Positions 1 through 64,000 of a stretch of 64,000 nt of DNA are shown here, in pieces (within the stretch, counting starts at the first letter, position 1; every line of letters begins with the position of its first letter). The translations under genes and the position numbers were made by a program. Source of the stretch: Thermoplasmata archaeon (GTDB lineage: Archaea > Thermoplasmatota > E2 > JACPAO01 > JAHFTW01); assembly GCA_034667725.1 (NCBI GenBank), contig JAXDQS010000002.1:32001-96000 (forward strand). The letters run 5' to 3'. A model generated the notes under the pieces. That model ran no database searches and had not been told where the DNA came from. It worked only from the letters and a program-made list of their open reading frames with translations.

Positions 1-224
1 AAAGAAGCCAACGCTTGAACGAAGAGGCGGCAATCTTCGTCCTGATGCATCCAGTCCAAGTCCTCACGAACGAGTCCTTGCCAATGGTGATTGAGGTCAG
101 TTTGTGGGCCTGCTTTGCACTCCTCCACGAGCTTATCGTGGAGCTTAACAAGTTCGTGGTTGAACGACCGGATCTTGCCGCCACTTGGACGCCGTCCGTC
201 CACATGCCAACGACGCAAAACTAA
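1..224 (+). CDS. possible 3' end of a hypothetical gene entering from the left edge
   Basis: Frame open from position 3 to TAA at 222-224; no recognisable motif. Confidence 0.3.
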   Translation, partial: RSQRLNEEAAIFVLMHPVQVLTNESLPMVIEVSLWACFALLHELIVELNKFVVERPDLAATWTPSVHMPTTQN

Positions 225-572
225 CGCAATCTTGAGCATGCGTTCGAATCCGTAGGTGTAGAAGAGTAGCGGAGCTGTGTAGAAGTTGTTGGAGCCGGAG
301 ATCTCTGCGGTTGCTCGATGTCCCTGATGGATTGCTCGCGAAACCGCTTCCAGTTCCAGAAGGATGCCGCCCCTCTCGGTGACGTCCGGCGTCCCCTTGG
401 AGGGCCAACGTTCCTTCGTAGACGGCGGTGGAATTGGGGGCGACTGATGAAACGAGTCTGGGTGCACAGCGGGTAGAGACCATTAGCCCTTCATGAGGAT
501 GGAACAACGACTCGCCAGGCCGAACGCTCAACGAAGCCTGGGAATTTGGGCCGCACAGAACAGTTGCCCAGC

Positions 573-1580
573 CTAGGCCGCCTCAACCTGCATGCGTTTT
601 CGCCACCATGCTCGAAGGTCACGGCTGAGAGCGAGACCGAACATCACAACCAGGAACACCGCTACGGCAATCAAGGCGCTGAGCGTCTGAAGTTCCGATT
701 GCAGGGAAGGGGATGACTCCTGCGACCTCAGCCATGTCCATCCACTGCCAAGAGTCGAGGGCAGGTACAAAGCGCATAGAAGTGACCAAGCCAGGAAAGC
801 CGCGATGCAGAATCCGACCCTAAGACTGCGGCGCGGAATCAGCTTGGCGAGAAGCGGGCGCCGCCTCAGGAAACCCGTGGGCAACACGATTACCACCACC
901 GTGCCTGCGACCATCGCCCACTCTCGCACATCGTTCAACTTGATTTGGCGAGTCCGGACCTGGCCTTCCAGCCACCAAGCTGAAACAAGTGTGAAGGCGA
1001 CGAGAACTGCGAACATGAGGATGGTGTTGCGCTGCCGCTGAAACGCTTTCTTGACGTTTGCCCGCGCTTCTTTCAGCACCTCGTCATACGACTGCACCGG
1101 AGTCGTATCCTTCTTGCGAGTGTCAATGAACTTCTGCTTATGGACAATCATGGTCGCTTCAAGGGTCTCGGACATGTCGCGCTGTAGCGTTCTGGAAGAA
1201 TACATCCAGCGCGAGAAGGCGCGACCCGCAAGGAAGACCGACCCCACAAAGATCGCGAAGGCCACAAGTTGTGGGGTCGACTCGGCGTCACGGGCCATAA
1301 TCATGAAAATGAACGAGAGGAGCGCCATTCCAGCCCACCAGAGCGCGTTTGGCCCAGCATTGGAGTACGCGGCCTCATGGGCTTGAAGGCGGCGCAGGGT
1401 TTGCGCTCGATATGCATGGCTCACAGGGTCGTTCCGTGCTTCAGCTGACGCAGTCGCCTGCTCCAGCTGGAGGAGCTCGCCCGCGCGCCGATGCTCCTTC
1501 AGGCCCGCAAATTGCCACAGCGCGGCCCCCGCGGTCACAACAGCCGCAATGGTCTGCCAATGCCCGGTCGTCAACTCCAC
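573..1580 (-). CDS. multi-pass membrane protein, hypothetical (about 335 aa)
   Basis: ORF 573..1670 with about 7 hydrophobic segments. GTG start at 1580 (VELTTGHWQ) is supported by a decayed paralog starting ATG-AAA-CTC-ACT at 4132. Confidence 0.65.
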   Translation of the reverse strand: MELTTGHWQTIAAVVTAGAALWQFAGLKEHRRAGELLQLEQATASAEARNDPVSHAYRAQTLRRLQAHEAAYSNAGPNALWWAGMALLSFIFMIMARDAESTPQLVAFAIFVGSVFLAGRAFSRWMYSSRTLQRDMSETLEATMIVHKQKFIDTRKKDTTPVQSYDEVLKEARANVKKAFQRQRNTILMFAVLVAFTLVSAWWLEGQVRTRQIKLNDVREWAMVAGTVVVIVLPTGFLRRRPLLAKLIPRRSLRVGFCIAAFLAWSLLCALYLPSTLGSGWTWLRSQESSPSLQSELQTLSALIAVAVFLVVMFGLALSRDLRAWWRKRMQVEAA

Positions 1581-2151
1581 GGAGGCCAGCACCCCTACAT
1601 CCAATAAAAGGGCAAACGCGGTGGAATGCACACCGCCCAGCCGGCTTAGGTCAAATGGTCCGCAATCCAACCTTAAAGTCTTGCCGAAACGGAGTAGACC
1701 GTTGGAGTAAAAAGAGGCCTAAGAACATGGAGGGGCCAGTTCGACTGACCGCAACCCTCGCCCCGAGCCTAGGAAACTTTGAGGCGGGGGTTGCGGCCGT
1801 GTATGCTCTGGCGGATTCCGCCCCCAAGCTACTTGGAGGCGGGCCGCCAGACGGTATCCCCATCGGGCGGTCCTAACTGGGACCGAGGATGTAGGATGCC
1901 CAAGAAATCCCTTCCGAAACGATTCAAGGTCAGAGAGCCTGCTCGCTCCTGTGGAACTCTTGGCCACTCACAAGCCCCCCCGAAAACATGGGGTGAGGGG
2001 GCTTCAATCCCACAATGTTTGTGGATTAGGGCTATTAACCCTTCCGATTTGGCCCGCAAGCCGCGTGGGTCGCTGAAAAGCATCTCACCGCAGCCGGAGC
2101 CTACCCTGCATGGTCCCCCAAGTTCTTGCATTCCGGGAGGAGGGGGCACAA

Positions 2152-2694
2152 GTGAATAGCGGGCCAAGGACCCTTTCGGAGCAAGAGCGCAAGGACTTGG
2201 TGCTGTTCCTGCTCAGCAAACGGTCCATCAAGCCGGTCGATGCAAAAGCAGAGGCCTCCGATGGAGGGCACAGCCTTCTCCATACGGCAATGTCCATTCT
2301 GGATGCCAAACTAGAGAAGAAAGGGCTTGATCTGGGGTACGACTTCAACCAGTATCTCTTGTACCCAAGTGACTCTAGGCTGAACCGTGATGTGTTCCAA
2401 CTTTACCACAGCGAACTAATCGAGAACGAAGACGGTGAACCGGAACGGCAGTTGCCAATTCGGCACATTGAAGTCACGCCAGCAGGTAAGAATCATATCC
2501 GATTTTTTGGCGTGGAGTCAAGTCTGGCTCGTGCCCTAGCAGGAAAGGAGATTCGGCTTAGCGAAGTTACAGCCATTTGGCAAGACTTGCTTAGCAAGCC
2601 GATGGCAGAACTCCTTAACCTAGAAATCAAGGCCCGCAATCGCGAGGCCTCCATGAAAGAATTTGAAGATGCCGTCAGCACTCTTATAGACTAG
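2152..2694 (+). CDS. winged-helix/Panacea (SocA, DUF4065)-like protein
   Basis: GTG after GGAGGAGG; pattern GYDFxxYxxYPxDxxLxxDVxxLxxxELI…VTPAG resembles Panacea/YwgA-like antitoxin folds. Confidence 0.5.
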   Translation: MNSGPRTLSEQERKDLVLFLLSKRSIKPVDAKAEASDGGHSLLHTAMSILDAKLEKKGLDLGYDFNQYLLYPSDSRLNRDVFQLYHSELIENEDGEPERQLPIRHIEVTPAGKNHIRFFGVESSLARALAGKEIRLSEVTAIWQDLLSKPMAELLNLEIKARNREASMKEFEDAVSTLID

Positions 2695-2713
2695 ACAAAT
2701 TGGGGGGGAGTAG

Positions 2714-3835
2714 ATGCTAGTCGGTCGTGGAGCAGGCATTGTCCTCGCCCTTAGCCAGTACGATCGCGATGGGACACTCCTCAACCGAGCTGCTTCCGAC
2801 CTTCGGAAAAAGGACGGCAAGAGCCGCTATGACATCATTGAATCAAGTGCGTCTGGATTATCCATGAGGTTTTCGGAGACTTACCTCTCTAAATTCTCCA
2901 CGGTGCAATGGGGTGCAAGGCTGGGCTCGGCCCAAGGCGCGGAGAGCCGTCTAAAGGCCTTGAAAGCCGTAATGCGTAGCATCACAATGAAGATTCACAT
3001 CTTAGACGGAGTTCTCGCCGTTGAATTTCACGTGGATTCTACGGTAGCCCCTCTAGTGACAATCATCGACCGAACACCCATAGTTGGCCCTGGGCTCCGC
3101 GGGGAAATGGAAACACACTTCCTCGATTATGTGATGGACGTGACAGCGCTCGTACATGAAACAAGTGACAAGAAGTTCGTGTCGTTGAACGTTTTTAGCA
3201 TCGTCTCCGCATTCTCGTTTTCTGGAACTGGCGCCGTAGCAAGTGAGAATGCTCTCTTTCAAGAGATTCGGCAGAAGTTGCGGGACCAACACCACGACAA
3301 CATCGACAAGGTCGAGCGCTTTGAAAGCGAGGTGCGTACCCGCAAGCGGCGCTATCTTATCCGCAGGAAGTCCAAGTATCGCATAGAATGGCAGTTCCCG
3401 AGCACTTTGCAAAAATGGATTACCGAAGAAATCGAGCGGCAAAGAAGTCACCACTGGCAGGCCATTTACCTTGCGGGATGCATGAGAAATTGCCGACAAC
3501 GGAAACACAGCACGCTGCGTCGGCTGGCAGATGACATGGATCACTATGCCCCCCTCTATGAGGTGAGGCGGGAAATGCTGGGATCTCTCCGAGACCAAAT
3601 CGGCTTTCAACTGGCCACCAAGGGCCTTCTCGCGGGCTTCGTCCTTTTCGCGGTTGCTTTCCTTCTTGCCATCAAAGCCGCTCCGTTTGACAACTGGTCC
3701 GCACGCTATGCAACGATTGGCTTCATTCCTTTAGTTGGATGGGTTGGTTACTGGTATGTGATGCATGGCATTACTAGGAGCTTGGAGTTGGAAATTGGGA
3801 AAACATCCATGCTTCACAGTCGGGCAAAACAGTAG
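2714..3835 (+). CDS. hypothetical protein with two C-terminal TM helices (candidate membrane effector/toxin)
   Basis: 373-aa ORF 19 nt after the previous gene, with a G-rich SD; helical soluble region, then TM1 (GLLAGFVLFAVAFLLAI) and TM2 (ATIGFIPLVGWVGYWYVM). Confidence 0.65.
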   Translation: MLVGRGAGIVLALSQYDRDGTLLNRAASDLRKKDGKSRYDIIESSASGLSMRFSETYLSKFSTVQWGARLGSAQGAESRLKALKAVMRSITMKIHILDGVLAVEFHVDSTVAPLVTIIDRTPIVGPGLRGEMETHFLDYVMDVTALVHETSDKKFVSLNVFSIVSAFSFSGTGAVASENALFQEIRQKLRDQHHDNIDKVERFESEVRTRKRRYLIRRKSKYRIEWQFPSTLQKWITEEIERQRSHHWQAIYLAGCMRNCRQRKHSTLRRLADDMDHYAPLYEVRREMLGSLRDQIGFQLATKGLLAGFVLFAVAFLLAIKAAPFDNWSARYATIGFIPLVGWVGYWYVMHGITRSLELEIGKTSMLHSRAKQ

Positions 3836-3999
3836 TCCCTAGCCTATTCAGTGGGGAGCCGCATGGATGACTGGCGACAGCGCTGAACCACGGCGCAGGG
3901 CGAAGCAAAACGCTACAGAGATTACCGGCGCGGCACCAAGGCGCCGACTGCTACACTCCGCTGCGCTGTCGAGTGATGTGCCCCAAAGGCGCGTATGGC

Positions 4000-4132
4000 T
4001 CGTTCATGCCCTTGCTTGTTCCGGTTCAGGAGTTAGCCCGCACGGCGGTGCTCCTTCAACCTGCGAATTGCCACAGCGCGGCGACGGCCACCACAGCCGC
4101 GATGACTTGCCAATGCCCGTAGTGAGTTTCAT
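4000..4132 (-). pseudogene. decayed 5' fragment paralogous to the 573..1580 membrane gene
   Basis: Reads MKLT/GHWQVIAAVVAVAALWQFAG/LKEHRRAG* with frameshifts and a stop, versus VELTTGHWQTIAAVVTAGAALWQFAGLKEHRRAGE; GGAGGT SD upstream. Confidence 0.75.
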
Positions 4133-4185
4133 GCTGAGTTACCTCCATGCTGACAATGCAATGACTTAGGCGGACAGGAACTATT

Positions 4186-5802
4186 CTACGGGGCAATGAC
4201 CGGCTTACTTGGTAGGCTCCAGTACCCGCGGTACCACTGCTGAATCACAGGATTCTGGCAAAGACATCCTTCAGCGGGCTCGCCAATCGGGATCTCAGCG
4301 CTCGTCGACTTCCAGCGCAGACTATCTCCTTGCACCCGATTAGGGACCTGCTGGTAGCCAATCGCTCGCAGGATGATTGCCGACGTGGCATGGATTCCCA
4401 CGATTACCGGCACGTGCGGAACGGGCGGAGCTGCAATCCGGTCGTTGCCAACTTGGGCGCCTTGTCCGCAGATTCCCTCGATGAGTTTCTTCAACGGTTG
4501 CCCGAGGAATTGGGATATGTACGTGTCCGAGAATCCTTTGGCGCGTTGCAAGTCGTCCAAGTCAGCTTTGGTCAATGTCTTGGATGGGTCTTCGAGGTAG
4601 GCTCGAACGCGCGCCAAGGGCCAGCCTACCTGACGTGCCTTGAACTCCATGGCAGTTCCAGGATCATCAGTCTTCGAGTGGTACTGGCAAGCCATGCATG
4701 CTTGGTCGCCAATGCGGTGAATAGAGTAGCCCCATGAGTTGAGCGCGTCTCCGCTGTCGGTCCATACATTCATGACCTGCTCGTGGAGCCCGAACTGGAT
4801 GTCACGGCGGGTTACCGCTGAGTCGACCGCCGCCACCACTAGGCGACGGGGGCGAGCGCCATCCAAGTCGGTCCAGCCGAGGTAGGTGAGCGGTGGCGCC
4901 AGGTATTCGATTTGGAGTAGTGGCAGGATGGCCCAGCCTGGTGAACCGGCACTTAGCCCCAGTGCGTGTCGCGGCTCGAAGCGGGTCGGCATCGCGGCTG
5001 GATAGACGGGGGCCGGAGCCGGGAATTGAACTTGGAGTAAGGGATGGTGCGAAGCAAGGACGTGACGTGCAACCTGCGGTTTGTATTGCCCGACTGCCTT
5101 CTGGGTAGCCAGCAAGTAGCGCTCCATGTTGCCTTGGTCGATGAACTCGTGATCGACCAGGTCGATTCGCCCAGCTAGATTTGGCAGGGTGGTAAGAGCG
5201 TGACAGATTGCTTGGCCGACGGCGCCCACGCCGACCAACGTGACGTCGATGATGGGGGTAGCCGCGTCTAAGGCGGGAGCATCGGGTGGGCTGGAGCCTC
5301 CGCGTCCAGTGATAAGGTCCCAGGTGGCTTGCCCATCCAAGAGGCGAATGCCTTCGATTGTGTCCTTGAACGCGACGTTGAACACGTGTTGAGCGGCCAG
5401 GCTTGCGGCGTAGAGAGCTGCCAGTACGTTGTTGCCTTGGCAGCCGGGTGGCTGGGTTGTTGAGATGGCTGCGGCCCAAGACTGGAAATCTGCGTGTATG
5501 TGGGGCACGGCTACTGTGGAGTCTTGCAGCACGACAGTCATGTCTGGAGTGACGCCCGGCTGGAATTGGACTTGATTCACCAGACTTCCTACGTGAGCTT
5601 GGCGAGCGGGATCTTGAACGCCTTCGACGGTCAAGTTGCGGAAGGTTCGGCCAAGGATGCCGATGGCAAGGCGGGCTTGTTCCAAGCGGATTGGGTTGTT
5701 CTCGTCGACCACCACGTGGACCTTGAAGTTCTGGCAAATGGCTTCGACGTTGGCACGGGGAGCGCGCGTCATTGCTAGCGTGCCTGCGGTTACGCGGTTC
5801 AT
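4186..5802 (-). CDS. E1/ThiF-family ubiquitin-like activating enzyme (BilD-like)
   Basis: VGVGAVG nucleotide-binding motif, DHEFIDQGNMERY, AVDS..R, Zn ligands CMAC and CLC, candidate catalytic Cys in ICG; ATG at 5802 overlaps the JAB stop (ATGA). Confidence 0.9.
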   Translation of the reverse strand: MNRVTAGTLAMTRAPRANVEAICQNFKVHVVVDENNPIRLEQARLAIGILGRTFRNLTVEGVQDPARQAHVGSLVNQVQFQPGVTPDMTVVLQDSTVAVPHIHADFQSWAAAISTTQPPGCQGNNVLAALYAASLAAQHVFNVAFKDTIEGIRLLDGQATWDLITGRGGSSPPDAPALDAATPIIDVTLVGVGAVGQAICHALTTLPNLAGRIDLVDHEFIDQGNMERYLLATQKAVGQYKPQVARHVLASHHPLLQVQFPAPAPVYPAAMPTRFEPRHALGLSAGSPGWAILPLLQIEYLAPPLTYLGWTDLDGARPRRLVVAAVDSAVTRRDIQFGLHEQVMNVWTDSGDALNSWGYSIHRIGDQACMACQYHSKTDDPGTAMEFKARQVGWPLARVRAYLEDPSKTLTKADLDDLQRAKGFSDTYISQFLGQPLKKLIEGICGQGAQVGNDRIAAPPVPHVPVIVGIHATSAIILRAIGYQQVPNRVQGDSLRWKSTSAEIPIGEPAEGCLCQNPVIQQWYRGYWSLPSKPVIAP

Positions 5803-6287
5803 GGGTGGACCTTGACTAGTGCGCTCAATTCTTCTGATTCGAGTGTTCGCCCCCAGCCGGAACGGTCTCGGATGTAGCCCACGCAGTGCGGCCAATTCTT
5901 GAGTCCGAACCGTCCGAAGCAAGGCACAACGATGGAGATGCTGCCTTCTTGCGTGACTGTATCGTCAGCGTCGTCGGTGTCACTGTGAAAGGCATGGCCA
6001 GGATGCGTGTGAATCTGGATTGCGATTAGTCTCCCCGTGTCGGCTAAGTCTTGGTGGATTGGAATCAGGCTCCCAGGAGAGAGACGGACGCTAAGTGCTG
6101 TGGCGTGCTGCTCGGGCACGTACACCATGTCCAAGAGCAGAGTCTTGGAGTCTATGGGTTTTCCAGCGAGCAGTACCAGGCACTCGACGCCTTGGCTTCC
6201 GGCTTGCTGCAAAACGTTTTGGGCCGCTTGGAGGGCGTCAGATCCGACTCGGAATTCCATTATTGACTTCAAGTCGACTGGTTTCAT
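5799..6287 (-). CDS. JAB/MPN+ (JAMM) metallo-isopeptidase (BilC-like)
   Basis: E…HTHPGHAFHSDTD JAMM motif; starts immediately after the E2 stop. Confidence 0.9.
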   Translation of the reverse strand: MKPVDLKSIMEFRVGSDALQAAQNVLQQAGSQGVECLVLLAGKPIDSKTLLLDMVYVPEQHATALSVRLSPGSLIPIHQDLADTGRLIAIQIHTHPGHAFHSDTDDADDTVTQEGSISIVVPCFGRFGLKNWPHCVGYIRDRSGWGRTLESEELSALVKVHP

Positions 6288-6752
6288 CTAGTCCCTCTTG
6301 AGAAGTGAGACAACGTTGTTCACGATTCCGACTGGACCAAAGTTCGGGAGATGCCTTACGGACTCCCATGACAGTGCATCACCATAATCCTCATGGAATT
6401 CCCTTGTCCCTTCGACGCAGAAATATGCGCCTTGCCCAGGTCGTTTCGCATCATCCCAAACGTGGTTCTCCCCTCCTTCCCTGAGCAGGAAAGGAGCGAC
6501 CTCTTTCGAGGCCAGTCGCTTTGTGAAATCTGGTGTGCATGGGATTGCGCGAGGCGGCCGGTGCGGCCAATCCGTGGCGTCGAAGAGGATTCCCAGCTTG
6601 GCGTTCCGCTCCGAGTTGAGGACATGGACGGCCAAGTACGGGTACGCCACGTACACAACCTGCCAGTTGTGCTGGCTTGCAGAAGCACTTTGAATGGGGT
6701 CTGCGAACGAGGGGAAGAAGACGCGCCCCAGTTCGCCTGGGAAGACGGGCAC
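6288..6752 (-). CDS. E2-like conjugating enzyme, CEHH/'metal-binding' type (BilB-like)
   Basis: DWPHRPP (UBC-like YPxxPP) and FCVEGTREFH (CxxxxxEYH signature of PF14455); lies between the Ubl and JAB genes. Confidence 0.8.
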   Translation of the reverse strand: MPVFPGELGRVFFPSFADPIQSASASQHNWQVVYVAYPYLAVHVLNSERNAKLGILFDATDWPHRPPRAIPCTPDFTKRLASKEVAPFLLREGGENHVWDDAKRPGQGAYFCVEGTREFHEDYGDALSWESVRHLPNFGPVGIVNNVVSLLKRD

Positions 6753-6754
6753 GA

Positions 6755-7015
6755 CTAGGCCTTCTTGCCTGGCTTGTTGGACAAGATGATGGTCGCCTTT
6801 TCCGGGATGCCGGAATCCTTCCAGGACTTGCTCACGTCCACCGGCTTCCCATTGAAGGTAACATCGTACAAGGACAAGTCGTCCTTGTTTCCAGTGTCAC
6901 TCAAGGCCTTCTTGACAGCTACCTGGATTTTCTGGTTCTCGGGGTAGGAATCCTTGACGGCTTGGCCGTTGACGCTGATAGTGGCTTCGAATTTCTTGTC
7001 TGGTTTCTCGGGCAC
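6755..7015 (-). CDS. single-domain ubiquitin-like protein, DUF2604-like (BilA-like)
   Basis: 86 aa; VNGQ…N….AL..TGN…G..VD…G….IILS pattern; first gene of the E2/JAB/E1 operon; ends PGKKA. Confidence 0.8.
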   Translation of the reverse strand: MPEKPDKKFEATISVNGQAVKDSYPENQKIQVAVKKALSDTGNKDDLSLYDVTFNGKPVDVSKSWKDSGIPEKATIILSNKPGKKA

Positions 7016-7204
7016 GGTCCCATCCGCTCCGTTGCCACGTTGCCAAGCAGCAACGGGCGCAATTTGGCACCGCCAGCGGTTCTACATGAACGCTTCTCGC
7101 CCGTTCCGCTTCCCCTTGTAATAACCTGATGGAGCGCCCCCATTTCTTGCAAGGCAGTAGGCGATGTGCGCGGAAGCTGCTTGGACTGCTTGCGTGTTCA
7201 GCAT

Positions 7205-7214
7205 GGATATATCC
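7205..7214 (+). promoter_or_regulatory. putative TATA box
   Basis: GGATATATCC about 25-30 nt upstream of GTG 7235. Confidence 0.4.
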
Positions 7215-7234
7215 GGCCCATACCTTGGAGCGCT

Positions 7235-9001
7235 GTGATTCGCAGGCTTGCTTCAATCGCGCTCGTAGTCACGCTCACCGCAGCTGCCTTCCCCGTCGAC
7301 GCTGGCTTGCGTGAAGGCACCTTCGGCGCGAACGAACCCGCCCGCGAGTCCTTCGGCTTCGGACCCGACGGCGAAATCATTGGCAGCCCAGGCGACTTCG
7401 AGCTCTTCGCCGCCGCCAACGCAATCTCTGCGGGGCTCCAATGGGATCCAGCCTTCGACCCCTGCATCAGCTGCCTCTACCCACCCGCCTCCCTTCTGGC
7501 CCACTACCCGAACCCCGTCCAGCCTGCCCCGACGGCGTTTGACCAGGCGCGCATGATCCACCGCGACGTGCCCACGTGCAGCGGCATTGCGAGTGGACCC
7601 GGTGGCGGCGCCGCATGCAATCCCACCGTCGAGTCCTGCGACCCGTCAGACCCGCACAGCGTCGATGTGCGCGACTACAGCATCGACCAAATGTGGGACG
7701 GCAACCCCGACATCAACGTCAGCGACGAGAGTTGCCCCACGCCGTGCGACGAGGACTGGTCCGGCCCCCCACTCGCCTCCTCCGAAACCTGCGAATGCAT
7801 CCCACCCGATTCCTGCGCGCCTGACGAATGCGATGAGCCTGGCCTGTTCTTCGAGAACGACCCCGGCGAACTATGCACTCCGGATTGCACACCAGCCCAA
7901 GAATGCCTGCCTTTCCCGGTGCCATGCAGTCCCGTGACGTCGTGCCTCCCACCAGAATGTGGCAGCCCAGGAATCCTAGAAGCCATCCTGCTGCTCGTCG
8001 TCAATGGACCCTGCACGCCCGACTGCTCGCCAACCTCCGAATGCGTTCCGAATCCATGCGACTCTTCCGGGTGCCTTCCGCCACCGTGCGACGAGGAAGG
8101 AATCCAGTTGAGCGACACCGACGACCCGTGCACGCCCCACTGCGCTCCAGCACAAGACTGCCCCAGCAAGTGCGCCCCGCCGCTCTGTGGAGAGGCCGAC
8201 ACGCCCGTGTTCTGGCCGGACGAGAACCACGACTGCGTCCCTGAGTGCAGTCCCGTCCAAGACTGCACGCCACCTTCTTGCGAAGAGCCGGGAATCGGAT
8301 TCAGCACGCAGGACGACGAGCCTTGCACGCCCAACTGCTCTCCCATCCAGAGCTGCGTGCCTCTACCACCGCCTTGTGAGGAGGGCATCAACACCAACCC
8401 AGTCACGGACGAAGACCCGTGCATCCCACAATGCAACATCCAGGGCTGCTTGCCGGTCCCGGTTCCTCCGCAATGCGAAAACGACGGCCTTGCGGGACTC
8501 GATAGCGACGTCTGCATCCCGAACTGCACGCCAGCCGCCGCATGTGTTCCCCCAACCTGTGGTCCGCCCACTCCAGTCGCCTGCGATCCTTGCGCCAACA
8601 ACTCGTGTCCCGAACCTGTGTGCCTCGCCGCGCCTCAACTCTGCGAGGGCAGCGACCCCAGCCCTTCTTCGCCCACCTCACCGAGCTACTGCGGCATCTC
8701 CCGCTGCATGACCGTCTCCGGCACCCTCCGCCTGCCCTTCCAAGACCCCACAGCCCCAAGCAGCCCGACAGCTTGGTACGACTGCCGCGTCTGCTGGTAT
8801 GACATCCACGACGACGACAGCGGCCAAGACGACGAATGGCTCGGCCACGGCTACACCACCAATGAAGGCTACTTCGAGATCGAGGTCAACAACGACGACC
8901 TCTGCGCCACAAGGGACCCGTTTTACTCGTGCAGCGACCAAGACATCTACCTGGTCGTCTGGGCCTGCTGCAACTTCGCCAGATTCTGCCCACGGTCTTG
9001 A
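7235..9001 (+). CDS. secreted Cys/Pro/acidic repeat protein with a C-terminal transthyretin-like domain
   Basis: Signal peptide (IRRLASIALVVTLTAAAFPVDA); about 7 PPxC..G…CTPxCSPxQxC repeats; C-terminal VSG…D.D..DD.LG..T..GYF.I…DIYLVV. Confidence 0.75.
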   Translation: MIRRLASIALVVTLTAAAFPVDAGLREGTFGANEPARESFGFGPDGEIIGSPGDFELFAAANAISAGLQWDPAFDPCISCLYPPASLLAHYPNPVQPAPTAFDQARMIHRDVPTCSGIASGPGGGAACNPTVESCDPSDPHSVDVRDYSIDQMWDGNPDINVSDESCPTPCDEDWSGPPLASSETCECIPPDSCAPDECDEPGLFFENDPGELCTPDCTPAQECLPFPVPCSPVTSCLPPECGSPGILEAILLLVVNGPCTPDCSPTSECVPNPCDSSGCLPPPCDEEGIQLSDTDDPCTPHCAPAQDCPSKCAPPLCGEADTPVFWPDENHDCVPECSPVQDCTPPSCEEPGIGFSTQDDEPCTPNCSPIQSCVPLPPPCEEGINTNPVTDEDPCIPQCNIQGCLPVPVPPQCENDGLAGLDSDVCIPNCTPAAACVPPTCGPPTPVACDPCANNSCPEPVCLAAPQLCEGSDPSPSSPTSPSYCGISRCMTVSGTLRLPFQDPTAPSSPTAWYDCRVCWYDIHDDDSGQDDEWLGHGYTTNEGYFEIEVNNDDLCATRDPFYSCSDQDIYLVVWACCNFARFCPRS

Positions 9002-9026
9002 TTGTTTGCCGAGGTCGGGAGAACCC

Positions 9027-9452
9027 TCACACGAGCTGGTACAACCGTCTCGCGAACGCCGACTCCAGCACCAGCAGGTCCGGCGGCGGCCGTCCCAGCG
9101 CCGCTTCCGACAAGGCGGCCGCGACCAGCTTGGTGCCGTCGGGCCGCCGGAACACGCGGATCGTCAGGTCCAGCTCCTTCTCGCTGCCGTCCTTGCGCTG
9201 GGCGGGGACGCGGACGGTGTGGCCCATGAGCCGCGACTCGCCGGTCTTCGAGTACCGGCCGAACCCTTCCGAATGGCGGGCCTGCAGCCGTCCTGGGATG
9301 ATGGAAAGCAGCGGCTGGCCCATCAGTTCCGGCCCCCATCCGAGCAGGCGTTGGGCCGTGGTGCTGGCGAACGTGATGCGGCCGTGGTCGTCCACGGCCA
9401 CGATCGCCCCGGAGAGGCCGCGCAGGATGTCCAGCTCGGCGTCGTCGCTCAC
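9027..9452 (-). CDS. stand-alone PAS domain protein
   Basis: AIVAVDDHGRITF…LLGW…ELMGQ…IIP…H…RKDG. Confidence 0.85.
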   Translation of the reverse strand: MSDDAELDILRGLSGAIVAVDDHGRITFASTTAQRLLGWGPELMGQPLLSIIPGRLQARHSEGFGRYSKTGESRLMGHTVRVPAQRKDGSEKELDLTIRVFRRPDGTKLVAAALSEAALGRPPPDLLVLESAFARRLYQLV

Positions 9453-9520
9453 GCGTCCTGCACGAGCCGGGCGCTACATGAAGGGTCGGAGTCTGGGCCG
9501 ATGGACGTTTTTGTCCATTC

Positions 9521-9985
9521 CTATGGGTGCAGCATGGCGACGAACCGCCACGCCGAGCCTTCGACGTTCATGCGGGCGACGGCGCCTTTCGGGAACGCGA
9601 ACTCTTCGGGCGCGTCGGCGCTCTCCAGCACGCGCTCCTCGATGCCCGGGTTGTGGCCCGCGATCAGGATCCGCTCGCCCGGGTGGTCGAGCACGACGGC
9701 GGCGTAGGCGCGGGCGTCGGCCTGGTAGAGGCGGGGGTCGCGGTGGATGTCGCGCTCGGGCAGGTGCCAGGCCCGGGCGGCGAGGCGGGCGGTCTCGAGG
9801 GCGCGGGCGGCGGGACTGGAGACGACGCGGGTCGGCCGGAGGCCTTCGGCGACCAGGCGCAGCCCGACGCGCTCGGCGTCGTGGCGGCCCTCCGCCGTCA
9901 GGGTGCGCTCGAAGTCCGGCGTGGCGCCTCCTGGCACCGCCTCGGCGTGCCGCAGCAGCAGGACCTCACGCACGCCCCTCGGCAA
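9521..9985 (-). CDS. sixA: SixA-like phosphohistidine phosphatase
   Basis: LLRHAEA, DFERTLT, SSPAARALET, GHNPG motifs. Confidence 0.85.
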   Translation of the reverse strand: MPRGVREVLLLRHAEAVPGGATPDFERTLTAEGRHDAERVGLRLVAEGLRPTRVVSSPAARALETARLAARAWHLPERDIHRDPRLYQADARAYAAVVLDHPGERILIAGHNPGIEERVLESADAPEEFAFPKGAVARMNVEGSAWRFVAMLHP

Positions 9986-10027
9986 GGCGTCGGCATGGAC
10001 GGCGTTTGTGGCGTCGGCAAGCGGCCG

Positions 10028-10504
10028 CTACGGCGCCGCGCACACCTTGGCGAAGCGCAGCACCCGTTCGCCGAGCAGGTAGCCGGGCTGGACGACGCGC
10101 GACACGTGGCCGGGCGGCACGCCGTGGGCCGGCTCCTGCGCCAGCACCTCGTGGCGGGCGGGGTCCACCTTCTCGCCGACCGTCCCGAGGCGCACCAGGC
10201 CCTCGCGTTCGGCGAGGCGGTCGAACTCGCGGGCCAGCATCACGACGCCCTCCGACACCGGGCCCGGGTGGGCCTCGGCCTGGTGGGCGGCCATGTGCGC
10301 CAGCTCCAAAAGCGGCAGGAAGGACTCCAGGACGCGGGCCTTGTTGCGCTCGCGCTCCAGCTGCGCGTCGCGGTGGACGCGGCGTTGCAGGTTGTCGTAG
10401 TCGGCCCGGCAGCGGGCCAGGCGGTCGCGCAGGTCCGCCACCTCCGGCGCCATCTCCGGCGCCGCATCTGCCGCCTCTGCCGCCTCCTCCCCCTGCTCCT
10501 CCAT
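10028..10504 (-). CDS. grpE: nucleotide exchange factor GrpE
   Basis: ADYDNLQRR, DPARHE, QPGYLLGERVLRFAKV; real ATG lies inside the longer ORF. Confidence 0.9.
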   Translation of the reverse strand: MEEQGEEAAEAADAAPEMAPEVADLRDRLARCRADYDNLQRRVHRDAQLERERNKARVLESFLPLLELAHMAAHQAEAHPGPVSEGVVMLAREFDRLAEREGLVRLGTVGEKVDPARHEVLAQEPAHGVPPGHVSRVVQPGYLLGERVLRFAKVCAAP

Positions 10505-10582
10505 GGCAGCCGGCAGCGGGGCCTGCGAAAAAGCCTGATGGGAAAGCGCGGGGCCCAAATAGCGGGGCGGGGGTCGGCGCGC

Positions 10583-11299
10583 ATGCGCCTGGCCGCTGTC
10601 CTGCTCGTGGCCTGGAGCCTCCTTCCGCTCGCGTGGGCGTTGCCGGCGGCCGGCGACTGCCACCTGCCGCCCGCCGGCCACTGCGACGGCGTCGGCCAGC
10701 CGCGGATGCCGTCCTGCACCAACACCATGGCGCCGCCGGCGTCGTGCACCACCTCCACGGACAACAAGGACGACGAGGTGCGCATCGCGCTGCCCGACCT
10801 GGACGTGGAAGGCATGGCGACCCCGCGCGGGCTGCCGGCGCACCCGTCCGCCTACGAGACCGGCACCCTGGTGGACCTGACCCTCACGTTCGACTGGAGC
10901 GGCGAGGCGGCGGCCGACGTTGAGGTCTACTTCGCGGCCCGCCCCGGCCTCGACTGGGTCTCGGCGGGCGGCGCCACCGTCGGCTCGCCCCGGTTCTTCC
11001 GCTACACCCTCAACCTGACCCCGGACGAGCCCGCCACCGTGGCCTGGACGGCGCGGATCTGGGACAACGCCACCGGCCCCGCCCTGCTGGACTTGGCGGT
11101 GGCCTACCACGACGCGCGCGGCGTCGAGCAGCACGGCGAGGCGACCGTCCTGCTGGAGGTCGTCGACCGGCTGCCCGGGCCGCCGGCGGTGCCGTTCTGG
11201 CAGGACCCGGCCTTCATCCTGATGCTCGGCATGGTGATCGGGCTGTCCGTGGGCTACGTCCTGTTCGGCAAGCCGCGGCAGGGTCCGAAGCGGTCTTGA
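10583..11299 (+). CDS. secreted, C-terminally membrane-anchored protein
   Basis: Signal peptide [19 protein letters not shown]; Ig-like middle region; C-terminal TM followed by basic residues. Confidence 0.7.
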
Positions 11300-11321
11300 T
11301 TGGGTCGCCGATCGCCTCGCC

Positions 11322-11759
11322 ATGCGCATCCTGGGGGAGTTCCGCGAGTTCGCGGTCAAGGGCAGCGTCATGGACCTCGCGGTGGGCGTCATCATCGGCG
11401 CGGCGTTCGGCAAGATCGTGGCCAGCCTGGTCGCGGACCTCCTGATGCCGCCCATCTCGATGCTGCTGGGCGGCATCGACTTCAGCAACCGGTTCTGGGT
11501 GCTGCGCGGCGGCTCGTACCCGACCCTGGAGGAGGCGCAGGCGGCGGGCGCGGTGACGCTGAACTATGGGCGGTTCGTGAACGCGGTGCTGGAGTTCCTC
11601 ATCGTCGCGTTCGCGGTGTTCCTGCTGGTGCGCCAGCTCAACCGGATGCGCCGCAAGGGCGCCCCGCCGGCCCCCGACACGCGGCCGTGCCCGGAGTGCC
11701 TGTCCACGATCCCCAAGCGGGCGACCCGCTGCGCCCATTGCGCGGTGGCCGTCACCTGA
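11322..11759 (+). CDS. mscL: large-conductance mechanosensitive channel with C-terminal Zn ribbon
   Basis: [28 protein letters not shown]; CPEC…CAHC tail. Confidence 0.95.
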
Positions 11760-12105
11760 GCTTGTCGAGGAAGAACACGACCTCGACGTAGGCGCCGGCC
11801 GAGACCAGGAAGGTCTCCGGCTCGCCCTCGTAGCCGTCCTTGTAGGCGACGGCGGTGAAGTTGCCGGGCTCCAGGCCGCGGAACACCACCTTGCCTTGGC
11901 TGTCGGTGGTGGCCACGAGGTTGGCGGCCTTGACCATGATGGTGACGCCCTCGATCGGGGCCTGGTCGCCGTTGCCTTGCACGACGTTCACGAGGACGCC
12001 GCCGGTGCCGCTCGGCAGCGGGACGTTGCCTGGGTCTCGGTCCTCAGAGGAGGCGCATCCGGCCAGCGCGGCCAGGACGAGGAGGGCTGCCACCAGGAGC
12101 CGCAT
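11752..12105 (-). CDS. small lipoprotein, carboxypeptidase-regulatory-like (CarboxypepD_reg) domain
   Basis: LAGC lipobox; PIEGVTI…TDSQG…GLEPGNF…GYE. Confidence 0.8.
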
Positions 12106-12158
12106 AGGACGGCAGAGAAAACGGGGGTCTTGGCCTTGATGGGCGGCTTGCGGAAACC

Positions 12159-13121
12159 TCAGGCCAGCACGCCGTAGCTCTCGATGTCAAGCTGGGGCTC
12201 GCCGATGAACAGCGTCAGCACGATGTTGCCTTCGACGGCGAAGCGGTGGCCGGCGCCGTAGAACTCGCGGCACAGCGCGGGCTTGCCGTTGAGCGGGTTC
12301 GTCGGCTGGACGGGCGAGGCGCAGCCCACGGGCTGGAGGACGTCCGTGGTCTCGTGGCGGCCGGTGCCGTAGAAGAACACCAGCACCTCCATCGGGTCCT
12401 CGACGGTGTAGTTGATGGAGTCGGGCGTCATCTGGTGGTTGGTGCCGTTGCGGATGATGGCCTTGGCGTAGGCGGCGCCGTTGGTGTCGGAGCGGACGTA
12501 CTCGCCGCAGCCGAAGGAGGAGCCGTCGTCGCAGCGCATCACCAGCACGTAGTCGTCGGGCTGGTTGACGGTCATCTCGGCCACGACGAAGGTGAGGTTG
12601 GCGCCGTAGCCGGAGAAGTCAAGCCCTTCCAGGCCGGGGCGGTAGGAGTCGCCGGACTCGTCGAGGAAGCAGTAGCCGTGGATGGTCGAGACCAGGACGG
12701 CGGACTCGGCGCACGGCTGGAAGAACGAGTACTGCAAGGTCACGATGCGGCCGTCGTCGGAGAACACGCGGCGGGCCTGCACCTCGACCTCGCTGTATTC
12801 CCCCTCCTTGACGTCCACCGGCGCCGGGCTGGCCTCGTGGGCCTTGGCCTGGACCTGCAGCTCGTAGGGGCCCGGCTCAAGGTCGGTGAACCCGAACTGG
12901 CCGGACTGGTCGGCCGTGGCCAGGAGGCCGAGCGGGAACAGCACGACCTGGGCGCCCGGGATGGGCCGGTACACGTCGTCGATCACGATGCCTGTCACGG
13001 CGCCCTTGCCGGCCTCCAGGACCGGCTGGGACGTGCCCGTCTCCACGGTGGCGGCCGGGCTGGAGCAGCCGGCCAGCAGCAGCACGGCAAGCGCGCAAGC
13101 GGCAAGGAAGGAACGGGGCAT
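12159..13121 (-). CDS. array lipoprotein paralog 1 (CarboxypepD_reg-like domain plus novel C-domain)
   Basis: LAGC lipobox; GKGAVTGIVIDDVYRPI; conserved C-terminus LFIGEPQLD. Confidence 0.85.
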   Translation of the reverse strand: MPRSFLAACALAVLLLAGCSSPAATVETGTSQPVLEAGKGAVTGIVIDDVYRPIPGAQVVLFPLGLLATADQSGQFGFTDLEPGPYELQVQAKAHEASPAPVDVKEGEYSEVEVQARRVFSDDGRIVTLQYSFFQPCAESAVLVSTIHGYCFLDESGDSYRPGLEGLDFSGYGANLTFVVAEMTVNQPDDYVLVMRCDDGSSFGCGEYVRSDTNGAAYAKAIIRNGTNHQMTPDSINYTVEDPMEVLVFFYGTGRHETTDVLQPVGCASPVQPTNPLNGKPALCREFYGAGHRFAVEGNIVLTLFIGEPQLDIESYGVLA

Positions 13122-13151
13122 GGCGAACCCGCCCATCCCCTCCTGGGGACT

Positions 13152-14018
13152 TCAGGCTTGCCCCTTCGGCCGCAGCACCGCATGGGCGACGGGGTCCACT
13201 TCCGGCGGGCCCAGGAACACGGTGTTGAGGAAGGTGCCCTTGACCGCGAAGCGAGCGCCGGCGCCCCACGAGAAGCCGGCCTCCTTGGTGGTGGCGCTGC
13301 CGGCGCCGACGTAGAACAGGGTCGCGCCGAGCACGCAGTCGTTCTGCCACTCGATGGTGCCGTTGCGGCTGCCGCCGACCTCCAGCACCAGGCGGGTGTA
13401 CACGCCCTCGAAGGTGTGGTCGGCGAGGCCGCCGTCGCAGCCCCAGGTGACCAGGTAGCCGTCCGGCTGGCTGGCCAGGAACTCGGAGACGACGAACGTG
13501 GTGTCGTTGTAGGCGGTGTAGTCGGAGGAGAAGCCCCAGTCGTAGCTGTCGTCGCCGTCCAGGACGCACTTCATGATGACTGCGACCAGGACCGCGGACG
13601 CCGCGCACGGCACGAACACCGAATACTGCTCGGTCACCGTGTCGGAGACGTCGCTGAAGGTGCGGCGCGCCTCGACCTCGGCCTCGGTGTAGACGCCCTC
13701 CTCGACGTCCACCGGCGCCGGCGCCGCCTCATGGCCCTCGGCCTGGACGTGCAGCTCGTAGGCGCCGGGCTCCAGGTCGAAGAACGCGAACTGGCCGGAG
13801 GCATCGCTGGCGGCCTGCAGGCCGACCGGGAACAGGACGACCTCGGCGCCGCCGATGGGACGGTAGCGGTCGTCCACCAGCAGGCCGGCGATGGCGCCGC
13901 GGCCCGCCTGGATGGGCGGCAGCTCCGCGGCCGGGCCGGCGACAGGCTGCGCCTCGGGCCCGGCGCAGCCGGCCAAGGGCAGCAGCAAGAGGAAAGCGGC
14001 GAAGACGGCGGCGCGCAT
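13152..14018 (-). CDS. array lipoprotein paralog 2
   Basis: MRAAVFAAFLLLLPLAGC; GRGAIAGLLVDDRYRPI. Confidence 0.85.
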   Translation of the reverse strand: MRAAVFAAFLLLLPLAGCAGPEAQPVAGPAAELPPIQAGRGAIAGLLVDDRYRPIGGAEVVLFPVGLQAASDASGQFAFFDLEPGAYELHVQAEGHEAAPAPVDVEEGVYTEAEVEARRTFSDVSDTVTEQYSVFVPCAASAVLVAVIMKCVLDGDDSYDWGFSSDYTAYNDTTFVVSEFLASQPDGYLVTWGCDGGLADHTFEGVYTRLVLEVGGSRNGTIEWQNDCVLGATLFYVGAGSATTKEAGFSWGAGARFAVKGTFLNTVFLGPPEVDPVAHAVLRPKGQA

Positions 14019-14020
14019 GC

Positions 14021-14992
14021 TCACACGCTCGGGCCAAGGGTGTGGTAGCCGGCGAGGTCCACTTCGGGCGGGCCGACGAACAGGCTCTGGATGAAGGTCG
14101 CCTTGATGCCGAAGGTGGCGCCGACGCCGCGCCAGTTGCAGGTGCGCGCGGGCGAGCCGACGGCGCGGTTCAGGTCGTCCACGTCCTTGTTGCAGGTCGT
14201 GCCCGACAGCTCGTTCAACGCCTCGCGCTGCTCGCCGCTCATGAAGACCAGGATGTCGAACGGCGCGGTGTTGTTCCAGGGGACGTTGTTGTCCTGCTCG
14301 TTGTGCTCCTCGTTCTTGACGCCGTGCTGGTTCGTCATCTTGAGGTAGTCCGTGTCGCGCATGAAGCCCACGGCGTAGCGCTCGCCGCCCGAGGAGCTGC
14401 CGTCGCTGGCGCGCACCTGGAGGTCGTAGTCGCCCACCTGGTTCATCTTGGCCTCGTGCACCATGTAGGTCAGGTTCGCGCCCATCTTCGTGACGTCGGT
14501 GGTGAAGCCGGGGCGCCACGAGTCGCCGGAGGAGTCGGCCAGGCAGCCCACGATGATGCCGTTCACGACGTAGTCGGCCGCGCACGGGATGAACACCGAA
14601 TACTGGGTGGTGATGATGCGGCCGTTCTCGGAGAACACGCGCCGGGCCTCCAGCTCGACCTCCGTGTACTCGCCCTCGACGACGTCCACCGGCAGCGGCG
14701 CCGCCTCGTGGTTGGCGGCCTGGACGACGGCCTCGTAGGCCCCGGGCTCCAGGTCGAAGAACGCAAACTGGCCAAGGCTGTCGCTCGTGGCCTGCAGGCC
14801 AAGCGGGAACAGCGACACGACGGCGCCCGGGATGGGCCGGTAGCGGTCGTCGATCACCAGGCCCGAGATGGCGCCCTTGCCGGCCGCGATCGGGGCGTCC
14901 GGCGTCGGAAGGGACGGGTCGGAATCCGTGCCGCCGGAGCAGCCGGCAAGCCCGGCCGCGGCGAGCACGGCCACCAGGAGGATCGCGCGCAT
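14021..14992 (-). CDS. array lipoprotein paralog 3
   Basis: LAGC lipobox; GKGAISGLVIDDRYRPI. Confidence 0.85.
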   Translation of the reverse strand: MRAILLVAVLAAAGLAGCSGGTDSDPSLPTPDAPIAAGKGAISGLVIDDRYRPIPGAVVSLFPLGLQATSDSLGQFAFFDLEPGAYEAVVQAANHEAAPLPVDVVEGEYTEVELEARRVFSENGRIITTQYSVFIPCAADYVVNGIIVGCLADSSGDSWRPGFTTDVTKMGANLTYMVHEAKMNQVGDYDLQVRASDGSSSGGERYAVGFMRDTDYLKMTNQHGVKNEEHNEQDNNVPWNNTAPFDILVFMSGEQREALNELSGTTCNKDVDDLNRAVGSPARTCNWRGVGATFGIKATFIQSLFVGPPEVDLAGYHTLGPSV

Positions 14993-15047
14993 GGGTTGGC
15001 GAGCCTTTCCACGGTTCTTGGGCCTTGTGGTGGCGGTTCCGAATCGC

Positions 15048-15989
15048 CTACTCCTTCGGCTTCATGGTGAAATAGCCGTCGAGGTCGACCTCGGGCTCGC
15101 CGATGAAGATGGACTGCACGAAGCGGGCCTCCAGGCCGAAGGCGGCGCCGGCGCCGGTCGCGGTGCGGCAGGTCTGGGGCAGGTCGGGCTGGCACACCAG
15201 GTCGTAGGCGTCCTGCGCCTCCTGCGCGTAGTCGCCCTCGAAGAACAGCGCCGTGGCGAACGGCTTCTCCCCCGTCCAGTTGACGTTGTTGCGCTGCGTG
15301 TTGTGCTCCGTGTTGGTCTCGTTGCGGTGGTTGGTCATCTTGATGTAGACGCCATCGGTGATGCGGCCGACCGCGTAACGCTCGCCGCCGGAAGGGCTGC
15401 CGTTGTCCTCGCGCACCTGCACCGAATAGGTCCCCGCCTGGTTGGCCAGCATCTCCGTGACCAAATAAGTGAAGCCCAAGGTCGCGTTCAACTGGGTGGT
15501 GAAGCTGGAGCGGTACGTGTCCCCCGACAGGTCCAGCAGGCAGTTGGCGGTGACGCCGTTGGCGACGAAGCCCGCCGCGCACGGAATGAACACCGAATAC
15601 TCGTTGGTGATGATCTGGCCGCTCTTGCTGAAGACCCGGCGGGCCTCGACCTCGACCTCCGAGAACTCCCCGTCGGCCACGTCCACGGGCGTCGGCGCGC
15701 CCTCGTGCCCTTCCGCCTGCACCCGCAGCTCATAGGCGCCCGGCTCCAGGTCGAGGAACGTGAACTGGCCCAGCGCGTCCGCCACCGTCTCCAAGCCCAA
15801 CGGGAACAGGATGACCTGGGCCGCAGGGATGGGCCGGTAACGGTCGTCGATGACGAGGCCCGCCACCCCGCCCTTGCCGGAGGCAAGGTCGCGCGGCTGG
15901 TCGGGGCCGGCGGTCGGGTCGAGGGCGGTCTCGCCGGAGCAGCCCGCAAGCAGCAGGGCGGCGACGGCCAAAAGGGGAAGGACGCGCAT
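15048..15989 (-). CDS. array lipoprotein paralog 4
   Basis: MRVLPLLAVAALLLAGC; GKGGVAGLVIDDRYRPI. Confidence 0.85.
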   Translation of the reverse strand: MRVLPLLAVAALLLAGCSGETALDPTAGPDQPRDLASGKGGVAGLVIDDRYRPIPAAQVILFPLGLETVADALGQFTFLDLEPGAYELRVQAEGHEGAPTPVDVADGEFSEVEVEARRVFSKSGQIITNEYSVFIPCAAGFVANGVTANCLLDLSGDTYRSSFTTQLNATLGFTYLVTEMLANQAGTYSVQVREDNGSPSGGERYAVGRITDGVYIKMTNHRNETNTEHNTQRNNVNWTGEKPFATALFFEGDYAQEAQDAYDLVCQPDLPQTCRTATGAGAAFGLEARFVQSIFIGEPEVDLDGYFTMKPKE

Positions 15990-16069
15990 GGACGCGCAGC
16001 AGAGGACGGGGTCTTGAGGCTTGTTCCGCGGGGCTGCGCTGACGGATGCAGCGTAGGAATGGTCGCCCC

Positions 16070-16921
16070 TCACGACCGCGGCACGAACTCGACTTTGAGG
16101 TCCGTTGCGTACTTGGCGCGGTCCGGAGGCTGCATCCCGAAGGCCTGGAAGTCGGCGCCGTCCCAAATGACCGTTGGAATGGTCCAGTTGGCGCCGCAGC
16201 AGACGGTGGAGACGCGAACGGTCAACTCCGGCGGGAAGGGGGCATCAGGATAGCCTTCCATGGTGTCCCATTGGCCGTTCACGCTTTCGACGTAGGCATA
16301 TCGGGATCCGTCCGGCCGCAGCAGCTCGATGGAGCCTTGGAACGGCGGCTCCAGGATGCAGCAGTAGCCACCCAAATAGTTCAAAGGAACCCGCCAAATG
16401 CTCTGGAACCCACCGGCATAAGGTTCCCATCCGAGGACATCGTCGGGCCACGCGAACCGGTAGGTGACATCCACCAAATCGTCGGGGTGGATGTTGCTCT
16501 GGATCAGTTCCTCGACGCCTTCGACGAGCACTCCGGCAGTGGCAGGCATCACTTGCCCGAACACGCACTTCGTCAGCAGAAGATGGACCCCGTCCTGAGG
16601 GAGGTCGACCACCAAAGTGCCCAGTGTTTCCTTGCGGGCTCCACGCCAGTCATGGACGCTGCCGTCCGCCGCATACTGCCGGATTTCCAGTTCGTCGGTC
16701 GCGTCGCAGCCGCCCAAATCGTAGTCGTCCAGGTGGAACGCCAGCTTGCCGGCCCCTTCGGCACGGAAGGCATGCCTCACGAACGCTTCGACCGGCGGCG
16801 GCGTGGAGGAGGTTGATGTGCTGGAGTCCCCGCCCGGGTTCGGCGTGCCGCAGCCAGCTAGCAGCACTAGCCCAACCAGCAGGCTAGACCACGTAGACGA
16901 TGAAGTAGAGCGGGATGTCAT
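16070..16921 (-). CDS. hypothetical lipoprotein (not an array paralog)
   Basis: LLVGLVLLAGC lipobox, Ser/Thr linker; overlaps the end of the upstream gene; lower GC. Confidence 0.7.
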   Translation of the reverse strand: MTSRSTSSSTWSSLLVGLVLLAGCGTPNPGGDSSTSTSSTPPPVEAFVRHAFRAEGAGKLAFHLDDYDLGGCDATDELEIRQYAADGSVHDWRGARKETLGTLVVDLPQDGVHLLLTKCVFGQVMPATAGVLVEGVEELIQSNIHPDDLVDVTYRFAWPDDVLGWEPYAGGFQSIWRVPLNYLGGYCCILEPPFQGSIELLRPDGSRYAYVESVNGQWDTMEGYPDAPFPPELTVRVSTVCCGANWTIPTVIWDGADFQAFGMQPPDRAKYATDLKVEFVPRS

Positions 16922-18647
16922 AGTCTGGGAACGCCTCCTCGTCCTCCGTCATGGTCTGGAACCCAAGCGGCGCCAGCAGGCTGGTGGAGCTTGACCAGGG
17001 CTCAAGGTAATAGCCGCTCAGGTCGAGGTCTTGGCCAAACCGGGCGCGGTCGAGGGCGTTGACGCCCATCGTCATGTAGTAGGCCTCCGGAAGGCTTGCC
17101 TCGGCGCGATAGGCATCGATGGCCGCGACCAGCGCCTCCTTCTCCAGGGGTGAGCCTGCCGTGTAGACCACGGGCTCGCCGCCGCTGGCCGTGCAGATGG
17201 AGAGGCAGAACAGGTCGACCGGGAACGGGTCGAAGTCGATCAGGTAGACTTGGCGCTGCTCGTTCCAGGCATCGCCCACGATTCCCTTCGCGGTGGCATT
17301 GTGCCGGAGCTCGGACGGCAGCGCCGCCAAGCCCGCCGGCACCACGACCGGCCCTTGGGCCGGGCCCAGTTGCCCGGAGGGCATGAACATCGCCTGCACG
17401 CCCTCGTAGTCCACTTGCCAGTCGAACGCCCGACTTGAGGGTGCGAGGCCTGTCTGCCCGAAATCGACCAGGTCATCGACCGTTTCCTCGTTCGGGAACT
17501 CGTAGTCCCAGAAGGAATAGACGTTGTAACTCCATTCGGTGCCTCCACCGGAACCAGCCCGCAATGTGCCAAGGTATGGAATGGCGTGGCGAACAATCTT
17601 GCCGAAATCGCCGTCGGAGGTGCTCCCGCCTTCAAACCGTGCCCGCTTCTCTGGCAATGCTTGCCACACCTTGGAGTTCAAATCCTCCAGCCTTCCAACC
17701 ACGCCAAACGAGTCCGACACCCACGCTCCCGCTCCCGTTGAGAACCCGCCGCCATACGGTCCGTCCTTAGCGAACGGGATGGGGCTGTCGGGGTGGTAGA
17801 ACAGGTACTCGATGACGTCGAAGGTGTCGTGGCCGTCGGGGATGCTGGCCAGCGTGGCCTGGATGGTGGGCACGCCCGTGATGGTGAGGTTGGTCGCCAG
17901 CATGGTCTGCTGGTGGAGGAAAACGTCCTCGTCCTCGTTCGCGGCGTCGACCTGCTCGTAGTGGCTGACGAGGCCGATGAGGGAACCCAAGGCAAGCTCC
18001 AAGGCGATCGGGCAAGCAGAACCGAACGCGCCGCCGCTCGCGACGGTGGGGGCGGCGCACACCATCACGATGAGCAGGCCGTCCCGCAGGTTGTTGAAGA
18101 ACGACATCAGCACGCTGGGGTCGGGGTCGTCTTCGTGGGACACGCCGACGATGCCGGCGTAGAGTTCCCAGCGCAGCTCGCCGATGGGGCTGCCGACGCG
18201 GTAATGGAGCGTCGGGGCTCCGCAGACCTGCTCGCCGTCGTCCTCGTGGCATTCCCTCGTCTTGCAGGTCCCCATCGTGACGGGGTCGACCTGGGCGTTG
18301 CGGACGCCGATGGCGGTCTCGGCGGGGCGGGCGGTGCCGTCCATGTTGGTATAGCAGGCGTACAGGCCGGCGTCGTCGCGGAGCACGGACTGGAACAGGT
18401 AGTACACGCCTTGGGGGGTCCCCCGTTCGTGGTAGAGGTTCTCCTGCTCGGGCTCCAGCAGGTAGGTCAGCTTGTACGTATGGAAATCAGGATCGTAGTA
18501 CAGGGTCGCGGAGCTTTCCAAGCCGGCCGACGTGGTCGTGCGCACGCTGGCCAATGGAACGGCGGCATTGGGCTGCTCCGCCGACCCGGTGGCGGGCAGC
18601 AACGGCAAGAGCAGGACGGCGGCGCAGGCGAAGGGACGCAGGTCCAC
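16884..18647 (-). CDS. large secreted hypothetical protein with an internal hydrophobic hairpin
   Basis: Signal peptide; segment GLLIVMVCAAPTVASGGAFGSACPIALELALGSLIGLV. Confidence 0.7.
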   Translation of the reverse strand: MDLRPFACAAVLLLPLLPATGSAEQPNAAVPLASVRTTTSAGLESSATLYYDPDFHTYKLTYLLEPEQENLYHERGTPQGVYYLFQSVLRDDAGLYACYTNMDGTARPAETAIGVRNAQVDPVTMGTCKTRECHEDDGEQVCGAPTLHYRVGSPIGELRWELYAGIVGVSHEDDPDPSVLMSFFNNLRDGLLIVMVCAAPTVASGGAFGSACPIALELALGSLIGLVSHYEQVDAANEDEDVFLHQQTMLATNLTITGVPTIQATLASIPDGHDTFDVIEYLFYHPDSPIPFAKDGPYGGGFSTGAGAWVSDSFGVVGRLEDLNSKVWQALPEKRARFEGGSTSDGDFGKIVRHAIPYLGTLRAGSGGGTEWSYNVYSFWDYEFPNEETVDDLVDFGQTGLAPSSRAFDWQVDYEGVQAMFMPSGQLGPAQGPVVVPAGLAALPSELRHNATAKGIVGDAWNEQRQVYLIDFDPFPVDLFCLSICTASGGEPVVYTAGSPLEKEALVAAIDAYRAEASLPEAYYMTMGVNALDRARFGQDLDLSGYYLEPWSSSTSLLAPLGFQTMTEDEEAFPDYDIPLYFIVYVV

Positions 18648-18680
18648 GGTTCACACATGTCTGCCGCTATTTCAACAAAA

Positions 18681-19595
18681 TCATGCGTCGGATGGGCGCA
18701 GCACGCCGTAGCTGGCGATGTCGAGGTTCGGCGGCCCCAAGAACAGGCTCTGGACGAACTTGGCCTTGATGCCGAAGTGGGCGCCGGCGCCGCAGCAGAT
18801 GAACCCGGTCGGGTCGACGGACTGGATCTCCTCGCGGCCGGCCGAGTCGGAGAACAGGATGGTCTGCAGGTCGGAGCAGTCGTTCTCCCATGCGCGCGGC
18901 TCGTCGTACTCGGGCGGCACCGGCGCGTCCGGCGTGACGTTGCCGTAGGGCATCGTCATCTTGGCGTACTCGCCGTTGATGCGCGCGACGGCGTAGTAGC
19001 CGCCGGAGGAGCAACGCACCTGGACCTCGTAGCGGTCCTTCTGGTTGGCCAGCATCTCGGTGACCAGGTAGGTGGCGTTGGCGCCGTGAGGGGTGTAGTC
19101 GGAGAAGAAGTCGGCGCGGTCGGAGTCGCCGGACTGGTCGCCGGTGCAGTCGAGGACGATGCCGTTGGCGACGAAGTCGACGGCGCAGCTGATGAACACG
19201 GAGTACTCGGTCGTGATGATGGCGCCGTCGTTGCTGAAGACCCGGCGGGCCTCGATCTCGACCTCGGTGTACTCGTCGGCGGCGACGTCGACGGGATGGG
19301 GCGCGGCCTCGTGGTTGTCGGCTTGGACGCGCAGCTCGTAGGCGCCGGGCTCAAGGTCGTTGAACATGACTTGCCCCGTCTGGTCGGCCACGGCCTTGAG
19401 GCCGAGCGGGAACACCACGACGGTGGCCGCCGGCACGGGGCGGTAGCGGTCGTCCAGCACGAGCGCAGAGATGCCGCCTTTGCCGTTGGCGAGCTCTTGG
19501 GTGGTTTGTTGCGAGCCGACGGGGGCGTCGTCGCTGGAGCAGCCCGCGAGGGACGCCGCCAGCAGGAGGGTCGCGAGGATGGCTGCCGTTCCCAT
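18681..19595 (-). CDS. array lipoprotein paralog 5
   Basis: LAGC lipobox; GKGGISALVLDDRYRPV. Confidence 0.85.
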   Translation of the reverse strand: MGTAAILATLLLAASLAGCSSDDAPVGSQQTTQELANGKGGISALVLDDRYRPVPAATVVVFPLGLKAVADQTGQVMFNDLEPGAYELRVQADNHEAAPHPVDVAADEYTEVEIEARRVFSNDGAIITTEYSVFISCAVDFVANGIVLDCTGDQSGDSDRADFFSDYTPHGANATYLVTEMLANQKDRYEVQVRCSSGGYYAVARINGEYAKMTMPYGNVTPDAPVPPEYDEPRAWENDCSDLQTILFSDSAGREEIQSVDPTGFICCGAGAHFGIKAKFVQSLFLGPPNLDIASYGVLRPSDA

Positions 19596-19632
19596 GGCTT
19601 GGGGAAGGGCCGGGCCTTACAAGCGCTTTTTC

Positions 19633-20547
19633 CTAGGCGTCGGGGCGCAGCACGGCGTAGCTGTCCAGGTCGACCTCAGGGGGGCCCAGGAACAGGCTCT
19701 GGACGAACTTGGCCTTGATGCCGAAGTGGGCGCCGGCGCCGCAGCAGATGATGCCGATGGGGTCGACGGACTGGATCTCCTCGCGGCCGGCCGAGTCGGA
19801 GAACAGGATGGTGTTCAGGTCGGCGCAGTCGTTGGTCCAGTCGTTGGTGGCGCCGTACTCGGGGGGCACCGGGGCGTCGGGCGTCTGGTTGCCGTACTGG
19901 AGGGTGAAGCGGGCGTAGCGGCCGTTGATGCGGGCGACCCCCATGTAGTCGGCGGCGGCCTCGCAGCGGACCTGGACCTCGTAGCGGTCGTCCTTGTTGG
20001 CCAGCATCTCGGTGACGAGGTAGGTGACGTTGTCGCCGTACGGGGTGTAGTCGGAGACGAAGCCGGCGCGGAACGAGTCGCCGGACTGGTCGAGGGTGCA
20101 GTCGATGACGTTGCCGTTGGCGACGTAGTCGACGGCGCACGGGATGAAGACCGAAAATTCGGTGGTGACGATGCGGCCGTCCTGGCTGAAGATGCGCCGG
20201 GCCTCCAGCTCGACCTCGGTGTACTCGCCGGCCGCGACGTCCGCCGCCCTCGGGGCGGCCTCGTGGTTGGGCGCCTGCACCAGGAGTTCGTAGGGGCCGG
20301 GCTCGAGGTCGTTGAACGCGACCTGGCCGATCTGGTCGGCGGTGGCTTGCAGGCCCAGGGGCATGAGGACCACGACGGCGCCGGGGATGGGGCGGTAGCG
20401 GTCGTCGATCACCAGGCCGCTGATGCCGCCTTTGCCGCTGGCGAGCTCCTGGGTGGTGCTGGAATCGGCGGAGGTGCCGCTGTCGCCGCAGCCGGCCAAG
20501 GCGGTGGCGGACAGCAGGAGGGCGGCCAGGAACGGCAGCGTGCGCAT
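19633..20547 (-). CDS. array lipoprotein paralog 6
   Basis: MRTLPFLAALLLSATALAGC; GKGGISGLVIDDRYRPI. Confidence 0.85.
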   Translation of the reverse strand: MRTLPFLAALLLSATALAGCGDSGTSADSSTTQELASGKGGISGLVIDDRYRPIPGAVVVLMPLGLQATADQIGQVAFNDLEPGPYELLVQAPNHEAAPRAADVAAGEYTEVELEARRIFSQDGRIVTTEFSVFIPCAVDYVANGNVIDCTLDQSGDSFRAGFVSDYTPYGDNVTYLVTEMLANKDDRYEVQVRCEAAADYMGVARINGRYARFTLQYGNQTPDAPVPPEYGATNDWTNDCADLNTILFSDSAGREEIQSVDPIGIICCGAGAHFGIKAKFVQSLFLGPPEVDLDSYAVLRPDA

Positions 20548-20626
20548 GCTGGTTTTCCACGAGGGCAACCGGTCTATCAGCATTGTGTTGGGGGGCTCCC
20601 CGCCCGCCCTCGGCCGCGGTGCCGTC

Positions 20627-21589
20627 TTAGGCGTCCGCCGGCTTCAGCACGGCGTAGGAGTCGATGTCCACTTCGGGCGGGCCGAGGAAGACCGACTGGA
20701 CGATCTGGGCCTTGACGCCGAGGTCGGCGCCGAGGCCGAACAGGCAGGTGAACGACACGACGCCGGGGACGCCGGGCGGGCAGACGGTGCTGTGGATCTC
20801 GCCGTAGAACTCGCCGTGCGGGAACACGATGGTCTGGTAGGGCAGCGCCGGGTCCCACGGGATGTTGCGGCCTTGGTTCTGCGACGGCGCGTCGTTGGTG
20901 ACGTTGTCCTGGTTGACGATGCGGAGGTAGTTGCCCTTCAGCAGGTCCGCCTCGGAGAAGTAGTCGTCAAAGGTGTTGCCGTCGCGGATGGCCACGGTGT
21001 AGTCGCCCTTCTGGTTGAACAGCACCTCGGTGACCATGTAGGTCGTGAGGTTGGCGTCGTTCTCGGAGAGCTGGCTGATGAAGTAGGCGCGGGTCGAGTC
21101 GCCGGTGGTGTCGCCCATGCAGCCGGTGATGGGGATGGCGGCCAGGGCGAGGACCGGGGTCTCGGCGGAGCAGTCGATGAAGACCGAGTACTGGGTCGTG
21201 ATGATGGTGCCGTCCTGGTTGAAGATGCGGCGGGCGGGCGCCTCCACCTCGGTGAACTCGCCGGCGGTGACGTCGATCGGGACGGGCGCGCCCTCGTGGT
21301 CCTTGGCCTCGATGCGCAGCTGGTAGGTGCCGGGGTCGAGGTCGCGGAACTCGAACTGGCCCAGCGCGTCGCCGGTGGCGCTGAGGCCCAGGGGCATCAG
21401 GAACAGCTTGGCGCCGCCGATGGGGCGGTAGCGGTCGTCGATGACGACGCCGGCGATGCCGCCCTTGCCGTCGGCGAGGTCGCCCTTGCCGATGTCCTGG
21501 GTGGTCGTGACCTGGTCGTCGGTGCCGCCGGAGCAGCCGGAGAGGAGGGCCGCCAACAGGAGGCCGACCATCATGGCGGACTTGCGCAT
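20627..21589 (-). CDS. array lipoprotein paralog 7
   Basis: LSGC lipobox; GKGGIAGVVIDDRYRPI. Confidence 0.85.
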   Translation of the reverse strand: MRKSAMMVGLLLAALLSGCSGGTDDQVTTTQDIGKGDLADGKGGIAGVVIDDRYRPIGGAKLFLMPLGLSATGDALGQFEFRDLDPGTYQLRIEAKDHEGAPVPIDVTAGEFTEVEAPARRIFNQDGTIITTQYSVFIDCSAETPVLALAAIPITGCMGDTTGDSTRAYFISQLSENDANLTTYMVTEVLFNQKGDYTVAIRDGNTFDDYFSEADLLKGNYLRIVNQDNVTNDAPSQNQGRNIPWDPALPYQTIVFPHGEFYGEIHSTVCPPGVPGVVSFTCLFGLGADLGVKAQIVQSVFLGPPEVDIDSYAVLKPADA

Positions 21590-21729
21590 GCAGTCCCAGG
21601 GGGGCTCGGGGCTTTTCAATCATGTGGTCAGAGCCGCGAAACCCGGCGCACCGCGGTTTTCGGACTCGGTTTGCCAAAAGCGCGGAAAAGCGGAAATGGG
21701 TTTCCTGAAGCGTCCTTTTTCCAGCCAGA

Positions 21730-21769
21730 ACAGGAGGGGGAGGGGAAGAAGGAGGGGGAGGAGCGGGAG
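21730..21769 (-). terminator. polypyrimidine tract (on the minus strand), putative terminator
   Basis: C/T-dominated run directly after the stop of 21777..23069. Confidence 0.35.
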
Positions 21770-21776
21770 TTTGCGC

Positions 21777-23069
21777 TCAGTCCTTGCGGCGGCGGACCAG
21801 CACGGCGCCGGCCAGGAGCACGGCGACGATCAAGAGCGAGGGGCCCGGGGAGGACTCGGTGTCCTCGGGGACGATGACCTTGACCTCGTTGCCCTTCTCG
21901 TCGATGCCGTAGGCGCGCTTGGCCTCGACCACGAAGCTGGCCTCTTGGCTGGCGACGGCGGAGTGGGCCTGGTTCTGCACTTCCAAGTGGATCTTGTAGG
22001 TGCCCTCCTCGGCGCCTTCGTCGCGGAAGCGCCAGAGGTAGGTGACCTCGGCCGACTTGTCGTGCAGGTTGTGGACGTGCTGGTTCTGCGACACCACGAC
22101 GGGCAGGTCGAGCGGGGTGCTCGGGCCGGTGACCTCGATGGTGATGTTCTCGACGTCGATGTCGTAGGTGCCCCAGGGCGAGTTCTCCGCCGTGTGGATC
22201 AGCAGGATGCCGGCGGCGACCTCGGGGTGGATGTAGTCGATGTACACCGGGTTGGTGATGGCGAGCTCCATGCGGGGGTGGTGCTTGGCGTCGGAGACGA
22301 GGCGCATGTAGCCTTCGGCGGCCTTGTCGTCGTTGGCGGCGTCGCTGGTGGGGTTCTGGAACCAGTCGAGGCGCAGGTTGTAGGCGTTGGCCTTGTTGAT
22401 GGCGGTCTGCTCGAGGTTCATCTTGATGGCGAACTCGACGATGCCGTCGGCGTCGGGGGTCAAGGTGGTCAGGCTGTCGGCGGAGGGCGGGGCCGGGATG
22501 CCGGTGCCCTTGTCGTCCCAGACGTGGGCGGTGAGCTGGCCTTCCATGATCTTGGCGCCAGCGTCCAATTCGGCATCGGGGCCGATGACGTTGCCCTCAC
22601 GCATGGTGAGGCGGAAGGTGAAGGACGGCAGGTAGTTGGGCGCGCCGTCCGAGTTGCCCAAGAAGTCGCGGACATTGAGGTAGAGGTAGGACATGACGTC
22701 GGTGCCGTCGTCGATCTTGACGTCGCGGGCAATGCCGCGCTCCGGGTGGAAGCGGGGCTGGCCGTTTTCGATGAAGTTGTACTCCACCGGACCAGACGTC
22801 GCGAAGCCGTAGACGGTATTGAAGTCGTAGTTGGTCTGGCTGTTGCCTTCGACGATGGTGGGGAAGTTGGTGCCGCCGACCCGGAAGAACTCGGTGTTGG
22901 GCGCCTGGGTGTTGATCGGGAACGCGTTGAAGGTGTCGAAGATGTGGAAGTACAACGTCGTCGGGGTAGGCTTCTTCGGCTCCGGATCCACGTGGGCGTC
23001 CGCCATCGGGACCGAGGCCACCACGAAGACCGCAACCGCCACGAGAGCCAGGATGCTCTTGCCGCGCAT
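21777..23069 (-). CDS. cell-surface protein with PGF-CTERM-like archaeosortase signal
   Basis: Signal peptide; C-terminus SPGPSLLIVAVLLAGAVLVRRRKD; CTTAAAT box about 30 nt upstream. Confidence 0.75.
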   Translation of the reverse strand: MRGKSILALVAVAVFVVASVPMADAHVDPEPKKPTPTTLYFHIFDTFNAFPINTQAPNTEFFRVGGTNFPTIVEGNSQTNYDFNTVYGFATSGPVEYNFIENGQPRFHPERGIARDVKIDDGTDVMSYLYLNVRDFLGNSDGAPNYLPSFTFRLTMREGNVIGPDAELDAGAKIMEGQLTAHVWDDKGTGIPAPPSADSLTTLTPDADGIVEFAIKMNLEQTAINKANAYNLRLDWFQNPTSDAANDDKAAEGYMRLVSDAKHHPRMELAITNPVYIDYIHPEVAAGILLIHTAENSPWGTYDIDVENITIEVTGPSTPLDLPVVVSQNQHVHNLHDKSAEVTYLWRFRDEGAEEGTYKIHLEVQNQAHSAVASQEASFVVEAKRAYGIDEKGNEVKVIVPEDTESSPGPSLLIVAVLLAGAVLVRRRKD

Positions 23070-23172
23070 GGATGGCCCAGTCCATCGTTTCGAATTTAAG
23101 GGCTGCGGTCGTTTGGCTGAAGCGCGCGCCTCCCGTTGACAATGCGCGCCCGGGATTTTTTCGGTCGGGGCT

Positions 23173-23643
23173 TCAACCCACCTCGCATTTGATCTTCAAG
23201 CCGACGGCGACGGTGGGCACCGGGTCGACGGCTTCGAGCTGGTCCAGGTCGCCGTTGGAGCCCTCGCAGTAGAACGTGAGGCTGGTGAAGGACACCGTCG
23301 CGGTGTCGGTGCAGACGTTCACGTTGGCGCAGGCCACCAGCTCGTCGCCGCCGGGGCCGGTTGCCAGCATCTGGCCGCTCACCAGCCCGACACCTTCCAC
23401 GGTGATCTTGGCCGACATGCTGGTGCAGCCCGTGCACGAAGCGGAGGAAGTGCAGGTGGGCATGTTGACCAGCGTGTGGACGGTGAGCGGCACCATGGCG
23501 ACGGGGACCGGGAGGGCCTCGGCTTCGCAGGAGCCCGACGCCGCCTGGACGGAAGGGGCGGTGCCGGGGCCAAGGGCCAGCAGGATGGCGGCGAAGCAGG
23601 AAAGGTTGCAGGGCACCCCTTCCTCAATCCTGGCGGCCGGCAT
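23173..23643 (-). CDS. small secreted Cys-rich protein
   Basis: Hydrophobic N-region followed by paired Cys; start uncertain. Confidence 0.55.
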   Translation of the reverse strand: MPAARIEEGVPCNLSCFAAILLALGPGTAPSVQAASGSCEAEALPVPVAMVPLTVHTLVNMPTCTSSASCTGCTSMSAKITVEGVGLVSGQMLATGPGGDELVACANVNVCTDTATVSFTSLTFYCEGSNGDLDQLEAVDPVPTVAVGLKIKCEVG

Positions 23644-23676
23644 ACGCCTATTGGCTAAGGCAGGCGGCGACGCAGC

Positions 23677-25899
23677 CTACCCCGACCAGCCGCCGCCCCC
23701 GCCCGCGTCGCTTGCCGCGGCGACGACGGGCGTCGGCGGGGCCGGCGGCGTCCAGTCGAGGTGGTCGAGGACGATCTCCGCCAGGTCGCGGGCCTCCATC
23801 TTGCCTTCCTGGCCGGTGAGCGACAGGCCGTCGGTCATCATGGTGAGGCAGAACGGGCAGGCGGTGGCGACGGTGTCGGCGCCGGTGTTGGCGGCCTGCT
23901 TGGCGCGGATGACGTTGATGCGGGTCTTCTCGTCCTTGACCTCGTACCACATGTTGGCGCCACCAGCTCCACAGCACAGGCCCTGCGCCCGGTTCTGCAC
24001 CATCTCCAGCACTGGCAGGCCGTTGTTGGCCTTCTGCAGCACTGCGCGGGGCGCGTCGGCGATGTTGTTGTGCCGCATCAGGTAGCACGAGTCGTGGTAG
24101 GTGACCTTGAGCGGCTTGCCTTGCTTGAGCGGGATGCGGCCCTCGCCCAGCAGCTTCTCCAGGAGCTGGGTGTGGTGGATGACCTCGAAGGTGGCGCCGA
24201 ACTCGGGGTACTCGTTGCCCAGGGCGTTGAGGCAGTGCGGGCATTGCGCGATGACCTTGGTGGCGCCGTATTGCTGAAGGGTGACGAGGTTCTCCATGGC
24301 GCTTTGCTGGAAGCGGCCCTCCTCGCCGAGGCGGCGGGCGGGGTCGCCGTTGCAGCGCTCCTCGGCGCCGAGGATGGCGAAGTCCACCTTGGCGGCGTTC
24401 AGCAGCGTGGCGACCGCGCGCGTGACCATCTGGTTGCGGGGGTCGAACGAGCCGGAGCAGCCGATCCACCACAGGTACTCGAAGCCCTCGCCCTTGGCCT
24501 TCTTGTCGGCGGCGAGCGGCACCACGACGCCGGGCGGGAGCTGCGCCGTCCAGTTGGGGCGGTCGGAGGCGGGGAAGCCGTAGGGGTTGCCGGCGTTGGT
24601 GATGTTGACCAGGAGCTTCTGCTGGTGCTCGTCCAGCTTGGAGTCCATGACGAGGGCCCGCCGCATCTCGGCGATGAGGTCCACGTGCTCGATGTCCACG
24701 GGGCAGGCGGTGACGCAGGCGCGGCAGGTGGTGCAGCTCCAGAGGGTCGCCTCCTGGATGGCGGCGCCGACGCCGTCGGACTCGGTGAGCTTGCGGGGCT
24801 TGTGCCCGGCGTTGCCCTTGCCGGCGCGCCAGTCGTCCCACATCTCGACCTTGAGGTCCTGGATCAGCTTGCGCGGCGACAGCGGCCGGCCGGCGGCGGT
24901 GGCGGGGCATTGCGCCTCGCACCGGCCGCAGTTGGTGCAGGCGTCGAGGCTGAGGCGATCCTTCCAAGTGAAGTCCCGGATGGTGGCGTAGCCCACCGGC
25001 GGGATGTCGGTGCTGCCCGACTCCATGACCTTCTGCAGGTTGAACGGCGTCGGCAGCTTGGGCAGGCTCTGGCGCTTGGGGTCGTGGAAGTAGAGGTTCA
25101 GGCTGGAGGTGAAGATGTGCCGCAGCTTGGTCCACGGCAGCACGGCCATGGCGGCGTTCCACAGCATGAAATGGAGCGCCCACACGAACGGGTAGGCGGC
25201 CGCGACCTGCGCGCTGCTGACCGACGACATGAGGTTGGCGATGCCGTAGCCGACGAACGACCAGCCGGCGTAGTTGATGCCCTCGTCCACGATCTGGTGG
25301 CGCAGCCGCATCCCCTCCAGCACGAAGCCCGAGACGCCGATCAGCAGCAGGAACCACAGCGCCGCCTGGTCGCCGTCGACGCCGCGGAACCAGCGGGGCG
25401 CCTCGGCCAGGCGGGTGCGGTGCAGTTGCGGCGGCCGCTGCACAATGCGGCGGTGGATGGCGTAGCCGACGCCCGCGACGAACAGCAGGCCGAAGACGTC
25501 CAGCACCACCTCGAACAGCAGGTACTGGTTGCCGAACAGCAGCTTGCCGCCCATGGCCTCGAACAGGTCGGCGTCGATGGCCACGATGGTGGTGCCGATG
25601 AACAGCATCACGAAGCCGAAGAAGATCCAGGCGTGCATCGTGCCCGGCTTGCGGTCCTGCTGGAACTTGCGGTGCGTCGCCATCGCCCGGACCAGCCGCG
25701 ACAGCCCCGTCCGCCAGTCGCCCGGCTGCCACGGCTTGCCGGCGCGCCAGACCCGCACCATCGTCCAGAAGCCCCACAGCATCACCAGGACGGCGAGGCC
25801 GGAGAGCGCGTACATCCAGGCCGCGGTGCCCGGCGGCATCAGGTCCAGGTTCGCCCGGCACGGCAGGTCCGGGGACGGGATGCACTGGCTCGCGGCCAC
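23677..25899 (-). CDS. membrane Fe-S oxidoreductase (FadF/HdrD-like; ETF:quinone oxidoreductase type)
   Basis: N-terminal TM region; CTNCGRC…CP and CTTCRAC…CP ferredoxin motifs; CCG domains (YHDSC, CCGAGG, TACPFC). Confidence 0.9.
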   Translation of the reverse strand: MAASQCIPSPDLPCRANLDLMPPGTAAWMYALSGLAVLVMLWGFWTMVRVWRAGKPWQPGDWRTGLSRLVRAMATHRKFQQDRKPGTMHAWIFFGFVMLFIGTTIVAIDADLFEAMGGKLLFGNQYLLFEVVLDVFGLLFVAGVGYAIHRRIVQRPPQLHRTRLAEAPRWFRGVDGDQAALWFLLLIGVSGFVLEGMRLRHQIVDEGINYAGWSFVGYGIANLMSSVSSAQVAAAYPFVWALHFMLWNAAMAVLPWTKLRHIFTSSLNLYFHDPKRQSLPKLPTPFNLQKVMESGSTDIPPVGYATIRDFTWKDRLSLDACTNCGRCEAQCPATAAGRPLSPRKLIQDLKVEMWDDWRAGKGNAGHKPRKLTESDGVGAAIQEATLWSCTTCRACVTACPVDIEHVDLIAEMRRALVMDSKLDEHQQKLLVNITNAGNPYGFPASDRPNWTAQLPPGVVVPLAADKKAKGEGFEYLWWIGCSGSFDPRNQMVTRAVATLLNAAKVDFAILGAEERCNGDPARRLGEEGRFQQSAMENLVTLQQYGATKVIAQCPHCLNALGNEYPEFGATFEVIHHTQLLEKLLGEGRIPLKQGKPLKVTYHDSCYLMRHNNIADAPRAVLQKANNGLPVLEMVQNRAQGLCCGAGGANMWYEVKDEKTRINVIRAKQAANTGADTVATACPFCLTMMTDGLSLTGQEGKMEARDLAEIVLDHLDWTPPAPPTPVVAAASDAGGGGGWSG

Positions 25900-26043
25900 G
25901 GCCGAGGGACCGGCGGGACACGCTTAGGGATGCCGGGTCGAAGCCGGCTGGCTGCAGACGCTTGCAGAATTTGGGCAAGGGATCGCGGAGCACGAGGGGC
26001 GAGGCGGATTCTAGGAGGCCCGCACCAGGTTCGGAGAGCGGCC

Positions 26044-26766
26044 TTAGCGCCCGCCCGCCGCCCGCAGGTCCGCCTTGTCCTGGGCGTCGAAGCTTTTCGG
26101 CGGCCCGTCGCCCAGGATGGACAGGATGCTCACGGTCTCGACCTGGCAGTACATGACCGAGCGGGTGTTGGTGGAGTGCCCCTGGTCGGGCTGGTCCTGG
26201 CAGCTGTCCGCCTCGTGGTCCTGGACCATCGGGACGCCGTTGTTCACCAGGCCAAGGATGTGGCCCAGCTCGTGGGTGGTGACGGCCTCCAGGATGTCGT
26301 TGACGCTGCTGCACAGCAACGGGTTGGAGCAGGCGTCGTGGACCGATTGCGAGAAGATGGCGACGAGGTCATGGTCGAAGGCGACGCCGAGGACGCCGTC
26401 GACCTCGTAGTGGCCGTCCAGGAACAGCAGGTGGGTCACGACCCTGCTGCCGCCGGTCTTGAGGCCTTGGTGGGCGCGCGACAGGGACAGGAGGGCGTCG
26501 TTGGTCCACTCGCTGTCGTCGGGGCGCATGGTCTCGTCGACCTGGAACCGGACGTCGTCCTTGTGCACGAGCGGGGTCAGCTTGTTGGCAAGCGCCGTCA
26601 GCAGCGAGGTGGGCGGCTGGTGGCCCGAGACCGCGTCCACCTCCAGCACCCACTCCTTGTAGGTGCCGTCGGTGAGGAAGTCCTTGGGCTCGAGGCCGCC
26701 GCCCGTGTTGAACAGGCAGCCCGACAGCAGGGGCAGGAGGGCCAGGACGGCGACCGTGACGCGCAT
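26044..26766 (-). CDS. zinc metalloprotease lipoprotein
   Basis: LSGC lipobox; HELGHILGL; Met-turn-like SVM. Confidence 0.85.
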   Translation of the reverse strand: MRVTVAVLALLPLLSGCLFNTGGGLEPKDFLTDGTYKEWVLEVDAVSGHQPPTSLLTALANKLTPLVHKDDVRFQVDETMRPDDSEWTNDALLSLSRAHQGLKTGGSRVVTHLLFLDGHYEVDGVLGVAFDHDLVAIFSQSVHDACSNPLLCSSVNDILEAVTTHELGHILGLVNNGVPMVQDHEADSCQDQPDQGHSTNTRSVMYCQVETVSILSILGDGPPKSFDAQDKADLRAAGGR

Positions 26767-26839
26767 CGGAGGTTGGGACGCGGAGGCTCCGGCTTAGGGT
26801 TTCTGTCCCGAGCCTTCTCTGCCCGCCGAGAGCCCACCG

Positions 26840-26890
26840 AGACACAGATTCCACAGAACTGCTTCAGAGGATTCTGTGGAATCTGTGTCT
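26840..26890. repeat. perfect 19-bp inverted repeat (REP-like)
   Basis: AGACACAGATTCCACAGAA, 13-nt loop, TTCTGTGGAATCTGTGTCT. Confidence 0.9.
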
Positions 26891-26912
26891 AGTGGGAGGC
26901 GTCTAGGCCCCG

Positions 26913-27761
26913 CTACTTCTTCAGCAGCTGCGTCAGCTTCGGCACGACTTGGTAGATGTCCCCCACGATGCCGTAGTCGGCCACCTGGAAGATGGGCGCG
27001 TCCTTGTTGGTGTTGATGGCGACGATGAGCTTCGAGCCGCGGATGCCGGCGATGTGCTGGATCTGGCCGGACACGCCGCACGCGATGTACGCCTTGGGCT
27101 TGATCTGGTGGCCGGACAGGCCGATCCAGTGCTCCTCGCCGAGCCACTTCAGGTCGGCCGCGATGGGGCGGCTGCACCCGACGGCGCCGCCGGGGAAGCA
27201 CTTGGCCAGTTCTTCGGCCATCTTGAGATCCCCCTGCGCCTTGAAGCCGCGGCCGACGCCGACGACGACGGGCGCGGAGCCGAGGTCGAAGCCGCCGGTG
27301 CGCTCGGGCTTGCGGCTCACGACCTTGACGCGGGAGCCCTTGAGCCCCTCGGCCTTGTGGCCGGTGGCCGCCGCGGCGCCGCCCTCGAAGGTCTTGGGGG
27401 TCACGGTGACGACGGCGGTCGGCCCCATGGTGTAGGTGGCCTTCGAGTTGCCCGACAGCACCATGCGCTCGACGGTCCAGTTGCCGGGCCCGCCGACGGA
27501 CTGGGCCTCGCCGGCGAACGGCCAGTCGAGGTGGGCGGCGGCGCGCGGGCCGACGTCCTTGCCCTTCTTGGTGGCGCCCACCAGGACGAGGTCGGCCTTG
27601 TGGTTGGTCGCGACGGTGGCCAGGGCGACGGCGATGGTGGCGGAGTCGTAGTCGGGGAGGGAGCCGATGTCGAGGGCGACGGCGGTGCCCAAGGTGTGGG
27701 CCTTGCCCAGGAGCTCGCCTTGGAGCTTGGGGTCGTCGGACCACACGAGGACGGTCGGCAT
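26913..27761 (-). CDS. etfA: electron transfer flavoprotein alpha subunit
   Basis: GVGRG, GCSRP, IGLSG, GVSGQIQH, AINTNKDAPIF; TGATG overlap with etfB. Confidence 0.95.
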   Translation of the reverse strand: MPTVLVWSDDPKLQGELLGKAHTLGTAVALDIGSLPDYDSATIAVALATVATNHKADLVLVGATKKGKDVGPRAAAHLDWPFAGEAQSVGGPGNWTVERMVLSGNSKATYTMGPTAVVTVTPKTFEGGAAAATGHKAEGLKGSRVKVVSRKPERTGGFDLGSAPVVVGVGRGFKAQGDLKMAEELAKCFPGGAVGCSRPIAADLKWLGEEHWIGLSGHQIKPKAYIACGVSGQIQHIAGIRGSKLIVAINTNKDAPIFQVADYGIVGDIYQVVPKLTQLLKK

Positions 27762-28525
27762 CACGCCACCCCCTCTTTCCGCAGGGCGGCAAGCAGTTGC
27801 TCCGGGGCGTCGGCGCCGTTGAACACGACGTTCTTGCGGTCCTGCTTGGGCGCCTTGTTGCTGGTCATGGCCATGCGGCGGGCCAAGGCGGCGTCCTCGA
27901 CGCCCAGCTCGGCGCTCTTGACCTGGCGGATCGGCTTCTTGCCGGCCTGCAGGATCTGCATGAGGGCTGGTAGGCGGGGGCGGTTGGCCTCGTCGTTGAA
28001 GGTGGCGGCGCACGGCAGCGGCACCTCGACGGTCTCGGCCGGGTCGCCGTCGCGGGTGGCCGTGAGCATGCCGCCGGCGACGCCTTGGACCTCCTGGCAG
28101 TTGACCAGGCTCGGCATGTCAAGGAGCACGGCGACGCGCGGGCCGACCTCGCCGGCCACGCGGTCGATGCTGACCTCGCCGGCGAACACCAGGTCGGCGC
28201 CGTCCTTGCGGATGGCGGCGGCCAGCACCTTGGCGATGCCGGCGCCGTCCGTGTCCGGGCCCGTGATGACGACGGCCTCGTCGCAGCCCATCGCAAGCGG
28301 CTCCTTGATCAGGTTCAGGGCGTTGGGCCCCCCGTTGTATGTGTAGGCCGTGACCTTGGTGGCCTGGCCCTTCTCCTTCAGCTTGACCGCCGCCTCGATG
28401 GCGTTCTTGTCGAAGTCGGACACCTTCCACGGCAGGCCCTCCATCTTCGGGGACTGGGTGGCAGGGTCGATCTTGAGCTGCGTCACGTCGGGGGCCATCT
28501 TCACGAGGACGGCGACCTTGGTCAT
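27761..28525 (-). CDS. etfB: electron transfer flavoprotein beta subunit
   Basis: VLVKMAPD, FDKNAIEAA, LAMG, NRPRLP. Confidence 0.95.
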   Translation of the reverse strand: MTKVAVLVKMAPDVTQLKIDPATQSPKMEGLPWKVSDFDKNAIEAAVKLKEKGQATKVTAYTYNGGPNALNLIKEPLAMGCDEAVVITGPDTDGAGIAKVLAAAIRKDGADLVFAGEVSIDRVAGEVGPRVAVLLDMPSLVNCQEVQGVAGGMLTATRDGDPAETVEVPLPCAATFNDEANRPRLPALMQILQAGKKPIRQVKSAELGVEDAALARRMAMTSNKAPKQDRKNVVFNGADAPEQLLAALRKEGVA

Positions 28526-28559
28526 CGCCGTTTCTCAGGGGCCTGGGGTTGAAAACGGT

Positions 28560-30176
28560 TCAGCCTGGAAGCAGCGGGCGCGACCACGGGCTGGCCAGCG
28601 TTTCCGCGGACTTGCCCAAGAGGAGGCTGGCGGCGTCGGCCGGGATGCCCTGATCGGGCTGGCCGTAGTCCAGGACGACGTGGTAGTCGACGTCCTCCAT
28701 GACGCCGGCCGTCGGCGCGTACCAGGCCTGCCAGTCGGAGAAGAACATCTCCTCCTCGAACGCATCGATGCGGATGGTGGCCTCGTTGCCTTGCATGGGG
28801 GCGTCGACGGTGTTCTGGGGGCCTGAGACGTACAGGTTGCCCACGCCCTCCTCGACGGCCAGGGGCTGGCGCACGGCGGAGACCTCGAGGCTCAGGATGC
28901 CGGGGCGGACGGGCAGCAGCAGCTGGTCGCAGCCCAGGAAGTAGGTCGAGACCGTGGCGCAGCCGGCGGACACGGTGAGCTCGTAGCCGGCGACGACCTC
29001 GGTCTCCGCCTGCACCTCGTAGCCGTCGGCGGCGCGGGCGGTGGCCTCGACGAGGTAGCGGCCCGGCTGGTCGAGGGTCCACTCGGTGCTGGTGCCGGCG
29101 TCCTGCTGGACGATGTTGCCCGTCGAGTCGATGAGGCGCAGCACGACGCTGGAGACGCCCACGGCGTCGGCGGTGATGCGGACGGTGGGGGCTTCGGCGG
29201 CGTTGACCCAGGCCTCGCTGGCCTTGACGTCGAGCGAGACCGCGGGCTGGCCCTCGGAGGTCACGACCTGCGGCGTGCGGGGGGTCTTGACGGTCTCCAG
29301 CTTGTCCAGCGGCGTGGCGGCCTTCTCCTCCAAGGTGGCGCGGGTGAGGCGCACGGTGGCCGTCATGTCGGCCTCCATGTCGGCCTTGATGTCCTTGCCT
29401 TCCTGGGTGAAGCGGGCGAAGAGGCTCTGGGAGACCTCGGTGTCGTCGCGCACGATGTTGTGCAGCGAGGGGGCGTAGTAGACGGTGCGGGAGGCGGAGA
29501 TGTCGACCGAGAGGGAGCGCACCTCGATGCCTTCCTTGTCGGCGCTGGCGAGCATCATGTCCTTGATCTTGTCCTCGTCGAACGCGAAGTCGTGCTCGAT
29601 GCGCACGGCGTCGACGGGGCCGTTCGGGCCCTCGACGCTCTCCATGCCGTAGACGGTGGACTCGACGGTGACGCCCATGTCGAAGCCGATGGGGGAGTCG
29701 AAGTCGCGCAGCTCGCCGCGCCAGGTGTCGCCGCGCTCGAGGGGGAAGCGGAGCCAGGAATGGTCGTCGTGGCTGGCCTGGACCGACACGGTCGAGACCT
29801 CGGTGCCGGCGCTGTACACGGCGGCGGCCAGGGGCTGCAGGTCGGCCTGGCGGAAGGCGCGCACGTTGCGGTGGTTGTCCAGGGCGAGGTAGACCGGGAT
29901 GCCATCGACGGTGGTGGCGTCGAGCACGCGGTAGGCCGTCATGGGACGCTGGCCGACGGGCATGCCCTTGAACGGCTCCTCCTGGTGCTGGACCTCGCCG
30001 TCGACCTCGATGCGCGCGCTGCCGGAGCCCGTGAGCTCGACGGTGTAGTCGAAGGAGTAGCCCGGCTTCCAGCCCGCGTTGGGGATCGGGTCGAACGGGG
30101 CGCCGGAGGCGGTGCAGCCAGCGAAGGCGGCGGCCACGGCGAGGCAGGCGGCAAGGACGCAGAGGGACCGGTCCAT
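28560..30176 (-). CDS. hypothetical lipoprotein
   Basis: MDRSLCVLAACLAVAAAFAGC lipobox; beta-rich; PKD-like C-terminal part. Confidence 0.75.
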   Translation of the reverse strand: MDRSLCVLAACLAVAAAFAGCTASGAPFDPIPNAGWKPGYSFDYTVELTGSGSARIEVDGEVQHQEEPFKGMPVGQRPMTAYRVLDATTVDGIPVYLALDNHRNVRAFRQADLQPLAAAVYSAGTEVSTVSVQASHDDHSWLRFPLERGDTWRGELRDFDSPIGFDMGVTVESTVYGMESVEGPNGPVDAVRIEHDFAFDEDKIKDMMLASADKEGIEVRSLSVDISASRTVYYAPSLHNIVRDDTEVSQSLFARFTQEGKDIKADMEADMTATVRLTRATLEEKAATPLDKLETVKTPRTPQVVTSEGQPAVSLDVKASEAWVNAAEAPTVRITADAVGVSSVVLRLIDSTGNIVQQDAGTSTEWTLDQPGRYLVEATARAADGYEVQAETEVVAGYELTVSAGCATVSTYFLGCDQLLLPVRPGILSLEVSAVRQPLAVEEGVGNLYVSGPQNTVDAPMQGNEATIRIDAFEEEMFFSDWQAWYAPTAGVMEDVDYHVVLDYGQPDQGIPADAASLLLGKSAETLASPWSRPLLPG

Positions 30177-30292
30177 CGGAGGGCGAGGTGCCGTGGCCCC
30201 GGAAAAACCTTGGCAGGCCGGCGCCGGCGCGGCGGCGGCATCCGCCACGGGGTTGCGAAGGGTTGTTGACGGCGCCCCGGTTGGGCCGGCCC

Positions 30293-30775
30293 ATGTCCCA
30301 GGTCCAAGCCGTGTCCCAGGTCGAAGCCCGCCTCCAGGCCGCCGGCCACCAGGTGCCGCCGCCGCACAAGCCGGCCGCCACCTACGTGCCCTGGACCCGG
30401 CAGGGCAACGTGATCTGGGTGTCCGGGCAGGTCCCGATGCGCGACGGCAAGGCCATCCTGGCCGGCAAGGTCGGCGCCGGCGTCACGGTCGCGCAAGGGC
30501 AGGAGATGGCGCGCGCCTGCGCCCTCAACGCCATCGCGGTGCTGAAGGAGGCCTCCGGCGGGCAGCTTGACAAGGTGCGCATCCTCAAGACCGTCAACTT
30601 CACGGCGGCGGCCCCCGGCTTCACCGACGTCCACGTGGTGGCCAACGGCGCCTCCGAGCTGTTCATCCTGGCGTTCGGGGAGGCCAAGGGCAAGCACGCG
30701 CGCTCCTCCGTCGGGGTCGCCGAGCTGCCGTTCAACGTGCCGTTCGAGTGCGAGGTCGTCGCGGTCGTCGAGTAG
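30293..30775 (+). CDS. RidA/YjgF family protein
   Basis: YVP…SGQVP, NGASEL, HARSSVGVAELP. Confidence 0.9.
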   Translation: MSQVQAVSQVEARLQAAGHQVPPPHKPAATYVPWTRQGNVIWVSGQVPMRDGKAILAGKVGAGVTVAQGQEMARACALNAIAVLKEASGGQLDKVRILKTVNFTAAAPGFTDVHVVANGASELFILAFGEAKGKHARSSVGVAELPFNVPFECEVVAVVE

Positions 30776-30921
30776 GCCGCGCCCAAACGTTCTCCGCCCG
30801 GCGAAAAAACCCGCCCCCTGGAGCCGGCGTGGGTTCGCCCCTTCGGATGACCCCCGGCGAAGCGTTTATGCCGGTGGCTTCGTGGACCGGTTCGCCCCTT
30901 TGGGGCAAGGACTGACGCACG

Positions 30922-31836
30922 ATGACCGAGACGCCGGCCACGACGCCCGAGACCATGACCGCCCCGACCGAGCCCGCCGGCGAAGTCGACGTGCGCAACC
31001 TCCAGAACAAGTTCAACGCCTTGCTGGACACGCGCAACCAGATGAACGACCTGGCCAAGGCCGCGCGCACCGACCGCGACATGCTCAACGAGCAGCGCCG
31101 CGTCAAGTCCCAGGAGATCGAGGAGCACAAGGTCAAGCGCGACGCCGCCAACGAGGTCATGCGCACCCACAAGGAGCTCCGCAACGCCTACCAGGACCAG
31201 GCCAAGGCGATGATCGCCGAGAAGAAGGGCAAGACCGGCAACATCGACCGCAGCCTCGCGTTGCAGGTCCGCAAGCTCCGCAACGACATCCAGGCGATGG
31301 TCGAGCAGCAGCAGACCACCATCCTGTCCCCGTCCAAGGAGAAGGTCCTGGTCGAGAAGATCCGCGACCTCTGGCTCGAGCTCAAGTCCAAGGAGGAGGA
31401 GCTCAAGAAGCAGAAGACGGTCGAGGTGGACCTCGGCGACGCCGACGCCTCCATCGACGCGCTGTTCGCCAAGGCGGACGAGGAGCACGCCAAGGTGTCC
31501 GCGGCCATGAAGGAGGCCACCGAGCACCACCAGAAGTTCGTGGCCGGCGTCAAGGAGGTTCGCGTCCTGGTCTCCGAGGCCAACAAGAAGCACGCCGAGT
31601 TCGTCGCCGCCAAGGAGAAGGCGGACGAGTCGCACAACAAGGCGATGGAGCTGCGGGAGAAGGTCATGGCGATCCGTGGCGAGCGCAAGGCCGCCTTCGA
31701 CGCCGAGCGCAAGGAGATCCAGCAGGTCAACCAGGTCGCGCGCCAGAACGTCGCCGACCCCCGCGCCCTCGACCGGCTCAAGGACCAGGCCCTGGAGCAG
31801 CTGAAGAAGGGCGGCAAGATTTCCCTCGGCTTCTGA
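30922..31836 (+). CDS. archaeal coiled-coil protein (COG1340-like)
   Basis: Continuous heptads with R…N repeats; ends KKGGKISLGF. Confidence 0.8.
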   Translation: MTETPATTPETMTAPTEPAGEVDVRNLQNKFNALLDTRNQMNDLAKAARTDRDMLNEQRRVKSQEIEEHKVKRDAANEVMRTHKELRNAYQDQAKAMIAEKKGKTGNIDRSLALQVRKLRNDIQAMVEQQQTTILSPSKEKVLVEKIRDLWLELKSKEEELKKQKTVEVDLGDADASIDALFAKADEEHAKVSAAMKEATEHHQKFVAGVKEVRVLVSEANKKHAEFVAAKEKADESHNKAMELREKVMAIRGERKAAFDAERKEIQQVNQVARQNVADPRALDRLKDQALEQLKKGGKISLGF

Positions 31837-32128
31837 GGCCCACGCGAAGCGTGGCCGAGAGAAGCCGCAGCGGAAAGCTTGCCGCCTCGGCCCACTGTCC
31901 TCCGATGCGGCAGCGAGGAGGACAGGCGCGCCGGGCGGGAAAATCTCGCTTGGTTTCTGAGGGGCCGCGAAGCGCCCCGTGGAAACCACAGCCGGGATGT
32001 TCCCGCCTTGAACACTGCCAGCCCGACGCGAAGCGAGGGCTGGCGGGAGTGACGGGCGGCAAGATTTCCCTTGGCTTCTAAGCGAGCAGCAGAATCCGCA
32101 GCCGAACGCTTGCCGCCTCGGCCCACTG
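31809..32128 (+). repeat. imperfect direct duplication of gene 3' end and downstream DNA (31809-31897 / 32054-32128) around a hairpin-rich spacer
   Basis: GGGCGGCAAGATTTCCCTYGGCTTCT…GCTTGCCGCCTCGGCCCACTG occurs twice. Confidence 0.85.
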
Positions 32129-32402
32129 CGCCGGTCGTCCACGCGAAGCTTCCGTGAGGACTTGCCTGAGCCGTTCACCCTGCGGCCCCCTTGCTTCTAG
32201 CCGAACTGGGAACATGCCCCGCCCTCCCGGCCGCGGGGCCCTGGCCCGCCGCGCAAAGCATCCCCCGACTTGCCGCGACCGCCCCGCATATCTTCCACTC
32301 GACTAGAACATGTCCACGTTCCTCCTGTAGAAAGCGCCCGGCGGACGGGCGTGTGCACCGTCCACAACGCTTTCAAGCGCACCTTGGAGTCGGCCGCCCG
32401 CG

Positions 32403-32972
32403 ATGTTCCTCTTCGAGCTCAACCGCAAAGAAACCCGCGGCGAGGGCGACTTCCCGGTCGTCGGCTACCAGGCCAAGGTGGCCATCTCCGTCGACTTCGG
32501 CGGCGTGGACGTTCCCCCCAAGGCCCGCCGGCGCCTGGCGGCTGCGATGCTGCGCGAGATGATGGAGGGCCTCGACGAGGAAGAGCTGGTGGCCGCCAGC
32601 CCCGCCGCAGCACTGCACGCGCCCGAGCCGACCCAGAGCCTGATCCAGGCGCAGGAGCCCATCCGGCGCCACGACACCTGGGCCCAGCCGAACGGCCTCG
32701 ACCTGCGCATCGTCAAGTCGGCGCACCGCATCATCCAGGAGGTCGCCGAGAAGGGCGTCACCGGCCGCGTCGTGCTGGCCTCCGAGCTGGTGGGCTCCAT
32801 CGGCCTGTCCGCCCCGACCATCGGCCGCCTGCTGCGGGAGGGCGAGCCGGCCAACGACTACCTCAAGCAGTTCGTCATGGTGACCCCGACCGGCCGCACC
32901 AAGGCGCTCGACCTGACCCCCGCGGGCCGCCTGCTTGCGTCCAAGATTCGCGCCGGCTCGGTCCCCGTCTGA
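32403..32972 (+). CDS. hypothetical protein with C-terminal winged HTH
   Basis: GLSAPTIGRLL…LTPAG; TGATG overlap with the next gene. Confidence 0.65.
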   Translation: MFLFELNRKETRGEGDFPVVGYQAKVAISVDFGGVDVPPKARRRLAAAMLREMMEGLDEEELVAASPAAALHAPEPTQSLIQAQEPIRRHDTWAQPNGLDLRIVKSAHRIIQEVAEKGVTGRVVLASELVGSIGLSAPTIGRLLREGEPANDYLKQFVMVTPTGRTKALDLTPAGRLLASKIRAGSVPV

Positions 32973-33397
32973 TGCGCCCGAGCCTGAGCCTCGTCACCCT
33001 CGGGGTCGCCGACCTGGAGCGGGCGCGACGGTTCTACGCCAAGCTCGGCTGGGAGACCCGCTCGCCCCCGGGCGGCGGCGTGGTGTTCGTCCCGCTGCGC
33101 GGCGTCGTCCTGGGCCTGTGGCCGCGCACGGAGCTGGCCAAGGACGCGCAGGTCGCGGACACGGCGCCCGGCTTCGGCGGCTTCGCGCTGGCGCACAACT
33201 GCCGCAACGAGGCGGAGGTCGACGCCGTGCTGAAGGAGGCCGTGGCCGCCGGGGCGACCCTCCGCAAGCCGGCGCACAAGGTGTTCTGGGGCGGCTACTC
33301 GGGGTACTTCGCGGACCCGGACGGCCACCTGTGGGAGGTCGCGTTCAACCCGTCCTGGCCGCTGGACGGGGAAGGCAAGGTCGTGCTTCCTCCCTAG
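32972..33397 (+). CDS. VOC/glyoxalase family protein
   Basis: VTLGVADLERARRFY; FWGGYSGYFADPDGHLWEV. Confidence 0.95.
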   Translation: MRPSLSLVTLGVADLERARRFYAKLGWETRSPPGGGVVFVPLRGVVLGLWPRTELAKDAQVADTAPGFGGFALAHNCRNEAEVDAVLKEAVAAGATLRKPAHKVFWGGYSGYFADPDGHLWEVAFNPSWPLDGEGKVVLPP

Positions 33398-33470
33398 GGG
33401 TGACGCACAGGCCGCCTCCGCTTCGCGCTCGGCGCGCGCCGACGCGCGACCCTTCCCCCTGCCGGCCTGA
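33398..33470. repeat. intergenic REP-like hairpin cluster
   Basis: CAGGCCG…CGGCCTG arms enclosing GCTTCGC and TCGGCGCGCGCCGA. Confidence 0.45.
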
Positions 33471-33502
33471 GGCTTTTTCACGGCGCCCCCCTCCCGCCGC
33501 CC

Positions 33503-34957
33503 ATGGTCCGGGCGCAGCACGCCGCCGAGAGCGGGTCCGACTTCGAGAAGGGGCAGGGCCCCGCCACGCGCACCGAGCGCGACTCCATGGGCCCGATGGA
33601 GGTCCCCATCGACGCGCTGTGGGGCGCGAGCACGCAGCGGGCGGTTCTCAACTTCCCGGTGTCCGGCCTGCGCCTGCCGGAGGAGTTCCTGCGCAGCCTC
33701 GGGCTCGTCAAGTGGGCGTGCGCCCAGGCGAACAAGCAGCTTGGGGTGCTGAAGCCGGAGGTCGCCGACGCCGTGGCCGAGGGCGCGTTCGCCATCTACC
33801 AAGGCGAGCATCTCGAGGAGTTCCCGGTGGACGTGTTCCAGACCGGCTCGGGCACCAGCTCCAACATGAACGCCAACGAGGTCATCGCGCACCTGGCGAC
33901 CCAGCACCTCGGCGAGGCCGTCCACCCCAACGACCACGTCAACTTCGGCCAGTCCTCCAACGACGTCATCCCGACCACGATGCACGTCGCCGCCGTCCTC
34001 CAGGTCGAGCATGAGCTGGTCCCCGCGCTGGAGCACCTGCACGCCTGCCTGGCCCGCAAGGCCCGCGAGTTCGACGACGTCGTCAAGGTCGGCCGCACCC
34101 ACCTCCAGGACGCCGTCCCCATCCGCCTGGGCCAAGAGTTCGGCGGCTACGCCCGCCAGGTCGAGCTGGGCATCGCCCGCGTCCGCGCCACCCTCCCCGG
34201 CCTGCTTGAGCTGGCCCAAGGCGGCACCGCGCTCGGCACCGGCCTCAACGCCCATCCCGACTTCGGCCGCATCGTCGCCGAGAAGCTCCAGGAGGCCACC
34301 GGGTTCGCCTTCGTCGAGGCCAAGGACCACTTCGAGGCCCAGGCCAGCCGCGACGCCTACGTGTTCGCCGCCGGCGCCCTCGACACCGTCGCCGCGAGCC
34401 TCATGAAGATCGCCAACGACGTCCGCCTCATGGCGTCCGGGCCCGACTGCGGCCTCGGCGAGCTCCAGTTGCCCGCCATCCAGCCCGGCAGCAGCATCAT
34501 GCCCGGCAAGGTGAACCCCGTCATCTGCGAGAGCGTCACGATGGTGGCCGCCCACGTCACCGGCAACGACGCCGCGGTGCGAATCGGCGGCCAGTGGGGG
34601 CAGCTCGACCTCAACGTCATGCTCCCGATGATGGCGCACAACCTGCTGGAGTCGATCCGCCTGCTGTCCTCGGCGTCGCGGGTGTTCGCGGACCTCTGCC
34701 TCGACGGCACCACCGCCAACGTCGAGCGCGCCACCGGCAACGTCGAGCGCAGTGTCAGCATGGCCACCGCCCTGAACCCCCTCATCGGCTACGACAAGGC
34801 CGCCAAGATCGCCAAGGCCAGCCAGAAGGAGCGCAAGACGGTGCGCGAGATCGCCTACCGCGACTCCGGCCTCACCCGCGAGCAGGTGGACGAGGCGCTC
34901 GACCCGCGCAAGCAGACCGTGGCCAGCGCCGACCGCGTCGCGCCTGGCGGCGGCTGA
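33503..34957 (+). CDS. fumC: class II fumarate hydratase
   Basis: QTGSGTSSNMNANE, GRTHLQDA, GSSIMPGKVNP. Confidence 0.97.
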   Translation: MVRAQHAAESGSDFEKGQGPATRTERDSMGPMEVPIDALWGASTQRAVLNFPVSGLRLPEEFLRSLGLVKWACAQANKQLGVLKPEVADAVAEGAFAIYQGEHLEEFPVDVFQTGSGTSSNMNANEVIAHLATQHLGEAVHPNDHVNFGQSSNDVIPTTMHVAAVLQVEHELVPALEHLHACLARKAREFDDVVKVGRTHLQDAVPIRLGQEFGGYARQVELGIARVRATLPGLLELAQGGTALGTGLNAHPDFGRIVAEKLQEATGFAFVEAKDHFEAQASRDAYVFAAGALDTVAASLMKIANDVRLMASGPDCGLGELQLPAIQPGSSIMPGKVNPVICESVTMVAAHVTGNDAAVRIGGQWGQLDLNVMLPMMAHNLLESIRLLSSASRVFADLCLDGTTANVERATGNVERSVSMATALNPLIGYDKAAKIAKASQKERKTVREIAYRDSGLTREQVDEALDPRKQTVASADRVAPGGG

Positions 34958-35572
34958 CTAGGCGGCCACGACGGGGTTCTCCAGCGTAGCGACGCCCACC
35001 AGTTCGCAGCGCACCCGCTGGCCCGCGGCAACGGGGCCGACGCCGTCGGGCGTGCCCGTGAGGAGCACGTCGCCGGGCCGCAGGGTCGTCCAGGACGACG
35101 CGTGCGCCAGCAGCGCGCCGACGCCGAAGACCATGTCGCGGGTCTGGCCGTGCTGGCGGACCTGGCCGTCGATGCTCAGGCGCAGCTCCATCTGCTGCAA
35201 GTCCCGCCCATCCCACTCCTGGAACGCTCCCAACGGAAGGAAAGTGTCGTAGCCCTTGGCCTGCGCCCACGGCAGGCCGGCCTTCTTCGCCTTCTCCTGC
35301 AAGTCGCGCGCCGTCAGGTCGTTGGCGACCGTGATGGCGTCGACGCAGCGCAGCGCGGCGGCGGCGTCGAGGCGGCGCGCGGGCTTGCCGAGCCGGACGG
35401 CCAGCTCGACCTCATGATGGACCGGGCCGATGCCGGCGGGCAGCTCGATGGCCTCCCCGTCCGGGATGATGGCGGAGTCCGGCTTCCAGAACCAGATGGG
35501 CGACTCGGGGACCGCGTTGCCCAGCTCGCGGGCGTGCTTGGCGTAGTTGCGGCCGACGGCGAGGACCTTCAT
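34958..35572 (-). CDS. fumarylacetoacetate hydrolase family protein
   Basis: VGRNYAKH, HHEVEL, NDLTARDLQ, GDVLLTGTP. Confidence 0.92.
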   Translation of the reverse strand: MKVLAVGRNYAKHARELGNAVPESPIWFWKPDSAIIPDGEAIELPAGIGPVHHEVELAVRLGKPARRLDAAAALRCVDAITVANDLTARDLQEKAKKAGLPWAQAKGYDTFLPLGAFQEWDGRDLQQMELRLSIDGQVRQHGQTRDMVFGVGALLAHASSWTTLRPGDVLLTGTPDGVGPVAAGQRVRCELVGVATLENPVVAA

Positions 35573-36453
35573 GCCTTCACGAGCCGCACGGTGGGCGGGC
35601 CGATCCACGACACGACGAGCGCCTTGACGTCCTCGGGGAAGTCGCCCTTGTCGCGCATCCAGGCGAGGTAGTCGCTGTGGCTGGCCTCGCCGCCGCGCGG
35701 GTCCTTGGTGCAGTTGTGCACGTTCAGGACGGGGCAGTCGCGGTACTTGCCGAAGCCGAACCGGAACACCTTCTGCGGGTCGGCGTAGAAGCGGCGGCCG
35801 TGGTCGAGCCAATCCTTCTGCTCGCGGTCGGGGCGGGCGCGGCGCTCCAGGTTCGCCACCAGCAGGCCCTCCAGCGTCGGCGGCAGCTTCTGGGGGTGGC
35901 GGTCGCGCTGGCGGCGCAGCACCTCGACCGTCGCGGTGGTGTCCGCGAGGCTGCGGTGGGCGCCGTCGAACTCGGCGCCGACGTAGCGCTTGTAGGTCTC
36001 GGCGAGGCTGTGCGAGTTGACGAACGACTCGACGCGCTGGGTGTCGATGCACGGGTGCGACGGCTTGAGGCCGGGCTGGCCGGCGCGTTGCAGTTCGCGG
36101 CTGAGGATTTCCAGGTCGAACTTGTGGTTGTGCGCCACCAGCACGGCGTCCTGCACGAGGGCCTGGACGCGGCCGGCGAAGTGGCGGAACGACGGCTTGC
36201 CGTGCACCATGGCGTCCGTGATCTGGTGGACCTTCACCGAGTCGGCCGGGATGGGGATTTCCGGATGCACCAATTCGGTCCAGGCGCCCAGCTCGCGTAG
36301 CTGGTCGTCGAGCTCGAGGAAGCAGAACTCGATGATGCGCGCCGAGAGCGTGTCGAGGCCGGTCGTCTCCAGGTCGAAGGCCACCACCCGCATCGTGCCC
36401 GGCACGGGGACGAGGGCTTCAGCCGGCGCAGGGGAGGGCAGCGGAGGGTCCAT
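35569..36453 (-). CDS. DEDDh 3'-5' exonuclease (DnaQ-like)
   Basis: FDLETTG, AHNHKFD, AHRSLADT; FGFGKY C-terminal domain; start may be 36393. Confidence 0.9.
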   Translation of the reverse strand: MDPPLPSPAPAEALVPVPGTMRVVAFDLETTGLDTLSARIIEFCFLELDDQLRELGAWTELVHPEIPIPADSVKVHQITDAMVHGKPSFRHFAGRVQALVQDAVLVAHNHKFDLEILSRELQRAGQPGLKPSHPCIDTQRVESFVNSHSLAETYKRYVGAEFDGAHRSLADTTATVEVLRRQRDRHPQKLPPTLEGLLVANLERRARPDREQKDWLDHGRRFYADPQKVFRFGFGKYRDCPVLNVHNCTKDPRGGEASHSDYLAWMRDKGDFPEDVKALVVSWIGPPTVRLVKA

Positions 36454-36516
36454 GGGCAGCCACCAGGGAGCCTGGGAGCGGAAAAACGGTGCGGTGGCCG
36501 GCCTCGCCAGGCTTGC

Positions 36517-37056
36517 CTAGGCCGAGGGCCCGCCAAGCGCCAAGGACGGCTTGCCGTACTGCACCGTCACCGTGACCGTGAACTCGGACAAGGCCGTGGC
36601 CGGGAACCCGAACGGCGCCACCCTCACCTCCAGCGTTCCGGGAGGGAATGGCCCCTCGAGGTCGGCGTGCAGGGGGTTGCCGCCCAGCCCTTCTTCGCCG
36701 TGGGCCTGCCAGCGGAAGCCCTCGGCGCGGACGCCGTCCGCCTCCAGCACGAGATGGAGAGCCCCCTCCTTCAAGGGGACGTCGAAGAGGCACTCGCATC
36801 CGAAGGTGGCCGCGGGGGAGGCCGCGAACAGGGCGCTGCCGTTGAACTGGTGGCGGACGGTCCGGGATTCCGGGGCGGCTCCAGGAGGGTCGGTCGGGCG
36901 GTAGCGGTCGTCGATGGAGATGGGCTCGGGCTGCGGGGGCTGGGATTCCGGCGCATCGGAGGCAGGCGGGCCCGAGGTCGCCGGGACGCTCCCTTCGTCG
37001 ATGCAGCCGCCCAAGAGAAGCAGGGCCAGGACCAGGAACAAGCGCATAGGGCCCAC
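36517..37056 (-). CDS. hypothetical lipoprotein
   Basis: LLLLGGC lipobox. Confidence 0.7.
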   Translation of the reverse strand: MGPMRLFLVLALLLLGGCIDEGSVPATSGPPASDAPESQPPQPEPISIDDRYRPTDPPGAAPESRTVRHQFNGSALFAASPAATFGCECLFDVPLKEGALHLVLEADGVRAEGFRWQAHGEEGLGGNPLHADLEGPFPPGTLEVRVAPFGFPATALSEFTVTVTVQYGKPSLALGGPSA

Positions 37057-37103
37057 GCCGTCGGCGAGGCCTTGAACGCTTTGGCCGCGGCGCCGAAGCT
37101 TGG

Positions 37104-37274
37104 CTACGCCGTCGGGGCGCGCTTGGAGAGGCCGACGCCCAGCAGGACCGCGCCCACCAGGCCAAAGACGCCGCCGTACAGGTAGGAGCCCATCGTGAGC
37201 AGGCCCACGCCGAAGGCCAGCGCGATGCCGCCGGCGATGTAGTACTGCGACGCGGGGTAGACCTTCTTGGCCAT
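37104..37274 (-). CDS. 56-aa two-TM membrane protein (not in the ORF track)
   Basis: MAKKVYPASQYYIAGGIALAFGVGLLTMGSYLYGGVFGLVGAVLLGVGLSKRAPTA; high-GC3 codons. Confidence 0.65.
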   Translation of the reverse strand: MAKKVYPASQYYIAGGIALAFGVGLLTMGSYLYGGVFGLVGAVLLGVGLSKRAPTA

Positions 37275-37317
37275 GGCGGGCCAGCGGGATCCCGGCGTGA
37301 TAAGGATGACGAACCGG

Positions 37318-39612
37318 CTACTTGCGCTGCCGCAGCAAGTTGAGGGCGCTTCCTGCGCGGAACCACTCCAGCTGGTCCTTGGAGAAGGTGTGGCGGCACT
37401 CGATGCGCTCCTCGCGGCCGTCCTTGTGGCGCAGCACGACGGCCACCGGCTTGCCTGGCGCCATGTCCTTGAGGCCGACGACGCTGACGCGGTCGTCCTC
37501 CTGGACCTTGTCGTAGTCCGCCGGGTTGGCGAACGTCAAGGGCAGCAGGCCCTGCTTCTTCAGGTTCGTCTCGTGGATGCGGGCGAAGCTGCGGCATAGG
37601 ATGGCCCCGGCGCCCAGGTGGCGGGGCTCCATGGCGGCGTGCTCGCGGCTGGAGCCTTCGCCGTAGTTCTGGTCGCCGACGACGACCCACCGCAGGCCCT
37701 TGGCCTTGTAGTGGCGCGCGACCTCGGGGAACAGCTTGGTCTTGCCGTCGAGCTGGTCCTTGCCGCCGCCCGCGGAGCCGGTGAAGGCGTTGATGGCGCC
37801 CAGGAACAGGTTGTTGCTGATGTTGTCGAGGTGGCCGCGGTACTTGAGCCACGGGCCGGCCTGGCTGATGTGGTCCGTGGTGCACTTGCCCTTGGCCTTC
37901 AACAAGACGGGCAGGTCCAGCAGGTCGCCGCCGTCCCATGCCGGGAACGGCTCCAGCAATTGCAGGCGCTCGCTGGCGGGGCTGACCTTGACCTCAACCT
38001 CCTTGGCGGCAGGCGGGGCCAGGTAGCCGCCCGGGTCGGCCACGAAGCCCTTGGCGGGCACTTCGGGGGCCTGCTTGGGCGCAACAAGGCGGAACTTCTT
38101 GCCGTCGGAGCCGGTGAGCTCATCGGTCAAGGGATTGAAGCTGAGGCGGCCGGCGAGGCCGTAGGCGATGGTGATCTCGGGGCTGCCGATGAACGCCAGC
38201 GTGTTGGCCGAGCCGTCGTTGCGCTTCGGGAAGTTGCGGTTGTAAGACGTCACGATGGTGTTCTTGGCCTTCAGGTCCACGTCGGGGCGGTTCCATTGGC
38301 CGATGCAAGGGCCGCAGGCGTTGGCGAGCACGGTGGCGCCCACTTGCTGGAGGGTCTGCATCTGGCCGTCGCGCTGGATGGTGAGGTGGATCTGCTCCGA
38401 GCCGGGGGTCACGAGAAGCGGGGTCTGGACCTTGAGGCCGTGGCGGGCCGCTTGCGCCGCGACGTCGGCGGTGCGCTCCATGTCCTCGTAGCTGGAGTTG
38501 GTGCACGATCCGACTAGGGTCGCGGAGATGTGGTCCGGGTAGCCTTCCTTGGCGACGGCGGCGGCCATCTGCGAGACCGGGCGGGCCAGGTCGGGCGTAT
38601 GCGGGCCGACGAGGTGGGGCTCCAGCGTGGTGAGGTCGATCTCGACGACCTGGTCGAAGAACTTGGCAGGGTCGGCCTCGACCTCGGGGTCCGCGACCAG
38701 CAGCTCGCGGTGGACCTTGGCGGCCAGTCGCGCCAGCTCGGCGCGGCCGGTGGCGGCCAGGTAGGTGTCCATGCGCTCGTCGTGCGGGAACACCGAGGTG
38801 GTGGCGCCCAGCTCCGCGCCCATGTTGCAGATGGTGGCCTTGCCGGTGGCGCTGATGGTGGCGGCGCCGGGGCCGAAGTACTCGATGACCGCGTTGGTGC
38901 CGCCGGCCACCGTCAGGATGCCGCACAGCTTCAGGATGACGTCCTTGGGCGCCGTCCAGCCGGACAGCTTGCCGGTGAGCTTGACGCCGATGATCTTCGG
39001 ATGCAGCACTTCCCATGGGAAGCCCGCCATCACGTCGACCGCGTCCGCGCCGCCGACGCCCGAGGCGAACATGCCCAGGCCGCCGCCGTTCGGAGTGTGC
39101 GAGTCGGTGCCGATGACCATCTGGCCAGGGAAGGCGTACTGCTCCAGCACGACCTGGTGGATGATGCCGGCGCCCGGCTTCCAGAAGCCCATGCCGCACT
39201 TGGCCGCCGCCGTCCGCAGGAAGTCGTAGACCTCCTTGTTCTGGGTGTTGGCCTGCAGGAGGTCGTGCCTGGCGTCGACCTCGGCGGCGATGAGGTGGTC
39301 GCAATGGACCGTCGTCGGCACCGCCGTCTGGGCCTTGCCCGTGGTGAGGAACTGGAGGATGGCCATCTGGGCGGTGGCGTCCTGCATCGTGACCCGGTCG
39401 GGCCGCAGGTCGAGGTAGGCCTTGCCGCGGGCCAAGTCGGCGCCGGCGGGGTCGTCGAGGTGGGAGTAGAGCAGCTTCTCGGTGAGGGTGAGCGGGCGGC
39501 CCAGGCGCCTGCGGACGGTCGTGAGGCGCTTGGCCATCAGCTCGTAGCTGCGGGACACGAACGCGGGGGAGCTGGCGATGGGGTCCTGCGGGACGGTCTG
39601 GGCCATGGCCAT
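37318..39612 (-). CDS. acnA: aconitate hydratase (mitochondrial-type)
   Basis: [40 protein letters not shown]. Confidence 0.97.
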
Positions 39613-39662
39613 GGGGGTCGGACCCGACCCATCCTTGGCGCTATTTCAAGGGTGGGGTGGGG

Positions 39663-40802
39663 TCAGGCCAACGCCGCCCGCGCGATCAGCATCCGCTGGA
39701 TTTCGCTGGTGCCCTCGTAGATCTCGGTTACCTTGGCGTCGCGCATCAGCCGCTCGACGACGTAGTCCATGGTGTAGCCGTTGCCGCCGTGGACCTGGAC
39801 GGCCTCGCGGGCAACCCAGGTGGCGGCCTCGCTGGCGAACAGCTTGGCGCGGCTGCCCATCTCGGGCGTGAGCGTGCCGGCGTCCTGGGCGGCGGCCGCC
39901 TTCAGGTAGAGCAGGCGGGAGGCCTCGATGCGGACGTCCATGTCGGCGAGCTTCCATTGGATGGCCTGGTTGGTGGCGATGGGCCGGCCGAACTGCTTGC
40001 GCTCCTTGGCGTAGGAGGTGGCTTCGTCAAATCCGCGCTGGGCGATGCCGACGGCCTGGGCTGCGATGGAGATGCGCGAGCCGTTGAGGGTCGCCATGAG
40101 CTGCTTGAACCCGTCGCCGGGCTTGCCGAGGAGGTTGTCCGTGGGCACTTCGAGGTCCACGAACGACAGGCGGGCGGTGTCGGAACCGCACAGGCCCAGC
40201 TTGTGCTCGGCGCCGTCCTTGCGGAAGCCTTTCCAGGAGGCCTCGACCGCGAACAGGCTGATGCCCTTGTGGCCCGCGGCGGGGTCGGTCTTGGCGGCGA
40301 CGATGGCGCTGCCGGCGTGGTTGCCGTTGGTGATGAACACCTTGGAGCCGTTGAGGAGGTAGTGGTCGCCTTGCCGCGTCGCCGTGGTCGCGAGCGCCGC
40401 CACGTCGGAGCCAGCCCCAGGCTCGGTCAGCGCGAAGCAGCCGATCCAGTCGCCGGCGGCCAGCTTGGGGAGGAAGCGCTGCTGCACGTCGGCGCTGCCC
40501 CATTGGACGATGGGCGTGGCCGCGACCGAGGCGTGGACCGCGAGCGTGACGCTGGTCGAGGCGCACGCCCAGGCGATCTCCTCCAGCATGAGGTTGAACG
40601 CCACCTTCGACACCGGGGCGCCGCCGAAGCGCTCGGGGATGGTCGGGCCCGTCATGCCGAGGGCCGCCAGCTCGCCAAACGACTCGGCGGGAAACAGCGA
40701 CTCGCGGTCGATGCGGGCGGCGCGGGGCGCGATGGCGGCGCGGGCGTGCTCGCGCGCCGTCTTCCGGATGAGCGCGTCCTCGTCCCGCAGCCGGAGGTCC
40801 AC
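39663..40802 (-). CDS. acyl-CoA dehydrogenase
   Basis: FALTEPGAGSD, GSKVFITNG, QFGRPI, IYEGTSEIQR; GTG start at 40802. Confidence 0.95.
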   Translation of the reverse strand: MDLRLRDEDALIRKTAREHARAAIAPRAARIDRESLFPAESFGELAALGMTGPTIPERFGGAPVSKVAFNLMLEEIAWACASTSVTLAVHASVAATPIVQWGSADVQQRFLPKLAAGDWIGCFALTEPGAGSDVAALATTATRQGDHYLLNGSKVFITNGNHAGSAIVAAKTDPAAGHKGISLFAVEASWKGFRKDGAEHKLGLCGSDTARLSFVDLEVPTDNLLGKPGDGFKQLMATLNGSRISIAAQAVGIAQRGFDEATSYAKERKQFGRPIATNQAIQWKLADMDVRIEASRLLYLKAAAAQDAGTLTPEMGSRAKLFASEAATWVAREAVQVHGGNGYTMDYVVERLMRDAKVTEIYEGTSEIQRMLIARAALA

Positions 40803-40835
40803 GCGGCGCCCACGAAGCGAAGGGTCTTGGCCGTT

Positions 40836-41780
40836 GTGCCGCTGCCTCCGGCGTTGCCCGGCCCTCCCCGGCGCCTCGTCTTTCCCCTCCCGTTCGCGCT
40901 CGCCACCGCCAACGGCTGGCTGTTTCCCGGCCGCCGTCCCGCCCTGCTGGACTGCGGGCTCGGCGACGCCGCGACGCGCCGCGTCCTGGTGGACGGCGGC
41001 GTGCGGCCCGAAGGCCTCACGCTCCTGGTGTCGCACGGCCACGTGGACCACGCGGGCAACGCGGCGTGGCTGGCGCGCCAGGGGGCGGTGCTGCACGCGC
41101 CGCCGGCGGAGTCGCGGTTCCTGGAGACGTTCCGCGCCGACTCGGTGCGGCGCAACGACGCGTTCGCGCAGGCGATGGCGCGGCACGGCACGCCGCCGGA
41201 CGTGGTGGCGCGGGTGCGCACGGAGGGGGCGGAGATCGACCAGTGGCTGGAGGACACGCCCATCGCGCGGCCCATCCGGGACGGCGAGGTGCTGGAGGTC
41301 GGCGACGGCGAGGCCAAGGTCCACCTGGCGCCGGGGCACACGCCGGGGTCGATGCTGCTGGAGACCGGCGACAACGAGCTGCTCTCCGGCGACACCTTGC
41401 TGGAGCACATCACTTCGAACGCCATCGAGCTGCTGGACGCCGACCGGGGGCGCTACCGGCAGTACCTGGAGACGCTGCGCGGGCTGCGCCGGTTCGCGGG
41501 CTGCCGCGTGCTGCCGGGCCACCACGAGCCGTTCGTGCTGACCGACGAGTTGTTGGACGGGCACTTGGCGAAGCACGCCCGCCGGCAGGGCCGGGTGCTC
41601 GCGGGCCTGGAACGCCCGGCGTCCGCCTGGGAACTCCTGCCGAAAGTGCTGCCGCACCTGGCCCAGGACCAGGTTTTCCTCGGGATGTGCGAGGTCGTGG
41701 GCCACCTGCACGCGCTCGAGCTGGACGGCAAGTGCCGCGCCGTCGGCGGCGACCCTTTGAGGTTCGTCCGAGACGCTTGA
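40836..41780 (+). CDS. MBL-fold metallo-hydrolase
   Basis: SHGHVDH, PGHTPG, SGD, PGH; start approximate. Confidence 0.9.
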   Translation: MPLPPALPGPPRRLVFPLPFALATANGWLFPGRRPALLDCGLGDAATRRVLVDGGVRPEGLTLLVSHGHVDHAGNAAWLARQGAVLHAPPAESRFLETFRADSVRRNDAFAQAMARHGTPPDVVARVRTEGAEIDQWLEDTPIARPIRDGEVLEVGDGEAKVHLAPGHTPGSMLLETGDNELLSGDTLLEHITSNAIELLDADRGRYRQYLETLRGLRRFAGCRVLPGHHEPFVLTDELLDGHLAKHARRQGRVLAGLERPASAWELLPKVLPHLAQDQVFLGMCEVVGHLHALELDGKCRAVGGDPLRFVRDA

Positions 41781-41807
41781 TAATCCCTGGAGCCGAGTTG
41801 TTCCACC

Positions 41808-41915
41808 ATGGATGACCTCATGCCGCCGCCGACCCGTCGCGAGCTGGTCGTGACCCTCGGCCTCATGGCCGCCCTCCTCGTCGGCGTCCACTTCGCGCTG
41901 CCCGTCCTGATGTAG
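41808..41915 (+). CDS. 35-aa single-TM protein
   Basis: MDDLMPPPTRRELVVTLGLMAALLVGVHFALPVLM. Confidence 0.45.
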   Translation: MDDLMPPPTRRELVVTLGLMAALLVGVHFALPVLM

Positions 41916-41933
41916 CTGGCCGCGCGCCCTACG

Positions 41934-41941
41934 CTTTTAAC
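41934..41941 (+). promoter_or_regulatory. TATA box of the aIF2-gamma operon
   Basis: CTTTTAAC about 25 nt upstream of GTG 41963 (leaderless-type spacing). Confidence 0.55.
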
Positions 41942-41962
41942 GGCCCCTCCGCTGGCCGCGCC

Positions 41963-43264
41963 GTGGCGACGAAGAAGCCGACCGAGGGTGCTGCCAAGAA
42001 GGGCGAGGCGAAGGCCTCCGCCGGCGCGGCGCCCGCGTTCGAGCAGCCTGAGGTCAACATCGGCCTCATCGGCCATGTCGACCACGGCAAGACGACCCTG
42101 ACGAAGGCGCTCTCCGGCAAGTGGACCGACGAGCACTCCGAGGAGATCAAGCGCGGCATCAGCATCAAGCTGGGCTACGCGGACACGACGTTCTACAAGG
42201 GCGCCGACAAGGACGGCAACGTCCTGCACACCACCAAGGCCGACGACCCCCGGCTGGCGGGCGCCCCGACGAAGCTCCGGCGCGTGTCGTTCGTCGACGC
42301 CCCCGGCCACGAGACCCTGATGGCCACGATGCTGTCCGGCGCCGCCTTGATGGACGGAGCCCTGCTGTTGGTGGCCGCCAACGAGAAGTGCCCCCAGCCG
42401 CAGACCAAGGAGCACCTGATGGCGCTGCAGATCGCCGGCGCCCGGAACATCGTCATCGTCCAGAACAAGATCGACCTGGTGGACGAGAAGCGCGCCATCC
42501 AGAACTACGAGGAGATCAAGGCGTTCGTCAAGGGCACCGTGGCGGAGCAGGCGCCCGTCATCCCGATCTCGGCGCACCACGACGTCAACATCAGCGCGCT
42601 CATCGAGGCCATCGAGCGCACCATCCCGACGCCGAAGCACGACCCCAAGGCAGACCCGGTCCTCCTGGTGGCCCGTAGCTTCGACATCAACAAGCCCGGC
42701 ACCCGCCCGGACAAGCTGCGGGGCGGCGTCATGGGCGGCTCGCTGTCGCGCGGCACCATCACGGTCGGCGACGAGATCGAAGTCGTGCCCGGCCTGCGCG
42801 TCGAGGCCCCCGACGGCAAGGCGGTCTACAAGCCCCTGAAGTCGAAGGTGGTGGCGCTGTTCTGCGGCGCCCAGGCGGTCGAGCAGGCCGGCCCGGGCGG
42901 GCTGATTGCCATCGGCACCGAGCTGGACCCGAGCGTCACCAAGGCCGACAACCTGGTGGGCCGCGTCATCGGCCTGTCCGGCAAGCTGCCGCACAGCATC
43001 GACCGCCTCGCCATGCAGGTCACGCTCTTGGAGCGCGTCGTCGGCGCCGAGGACGAGGCCGCCGTCGAGCCGATCAAGGTCAAGGAGCCGCTCATGCTGA
43101 ACGTCGGCACCGCGACCACCGTCGGCCTGGTGCTGAAGTCGGCCAACAACCTGGTGGAGGCGGCCCTCAAGCTCCCGGTCGCCGCCGAGCCGGGCGCCCG
43201 CATCGCCATCAGCCGCCGCGTCGGCGGCCGCTGGCGCCTCATCGGCTACGGCCTGCTGAAGTGA
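41963..43264 (+). CDS. eif2g: translation initiation factor 2 gamma subunit
   Basis: QPEVNIG..GHVDHGKTT, EEIKRGISIKLGY, DAPGHE, NKID, WRLIGYG. Confidence 0.97.
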   Translation: MATKKPTEGAAKKGEAKASAGAAPAFEQPEVNIGLIGHVDHGKTTLTKALSGKWTDEHSEEIKRGISIKLGYADTTFYKGADKDGNVLHTTKADDPRLAGAPTKLRRVSFVDAPGHETLMATMLSGAALMDGALLLVAANEKCPQPQTKEHLMALQIAGARNIVIVQNKIDLVDEKRAIQNYEEIKAFVKGTVAEQAPVIPISAHHDVNISALIEAIERTIPTPKHDPKADPVLLVARSFDINKPGTRPDKLRGGVMGGSLSRGTITVGDEIEVVPGLRVEAPDGKAVYKPLKSKVVALFCGAQAVEQAGPGGLIAIGTELDPSVTKADNLVGRVIGLSGKLPHSIDRLAMQVTLLERVVGAEDEAAVEPIKVKEPLMLNVGTATTVGLVLKSANNLVEAALKLPVAAEPGARIAISRRVGGRWRLIGYGLLK

Positions 43265-43271
43265 GGGCGGC

Positions 43272-43661
43272 GTGGTCGTCGTCCCCGTCGTGCTCGACAC
43301 GAACGCCATCCTCCTGCCCTTCACCCAAGGCACCCGCCTGGAGGAGCCGCTGGCCGAGCTCCTGGGCGCCTACGAGCTGCACCTCCCGACCAGCGTCATC
43401 CCCGAGCTGCAACGCCTGAGCGAGAACCAGGGCGCCACCGGCCGCGCCGCCAAGATGGCCCTCAAGTTCTCGGAGCGCTGCGTCCGCGAGCCCACCGGCC
43501 TCATGGGCGACGACGGCATCCTCCAGGTGGCCCGTCGCCTGGGCGCCGTCGTGTTCACCAACGACCGCAAGCTCCAGCTGGAGTGCGTCAAGTCGGGGCT
43601 GCGCGTCCTCGTCGCGCGCGAGCGCGAGGGCATCGGCTGGTACCGCGGCGGCTCCGGCTAG
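43272..43661 (+). CDS. PIN-domain protein (Fcf1/Utp24-like)
   Basis: VLDTNA, EL, DD, TNDR; conserved archaeal position after eif2g. Confidence 0.85.
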   Translation: MVVVPVVLDTNAILLPFTQGTRLEEPLAELLGAYELHLPTSVIPELQRLSENQGATGRAAKMALKFSERCVREPTGLMGDDGILQVARRLGAVVFTNDRKLQLECVKSGLRVLVAREREGIGWYRGGSG

Positions 43662-44002
43662 GCCTTCTTGGGCTTGGCCTTGGCCGGTTGCGGCCCCACG
43701 CCCAGCAAGCGTTGCGCGGCCCGGCGCCGCAGTTGCGCATCCACCAAGAGCGGCAGCGTCGTCAGGATGCAGAACACCGCCACCGCCCGGAACGCCTCGC
43801 CCTGGAACGCGTACCACATCCCGAAGACGAGCGCCACCAGCACCATCAGCACCGCCACCCGGGCTTCGTTGCGCGCCGACTCCAGCAGGATCTCGGCCTG
43901 CACGGCGGAGTCCAGCTCGGACTCCCCGTAGCGGAACACGGTGCTCCACGGGCGAGCCACGCCCGAGGAGCGGCCGCAGGCGCCAAAAGGCCACCGCCTC
44001 AA
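43658..44002 (-). CDS. small two-TM membrane protein
   Basis: Two hydrophobic helices and a basic tail; start uncertain. Confidence 0.6.
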   Translation of the reverse strand: MRRWPFGACGRSSGVARPWSTVFRYGESELDSAVQAEILLESARNEARVAVLMVLVALVFGMWYAFQGEAFRAVAVFCILTTLPLLVDAQLRRRAAQRLLGVGPQPAKAKPKKA

Positions 44003-44033
44003 CGGTCAAGGCGGGTCCGCCCCTGGCGCCGGC

Positions 44034-44666
44034 GTGGCCCCGTCGACCCGGCTGCTGTTCTGCCGCCACGGCGAGGTGCAGGCCGACATGGTCGGTTCGT
44101 TCCTCGGGCGCACCGACGCCCCTCTGTCCGACCTCGGCCGCCACCAGGCGGAGGCCATGGGCGCCTACCTCGGGGACGCCCCCATCGACGCGGTGGTCGT
44201 GAGCCCGCTCAAGCGCGCGCTCGACACCGCCGCCCCGCTGGCGCGCGCCCTGCACCAGAAGCTGGAGGTCCGGCGCGAGTTCCGCGAGATGGACTACGGC
44301 GACTGGGACGGCCTGCACTGGCCCCAGATCGAGGGCCGCGACCCGGAGCTGGCGCGCCGCTGGCAGGCGGACCCGCAGGGGCTGTCCTGCCCGGGCGGCG
44401 AGTCGGGCCAGTCGTTCCAGGACCGGGTCGCCGCCGCCTTGGACGGCCTGCTCGCGGAGTTCGCGGGCCGCCAGGTCGCGCTGGTCAGCCACGCCGGCGT
44501 CAACCGCGTCGTGCTGGCCGAGCTGTTGGGCCGACGGTTCGTGGACGCCTTCGTGTTCGTGCAGGACTACGGCTGCGTCAACGCCGCCGCCTGGAGCGAG
44601 CATGGCGGCCACGTCGTCCTGGTGAACTTCGTGCCCGGCCCGAAGGCCGCCCAGACGGGCGACTAG
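44034..44666 (+). CDS. histidine phosphatase family protein
   Basis: RHG, SPLKRA, E.DYGDWDG, PGGES, SHAG. Confidence 0.92.
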   Translation: MAPSTRLLFCRHGEVQADMVGSFLGRTDAPLSDLGRHQAEAMGAYLGDAPIDAVVVSPLKRALDTAAPLARALHQKLEVRREFREMDYGDWDGLHWPQIEGRDPELARRWQADPQGLSCPGGESGQSFQDRVAAALDGLLAEFAGRQVALVSHAGVNRVVLAELLGRRFVDAFVFVQDYGCVNAAAWSEHGGHVVLVNFVPGPKAAQTGD

Positions 44667-44773
44667 TCCAGGAGGTCGCGGGCCCGCTCCCGGAACGCCC
44701 GAGGCATCTGGCCCGTGGCCAGCAAGGCGTCGATCAGCTCCAAGGCGCGGCGCAAGCGTTCGGCGTCGGACAT
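44663..44773 (-). CDS. 36-aa hypothetical protein downstream of dcm
   Basis: MSDAERLRRALELIDALLATGQMPRAFRERARDLLD; amphipathic helix. Confidence 0.4.
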   Translation of the reverse strand: MSDAERLRRALELIDALLATGQMPRAFRERARDLLD

Positions 44774-44798
44774 GGCCGGGCGAACGCGGCCGGCGCCA

Positions 44799-46043
44799 TC
44801 AGGCGTGCAGGGCGATGGGTGGAAGGTTCGCCTGGCCCTCGAGGCGGGCGAGGGCGTGTCCCATCCGCTCGACCAGGCCGACGACCAGGGCGTTGCCCAT
44901 GGTGAAGTAGCGCCACCGCTCGGGCATCCCCTCGGTCCAGCCGTCGGGGAAGCCGTCCAGCCGCTCGCACTCCACCGGCGTCAGCACCCGGAGGCGCCCG
45001 GTGCGCGGGTCCTGGATGAGGTGGTTGCTCCGGCTCGGCCCAAGGCCGCCTTCGCCGGTCAGCAGGGTCCGGGCCGGCTGGTCGAGGTGGTCGGGGAACG
45101 GGATGGCCCCCTCGGAGTAGTGGTACTGGTGGCCGTTGGCGGCGACCCGCTGCTCCCGCTTGGCGCCCTTGAGGTACTTCCAGCGGGCCAAGGCCTCCTC
45201 CGGGACGAAGTACTGCCCGGGCACGGCGCGCTCCAGCACCCCCGCCAGCGTGGCCGTGGCCTCCTTGCGGCTGTCGACGCGCCGCGTCCAGACGTCGCGG
45301 CCCGCCATCACGCCGGCGTTCTGGAACTCGCCCACGAACGCATCGCTCAACCGCGACAGCGACCGGGACAGCCGCATCGTGGGCGCCGCCGGCACGGCCA
45401 GGCGGACCTGCGGCGGCACCGCCGGGAACGCCTGCGCAAAGAAGCCGTCGCGGTCGAGGAACGCAGGCGACGCGGCGCCGGCCTGCATCGCGGCGGCCGC
45501 GGCCGTGCGCCGGTGCGCGGCGAACAGGAAGACCCGCCGGCGGCGCTGCGGGGCGCCGTGGTCGGCCGCGTTCAGCACCCGCCACTCCACGGCGTAGCCG
45601 AGGTTCGCGAGGCTGGCCAGCAGGATGGCGAAGTCGCGGCCGCGCTGCCGGGCCGGCGACTTGAGGAGCCGGTCCACGTTCTCCAGCAGCAGGTAGGACG
45701 GGCGGCGGGCGGCCACGATGCGCCGGATCTCCCACCAGAGGACGCCCTTCTTGCCTTGGATGCCGTGCGACTTGTCGAGGGTCGCGGCCACGGAGTAGTC
45801 CTGGCATGGGAAGCCGCCGACCAGGAGGTCGTGCTCCGGGATGTCCTTGGGCTTCACCTGCGCGATGTCGGCGTTGAGGTGGCCGTCGGGGCCGAAATGG
45901 CGGACGTAGCACTCGGAGGCCCACTGGCTGCGCTTGCCCGGCTCCCACTGGTTGCTCCAGACCACCTTGTGGCCGGCCCGCTCCAAGCCGAGGCGGAAGC
46001 CCCCCACGCCAGCGAACAGCTCGGCGACGCGCAGGCCTCCCAT
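44799..46043 (-). CDS. dcm: DNA (cytosine-5)-methyltransferase, M.Sau3AI-like
   Basis: FAGVGG, GFPCQDYS, ENVDRLLKSP..QRGRDF, QRRRR, MGNA. Confidence 0.95.
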   Translation of the reverse strand: MGGLRVAELFAGVGGFRLGLERAGHKVVWSNQWEPGKRSQWASECYVRHFGPDGHLNADIAQVKPKDIPEHDLLVGGFPCQDYSVAATLDKSHGIQGKKGVLWWEIRRIVAARRPSYLLLENVDRLLKSPARQRGRDFAILLASLANLGYAVEWRVLNAADHGAPQRRRRVFLFAAHRRTAAAAAMQAGAASPAFLDRDGFFAQAFPAVPPQVRLAVPAAPTMRLSRSLSRLSDAFVGEFQNAGVMAGRDVWTRRVDSRKEATATLAGVLERAVPGQYFVPEEALARWKYLKGAKREQRVAANGHQYHYSEGAIPFPDHLDQPARTLLTGEGGLGPSRSNHLIQDPRTGRLRVLTPVECERLDGFPDGWTEGMPERWRYFTMGNALVVGLVERMGHALARLEGQANLPPIALHA

Positions 46044-46126
46044 CCGGGTGGTGGAACCTATCTCACCGCTTAAGATTCGGCCCCCTCCTGGGTGAAATCG
46101 TGGAGGCCGCCCGCCCGAAGCCGCTC

Positions 46127-46591
46127 ATGCACTTCTTCGGGGACGACCCCATCCCCCCGGCACGATCCAGGCAGATGTCCAGGATTCGCGGCCGCGACAC
46201 CGCCCCCGAGCTGGCGCTGCGGCGGGCCCTGTGGAAGGAAGGCGTCCGGTTCCGGGTGAACGTGCGGGACCTGCCCGGCCGCCCCGACATCGCGAGCAAG
46301 AAGGCCAAGGTGGCCGTGTTCGTGGATGGCTGCTTCTGGCACGGCTGCCCCGAGCATTACCGCGCGCCGAGGACGAGGCGGGCATACTGGGAGGAGAAAA
46401 TCAGGCGGAACCAGGAGCGGCGGCGCCAGGTCATGCAGCAGTACCCGCCCGACTGGCAAGCCTTCGAAGTGTTCGAATGCGTCTTGGGCAAGGATTTGCC
46501 GAACATCCAGCGACGCGTGGCGAAATTGTTTGAAGCCCGGCCCAGTTCCCGCAGCCGTGCGCCGGTTCCGCGACCTCCTGGCCCGCGCTGA
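46127..46591 (+). CDS. vsr: very-short-patch repair endonuclease
   Basis: MSRIRGRDTAPE, LPGRPDI, FVDGCFWHGC, YWEEKIRRN. Confidence 0.92.
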   Translation: MHFFGDDPIPPARSRQMSRIRGRDTAPELALRRALWKEGVRFRVNVRDLPGRPDIASKKAKVAVFVDGCFWHGCPEHYRAPRTRRAYWEEKIRRNQERRRQVMQQYPPDWQAFEVFECVLGKDLPNIQRRVAKLFEARPSSRSRAPVPRPPGPR

Positions 46592-47234
46592 CGCCTTGCA
46601 AGGGGTCCCGTTCGCCGAGCTGGCCGAGGCGCACGGCATCGCCTGGACCGACGAGGCCGCCAAGCGGAAAGGACTCACCGGCCGCATCAGCCAAGCCTGC
46701 CTGGGCGTCCCGGAAAGCCCGGACGAGGAGCCCGACATCCAGGACTACCGCATCGAGCTCAAGGCGTTCCCCGTGAGCGTCGGCCTCAAAGTGCAGGAGA
46801 ACGTCAAGATCCGCACCGTCACCCCCGCCCACGTGCGGACCCAGGTCTGGCCCGAGTCCAGCGTCTTCCGGAAGATGCGGACGGTCCTGTTCATGCCGGT
46901 CGTGAAGCCGGACAAGGCCGACCCGGGGCCGTGGCATTTCCGCAGCCCGTTCATCTGGATGCCCTCCGTGGCCGACGAGCGCCAGATTCAAGCCGACTAC
47001 GAGGCCGTGCGCGCCCTGGTGCTGGCCGGCACCCCCGACCTCGTCTCGTCGGCCGAGCCTCCCGAAGGCCAAGGGACCTACCTCATCGCGAACACCGCCG
47101 GCCGGGACGCCTCCGACCTCACCAACTATGGCACCGAAGCCCAGCCCGTCCTGGGCAAGCGGCGGGCCTGGATGCTCCGCAAGGCGTTCATGCAGAGCCT
47201 GGTCGAGGAGCACGTCCGGTATCGGGCACCTTAG
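46530..47234 (+). CDS. MutH/Sau3AI-family endonuclease (single domain)
   Basis: KGLTG…PD…IELK catalytic motif, DYE, RAWMLRKAF; TTG 46530 or GTG 46557 start. Confidence 0.8.
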   Translation: MKPGPVPAAVRRFRDLLARADALQGVPFAELAEAHGIAWTDEAAKRKGLTGRISQACLGVPESPDEEPDIQDYRIELKAFPVSVGLKVQENVKIRTVTPAHVRTQVWPESSVFRKMRTVLFMPVVKPDKADPGPWHFRSPFIWMPSVADERQIQADYEAVRALVLAGTPDLVSSAEPPEGQGTYLIANTAGRDASDLTNYGTEAQPVLGKRRAWMLRKAFMQSLVEEHVRYRAP

Positions 47235-47317
47235 CGCCGGCGCCAGGATTTGAACCTGGAAGGGCGTGGCCCGGCGGTTTTCAAGACCGCTGCCATACCG
47301 GATTAGGCGACGCCGGC
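47235..47317 (-). tRNA. tRNA-Ser (TGA)
   Basis: GCCGGCG acceptor stem, D arm, GCGGT-CTTGAAA-ACCGC anticodon arm, long variable arm, CCAGG-TTCAAAT-CCTGG T arm, G discriminator; CCA not encoded. Confidence 0.95.
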
Positions 47318-47513
47318 TTCGGGCTGGCGACACGCCGCCGCCACTTGAGCCAAGCGTTCAAGGATTGGAGGGCTGAGCGCAGCGAAGCCCTCCGGACCGC
47401 GGGCGACCCGCGGGGCGCAGCCCCCGGCTGCCATACCGGATTAGGCGACGCCGGCTTCGCTCCAGCGACCCAGGGCGGCCACTTGAGGCAAGCGTTCCAA
47501 GGATCGGGAGGGC
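47289..47513 (-). repeat. direct duplication of the tRNA 5' end plus upstream DNA (47289-47373 / 47427-47513) around a hairpin spacer
   Basis: 33 bp identical (GCTGCCATACCGGATTAGGCGACGCCGGCTTCG), then CCACTTGAG.CAAGCGTTC.AAGGAT..GGAGGGC. Confidence 0.9.
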
Positions 47514-47553
47514 CGGCCGCTTGCCTCTTGAGCCGACCGCCCCTCCGTCGGGC

Positions 47554-49323
47554 GTGCACCAGTCGACCGCCTCCCTCAAGGACCTGCTCGCCAAGGCCCA
47601 TCGCGTCGACCACCCGCACCTGCACGGCGACGTGCTGCCTTCCTTCGACTTGGGCGTGGACGGCATCGGCGACCTCCTCGAACGCCGCGCCCGGGAGCAA
47701 CCCGACAAGCCGTTCCTGGTGTTCTACGACGACGACGCGCGCACCCGGTCGGACTGGACGCGGCAGGAGTTCGTGGTGGAGGTCCGCAAGGCCGCGAAGG
47801 TCCTGGAGGACCTCGGCTTGGTGCCTGGCGACCGCATCGCGACGGCGGACGAGTTCAACCACGCCGACACGCTGATCGTCCTATGCGCCGCGTGGGCGTC
47901 GGGCATCGCGGTGGCGCCGCTCAACCTGAAGGAGGACGACGACCGGCTGCGCTACATCCTGGCGCACGCGGAGGTCAAGGCGGTGTTCGCGCGGGACGCG
48001 TGCGCCCCGCGCGTCGGCCCGATCGCGCGCAAGGCAGGGGCGGGGATCGTCGTGTCGTTCGGCGACCAGTGCGTGCGGACGGTCTACGACGCCGAGTGGG
48101 ACGAGATGATGTACAGCGTGCAGGAGGAGCGCGACCTGCCGCCGCAACGCCTGGACACGGAGGCGCTCCTGGTCTACACGTCGGGCACGACGGGCCATCC
48201 CAAGGGCGTGGTGCTGACCCACGAGATGCTCCACGACGCGCACGCCATCGCGGCGCACCACGGCTTCGGGCCGGAGGACGCGTTCATGACGGCGATGCCG
48301 CTGTTCCATGTCAACGCCATCGTGACCACGTGCCTGACGGCGATGTGGTGCGGCGCGTCGGTGGTCTTGAACCGCAAGTGGAAGCCGGCGCTGTTCTGGG
48401 AGCGCGCCTACGCCGAGCAGGTGTCGGCCACCTCGGTCGTGCCTGCGATGCTGAAGGCGCTCACGGACCTGGGCGACGACCTTGCCAAATATCCTGGCCT
48501 GCGGGAGCGGTTCCGGACCGTCATCTGCGGGGCGGGGCAGCTCTACGTGGACGTGGCGGAGGCGTTCACGGCGCGCTTCGGGCTTCGGATCGCGCACGGC
48601 TGGGGCATGAGCGAGACGACCTGCTACTCGTGCTTCCTGCCGGGCGACCTCAGCGCCGCCGATTACCGCACGGCCATCTCCACCCACGGCTTCCCTTCCA
48701 TCGGCGTCCCCATCGTCCACAACCAGATGGGCATCCTCGACCCCAAGACGGGCGAGCCGAAGCCTGCGGGCGTCCTGGGCAAGCCCGTCGGGCACGAATG
48801 CTGGGGCGAGATCGTGGTCGCGGGCCGCAACCTGATGAAGGAGTACTTCCGCAACGACGAGGCCAACGCCAAGACGTTCCAGTTCGGCGTGCTGCAGACC
48901 GGCGACGAGGGCTTCGTGGCGCTGGACGCGAAGGGCCGGCCGTTCTTCTTCATCGTCGGCCGCATCAAGGAGCTGATCGAGCGCGGCGGCGAGATGTTCA
49001 GCACCTTCGAGATCGACACGCTGCTGCGCCAGGTCCCCGGCGTCGAGAACGCGCTGGCCTACGGCTTCAAGTCGCAGAAGCTCGGGCAGGAGATCGGGGC
49101 CGTCGTCGAGCGCAAGCCGGGCGCCCAGCTCACGGAGGCCGAGGTGCAGGCGTGGTTCAAGCGCAAGGGCGTGCCGTGGGAGAAGTCCCCCAAGGTCGTG
49201 AAGTTCGTCGACGCCATCCCCAAGACCGCCACCGGCAAGGACCAGCGCCTCCGGTTCGCGCCGCTGTTCGAGGGGCTCTACGAGACGCAGTTCCGGCCCT
49301 CCGATTCCTGGACGTCGGCCTGA
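47554..49323 (+). CDS. AMP-dependent acyl-CoA synthetase
   Basis: YTSGTTGHPKG, WGMSET, TGD, PKTATGK; start uncertain (47521 or 47554). Confidence 0.93.
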   Translation: MHQSTASLKDLLAKAHRVDHPHLHGDVLPSFDLGVDGIGDLLERRAREQPDKPFLVFYDDDARTRSDWTRQEFVVEVRKAAKVLEDLGLVPGDRIATADEFNHADTLIVLCAAWASGIAVAPLNLKEDDDRLRYILAHAEVKAVFARDACAPRVGPIARKAGAGIVVSFGDQCVRTVYDAEWDEMMYSVQEERDLPPQRLDTEALLVYTSGTTGHPKGVVLTHEMLHDAHAIAAHHGFGPEDAFMTAMPLFHVNAIVTTCLTAMWCGASVVLNRKWKPALFWERAYAEQVSATSVVPAMLKALTDLGDDLAKYPGLRERFRTVICGAGQLYVDVAEAFTARFGLRIAHGWGMSETTCYSCFLPGDLSAADYRTAISTHGFPSIGVPIVHNQMGILDPKTGEPKPAGVLGKPVGHECWGEIVVAGRNLMKEYFRNDEANAKTFQFGVLQTGDEGFVALDAKGRPFFFIVGRIKELIERGGEMFSTFEIDTLLRQVPGVENALAYGFKSQKLGQEIGAVVERKPGAQLTEAEVQAWFKRKGVPWEKSPKVVKFVDAIPKTATGKDQRLRFAPLFEGLYETQFRPSDSWTSA

Positions 49324-49325
49324 GG

Positions 49326-49799
49326 ATGCCCCTCATGCGTTGGCTTGCCGCCGGAGGCTTCCTGCTGGCCGCCTTGGGCATCGCCAGCTCCGCTTCGCTG
49401 TCATGGTCCGCCGAATATTGGTGGTTCGCGGTCGCCTTGGCGGCCACTGCGGCCACGATGCTGCTGCCGGCCCGCGCCCGCAGGTGGGCGGCCGCGGCCA
49501 CGCTCGCCGTCGCCATGCTGGTGTGCATCCGCGTGGCGTGGAGCCGCGTCGGCGGGCCGCTGGGCGCGGACTACGGGGCGCTGGTGCTGCTTGCCGTCTC
49601 GATGGGGGCCGCCGCGCCGTCCGCTTGGCTCGGGCCGCGGCATCTGGGCTTGGCCCTCGTGCCCGGCGCCGCGGCCGGCGTGTGGTGGCTGGTGGTGGAC
49701 GGCGTTGGCGGCTCCACGAGTTTCCTGCCGGCGGACGCCTTGGTGACGGTCGGGCTAGGGCTCGCCGCCTTCGCCCTGCTGCGCGGCGACGGGGCGTGA
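49326..49799 (+). CDS. membrane protein
   Basis: Multiple TM helices; ATG 2 nt after the ligase stop. Confidence 0.65.
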   Translation: MPLMRWLAAGGFLLAALGIASSASLSWSAEYWWFAVALAATAATMLLPARARRWAAAATLAVAMLVCIRVAWSRVGGPLGADYGALVLLAVSMGAAAPSAWLGPRHLGLALVPGAAAGVWWLVVDGVGGSTSFLPADALVTVGLGLAAFALLRGDGA

Positions 49800-50273
49800 C
49801 ATCCACCACGCCACGGCCACAAGGACAAGGGCGGTCGCCATCAGCCACCATCCGAATCCTGGCATCCCTTCGACGAAGTAGGTGGTGCCCGTGGTCGCCG
49901 ACAGGCGCTCCTGCAAGCCCCAGAACGGGAACTCCAGCGGCCAAAACAGGCACGACGCCAACGCGACCACCTGGGTGGAGGCCACGGCCAAGAGGTCGCG
50001 CCGCCACTTGGCCCACTCGTGCTGCCACGAGGTCGCCGCGATGCGCACCACCAGGATCGGCAGGCCCAGCACGGCCATCACGAGGGTGAAGCGCACGGCG
50101 AGCGCCGCCGCCAGGTCGCCGGGTGTCCACAGGCTCACGGCCCCGAGCGGCTGCTCGCTCTCGGCGTCGCTGAAGGTCAGCACCCACCACGGCAGGAACA
50201 GCGCCGTCACTTGGGCAAGGAGGGCCAGCACGGCCACGAAGCCGGCGCGGCGGTGCCGCAGGGGCGCGTCCAC
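49755..50273 (-). CDS. membrane protein
   Basis: FLPWW…, four hydrophobic segments, GFGWW. Confidence 0.65.
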   Translation of the reverse strand: MDAPLRHRRAGFVAVLALLAQVTALFLPWWVLTFSDAESEQPLGAVSLWTPGDLAAALAVRFTLVMAVLGLPILVVRIAATSWQHEWAKWRRDLLAVASTQVVALASCLFWPLEFPFWGLQERLSATTGTTYFVEGMPGFGWWLMATALVLVAVAWWMSRPVAAQQGEGGEP

Positions 50274-50277
50274 GGGC

Positions 50278-50598
50278 TCAGTCCAGCAGGGCCCGCCAGC
50301 GCTTCTGGTGGACCGGGGCGGCGTTGGCGGCGGCCGCGGCGCGCTGCTGCCAGGCCTGCCGGACCATGTCCTGGATGGACGGGTCCACGGTGACCGGCGC
50401 GAAGGCGTGCCAGGGGTCCCCGTCGAAGTGCGCCAACGCCATCGCGAACGTCTGCTCGGAGCGGACCCAGTCGCCGCCCTCGCCGGGGTAGGACACGGAC
50501 TTGACCGCGCGGTAGCCGTCCGCCAAGTGCAGGACCGCGATGCGGCTGCCTTCCGTGGCGGCCTCGAAGACGACCCGCCCCGCGGGCTGGTGGCGCAT
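50278..50598 (-). CDS. hypothetical protein
   Basis: MRHQPAGRVVFEA…; host-like codon usage. Confidence 0.55.
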   Translation of the reverse strand: MRHQPAGRVVFEAATEGSRIAVLHLADGYRAVKSVSYPGEGGDWVRSEQTFAMALAHFDGDPWHAFAPVTVDPSIQDMVRQAWQQRAAAAANAAPVHQKRWRALLD

Positions 50599-50720
50599 AG
50601 GAGGGCACCGTCCAGGGGGTTCAAGCACTTTGGCAGGCGGCCGGCCTCGACAAGCTCCACCGGAACAGCCGCCCACAACCCATATACGGGCCTTTCCTAC
50701 GCGCGGTTGGCCGGTCCCGT

Positions 50721-51464
50721 TTGACGACTGCCCCACCTCCTGCTGCGAGCCGCCCGAAGCCCCCCGTGCTGGAGCCCGTCCAGCGGCTGCCGAGTCGGCG
50801 CGTGCCCCAAGACGCCAACGGCGCCGTCGTGCCGCCCCCGCCCCGCGCCGCCCGCCGCCCGTTCATCAACCTGTGCGGTGACTACCGCTTCCTGCGCGCC
50901 GGCTACTGGGCCTTGGTGGACGCCGAGCTCAACGGCGTGGAGTCGTCGCCGACCCCCATCCAGGCCGCCACCGCCCAGAACGCCGCCGCCTGCCTGCTGG
51001 TGGCGCAGAACTCCGGCATCGAGACGGTGAAGTGGACCGTCGCCCGCAAGCCGCAGGACATCGAGGTCCCGAGCCTGCTGGTCCCGGTCTCCGGCCTCAC
51101 GGATCGCTGCTACGAAGTCAAGTCGACCCGCAGCCGGGCGGCCCAGTGGCGCAGCGCGACCCAGAACGGCACCCGCCCCGCCTTGGCCGTCCAGCTGGAA
51201 GGCGAGCTGCGGAGCCTGCGCATGATCGTCGGCGTCACGGCGCACGAGAACTTCCACCTCGCCTGGGACGTCTGGCGCTCGTTCGGCATCCCGCTTGCGG
51301 AGATCTGGTACGTCGAGGCCGGCGACCCGGACGGGCCGGAAGGCTCCCGTCCGCTGTTCTTGGGCATGGACCCGCTGCCGCTGCACGAACTGACCGAGCG
51401 CGAGCTGCGCCTCTACGAGGAAGTCGCCCAGCGCCCGATGGAAGGCCCGTACGGAGGCCACTGA
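50721..51464 (+). CDS. RLAN (RimK-like ATP-grasp N-terminal) domain protein
   Basis: INLCGDYRFLRAGYWALVDAELNG matches the RLAN signature. Confidence 0.7.
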   Translation: MTTAPPPAASRPKPPVLEPVQRLPSRRVPQDANGAVVPPPPRAARRPFINLCGDYRFLRAGYWALVDAELNGVESSPTPIQAATAQNAAACLLVAQNSGIETVKWTVARKPQDIEVPSLLVPVSGLTDRCYEVKSTRSRAAQWRSATQNGTRPALAVQLEGELRSLRMIVGVTAHENFHLAWDVWRSFGIPLAEIWYVEAGDPDGPEGSRPLFLGMDPLPLHELTERELRLYEEVAQRPMEGPYGGH

Positions 51465-51579
51465 ATGGCCCGCGTCGCCAGCATGCGGGGCTCTGCGCGC
51501 CCCGCAAGCATGTCCGGCTGCGCGCGGGGCGCCACGGACCCAGCGGCACCCGAGGTGCGCTGAATGGCCCGCGTCGCCA
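51461..51579 (+). repeat. 20-bp perfect direct repeat of a stop/start junction, flanking a 79-bp hairpin insert
   Basis: CTGAATGGCCCGCGTCGCCA at 51461-51480 and 51560-51579. Confidence 0.9.
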
Positions 51580-52490
51580 TCGTTTCCGACTCCTCCAGCC
51601 GGGACCGCGCCGTCGAGCTGGAGGCCATGGAGACCTACGCCATCCAGGCGCCGGACCACGGCCACACCGCCGAGATCATCGACATCGACGACTACGCCCG
51701 CCTCCCCGAGTTCGACGCCGCCTTCCTGCGGCTCGACACCTCGGTGCTGGGCTTGCCGTTCGCCATTTCCCGCTACGCCTGGAAGCTGGGCCTGCGCGTC
51801 GTGGACGACCCCAAGTCGATGCTGACCTGCATGAACAAGGCGCACGTCCATGGCCTGCTGGAGCGCGCCGGCATCCCGACGCCCGAGACGGTCCTGCTGA
51901 CGAAGGCGGGCCGCGAGACGCTGGACGCCGAGGCGCTGTTCGCCGAGCTGGGGACGCCCATCGTGGTCAAGGCCCCGAGCGGGGCGTTCTCCTCCGCGGT
52001 CGAGAAGGCGCATGACGCCAAGGAGCTCAAGACGCTGGTGCGCCGCTTCAGCTTCCAGTCGGACGTCATCCTGCTGCAACGCTACACCCCGAGCACCTAC
52101 GACTGGCGCGTCGGCGTGCTGTGCGGCGACCCGATCTATGCGGCCCGCTACCACATCCCGAAGGGCGGCTGGCGCATCCACGACACCCCCGCCGGCGAGA
52201 ACCGCAAGCAGTGGGCCAAGATCGAGCCGGTGCCGCTCGGCAAGGTGCCCTACGCCGTGATGGAGACCGCGCTTGCCGCCTGCCGCCAGGTGGGCCATTC
52301 GCTCTACGGCGTGGACCTCAAGCAGAAGGAGGACGGCAGCGTCGTCGTCATCGAGATCAACGACAACCCGAACATCGACCCGGGTGGCGAGCTGCCGAAG
52401 AACTCCCCGGTGTTCGGGCAGATCGTCGACAAGATCGCGCGCGCAGGGCCGCGGGGCGACCGCGACCACGGCGGCGTCATCAGGGCCTGA
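51564..52490 (+). CDS. RimK-family ATP-grasp ligase
   Basis: NKA, PIVVKAP, DWRVGVL, YGVDLK, IEINDNP. Confidence 0.92.
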   Translation: MARVAIVSDSSSRDRAVELEAMETYAIQAPDHGHTAEIIDIDDYARLPEFDAAFLRLDTSVLGLPFAISRYAWKLGLRVVDDPKSMLTCMNKAHVHGLLERAGIPTPETVLLTKAGRETLDAEALFAELGTPIVVKAPSGAFSSAVEKAHDAKELKTLVRRFSFQSDVILLQRYTPSTYDWRVGVLCGDPIYAARYHIPKGGWRIHDTPAGENRKQWAKIEPVPLGKVPYAVMETALAACRQVGHSLYGVDLKQKEDGSVVVIEINDNPNIDPGGELPKNSPVFGQIVDKIARAGPRGDRDHGGVIRA

Positions 52491-52742
52491 GGGCACCACC
52501 TCCGTCGTCCCGCTGCAGCGCACGCACTTGGCGCTCGAACGCCTCCAGCGCAAGGCGGCCGGGCTGGATGCCGCGCCGGGCCAGGAACTCCAGGGTGCGG
52601 TCGTCGGAGCGGAAGACCACCCAGGTGCGCTGCGCCACGCCTTCCGAAGCCTGCCACGGGACTTGGCCGGCCTCGCCCAGGCCAGGGCCTGTCCGCTTGC
52701 CGCCACCGGAACCCTGCAAGAGTGGCGCCGGCTGCTTGCGCC

Positions 52743-53318
52743 ATGGACGGCATCCGCCGCTCGGTCCGCCTCGCGGTCGGCGCCACGCTCCTGCTGGCGT
52801 TCGCCCTCGTCGTCGCGATGCTGCCGCGCGGAGCCCCTCCAACCCCCCTGCCCATCGAGGGCAAGGGCGGCGGGCCGTTCGCGCTTCCCACGGCCGCCGG
52901 CGTCACCGAGGCCAGCTGGCAAGGGACGCCCGTCCTGGTGTTCCTGGTGCCCGCCGAACGGCTGGAAGGCGTCGACCAGCAACGCGGCGCCGGCGAGGCG
53001 ACCCCGTCGGCGACCGTGCCCGGCCAGCCGGGGCTGCGGCTGTTCGCGCTGTCGGCCAAGTCCACCTACCTCGGCTGCACCGTCGGCCTGCAAGCCGAGC
53101 TCGGCGCCTCCCTCGACATCGAGGACTACGACCTTGACGGCCTGCGCGACGGGCGCGTGCTCGACCCGTGCCACCACGGCCAATGGGACCCGTACCACCG
53201 CGGCGTCCCCGTCGCCGGCCCCGCCCCCGAGCGGCTCGCCGTGCTCGACGCCTCGGTCCAGGACGGCCGCCTGGTCGCCACCGGCTTCGACGGGCCGGTC
53301 GGCCCCGCCCCGCGCTGA
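52743..53318 (+). CDS. membrane-anchored Rieske-fold protein with degenerate cluster ligands
   Basis: N-terminal TM; STYLGC (vs CTHLGC) and DPCHHGQWD (vs CPCHGSxYD); GPAPERL. Confidence 0.75.
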   Translation: MDGIRRSVRLAVGATLLLAFALVVAMLPRGAPPTPLPIEGKGGGPFALPTAAGVTEASWQGTPVLVFLVPAERLEGVDQQRGAGEATPSATVPGQPGLRLFALSAKSTYLGCTVGLQAELGASLDIEDYDLDGLRDGRVLDPCHHGQWDPYHRGVPVAGPAPERLAVLDASVQDGRLVATGFDGPVGPAPR

Positions 53319-53366
53319 CCTCCCACGCCGGCAGCTTTTCCCGCGCCGCTTCCATCGCCGGGTTAC

Positions 53367-54011
53367 ATGAAAGTCGGAATCCTCGGCAGCGGCGACGTCG
53401 GACGCATCCTCGGCAACGGCTTCGCGGCCAAAGGCCACGACGTGGTCGTCGGCACCCGCGACCCCAAGGGCCCCAAGGCCAAAGAACTGCAAGGCAAGCT
53501 CCCGAAGGCCAAGGTCGGCACGTTCGCGGACGCCGCCAAGCACGGCGAAGTGCTGGTGCTGTGCGTCCACGGCACCGCGGCGGAGCAGGCGGTCGGGCAG
53601 GCCGGGCCCCAGAACCTGGCCGGCAAGCTCGTCCTCGACACCACCAACCCGCTCGAGTTCGGCCCCAAGGGCGCCCACAAGCCGGCGTCCGTCAAGTCCA
53701 GCCTCATCGAGACCGTCCAGCAGAAGGCCCCGCAGGCCAGGTTCGTCAAGGCCTGGAACTGCACGCCTGGCCCCCAGATGGTGGACCCCAAGTTCAAGGA
53801 AGGCACGGGCGACCAGCTCATCTGCGGCGACGACGCCAAGGCCAAGGAGCAGGCCGCCAAGATTCTGAAGGAGTTCGGCTGGAACACGGTGGACGTCGGC
53901 GACGCCAGCATGGGCCCCTACGTGGAGGGGATGGCCATCGCGGTGATCAACTACGGCGCCAAGACCAACGACTGGGGATGGGGCGTCAAGCTGGTGGGAC
54001 GGAAGGCCTAG
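53367..54011 (+). CDS. NADP oxidoreductase / F420-dependent reductase family
   Basis: GILGSGDVG, DTTNP, VKAWN, ICGDD. Confidence 0.9.
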   Translation: MKVGILGSGDVGRILGNGFAAKGHDVVVGTRDPKGPKAKELQGKLPKAKVGTFADAAKHGEVLVLCVHGTAAEQAVGQAGPQNLAGKLVLDTTNPLEFGPKGAHKPASVKSSLIETVQQKAPQARFVKAWNCTPGPQMVDPKFKEGTGDQLICGDDAKAKEQAAKILKEFGWNTVDVGDASMGPYVEGMAIAVINYGAKTNDWGWGVKLVGRKA

Positions 54012-54859
54012 CGCCGCGCCGGAATCTCCCCGAACCTTCCCGCCCGGAAGTCCTCGACCGCCTGCACGATCTCGTCGCGCGTCGTCATCACGAACGGCCC
54101 GTACTGGAACACCGGCTCCCTGAGGGGCACGCCAGTCACCAGGATGCCTTCCATCCCTTGCGCGGCGTCGACCCGCAGCTCGGTCCCCTCGGCATCGAGC
54201 ACCGCCAGCTGGCCTGCCTGCACGGGCGACCCGCCCGCCACGCATTGCCCCGCCCAGACGTACAGGAACCCTTCATGCCCCGCCGGGACCGGCAACGTCA
54301 CGCCGCCGTCCGCCAACTGGACGTGCAGGTACTGGATGGGGGTGCGGGTGTCGATGGCCGCCTTCTCGCCCATGAACTCGCCCGCCACGATGCGCACCTT
54401 GCCGCCCGGGACCACGACGGCCGGGATGCCAGCCGACGGAATCTCCTGGTAGCGCGGCGCCATCATCTTGTCCTTCTTCGGCAGGTTGACCCACAGTTGA
54501 AGGCCGTGCAGCGTGCCGCCTTTCTCGCGCAGCGCGCCGCTTGGCATCTCGGAGTGCACGACGCCGCCGCCCGCCGTCATCCACTGGACGTCGCCGGGGC
54601 GCAGGAAGCCGGCGTTGCCGTGCGAGTCGCGGTGCTCGAACTCTCCCTCCAGCAGCATGGTCACCGTCTCGAAGCCGCGGTGCGGGTGGTCGGGGAAGCC
54701 GGCGCGGGCCCCGGGCTCGAACCGGATGGGGCCCATCTCGTCCAGCAGCAGGAACGGGTCGAGCCGGCCGAGGTGCTGGCCCGGGAACGCGCGCCGGACG
54801 ACCATGCCGTCGCCTTCGGGAGTGACCTTGGCATCGACGACGCGGTCGACCTTGCGCAT
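54008..54859 (-). CDS. pirin family protein
   Basis: DPFLLLDE, HPHRGFETVT, GGVVHSE, QLWVNLP, YGPFVM. Confidence 0.95.
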   Translation of the reverse strand: MRKVDRVVDAKVTPEGDGMVVRRAFPGQHLGRLDPFLLLDEMGPIRFEPGARAGFPDHPHRGFETVTMLLEGEFEHRDSHGNAGFLRPGDVQWMTAGGGVVHSEMPSGALREKGGTLHGLQLWVNLPKKDKMMAPRYQEIPSAGIPAVVVPGGKVRIVAGEFMGEKAAIDTRTPIQYLHVQLADGGVTLPVPAGHEGFLYVWAGQCVAGGSPVQAGQLAVLDAEGTELRVDAAQGMEGILVTGVPLREPVFQYGPFVMTTRDEIVQAVEDFRAGRFGEIPARR

Positions 54860-54906
54860 GCCCAGGCCACCGCAGGCGGCGTCATATCCGTGCTGGCGCG
54901 GGCAGG

Positions 54907-55842
54907 TCAGTGGCCGCGCCGCGGCTTCGGGATGACCGCCGTCGGGCTGGCGCTCGGCGGCCACAGCCGCGCCAGGTCCGCGTCCGGCTCCTGGAGGCTG
55001 CACGAGCCGACGGCGAACGGGATGCCGGCCTTGACGGCGCGCAGCTGGGCAAGGTCCATCCTGTAGGTGCGCCAGGCGATGCCGTTGGTGAAGTCGTAGG
55101 CGTTGGGCTTGTTCTCGCGCAGCATCTCGCGGATGGCGGCGCGGCCGAAGGCGGCGCCGTGGACCTGGCGCAGGCGGAGGGCTGCCGCCGCGTTGACGAA
55201 GCCGTGGCGGTTCTTGTGGCGGGGCTCGAGGATGGGGTGGTGCAGGCCTTGCGTGACCTTGAACGGGATGCGCAGGTGGGCGACGTCCTGGATCAGCGTC
55301 GCAAGCAGCTGCTTGGTGACGGCCTGCTCGCCGGCGCCGCGGACCTTGAGCCCGACGCCGTGCCCAGTGGCCTTGGCTTGGTTCAGGAACGCCAGCGCGT
55401 CGTCGCGTTGCTTGAGCCAGTGCTTGGGGATCCAGGTGGGCTCGACGTAGAGCTGGATGCCGGACAGGGCCTTGGCGGCGGCCAAGAGCGGCGCGGCCGG
55501 GATGGTCTCGGCGTGGGTCTCGAGCGTGACGACGCGGGCATGGTCGCGGGCCTGGTTGAAGCCGTGGACCTCGCGGGCGGCCTCCTCCACCTTCTCGGCC
55601 GAGACGCCGACGACGCAGACGGTGCAAATGCGGTCGCCGAAGCCGGCCTCGACGACAGCCTGGTCGGTGATGTGGTGGAGTTGCGGGTAGGGCACCACCA
55701 TCGCGTTGCCGACGATGCCAGGGCGGATGAGGTCGGACGAGCGCGCGGACTCGCGCAGCGCGGCGCGCAGGTCGAGCTGGGCGGGCGGGAACATGCCGGC
55801 GTAGTCGAACAGGCCCTCGACGAGATGCTCCAGGCCGTTCAT
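54907..55842 (-). CDS. conserved hypothetical protein (DYAGMFPPA family)
   Basis: GLFDYAGMFPPA, KVR.G, PFK.T.GLHHP, HGFVN, GSCS; ATGA overlap with the FAH gene. Confidence 0.8.
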   Translation of the reverse strand: MNGLEHLVEGLFDYAGMFPPAQLDLRAALRESARSSDLIRPGIVGNAMVVPYPQLHHITDQAVVEAGFGDRICTVCVVGVSAEKVEEAAREVHGFNQARDHARVVTLETHAETIPAAPLLAAAKALSGIQLYVEPTWIPKHWLKQRDDALAFLNQAKATGHGVGLKVRGAGEQAVTKQLLATLIQDVAHLRIPFKVTQGLHHPILEPRHKNRHGFVNAAAALRLRQVHGAAFGRAAIREMLRENKPNAYDFTNGIAWRTYRMDLAQLRAVKAGIPFAVGSCSLQEPDADLARLWPPSASPTAVIPKPRRGH

Positions 55843-56825
55843 GCGGGCACGACCTTCTGGTCGATGGCGCCAAAGACGCTGTGGTTGCCGGCAAGCACCT
55901 CGATGCGGACGCGGTCGCCGAACTTCAAGAACGGCGTCGCAGGCTTGCCGGCCTTGAGGGTCTCCAAGGTGCGGACCTCGGCCAGGCAGCCGCAGCCGCG
56001 GGCCTCGTCCTCGTTGGAGACTGTGCCGGCGCCGAGGAGGGTGCCGGCGGGCAGCGGCCGGGTGCGGGCGGCGTGCTCCACGAGCTGGGGGAACGAGAAC
56101 AGCATCTCGCCGCAGTCGGGGGTGCCGATGCTCCTGCCATTCACCGACACGTGAATCGGAAGGTGGAGGCGGCCGTCGCGCCACGCAGGGCCCAGTTCGT
56201 CCGGCGTCACCGCGTACGGCCCCAGGCTGCTCGGCGGCTTGCCCTGGAAGAACCCGAAGCCGGCGGCCAGCTCGCGCGGGATCAGGTTGCGCAGGCTGAC
56301 GTCGTTCATCACGACCAGGAGCTTCACGTGGGCCAGCGCGTCGGCGGCCTTGGTGCCCATGGGGACGTCGTCGAGCAGCACCGCGACCTCGGCCTCCAGG
56401 TCGATGCCGTGCTCCTCCGACGCGGCCGCGACGTCCTGGGTCGGGCCCAGGAGCGGGTCGCCGACCCCTTGGTACATCAGCGGCACCGTCCGCAGGTCCG
56501 CCGGCGGCTCGGCGCCCCGCGCCCGCCGCACCAGGACGATGTGCTGGACGAAGGCGGAGCCGTCCAGCCAGCTCGTGGTGCGCGGCAGCGGCGCGAGGAA
56601 CGTGGCGCCCGCGAGGGGGCGCGACTCCGGCCAGCGGCCTTCCTTGAGCTGGCGCTCGACGCGGCGCAGCTCGGGCTCGGCGGCCCGCCAGTCCTGGAGC
56701 GCGCCCCACAGGCTGGGGGCGATGCTGCGCGGCACTAGGCCGAGCCTGCCGCCGGCCTCGTCCACCACCACGAGGCGCCCGTCGCGGGAGCCGTCGGGGA
56801 GGGTGGCGAGCTTCACGCCCGGCAC
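55839..56825 (-). CDS. fumarylacetoacetate hydrolase family protein
   Basis: KLATL.DGSRDG, DGSAF, DLEAE, NDVSLRN, GAGTVSN. Confidence 0.92.
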   Translation of the reverse strand: MPGVKLATLPDGSRDGRLVVVDEAGGRLGLVPRSIAPSLWGALQDWRAAEPELRRVERQLKEGRWPESRPLAGATFLAPLPRTTSWLDGSAFVQHIVLVRRARGAEPPADLRTVPLMYQGVGDPLLGPTQDVAAASEEHGIDLEAEVAVLLDDVPMGTKAADALAHVKLLVVMNDVSLRNLIPRELAAGFGFFQGKPPSSLGPYAVTPDELGPAWRDGRLHLPIHVSVNGRSIGTPDCGEMLFSFPQLVEHAARTRPLPAGTLLGAGTVSNEDEARGCGCLAEVRTLETLKAGKPATPFLKFGDRVRIEVLAGNHSVFGAIDQKVVPA

Positions 56826-56888
56826 GAGCGGGCGGCTCCAGATAATGGCGTCGTCAGGCGATCGGGGAGCACGAACCGGCGACGGCCT

Positions 56889-56987
56889 TCACTTCCGCCA
56901 CCGCCGCAGGTTCATGGCGCCCCAGATGGCGATGGCCACGAGGGCCAGCAAGAGGACGGCGTAGAGCAGGTCGCCGCCGTCGTCCAC
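56889..56987 (-). CDS. 32-aa single-TM protein
   Basis: VDDGGDLLYAVLLLALVAIAIWGAMNLRRWRK (positive-inside tail). Confidence 0.45.
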   Translation of the reverse strand: MDDGGDLLYAVLLLALVAIAIWGAMNLRRWRK

Positions 56988-57073
56988 GGCTTGGCACCCG
57001 GCCGGCGGCCATCAGGCTTGTCGTGCCGTCCCGGAAGGCTTGTGGCAGGCGGGCCCTTCGGCGGGATGTGCCC

Positions 57074-57607
57074 ATGGAGATCCGCCCGGCCTTCGCCCAC
57101 GTCAAGGTCGGCCGGTCCCGCCTCCATGGGCGCGGGCTGTTTGCCGCCCGGGACTTCCGCAAGGGCGACCGCGTCATGGAGTACGGCGGCGAGAAGGTCG
57201 GCAAGCGCGAGGGCACCGTGCGCACCGAGGCCCAGTGGAAGAAGGGCCGCGTCTACACCTTCGAGCTCAACAAGCGCTGGGACATCGACGGCAGCCCCAA
57301 GTGGAACGTCGCCCGCCTGGCCAACTACTCCTGCGACCCTAACTGCGAGTCCGAGAACGACCACGGCCGCCGCATCTGGATCGTCGCCAAGCGCCCGATC
57401 AAGGAAGGCGACGAGATCACCTACGACTACAACTTCAGCTTCGTCGACCCGCCGCCGGTGTGCCAGTGCGGCTCGCCCAAGTGCCGGGGCTACATCGTCG
57501 GCGAGGCCTACCTCAAGGACTTGCGCGCCTGGCTGAAGCGGAAGGGGCTGCCAGGCGGGCCTGGGCTCAAGCGCAGGCGGGCCGCCAAGACGGCGGGGGC
57601 GGCTTGA
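57074..57607 (+). CDS. SET-domain lysine methyltransferase with post-SET cysteines
   Basis: [37 protein letters not shown]. Confidence 0.92.
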
Positions 57608-59808
57608 CGCTGCACACCTGCCCGATGCACCCCGAGGTCCGCAAGGAGGGGCCCGGCGACTGCCCCGACTGCGGGATGTCGTTGGAGCCCGTGCCGGGCG
57701 GCGCCCGCGCCTCCAAGTGGGTTTGCCCGATGCACCCCGAGGTGGTGGCGGACGGGCCGGGCGACTGCCCCGTCTGTGGGATGGCCTTGGAGCCCGCCGC
57801 CGGCACGGCCGCGGCAAACCCGGAGCTGCGCAGCATGTGGATCCGCTTCTGGGTGGCCGCCATCCTCAGCCTCCCGCTGGCCGCCATGGGGATGGGCGAC
57901 CTGCTCCCCATCCAGGACGTGGGGCCTGCCCTCGGCTGGATCCAGCTTGTCCTTGCGACCCCCGTGGTGCTGTGGTGCGGGTGGCCGTTCCTGGTGCGCG
58001 CCGCGCGGTCCGTCCTCACCTGGCGCCTCAACATGTGGACCCTCATCGGCCTCGGCGTCCTGGTGGCCTACCTGTTCTCGGCCGCGGTGGTGCTGCTGCC
58101 CGACCGCCTGCCGCACGAGCTCCGGCACGAGGGCAGGCTGCCGGTGTACTTCGAGGCCGCCGCGGCCATCGTCGCCTTGGTCCTCCTGGGCCAGGTGATG
58201 GAGCTGCGCGCCCGCGAGCGTGCCGGCTCGGCCTTGCGCGCGCTCTTGGAGCTGGCGCCGCGCACCGCCCACATCGTGCGCCCCGGCGGCGCCGAGGAGG
58301 AGGTCGCGCTGCACCAGGTCGAGAAGGGCTGGGCCCTGCGGGTCCGGCCGGGCGGGCGCGTCCCGGTCGACGGCCGCGTGACCGAAGGCGCCACCGCCGT
58401 GGACGAGTCGATGGTGACGGGCGAGTCGGTGCCGGTGGACAAGCAGCCCGGCGACAAGGTCATCGGCGGCACCGTCAACACCACCGGCTCCATCCTGATG
58501 GTGGCCGAGCGCGTCGGCGCCGACACGGTGCTGGAGCGCATCGTCGCCCAGGTCGCGCAGGCCCAGGCCAGCCGGGCGCCCATCCAGAAGGTCGCCGACC
58601 GGGTGGCGGCCGTCTTCGTCCCCGTCGTGGTCCTCGTGGCCGTGGCCGCGTTCGCGGCTTGGATGCTGTGGGGACCGGAGCCGCGGTTCGCGTACGCCCT
58701 GGTGAGCGCCGTCTCGGTCCTGATCATCGCCTGCCCGTGCGCCTTGGGCCTCGCGACCCCCATGTCCATCATGGTGGCCACCGGCCGCGGCGCCACCATG
58801 GGCATCCTGTTCCGCGACGCCGAGGCGCTGGAACGGCTGACCGACGTGGACACGGTCCTCCTGGACAAGACGGGCACGTTGACCTTGGGCAAGATGCGGC
58901 TGCACACCATCTACCCGACGCCCGGCGTCGTCGAGCGCGAGGCGCTGCGGATGGCGGCGGCGGTCGAGCGCCAAAGCGAGCACCCGATTGCGCAGGCCAT
59001 CGCGGCGGCCGCCCCCGACGCGCCACGCGCCACCGAGTTCCGCAACGTGCCCGGCCAAGGCGTCGTCGGCGTCGTCGAGGGCCGGAAGGTGGCTATCGGC
59101 CATCGCTTCCTGGTCTCGGACGCGGGCGCCACCGTGCCCCTGGACGCCGAGGCAAACGCGGCGTCCATGCGCCGGCTCGGGCTCACGGTCCTCTACCTCG
59201 CGGTGGACGGCGAGCTGTGGGCCGTGCTGGGCGTGGCGGACACCGTCAAGCCGACGTCGCGCGAGGCCGTCGCCAAGCTGCGCGAGCTGCACCTCCAGGT
59301 CCGGATGCTGACGGGCGACAACGCCACCACCGCGAACGCCGTGGCCACCCGCGTCGGCATCCGCGACGTGGACGCCGGCGTCCTGCCCGAGGGCAAGGCC
59401 GAGGTCGTGCGCCGCCTCCAGGCCGAGGGCAAGAAGGTCGCGATGTGCGGCGACGGCGTCAACGACGCGCCCGCGCTGGCGGCCGCGCACGTCGGGATCG
59501 CGATGGGCACCGGCACCGACGCGGCCAAGGAGGTCGCAGGGGTCACCTTGGTCCAGAGCGACGTGGCCGGCCTCGAACGCGCCATCCGGCTGTCGCGCGC
59601 CACATCGGCCAACATCCGGCAGAACCTGTTCTTCGCGTTCGCCTACAACGCAGTCGGCATCCCGCTGGCGGCCGGCGTGCTCTACCCGTTCTTCGGGCTG
59701 CTGCTGTCGCCGATGGTGGCGGCGGCCGCCATGTCCCTGAGCAGCGTGTCGGTCATCGCCAACGCCCTCCGGCTCCGGCACGCCCGCCTCGCCGCCCTGG
59801 GGTCCTAG
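57604..59808 (+). CDS. copA: copper-translocating P1B-type ATPase
   Basis: Two CPMHP…CP.CGM.LEP metal domains, TGE, CPC, DKTGT, GDGVND, YN, MxxSS; TTG overlaps the SET stop. Confidence 0.95.
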
Positions 59809-59814
59809 CCCCGG

Positions 59815-60255
59815 TCAAGCCTTCCCTTTCGGCTTGGCGGCCTTGGCCTTCGCGAACGCGGCCCCGACGGCCGCCTCCAGCGCCTTCGGGTCGCCCTGCA
59901 TCGGGTCGAGCCGGATCCAGCCGAACAGCTTGAACACGGCCCCGTCCGGCGGGCGCAGCGCGAAGCCGGCGGCCTCCAGGCGGGCCTTGTCGGGCGCGTC
60001 GATGCGCAGCTCGACGGCGCCGGGCTCAGGGCCGCCGCGGAACAGCCGCGCGAACTGGTTGCAGCCGACGATGAGGCCGACGTGCTCGGCGCCGAACTCG
60101 CTCTGCAGCTCGGCGCCGTCGGCGGCCGCGACGGCCTGCGCGGCGCGCACCAGGTCCAAGAGCCGGGCCTTGTGCTCCGGCGCGACGGGCGTCCGCTCCA
60201 GCAGGCGCAGCGGCCGGTCGTCGCTGGCGGGCACGGTCGGGGTGTGGTCCATCAT
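59815..60255 (-). CDS. hypothetical protein
   Basis: ATGA overlap with the aminotransferase stop; host-like codons. Confidence 0.6.
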   Translation of the reverse strand: MMDHTPTVPASDDRPLRLLERTPVAPEHKARLLDLVRAAQAVAAADGAELQSEFGAEHVGLIVGCNQFARLFRGGPEPGAVELRIDAPDKARLEAAGFALRPPDGAVFKLFGWIRLDPMQGDPKALEAAVGAAFAKAKAAKPKGKA

Positions 60256-61436
60256 CCCACCGACCGGAGCTCTTTCTGCCAGGCGCCGAGCCGCCGCAGG
60301 CCTTCGCGGATGCGATCGGGATGGGTTGCGTAGCTGAGACGGACATGGCTGGCGCCCCGGGCGCCGAAGGCGAGGCCGGGCGTCACGGCGACGTCGGCGC
60401 GCTCCAGCATCCCCATGGCAAGCGCGTCGTCCAGGAGCCCGCCCCATTGGCGCGGGTCGAAGCGCGCGAAGCAGTAGAACGCGCCCGCCGGCGTCGGGCA
60501 GGACACGCCGGGCAGGGCGTTGAGGCCCGCCACCATCAGGTCGCGGCGGCGCCGGTACTCGTCCCGCATCGCGGCCACCGAGTCCTGCGGGCCGGCCACG
60601 GCGGCCAGCGCCCCATCCTGGGCGAAGCTGGTGATGTGCGTCAGGCTCTGCGACTGCAGCTTGTCCACCTCGGCGACGGCGGCGTCGGGCGCCACCACCC
60701 AGCCGGTGCGCCAGCCGGTCATCGCGAACGACTTGCTGAGGCCATTCACGGTGAAGGTGCGCTCCCAGCCGCCGGGCAGCGCCGCGGCGCTCACGTGCCG
60801 GCCATCGTAGAGCAGCTTCTGGTAAATCTCGTCCGAGATGACCCACAGGTCGTGGTCGATGGCAAGCTCGACGATGCCGCGCACGTCCTCCGGCGTGTTG
60901 ACGCCGCCCGTCGGGTTGGACGGCGAGTTGAGGATGATGGCCTTGGTCTTCCGGGTGATGCGCTCCGCCACGGCCTCGGGCCGCATCCGGAACCCGTCGT
61001 CCGCCAGGATGGGGACCGGGACCGGCGTCGCGTGCGCCCACTGCACGATCGGCTCGTAGCTGACCCACGCCGGGTCGGGCAGCAGCACCTCGTCGCCCTG
61101 CTGCGTCGTGGCCTGCAGCGACAGGAAGATGCCGTGCTTGGCCGGGGTCACGACGACATGCCGCGCCGTGCACGGGATGCCGTTGTCCTTGCGCTCGGCG
61201 TCCGCGATGGCGGCCCGCAGCTCCGGGATGCCGGCGCCCGGCGTGTACTTGGTGCGGCCGGCGCGCAACGCGGCGATGGCCGCCTCCTTCACGTGCTGCG
61301 GCGTGTCGAAGTCAGGCTCGCCGATGTTGAACGACACCATGTCGATGCCCTTGGCGCGCTTCTGGGCCACCAGGTTGTTCATGGCCACGGTGGCGGAGGC
61401 CGCGATGCGGCGGGTCCGCTCGGCGAAACGTGGCAC
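60252..61436 (-). CDS. class I PLP aminotransferase (aspartate aminotransferase-like)
   Basis: GEPDF, NSPSNPTG, SDEIY, SKSFAMTGWR. Confidence 0.95.
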   Translation of the reverse strand: MPRFAERTRRIAASATVAMNNLVAQKRAKGIDMVSFNIGEPDFDTPQHVKEAAIAALRAGRTKYTPGAGIPELRAAIADAERKDNGIPCTARHVVVTPAKHGIFLSLQATTQQGDEVLLPDPAWVSYEPIVQWAHATPVPVPILADDGFRMRPEAVAERITRKTKAIILNSPSNPTGGVNTPEDVRGIVELAIDHDLWVISDEIYQKLLYDGRHVSAAALPGGWERTFTVNGLSKSFAMTGWRTGWVVAPDAAVAEVDKLQSQSLTHITSFAQDGALAAVAGPQDSVAAMRDEYRRRRDLMVAGLNALPGVSCPTPAGAFYCFARFDPRQWGGLLDDALAMGMLERADVAVTPGLAFGARGASHVRLSYATHPDRIREGLRRLGAWQKELRSVG

Positions 61437-61460
61437 GACCGGTCGGAGGCCGGGTCTTGG

Positions 61461-63050
61461 TCAAGAGGGTGTCGTCGGCAGCTCCGGCCGGCGACGGAAC
61501 GGCAGCCGGAGGAACCGCTTCGGCAGCATCCCGAGCAGCACCAGCAGGATGCCGAGGCCGAACAGGATCAAGAGGGGCAACGAGGACCAGTCGATGGCGC
61601 CGCTGCCGGCGGTGCTGGCGGGGACCACGATGCCGGGGTTCGAGAGGTCCAGGTCGCCGCGCACGGGCTCGCTGAGCGAAGGGTGGCTCACCTCGTAGGT
61701 GAAGGGACCGAGGAAGGTCGGCGTCAGGTCGAGGCTTAGGCTGTGCGTGGTGAGCATCGTCTTCGCGTACGTGACGTTGTAGCCGCCCATCTGCGCGATC
61801 GGAGTGCTGTTGCCGGGGGCGTAGACGCGCAGCAGCACGCCGGGCATCGGCAAGCCGTCCGCGCCGGTCACGACGGCCCGGACCGGGACCTGGGCGAGGA
61901 TGGGCATGCCGTTCGGGTTGCGGGCCATGATGCCGCCGTAGTCGTTGTCCATGAGGTCGCCGGCGAAGCGCGAGTCATAGAGGAAGATGGCGTTGGCGCG
62001 GTTGCGCACGAAGGTGTTGTTGGAGGCGGCCAGCAGGCTGTTGTCCTTGCCGAAGATGCCTTGGCGGTGGCCGGTGATGACGGAGTCGCGGATGTCCGCG
62101 ATGGTCCCCATCAGGTAGACGCCGTGGGTCTCCTCGGTGGCGGGAACGGCCGCAGGCTCCAGGCGCAGGCCCTTGGCGTTGATGCGTGGGTAGTCCATAA
62201 CCTGGGGGTTGACCTCGTTGGGCAGGAACTTGCCGTGGACGCCGTCCTGCTTGTAGCCGGTGATGCGCACGTCGTCGAGGTTGGCCACGCCGGAGCCGGC
62301 GACGTACACGCCGATGGAGCCGGCCGAGAGGTCGGAGTCGTGGACCTGGACGGGGCAGCTGTTGACCATCACGGCCTCCGTGATGGCGTGGATGCTGGTC
62401 CGTTCGACCACGAAGTCGCACAAGGTGCGGCCCATGATGCCGAAATGGGAATCGGCCAGGCTCGAGTCGCGGATTTCCATCGGGCCAAGGGCGCCGAGGC
62501 TCATGAAGCCCATGTTGGCGACCTCGGCGCGCTCCAGCAGCACGGAGCCGCCCTGGGCCGCGATCAGCGTGCCGTTGCTGTTGTACAAGTGAATGTCGGC
62601 CAGCTCGGCGCGGCCGGCGACCCGGAGGCCGCCGCCGGGGAAGTAGAGGTTGTTCAGGCCGCTGCCGCGCATGCGCGAGATTTCGGTCCGGGGCTCGCCG
62701 GAGGAGACGATGGTGCCGTTGGCCTCGATCCAGAAGCCATGGGTCTCGTCGATGGTTTCGTCAAGGGCCGTGAGGCGGGTGGCGGCATTGCCGGACGGGC
62801 CGAGCTCCAGCCTGGCGCCCGCCTCGACCAGGATGCGGTGGCCGACGGTGAGTTCGACGCCTTCGAGGCGGAGCGTGGCGGGGGCCTGGACGAGGAGGTC
62901 GTGCGGGATGGTCCTGGCGACGGCCGTCCAGGTCTGGTCCTCGGCGACCACCACGTCGTCGGCCGCCGGCTGGCCCGTGCTGGACGGCGATGGGAGGACG
63001 ACGACGGCCAGCAGCAAGGCGAGGGTCGCGGACTGGAGGGTTTTGTTCAT
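61461..63050 (-). CDS. secreted right-handed beta-helix protein with C-terminal TM anchor
   Basis: Signal peptide MNKTLQSATLALLLAVVV; repeated G(I/V)xx…(I/V)RDS units; C-terminal TM plus basic tail. Confidence 0.75.
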   Translation of the reverse strand: MNKTLQSATLALLLAVVVLPSPSSTGQPAADDVVVAEDQTWTAVARTIPHDLLVQAPATLRLEGVELTVGHRILVEAGARLELGPSGNAATRLTALDETIDETHGFWIEANGTIVSSGEPRTEISRMRGSGLNNLYFPGGGLRVAGRAELADIHLYNSNGTLIAAQGGSVLLERAEVANMGFMSLGALGPMEIRDSSLADSHFGIMGRTLCDFVVERTSIHAITEAVMVNSCPVQVHDSDLSAGSIGVYVAGSGVANLDDVRITGYKQDGVHGKFLPNEVNPQVMDYPRINAKGLRLEPAAVPATEETHGVYLMGTIADIRDSVITGHRQGIFGKDNSLLAASNNTFVRNRANAIFLYDSRFAGDLMDNDYGGIMARNPNGMPILAQVPVRAVVTGADGLPMPGVLLRVYAPGNSTPIAQMGGYNVTYAKTMLTTHSLSLDLTPTFLGPFTYEVSHPSLSEPVRGDLDLSNPGIVVPASTAGSGAIDWSSLPLLILFGLGILLVLLGMLPKRFLRLPFRRRPELPTTPS

Positions 63051-63224
63051 GGAGGCACCCGATAGCACGCTTCGGACCTTTGGGCCATATTCAGTGGTTC
63101 TGGCCGAAGCGGATACATCTACAGGAGTGGAAGGAATTGCGCGTGCTCGCGGGGACGCACCTTGGCTAGGAATCATGGAGCGCAGAAAAGGATGGAAAGA
63201 GGGGGGAAGGGAACTACCGCTGCC

Positions 63225-64000
63225 TTAGTTGTAGGACATCGGGTAGGGGTCGCACTTGTTGGCGAGGGGGGCGATGCTGCCGTTGGGGCCAGCGACCGTG
63301 TAGGTGCCGTACGTGTTGGGCGGGGGGGCCGTGGTCGGGAAGCCGGTGACGTGGCCGCCGTCGATGGTGTACGCGAACTGCTCGTCGTAGACGAACGCGT
63401 CGCCGTTGCCGTCGCCGCAGGTGATGCCGCCGATCTGGGCGGTGAAGGGAACCGGGGCGTTGACCTCGTCCGTCATCTGGATCTGGTACCACTGGCGGGA
63501 GGGCGAGGCGATGATGCCCTGCTCGTCGTCCTCGGCGTCCTTGCAGGCGCCGCCGTCGTAGGCGTTGTAGGCGCCGTTCGAGCGGCCGCCGGTGGCAGCG
63601 CAGGGGGAGCCCGAGAAGCCCGGGTTCATGAAGCACAGGCCGCCCTGGCCGGAGTTGCCGGGGTCGCCGGTCTCGCTGTCAGGGTTGGCCTCGCAAGCCG
63701 TGAAGGCGAAGGCCGAGTCGCCGCCCTCGAAGGCGGGGTCGTCGGTGCAGAGGATGGCCTTGACCTCGGTGATGATGGGGTGGAGGTCCGGAATCATGTT
63801 GATGATGTTACAGAGCGGACCGCCGTTCACGAGGGGGTCGCTAGTGGGGTAGTCCACGCCGATGGCGGCGCCCCAGTGCTGGGGCTCAAGGCCGCTGCCT
63901 GCAGCCACCGAGGTGTTTTCCGTGATGTGGTACGCGTTGCTGGGGAGGGCCATGGCCACGAAGACCAAGGCGATGCCGCCAGCGATCATTTTGCTGTTCA
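63225..64000 (-). CDS. secreted Cys/Gly/Asp-rich hypothetical protein (start at or just beyond the window edge)
   Basis: Reads NSKMIAGGIALVFVAMALPSNA; the probable ATG begins at 64001. Confidence 0.7.
   Translation of the reverse strand, partial: NSKMIAGGIALVFVAMALPSNAYHITENTSVAAGSGLEPQHWGAAIGVDYPTSDPLVNGGPLCNIINMIPDLHPIITEVKAILCTDDPAFEGGDSAFAFTACEANPDSETGDPGNSGQGGLCFMNPGFSGSPCAATGGRSNGAYNAYDGGACKDAEDDEQGIIASPSRQWYQIQMTDEVNAPVPFTAQIGGITCGDGNGDAFVYDEQFAYTIDGGHVTGFPTTAPPPNTYGTYTVAGPNGSIAPLANKCDPYPMSYN

What the first reader, a model, noticed from the sequence alone, without database searches (positions are those of the whole stretch)
6755..6781. The Ubl ends in Ala (LSNKPGKKA), not Gly
Seen: TCC AAC AAG CCA GGC AAG AAG GCC TAG. 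As I recall them, DUF2604-type Ubls end roughly LSLKAGxGG, so Ala sits at the position normally activated. There are two options: (a) conjugation through a C-terminal Ala, as for some CBASS CD-NTases activated by Cap2; (b) the JAB clips KKA to expose G83, like Bil pre-processing, although G83 lies close to the last strand and may be too short to reach the E1 site. Either is a mechanistic variant.
Basis: partly seen in the sequence, partly recalled or inferred. Interest (0 to 1): 0.7.

Follow-up and report, generated by a model that had tools for sequence, protein, structure and literature searches.

The report
Alanine-ended ubiquitin-like tag, archaeal operon
A rare archaeal copy of a ubiquitin-style protein-tagging system encodes a tag with alanine where the studied members of its family have a glycine thought to be obligatory; all 13 close relatives found share this, so the tag is probably attached through alanine, though no experiment has shown it.

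Summary
Observation confirmed. The gene at 7015-6755 (-) is an 86-aa DUF2604 beta-grasp protein ending Pro-Gly-Lys-Lys-Ala-stop. It is the first gene of an intact Ubl-E2-JAB-E1 operon of type II Bil layout in a Thermoplasmatota-family archaeon. Sequence and structure alignment to Ensifer aridi BilA put Gly83 on Gly94, so Ala86 sits on the reactive Gly97, published as universally conserved. It is no error or decay: 13 distinct homologues (27-82% identical) all keep Pro-Gly-x-Lys-Ala. Eleven stop there; two add unrelated 2- and 5-residue extensions, like the pro-tails after the Gly in known BilA. Gly83 is also invariant in Gly-ended BilA, where it is not the cut site, and in the E1 model it lies on the entry strand. 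Catalytic Cys and JAMM residues are intact, and the JABs of Ala operons form their own branch (100/98). Best reading (0.75): conjugation through Ala86. Clipping to Gly83: 0.08. Ala conjugation is known for CBASS cyclases; I found no report for a natural beta-grasp Ubl. The scan earlier noted Ala-ended tags in two other operon types (unchecked). No activity was tested.

The parts
6755..7015 (-). BilA-like ubiquitin-like protein, 86 aa, single beta-grasp domain (DUF2604)
   Evidence: PF10790 E 3.7e-9; AlphaFold2 model pLDDT 84, last strand 74-80; best PDB match E. aridi BilA, Z 12.2
6755..6772 (-). C-terminal tail Pro82-Gly83-Lys84-Lys85-Ala86 and TAG; Ala86 (6760-6758) at the position of the reactive Gly97 of E. 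aridi BilA; Gly83 (6769-6767) at Gly94
   Evidence: Pro, Gly, second Lys and Ala invariant in 13 of 13 homologues
6288..6752 (-). BilB-like E2, 154 aa; Cys112, Glu118 and His120 of the CEHH motif present, the His151 counterpart absent
   Evidence: PADLOC BilB E 5.7e-6; hhalign to rhizobial BilB prob 84.8, E 6.6e-6; alignments
5799..6287 (-). BilC-like JAB/JAMM protease, 162 aa; Glu35, His93, His95, Ser102, Asp105 intact; Asp108, Thr110 and Gln113 specific to Ala-tag operons
   Evidence: PADLOC BilC E 2.6e-8; E. aridi BilC E 3.6e-11, Z 22.0, rmsd 2.0 over 158 residues
4186..5802 (-). BilD-like E1, 538 aa; Arg3 (= Arg9), GxGxxG 191-196, Arg228, Lys241, Asp327, zinc Cys 369/372/513/515, catalytic Cys445 (= Cys417)
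   Evidence: PADLOC BilD E 2.9e-15; E. aridi BilD 8tyz E 7e-21; alignments
1..7000 (.). Lower-GC island (53-60% against 71% for the genome) that carries the operon; it runs on beyond the left edge of the window towards dnaK

Best explanation
An Ala-activating variant of the type II Bil conjugation pathway. The Ubl is made already mature, ending in Ala86 (shown in the sequence). The E1 binds it, threads the tail along the strand at residues 345-349 and adenylates the Ala86 carboxylate (binding modelled, chemistry inferred). The Ubl passes as a thioester to E1 Cys445 and then E2 Cys112, and is joined to target lysines as an Ala-Lys isopeptide (inferred from BilD/BilB homology). The JAB cuts after Ala: it removes the tag from targets and, in relatives with extensions, trims the pro-tail; in this genome there is nothing to trim (inferred). 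The likely role is antiviral defence, by analogy with type I Bil and from the patchy, island-borne distribution (inferred, target unknown).
For: (1) Register: Ala86 = Gly97 by sequence and structure; Gly97 is the adenylated residue and the BilC cut site (10.1101/2023.09.26.559546). (2) 13 of 13 homologues, median 37% identical, keep Pro-Gly-x-Lys-Ala, the same profile as Gly-x-[Gly/Ala]-Gly in Gly-ended relatives. (3) Two members in different subgroups carry unrelated extensions after the Ala (P0020, 2 residues; L012, 5 residues), as known BilA do after their Gly. (4) Catalytic Cys, ATP-site and JAMM residues are kept in all complete Ala operons aligned, and no second DUF2604 copy was found in this 90% complete genome. 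(5) JAB tree separates Ala from Gly operons at 100/98, while E1 and E2 trees leave them unresolved within one 100/100 group; this fits, but does not show, co-adaptation of the protease. (6) E1-Ubl model with ATP and Mg: score 0.86, best of 3 controls 0.00; the mark was reached by 58 of 80 solved complexes and 2 of 110 mismatched pairs; runs agree in at least 89% of contacts, partner pLDDT at least 86. Pro82/Gly83 pair with E1 345-349 and 373; Ubl 79-86 and E1 191, 193-196, 324-329 are in the interface. A like complex is solved (8tyz), so the pass may be from memory. (7) Chemistry has precedent: CD-NTases end in Gly or Ala and the E. cloacae Ala form is conjugated (PMC10097602); B. cereus cyclase Ala331 is linked to PspA lysines and removed without a scar by a Cap3 JAB (PMC11153139); engineered ubiquitin G76A is conjugated (PMC3185409).
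Against: No biochemical test. No clear Ala pocket was identified in the E1: Ala-specific columns do not cluster at the ATP site (only 4 Ala E1s). Gly-to-Ala in an E. coli cGAS raised the thioester and lowered transfer, and this E2 lacks the His151 thought to assist catalysis, so transfer could be slow. The complex output lists no specific partner residue for Ala86. Most homologues were found with the Ubl itself, tail included, which may favour tail-sharers; only L012 came through the E2. Both extensions could alternatively be read as a reactive residue two places further out (Ala in P0020, Gly in L012).
Confidence: 0.75

Rival explanations
1. Lys-Lys-Ala is a pro-peptide: the JAB clips after Gly83 and the Ubl is conjugated through Gly83 on a shortened tail.
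For: Gly83 is invariant. Bil JABs are proven pre-processing enzymes. The JABs of Ala operons have diverged as a group, which a shifted cut site would also explain. All characterised Bil and Bub Ubls use Gly.
Against: Gly83 is equally invariant in Gly-ended BilA, where Edman sequencing placed the cut three residues later. It lies 3 residues after the last strand, 3 short of BilA's and 2 short of the SUMO/ISG15 reactive Gly. In the E1 model it pairs with the entry strand 347-349. Known pro-tails are non-conserved, whereas Lys85 and Ala86 are invariant even when further residues follow.
Confidence: 0.08
2. The Ubl is bound or charged but not passed to targets efficiently, or acts non-covalently; the Ala stalls the cascade, for example as a stored thioester or a brake released on infection.
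For: Gly-to-Ala increased the Cap2 thioester and reduced conjugation in E. coli CBASS. The E2 lacks the His151 counterpart.
Against: E2 Cys112 and the JAMM site are invariant across the clade; with 11 of 13 Ubls needing no trimming, an active JAB is best explained by conjugates to remove. One Gly-ended sister (L025) also lacks that His, so its loss does not track Ala. Natural Ala-ended CD-NTases conjugate.
Confidence: 0.12
3. Sequencing error at the stop or last codon, or a dead allele of a Gly-ended Ubl.
For: GCC is one base from GGC; raw reads were not checked.
Against: Thirteen distinct proteins from different samples share the Ala, with synonymous codon and stop variation; all four genes are intact and closely abutting or overlapping.
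Confidence: 0.02

Closest known systems
Type II BilABCD of Ensifer aridi TW10 (10.1101/2023.09.26.559546; PDB 8tyx, 8tyy, 8tyz, 8tz0)
   Same: Gene order Ubl-E2-JAB-E1, single DUF2604 beta-grasp Ubl, two-part E1 with catalytic Cys and zinc site, JAMM protease; best PDB match for Ubl, JAB and E1; optional variable extension after the reactive residue.
   Different: Reactive position is Ala preceded by Lys, not Gly preceded by Ala or Gly; E2 lacks His151; E1 has an insertion of about 50 residues; archaeal host. E. aridi's own terminal Ala98 is a clipped cap one residue beyond the Gly, which is not the case here.
Type II CBASS Cap2/Cap3 acting on Ala-ended CD-NTases (E. cloacae; B. cereus Ala331) (PMC10097602, PMC11153139)
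   Same: E1/E2 thioester chemistry on a C-terminal Ala, Ala-Lys isopeptide, JAB cleavage after Ala.
   Different: Substrate there is a nucleotide cyclase without a beta-grasp fold and the enzyme is an E2-E1 fusion; here a stand-alone Ubl and separate BilD- and BilB-type enzymes.
Type I BilABCD of Collimonas sp. OK412 (10.1101/2023.09.04.556158)
   Same: Same four functions and order; proven antiviral conjugation to a phage tail fibre gives the functional analogy.
   Different: Two-domain Ubl with a fully conserved terminal Gly (G163L abolishes defence).
Engineered ubiquitin G76A (as used in PMC3185409)
   Same: A beta-grasp protein ending in Ala can be conjugated.
   Different: Artificial; resists deubiquitinases, whereas here a dedicated JAB appears to have diverged with the tail.

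Membership tests
Type II BilABCD | Four-gene operon Ubl, E2, JAB, E1 | tested here: met
   same order in L001, L008, L012 and two contigs without DNA
Type II BilABCD | BilA: DUF2604-type beta-grasp Ubl | tested here: met
   PF10790 above cut-off; Z 12.2 to E. aridi BilA. No PADLOC model matched any of 15 members
Type II BilABCD | Universally conserved reactive Gly (Gly97) in BilA | tested here: not met
   Ala in 13 of 13 clade members at that register
Type II BilABCD | BilB CEHH motif (Cys138, Glu144, His146, His151) | tested here: not met
   Cys112, Glu118, His120 present; no His at the His151 place in this protein; four clade members have a His one place later
Type II BilABCD | BilC with intact JAMM site | tested here: met
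   Glu35, His93, His95, Asp105; Z 22.0 to 8tyx_B
Type II BilABCD | BilD with inactive and active adenylation domains, catalytic Cys, structural zinc Cys | tested here: met
   E 7e-21 to 8tyz_A; Arg3, Cys445, Cys 369/372/513/515 aligned
Type II BilABCD | Ubl conjugation to lysines; antiviral activity | not testable with these tools
   needs biochemistry and infection assays
Type II CBASS | CD-NTase substrate and Cap2 E2-E1 fusion | tested here: not met
   E1 and E2 are separate genes, only the ThiF part matches the E1-E2 models, and no CD-NTase family matched the seven island proteins scanned
Bub (DUF6527) operons | Cys-free E1 and E2 (Tyr and Ser oxyesters), fused genes, DUF6527 protease | tested here: not met
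   Invariant Cys445 and Cys112, unfused genes, no DUF6527 match among the proteins scanned

The most novel reading that the evidence does not exclude
A natural beta-grasp modifier family conjugated through Lys-Ala, with its own co-adapted JAB (acidic Asp108 reading Lys85), forming a tag that Gly-specific proteases of the host or of viruses cannot remove: an orthogonal, hard-to-erase antiviral ubiquitin-like mark in archaea.
Probability: 0.25. Interest if true: 0.8.

Novelty: new variant of a known kind. Interest (0 to 1): 0.63.

Why it matters
Papers on Bil call the terminal Gly of Ubls obligatory or universally conserved. A conserved clade with Ala at that exact position would be a natural exception among beta-grasp modifiers, none of which I found reported, and it has close Gly-ended sister operons (L010, L025) for direct comparison. 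That makes it testable what E1, E2 and JAMM enzymes must change to handle a side chain at the reactive residue. It also places a type II Bil-like pathway in archaea. The natural Lys85 gives a built-in tryptic remnant for finding targets, which are unknown for type II Bil (PMC11601603), and an Ala-specific tag and protease pair could serve as an orthogonal tool.

Tried and rejected
Degenerate allele or sequencing error: rejected by 13 homologues. Pyrrolysine read-through of TAG: no PylS over cut-off, no CTA tRNA, and one homologue uses TAA. Confusion with the E. aridi Gly-Ala pro-form: rejected, there the Ala lies one residue beyond the reactive Gly. Loss of E2 His151 as an Ala-specific change: not supported, one of two Gly-ended sisters lacks it too. 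An Ala pocket in the E1: none identified from 10 sequences. Single origin of the Ala clade: not shown; Ubl tree without tails 71/71, E2 66/98, E1 unresolved, JAB 100/98, all midpoint-rooted. Pattern scans of metagenome and viral contigs found no relatives; genome contigs gave one. tRNA attachment site: the ARAGORN call near the island lies inside dnaK and was rejected. Ubls upstream of E2 hits P0030-P0034 and P0039 were not read (look-up cap reached). Literature searches found no Ala-activated Bil Ubl and no archaeal Bil; the library lacks most subscription papers.

Full report
OBSERVATION. They end an 86-aa ORF, 7015-6755, which matches DUF2604 above the Pfam cut-off. Its AlphaFold2 model (pLDDT 84, last strand 74-80) has E. 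aridi BilA as best PDB match.

CONTEXT. Three genes follow closely on the same strand: an E2 (6752-6288), a JAB (6287-5799) and an E1 (5802-4186), matching PADLOC BilB, BilC and BilD. The E1 and JAB match the solved E. aridi BilD (E 7e-21) and BilC (E 3.6e-11; Z 22.0). Catalytic residues are in place: E1 Arg3, GxGxxG, Cys445 and four zinc Cys; E2 Cys112; JAB Glu35, His93, His95, Asp105. The operon sits in a 53-60% GC island of a 71% GC genome. A genome of the same family that carries the operon is a Thermoplasmatota MAG, so the host is an archaeon. The Ala-type Ubl was found in 2 of 401 genomes of the phylum searched and in none of the other genomes of its genus searched, a patchy spread typical of mobile defence genes (inference). 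Neighbours of two metagenomic copies have their best matches in this genus among the class genomes searched; bacteria were not searched for them.

REGISTER. In type II Bil the reactive residue is a Gly described as universally conserved, followed by up to nine non-conserved residues; in E. aridi it is Gly97, and BilC cuts between Gly97 and Ala98 (10.1101/2023.09.26.559546). The profile alignment places Gly83 on Gly94 without gaps in the tail, and the structure alignment gives 83 = 94 and 84 = 95. Extending this, Lys85 = Ala96 and Ala86 = Gly97. Against SUMO and ISG15 the reactive Gly falls on residue 85. Gly83 is therefore two to three residues short of these Ubls' reactive position. The terminal Ala here is not the E. 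aridi-type cap: no Gly precedes it.

CONSERVATION. Searches returned 13 distinct Ubls, 27-82% identical (median 37%), all with Pro-Gly-x-Lys-Ala. Four of the last five positions are invariant, against 4 of 73 in the core; position 84 varies. The next most similar proteins, and rhizobial plasmid BilA, have Gly-x-[Gly/Ala]-Gly in the same register. Eleven Ala members stop at the Ala. P0020 adds two residues and L012 five, each overlapping the E2 start, in different subgroups of the tree. This repeats the known pattern of a fixed reactive residue plus an optional variable tail. Caveat: most members were found with the Ubl, tail included; L012 was found through its E2, and the same search also reached a Gly-ended sister operon, L010.

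ENZYMES. In E1 and E2 trees the Ala operons and two Gly-ended sisters (L010, L025) form one group against the rhizobial operons (100/100) and are not resolved from each other. The JAB tree separates Ala from all Gly operons (100/98). Ala-operon JABs share Asp108, Thr110 and Gln113 just after the zinc ligand and have lost Trp40, Glu73 and Arg76 counterparts kept by Gly operons. That Asp108 reads Lys85 is a guess; that segment is poorly modelled. Kin share traits and the trees are midpoint-rooted, so this fits co-adaptation without showing it. No Ala pocket was identified in the E1.

MODEL. E1 with ATP, Mg and the Ubl scored 0.86, best of 3 controls 0.00; the mark was reached by 58 of 80 solved complexes and 2 of 110 mismatched pairs; runs agreed in at least 89% of contacts, partner pLDDT at least 86. 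Pro82 and Gly83 pair with E1 345-349 and 373; Ubl 79-86 and the E1 nucleotide-binding loop (191, 193-196) and 324-329 are in the interface. This fits Gly83 at the entry strand and the last residues at the ATP site, but no pair is listed for Ala86 and a like complex is solved (8tyz), so the result may come from memory.

MECHANISM. Most likely (0.75) the E1 adenylates Ala86, passes the Ubl to Cys445 and E2 Cys112, and it is linked to target lysines; the JAB cuts after Ala. Shown: sequence, register, conservation, intact residues. Inferred: all chemistry, the target and the antiviral role. The chemistry has precedent: CD-NTases of Cap2 operons end in Gly or Ala and the E. cloacae Ala form is conjugated (PMC10097602) and its Cap3 cuts at the C-terminus; B. 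cereus cyclase Ala331 is linked to PspA and removed without a scar (PMC11153139); ubiquitin G76A is conjugated but resists deubiquitination (PMC3185409). Rivals: clipping to Gly83 (0.08), since that Gly is shared with Gly-ended BilA, where it is not cut; stalled or non-covalent use (0.12), since Gly-to-Ala slowed transfer in one CBASS and this E2 lacks His151; error or decay (0.02).

COMPARISON AND NOVELTY. It works like type II Bil and descends from the same gene set, but fails two published defining features, the conserved Gly and the fourth residue of the CEHH motif, so I file it as a variant and not a canonical member. It is neither CBASS nor Bub. My literature searches found no Ala-activated beta-grasp Ubl and no archaeal Bil, within a library that lacks most subscription papers. 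Earlier notes of this scan report Ala-ended tags in a Bub-type cassette and in an operon whose tag has no ubiquitin fold; I did not check them. If right, the switch to Ala arose more than once.

VERDICT. Real, conserved and specific; new variant of a known kind; interest 0.63. A specialist would be surprised by the breach of the Gly rule in a true Ubl, less by the chemistry, which CBASS already shows. One intact-mass and thioester experiment would settle it.

Noticed in passing
window 6419-6380 (E2 motif); alignment A7: The E2 lacks the His151 of the CEHH motif, reported as highly conserved in type I and II BilB. Ala-clade members have Gly or Ala there, four have a His one place later; Gly sister L010 keeps a His, L025 does not.
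   Followed up: partly
window about 5040-4870 (E1 residues 255-310): An insertion of about 50 residues in the E1 adenylation domain, shared by Ala operons and Gly-ended sisters L010 and L025, absent from rhizobial BilD.
   Followed up: no
L010 2682-5831; L025 948-3814: Gly-ended sister operons from metagenomes, closer to the Ala clade than to rhizobial type II Bil; hosts not determined. Natural controls for the Gly-to-Ala switch.
   Followed up: partly
L027 13140-13234 (G000:C2:27139-27233): ARAGORN calls a tRNA-Leu that lies inside the 3' end of dnaK; probably a false call in GC-rich DNA. The island lies between dnaK and a grpE-like gene near window 10028-10500 (recognised by eye, not scanned).
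   Followed up: partly
window 2110-2694 and 2714-3835 (+), 573-1670 (-): Island genes converging on or near the E1 end with no family match above a cut-off; the 373-aa protein has a weak PADLOC PDC-M01B hit (E 0.0026).
   Followed up: no
L016 179-1716 (-), genome G008: Another archaeon of the phylum has a compact cluster of a Gly-Gly-ended ubiquitin-like gene, an E2-like gene with a C-terminal four-Cys motif and a ThiF-type E1 (read from the ORF list).
   Followed up: no
window 5922-5802: The ORF caller starts the E1 at TTG 5922 (578 aa); homologues and the ATGA overlap with the JAB stop support ATG 5802 (538 aa).
   Followed up: yes
L001 3338-5289; L008 6684-7523; L012 9542-11248: Other Ala-type operons lie beside an integrase, a primase-polymerase domain gene or HTH regulators, consistent with mobile elements.
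   Followed up: partly
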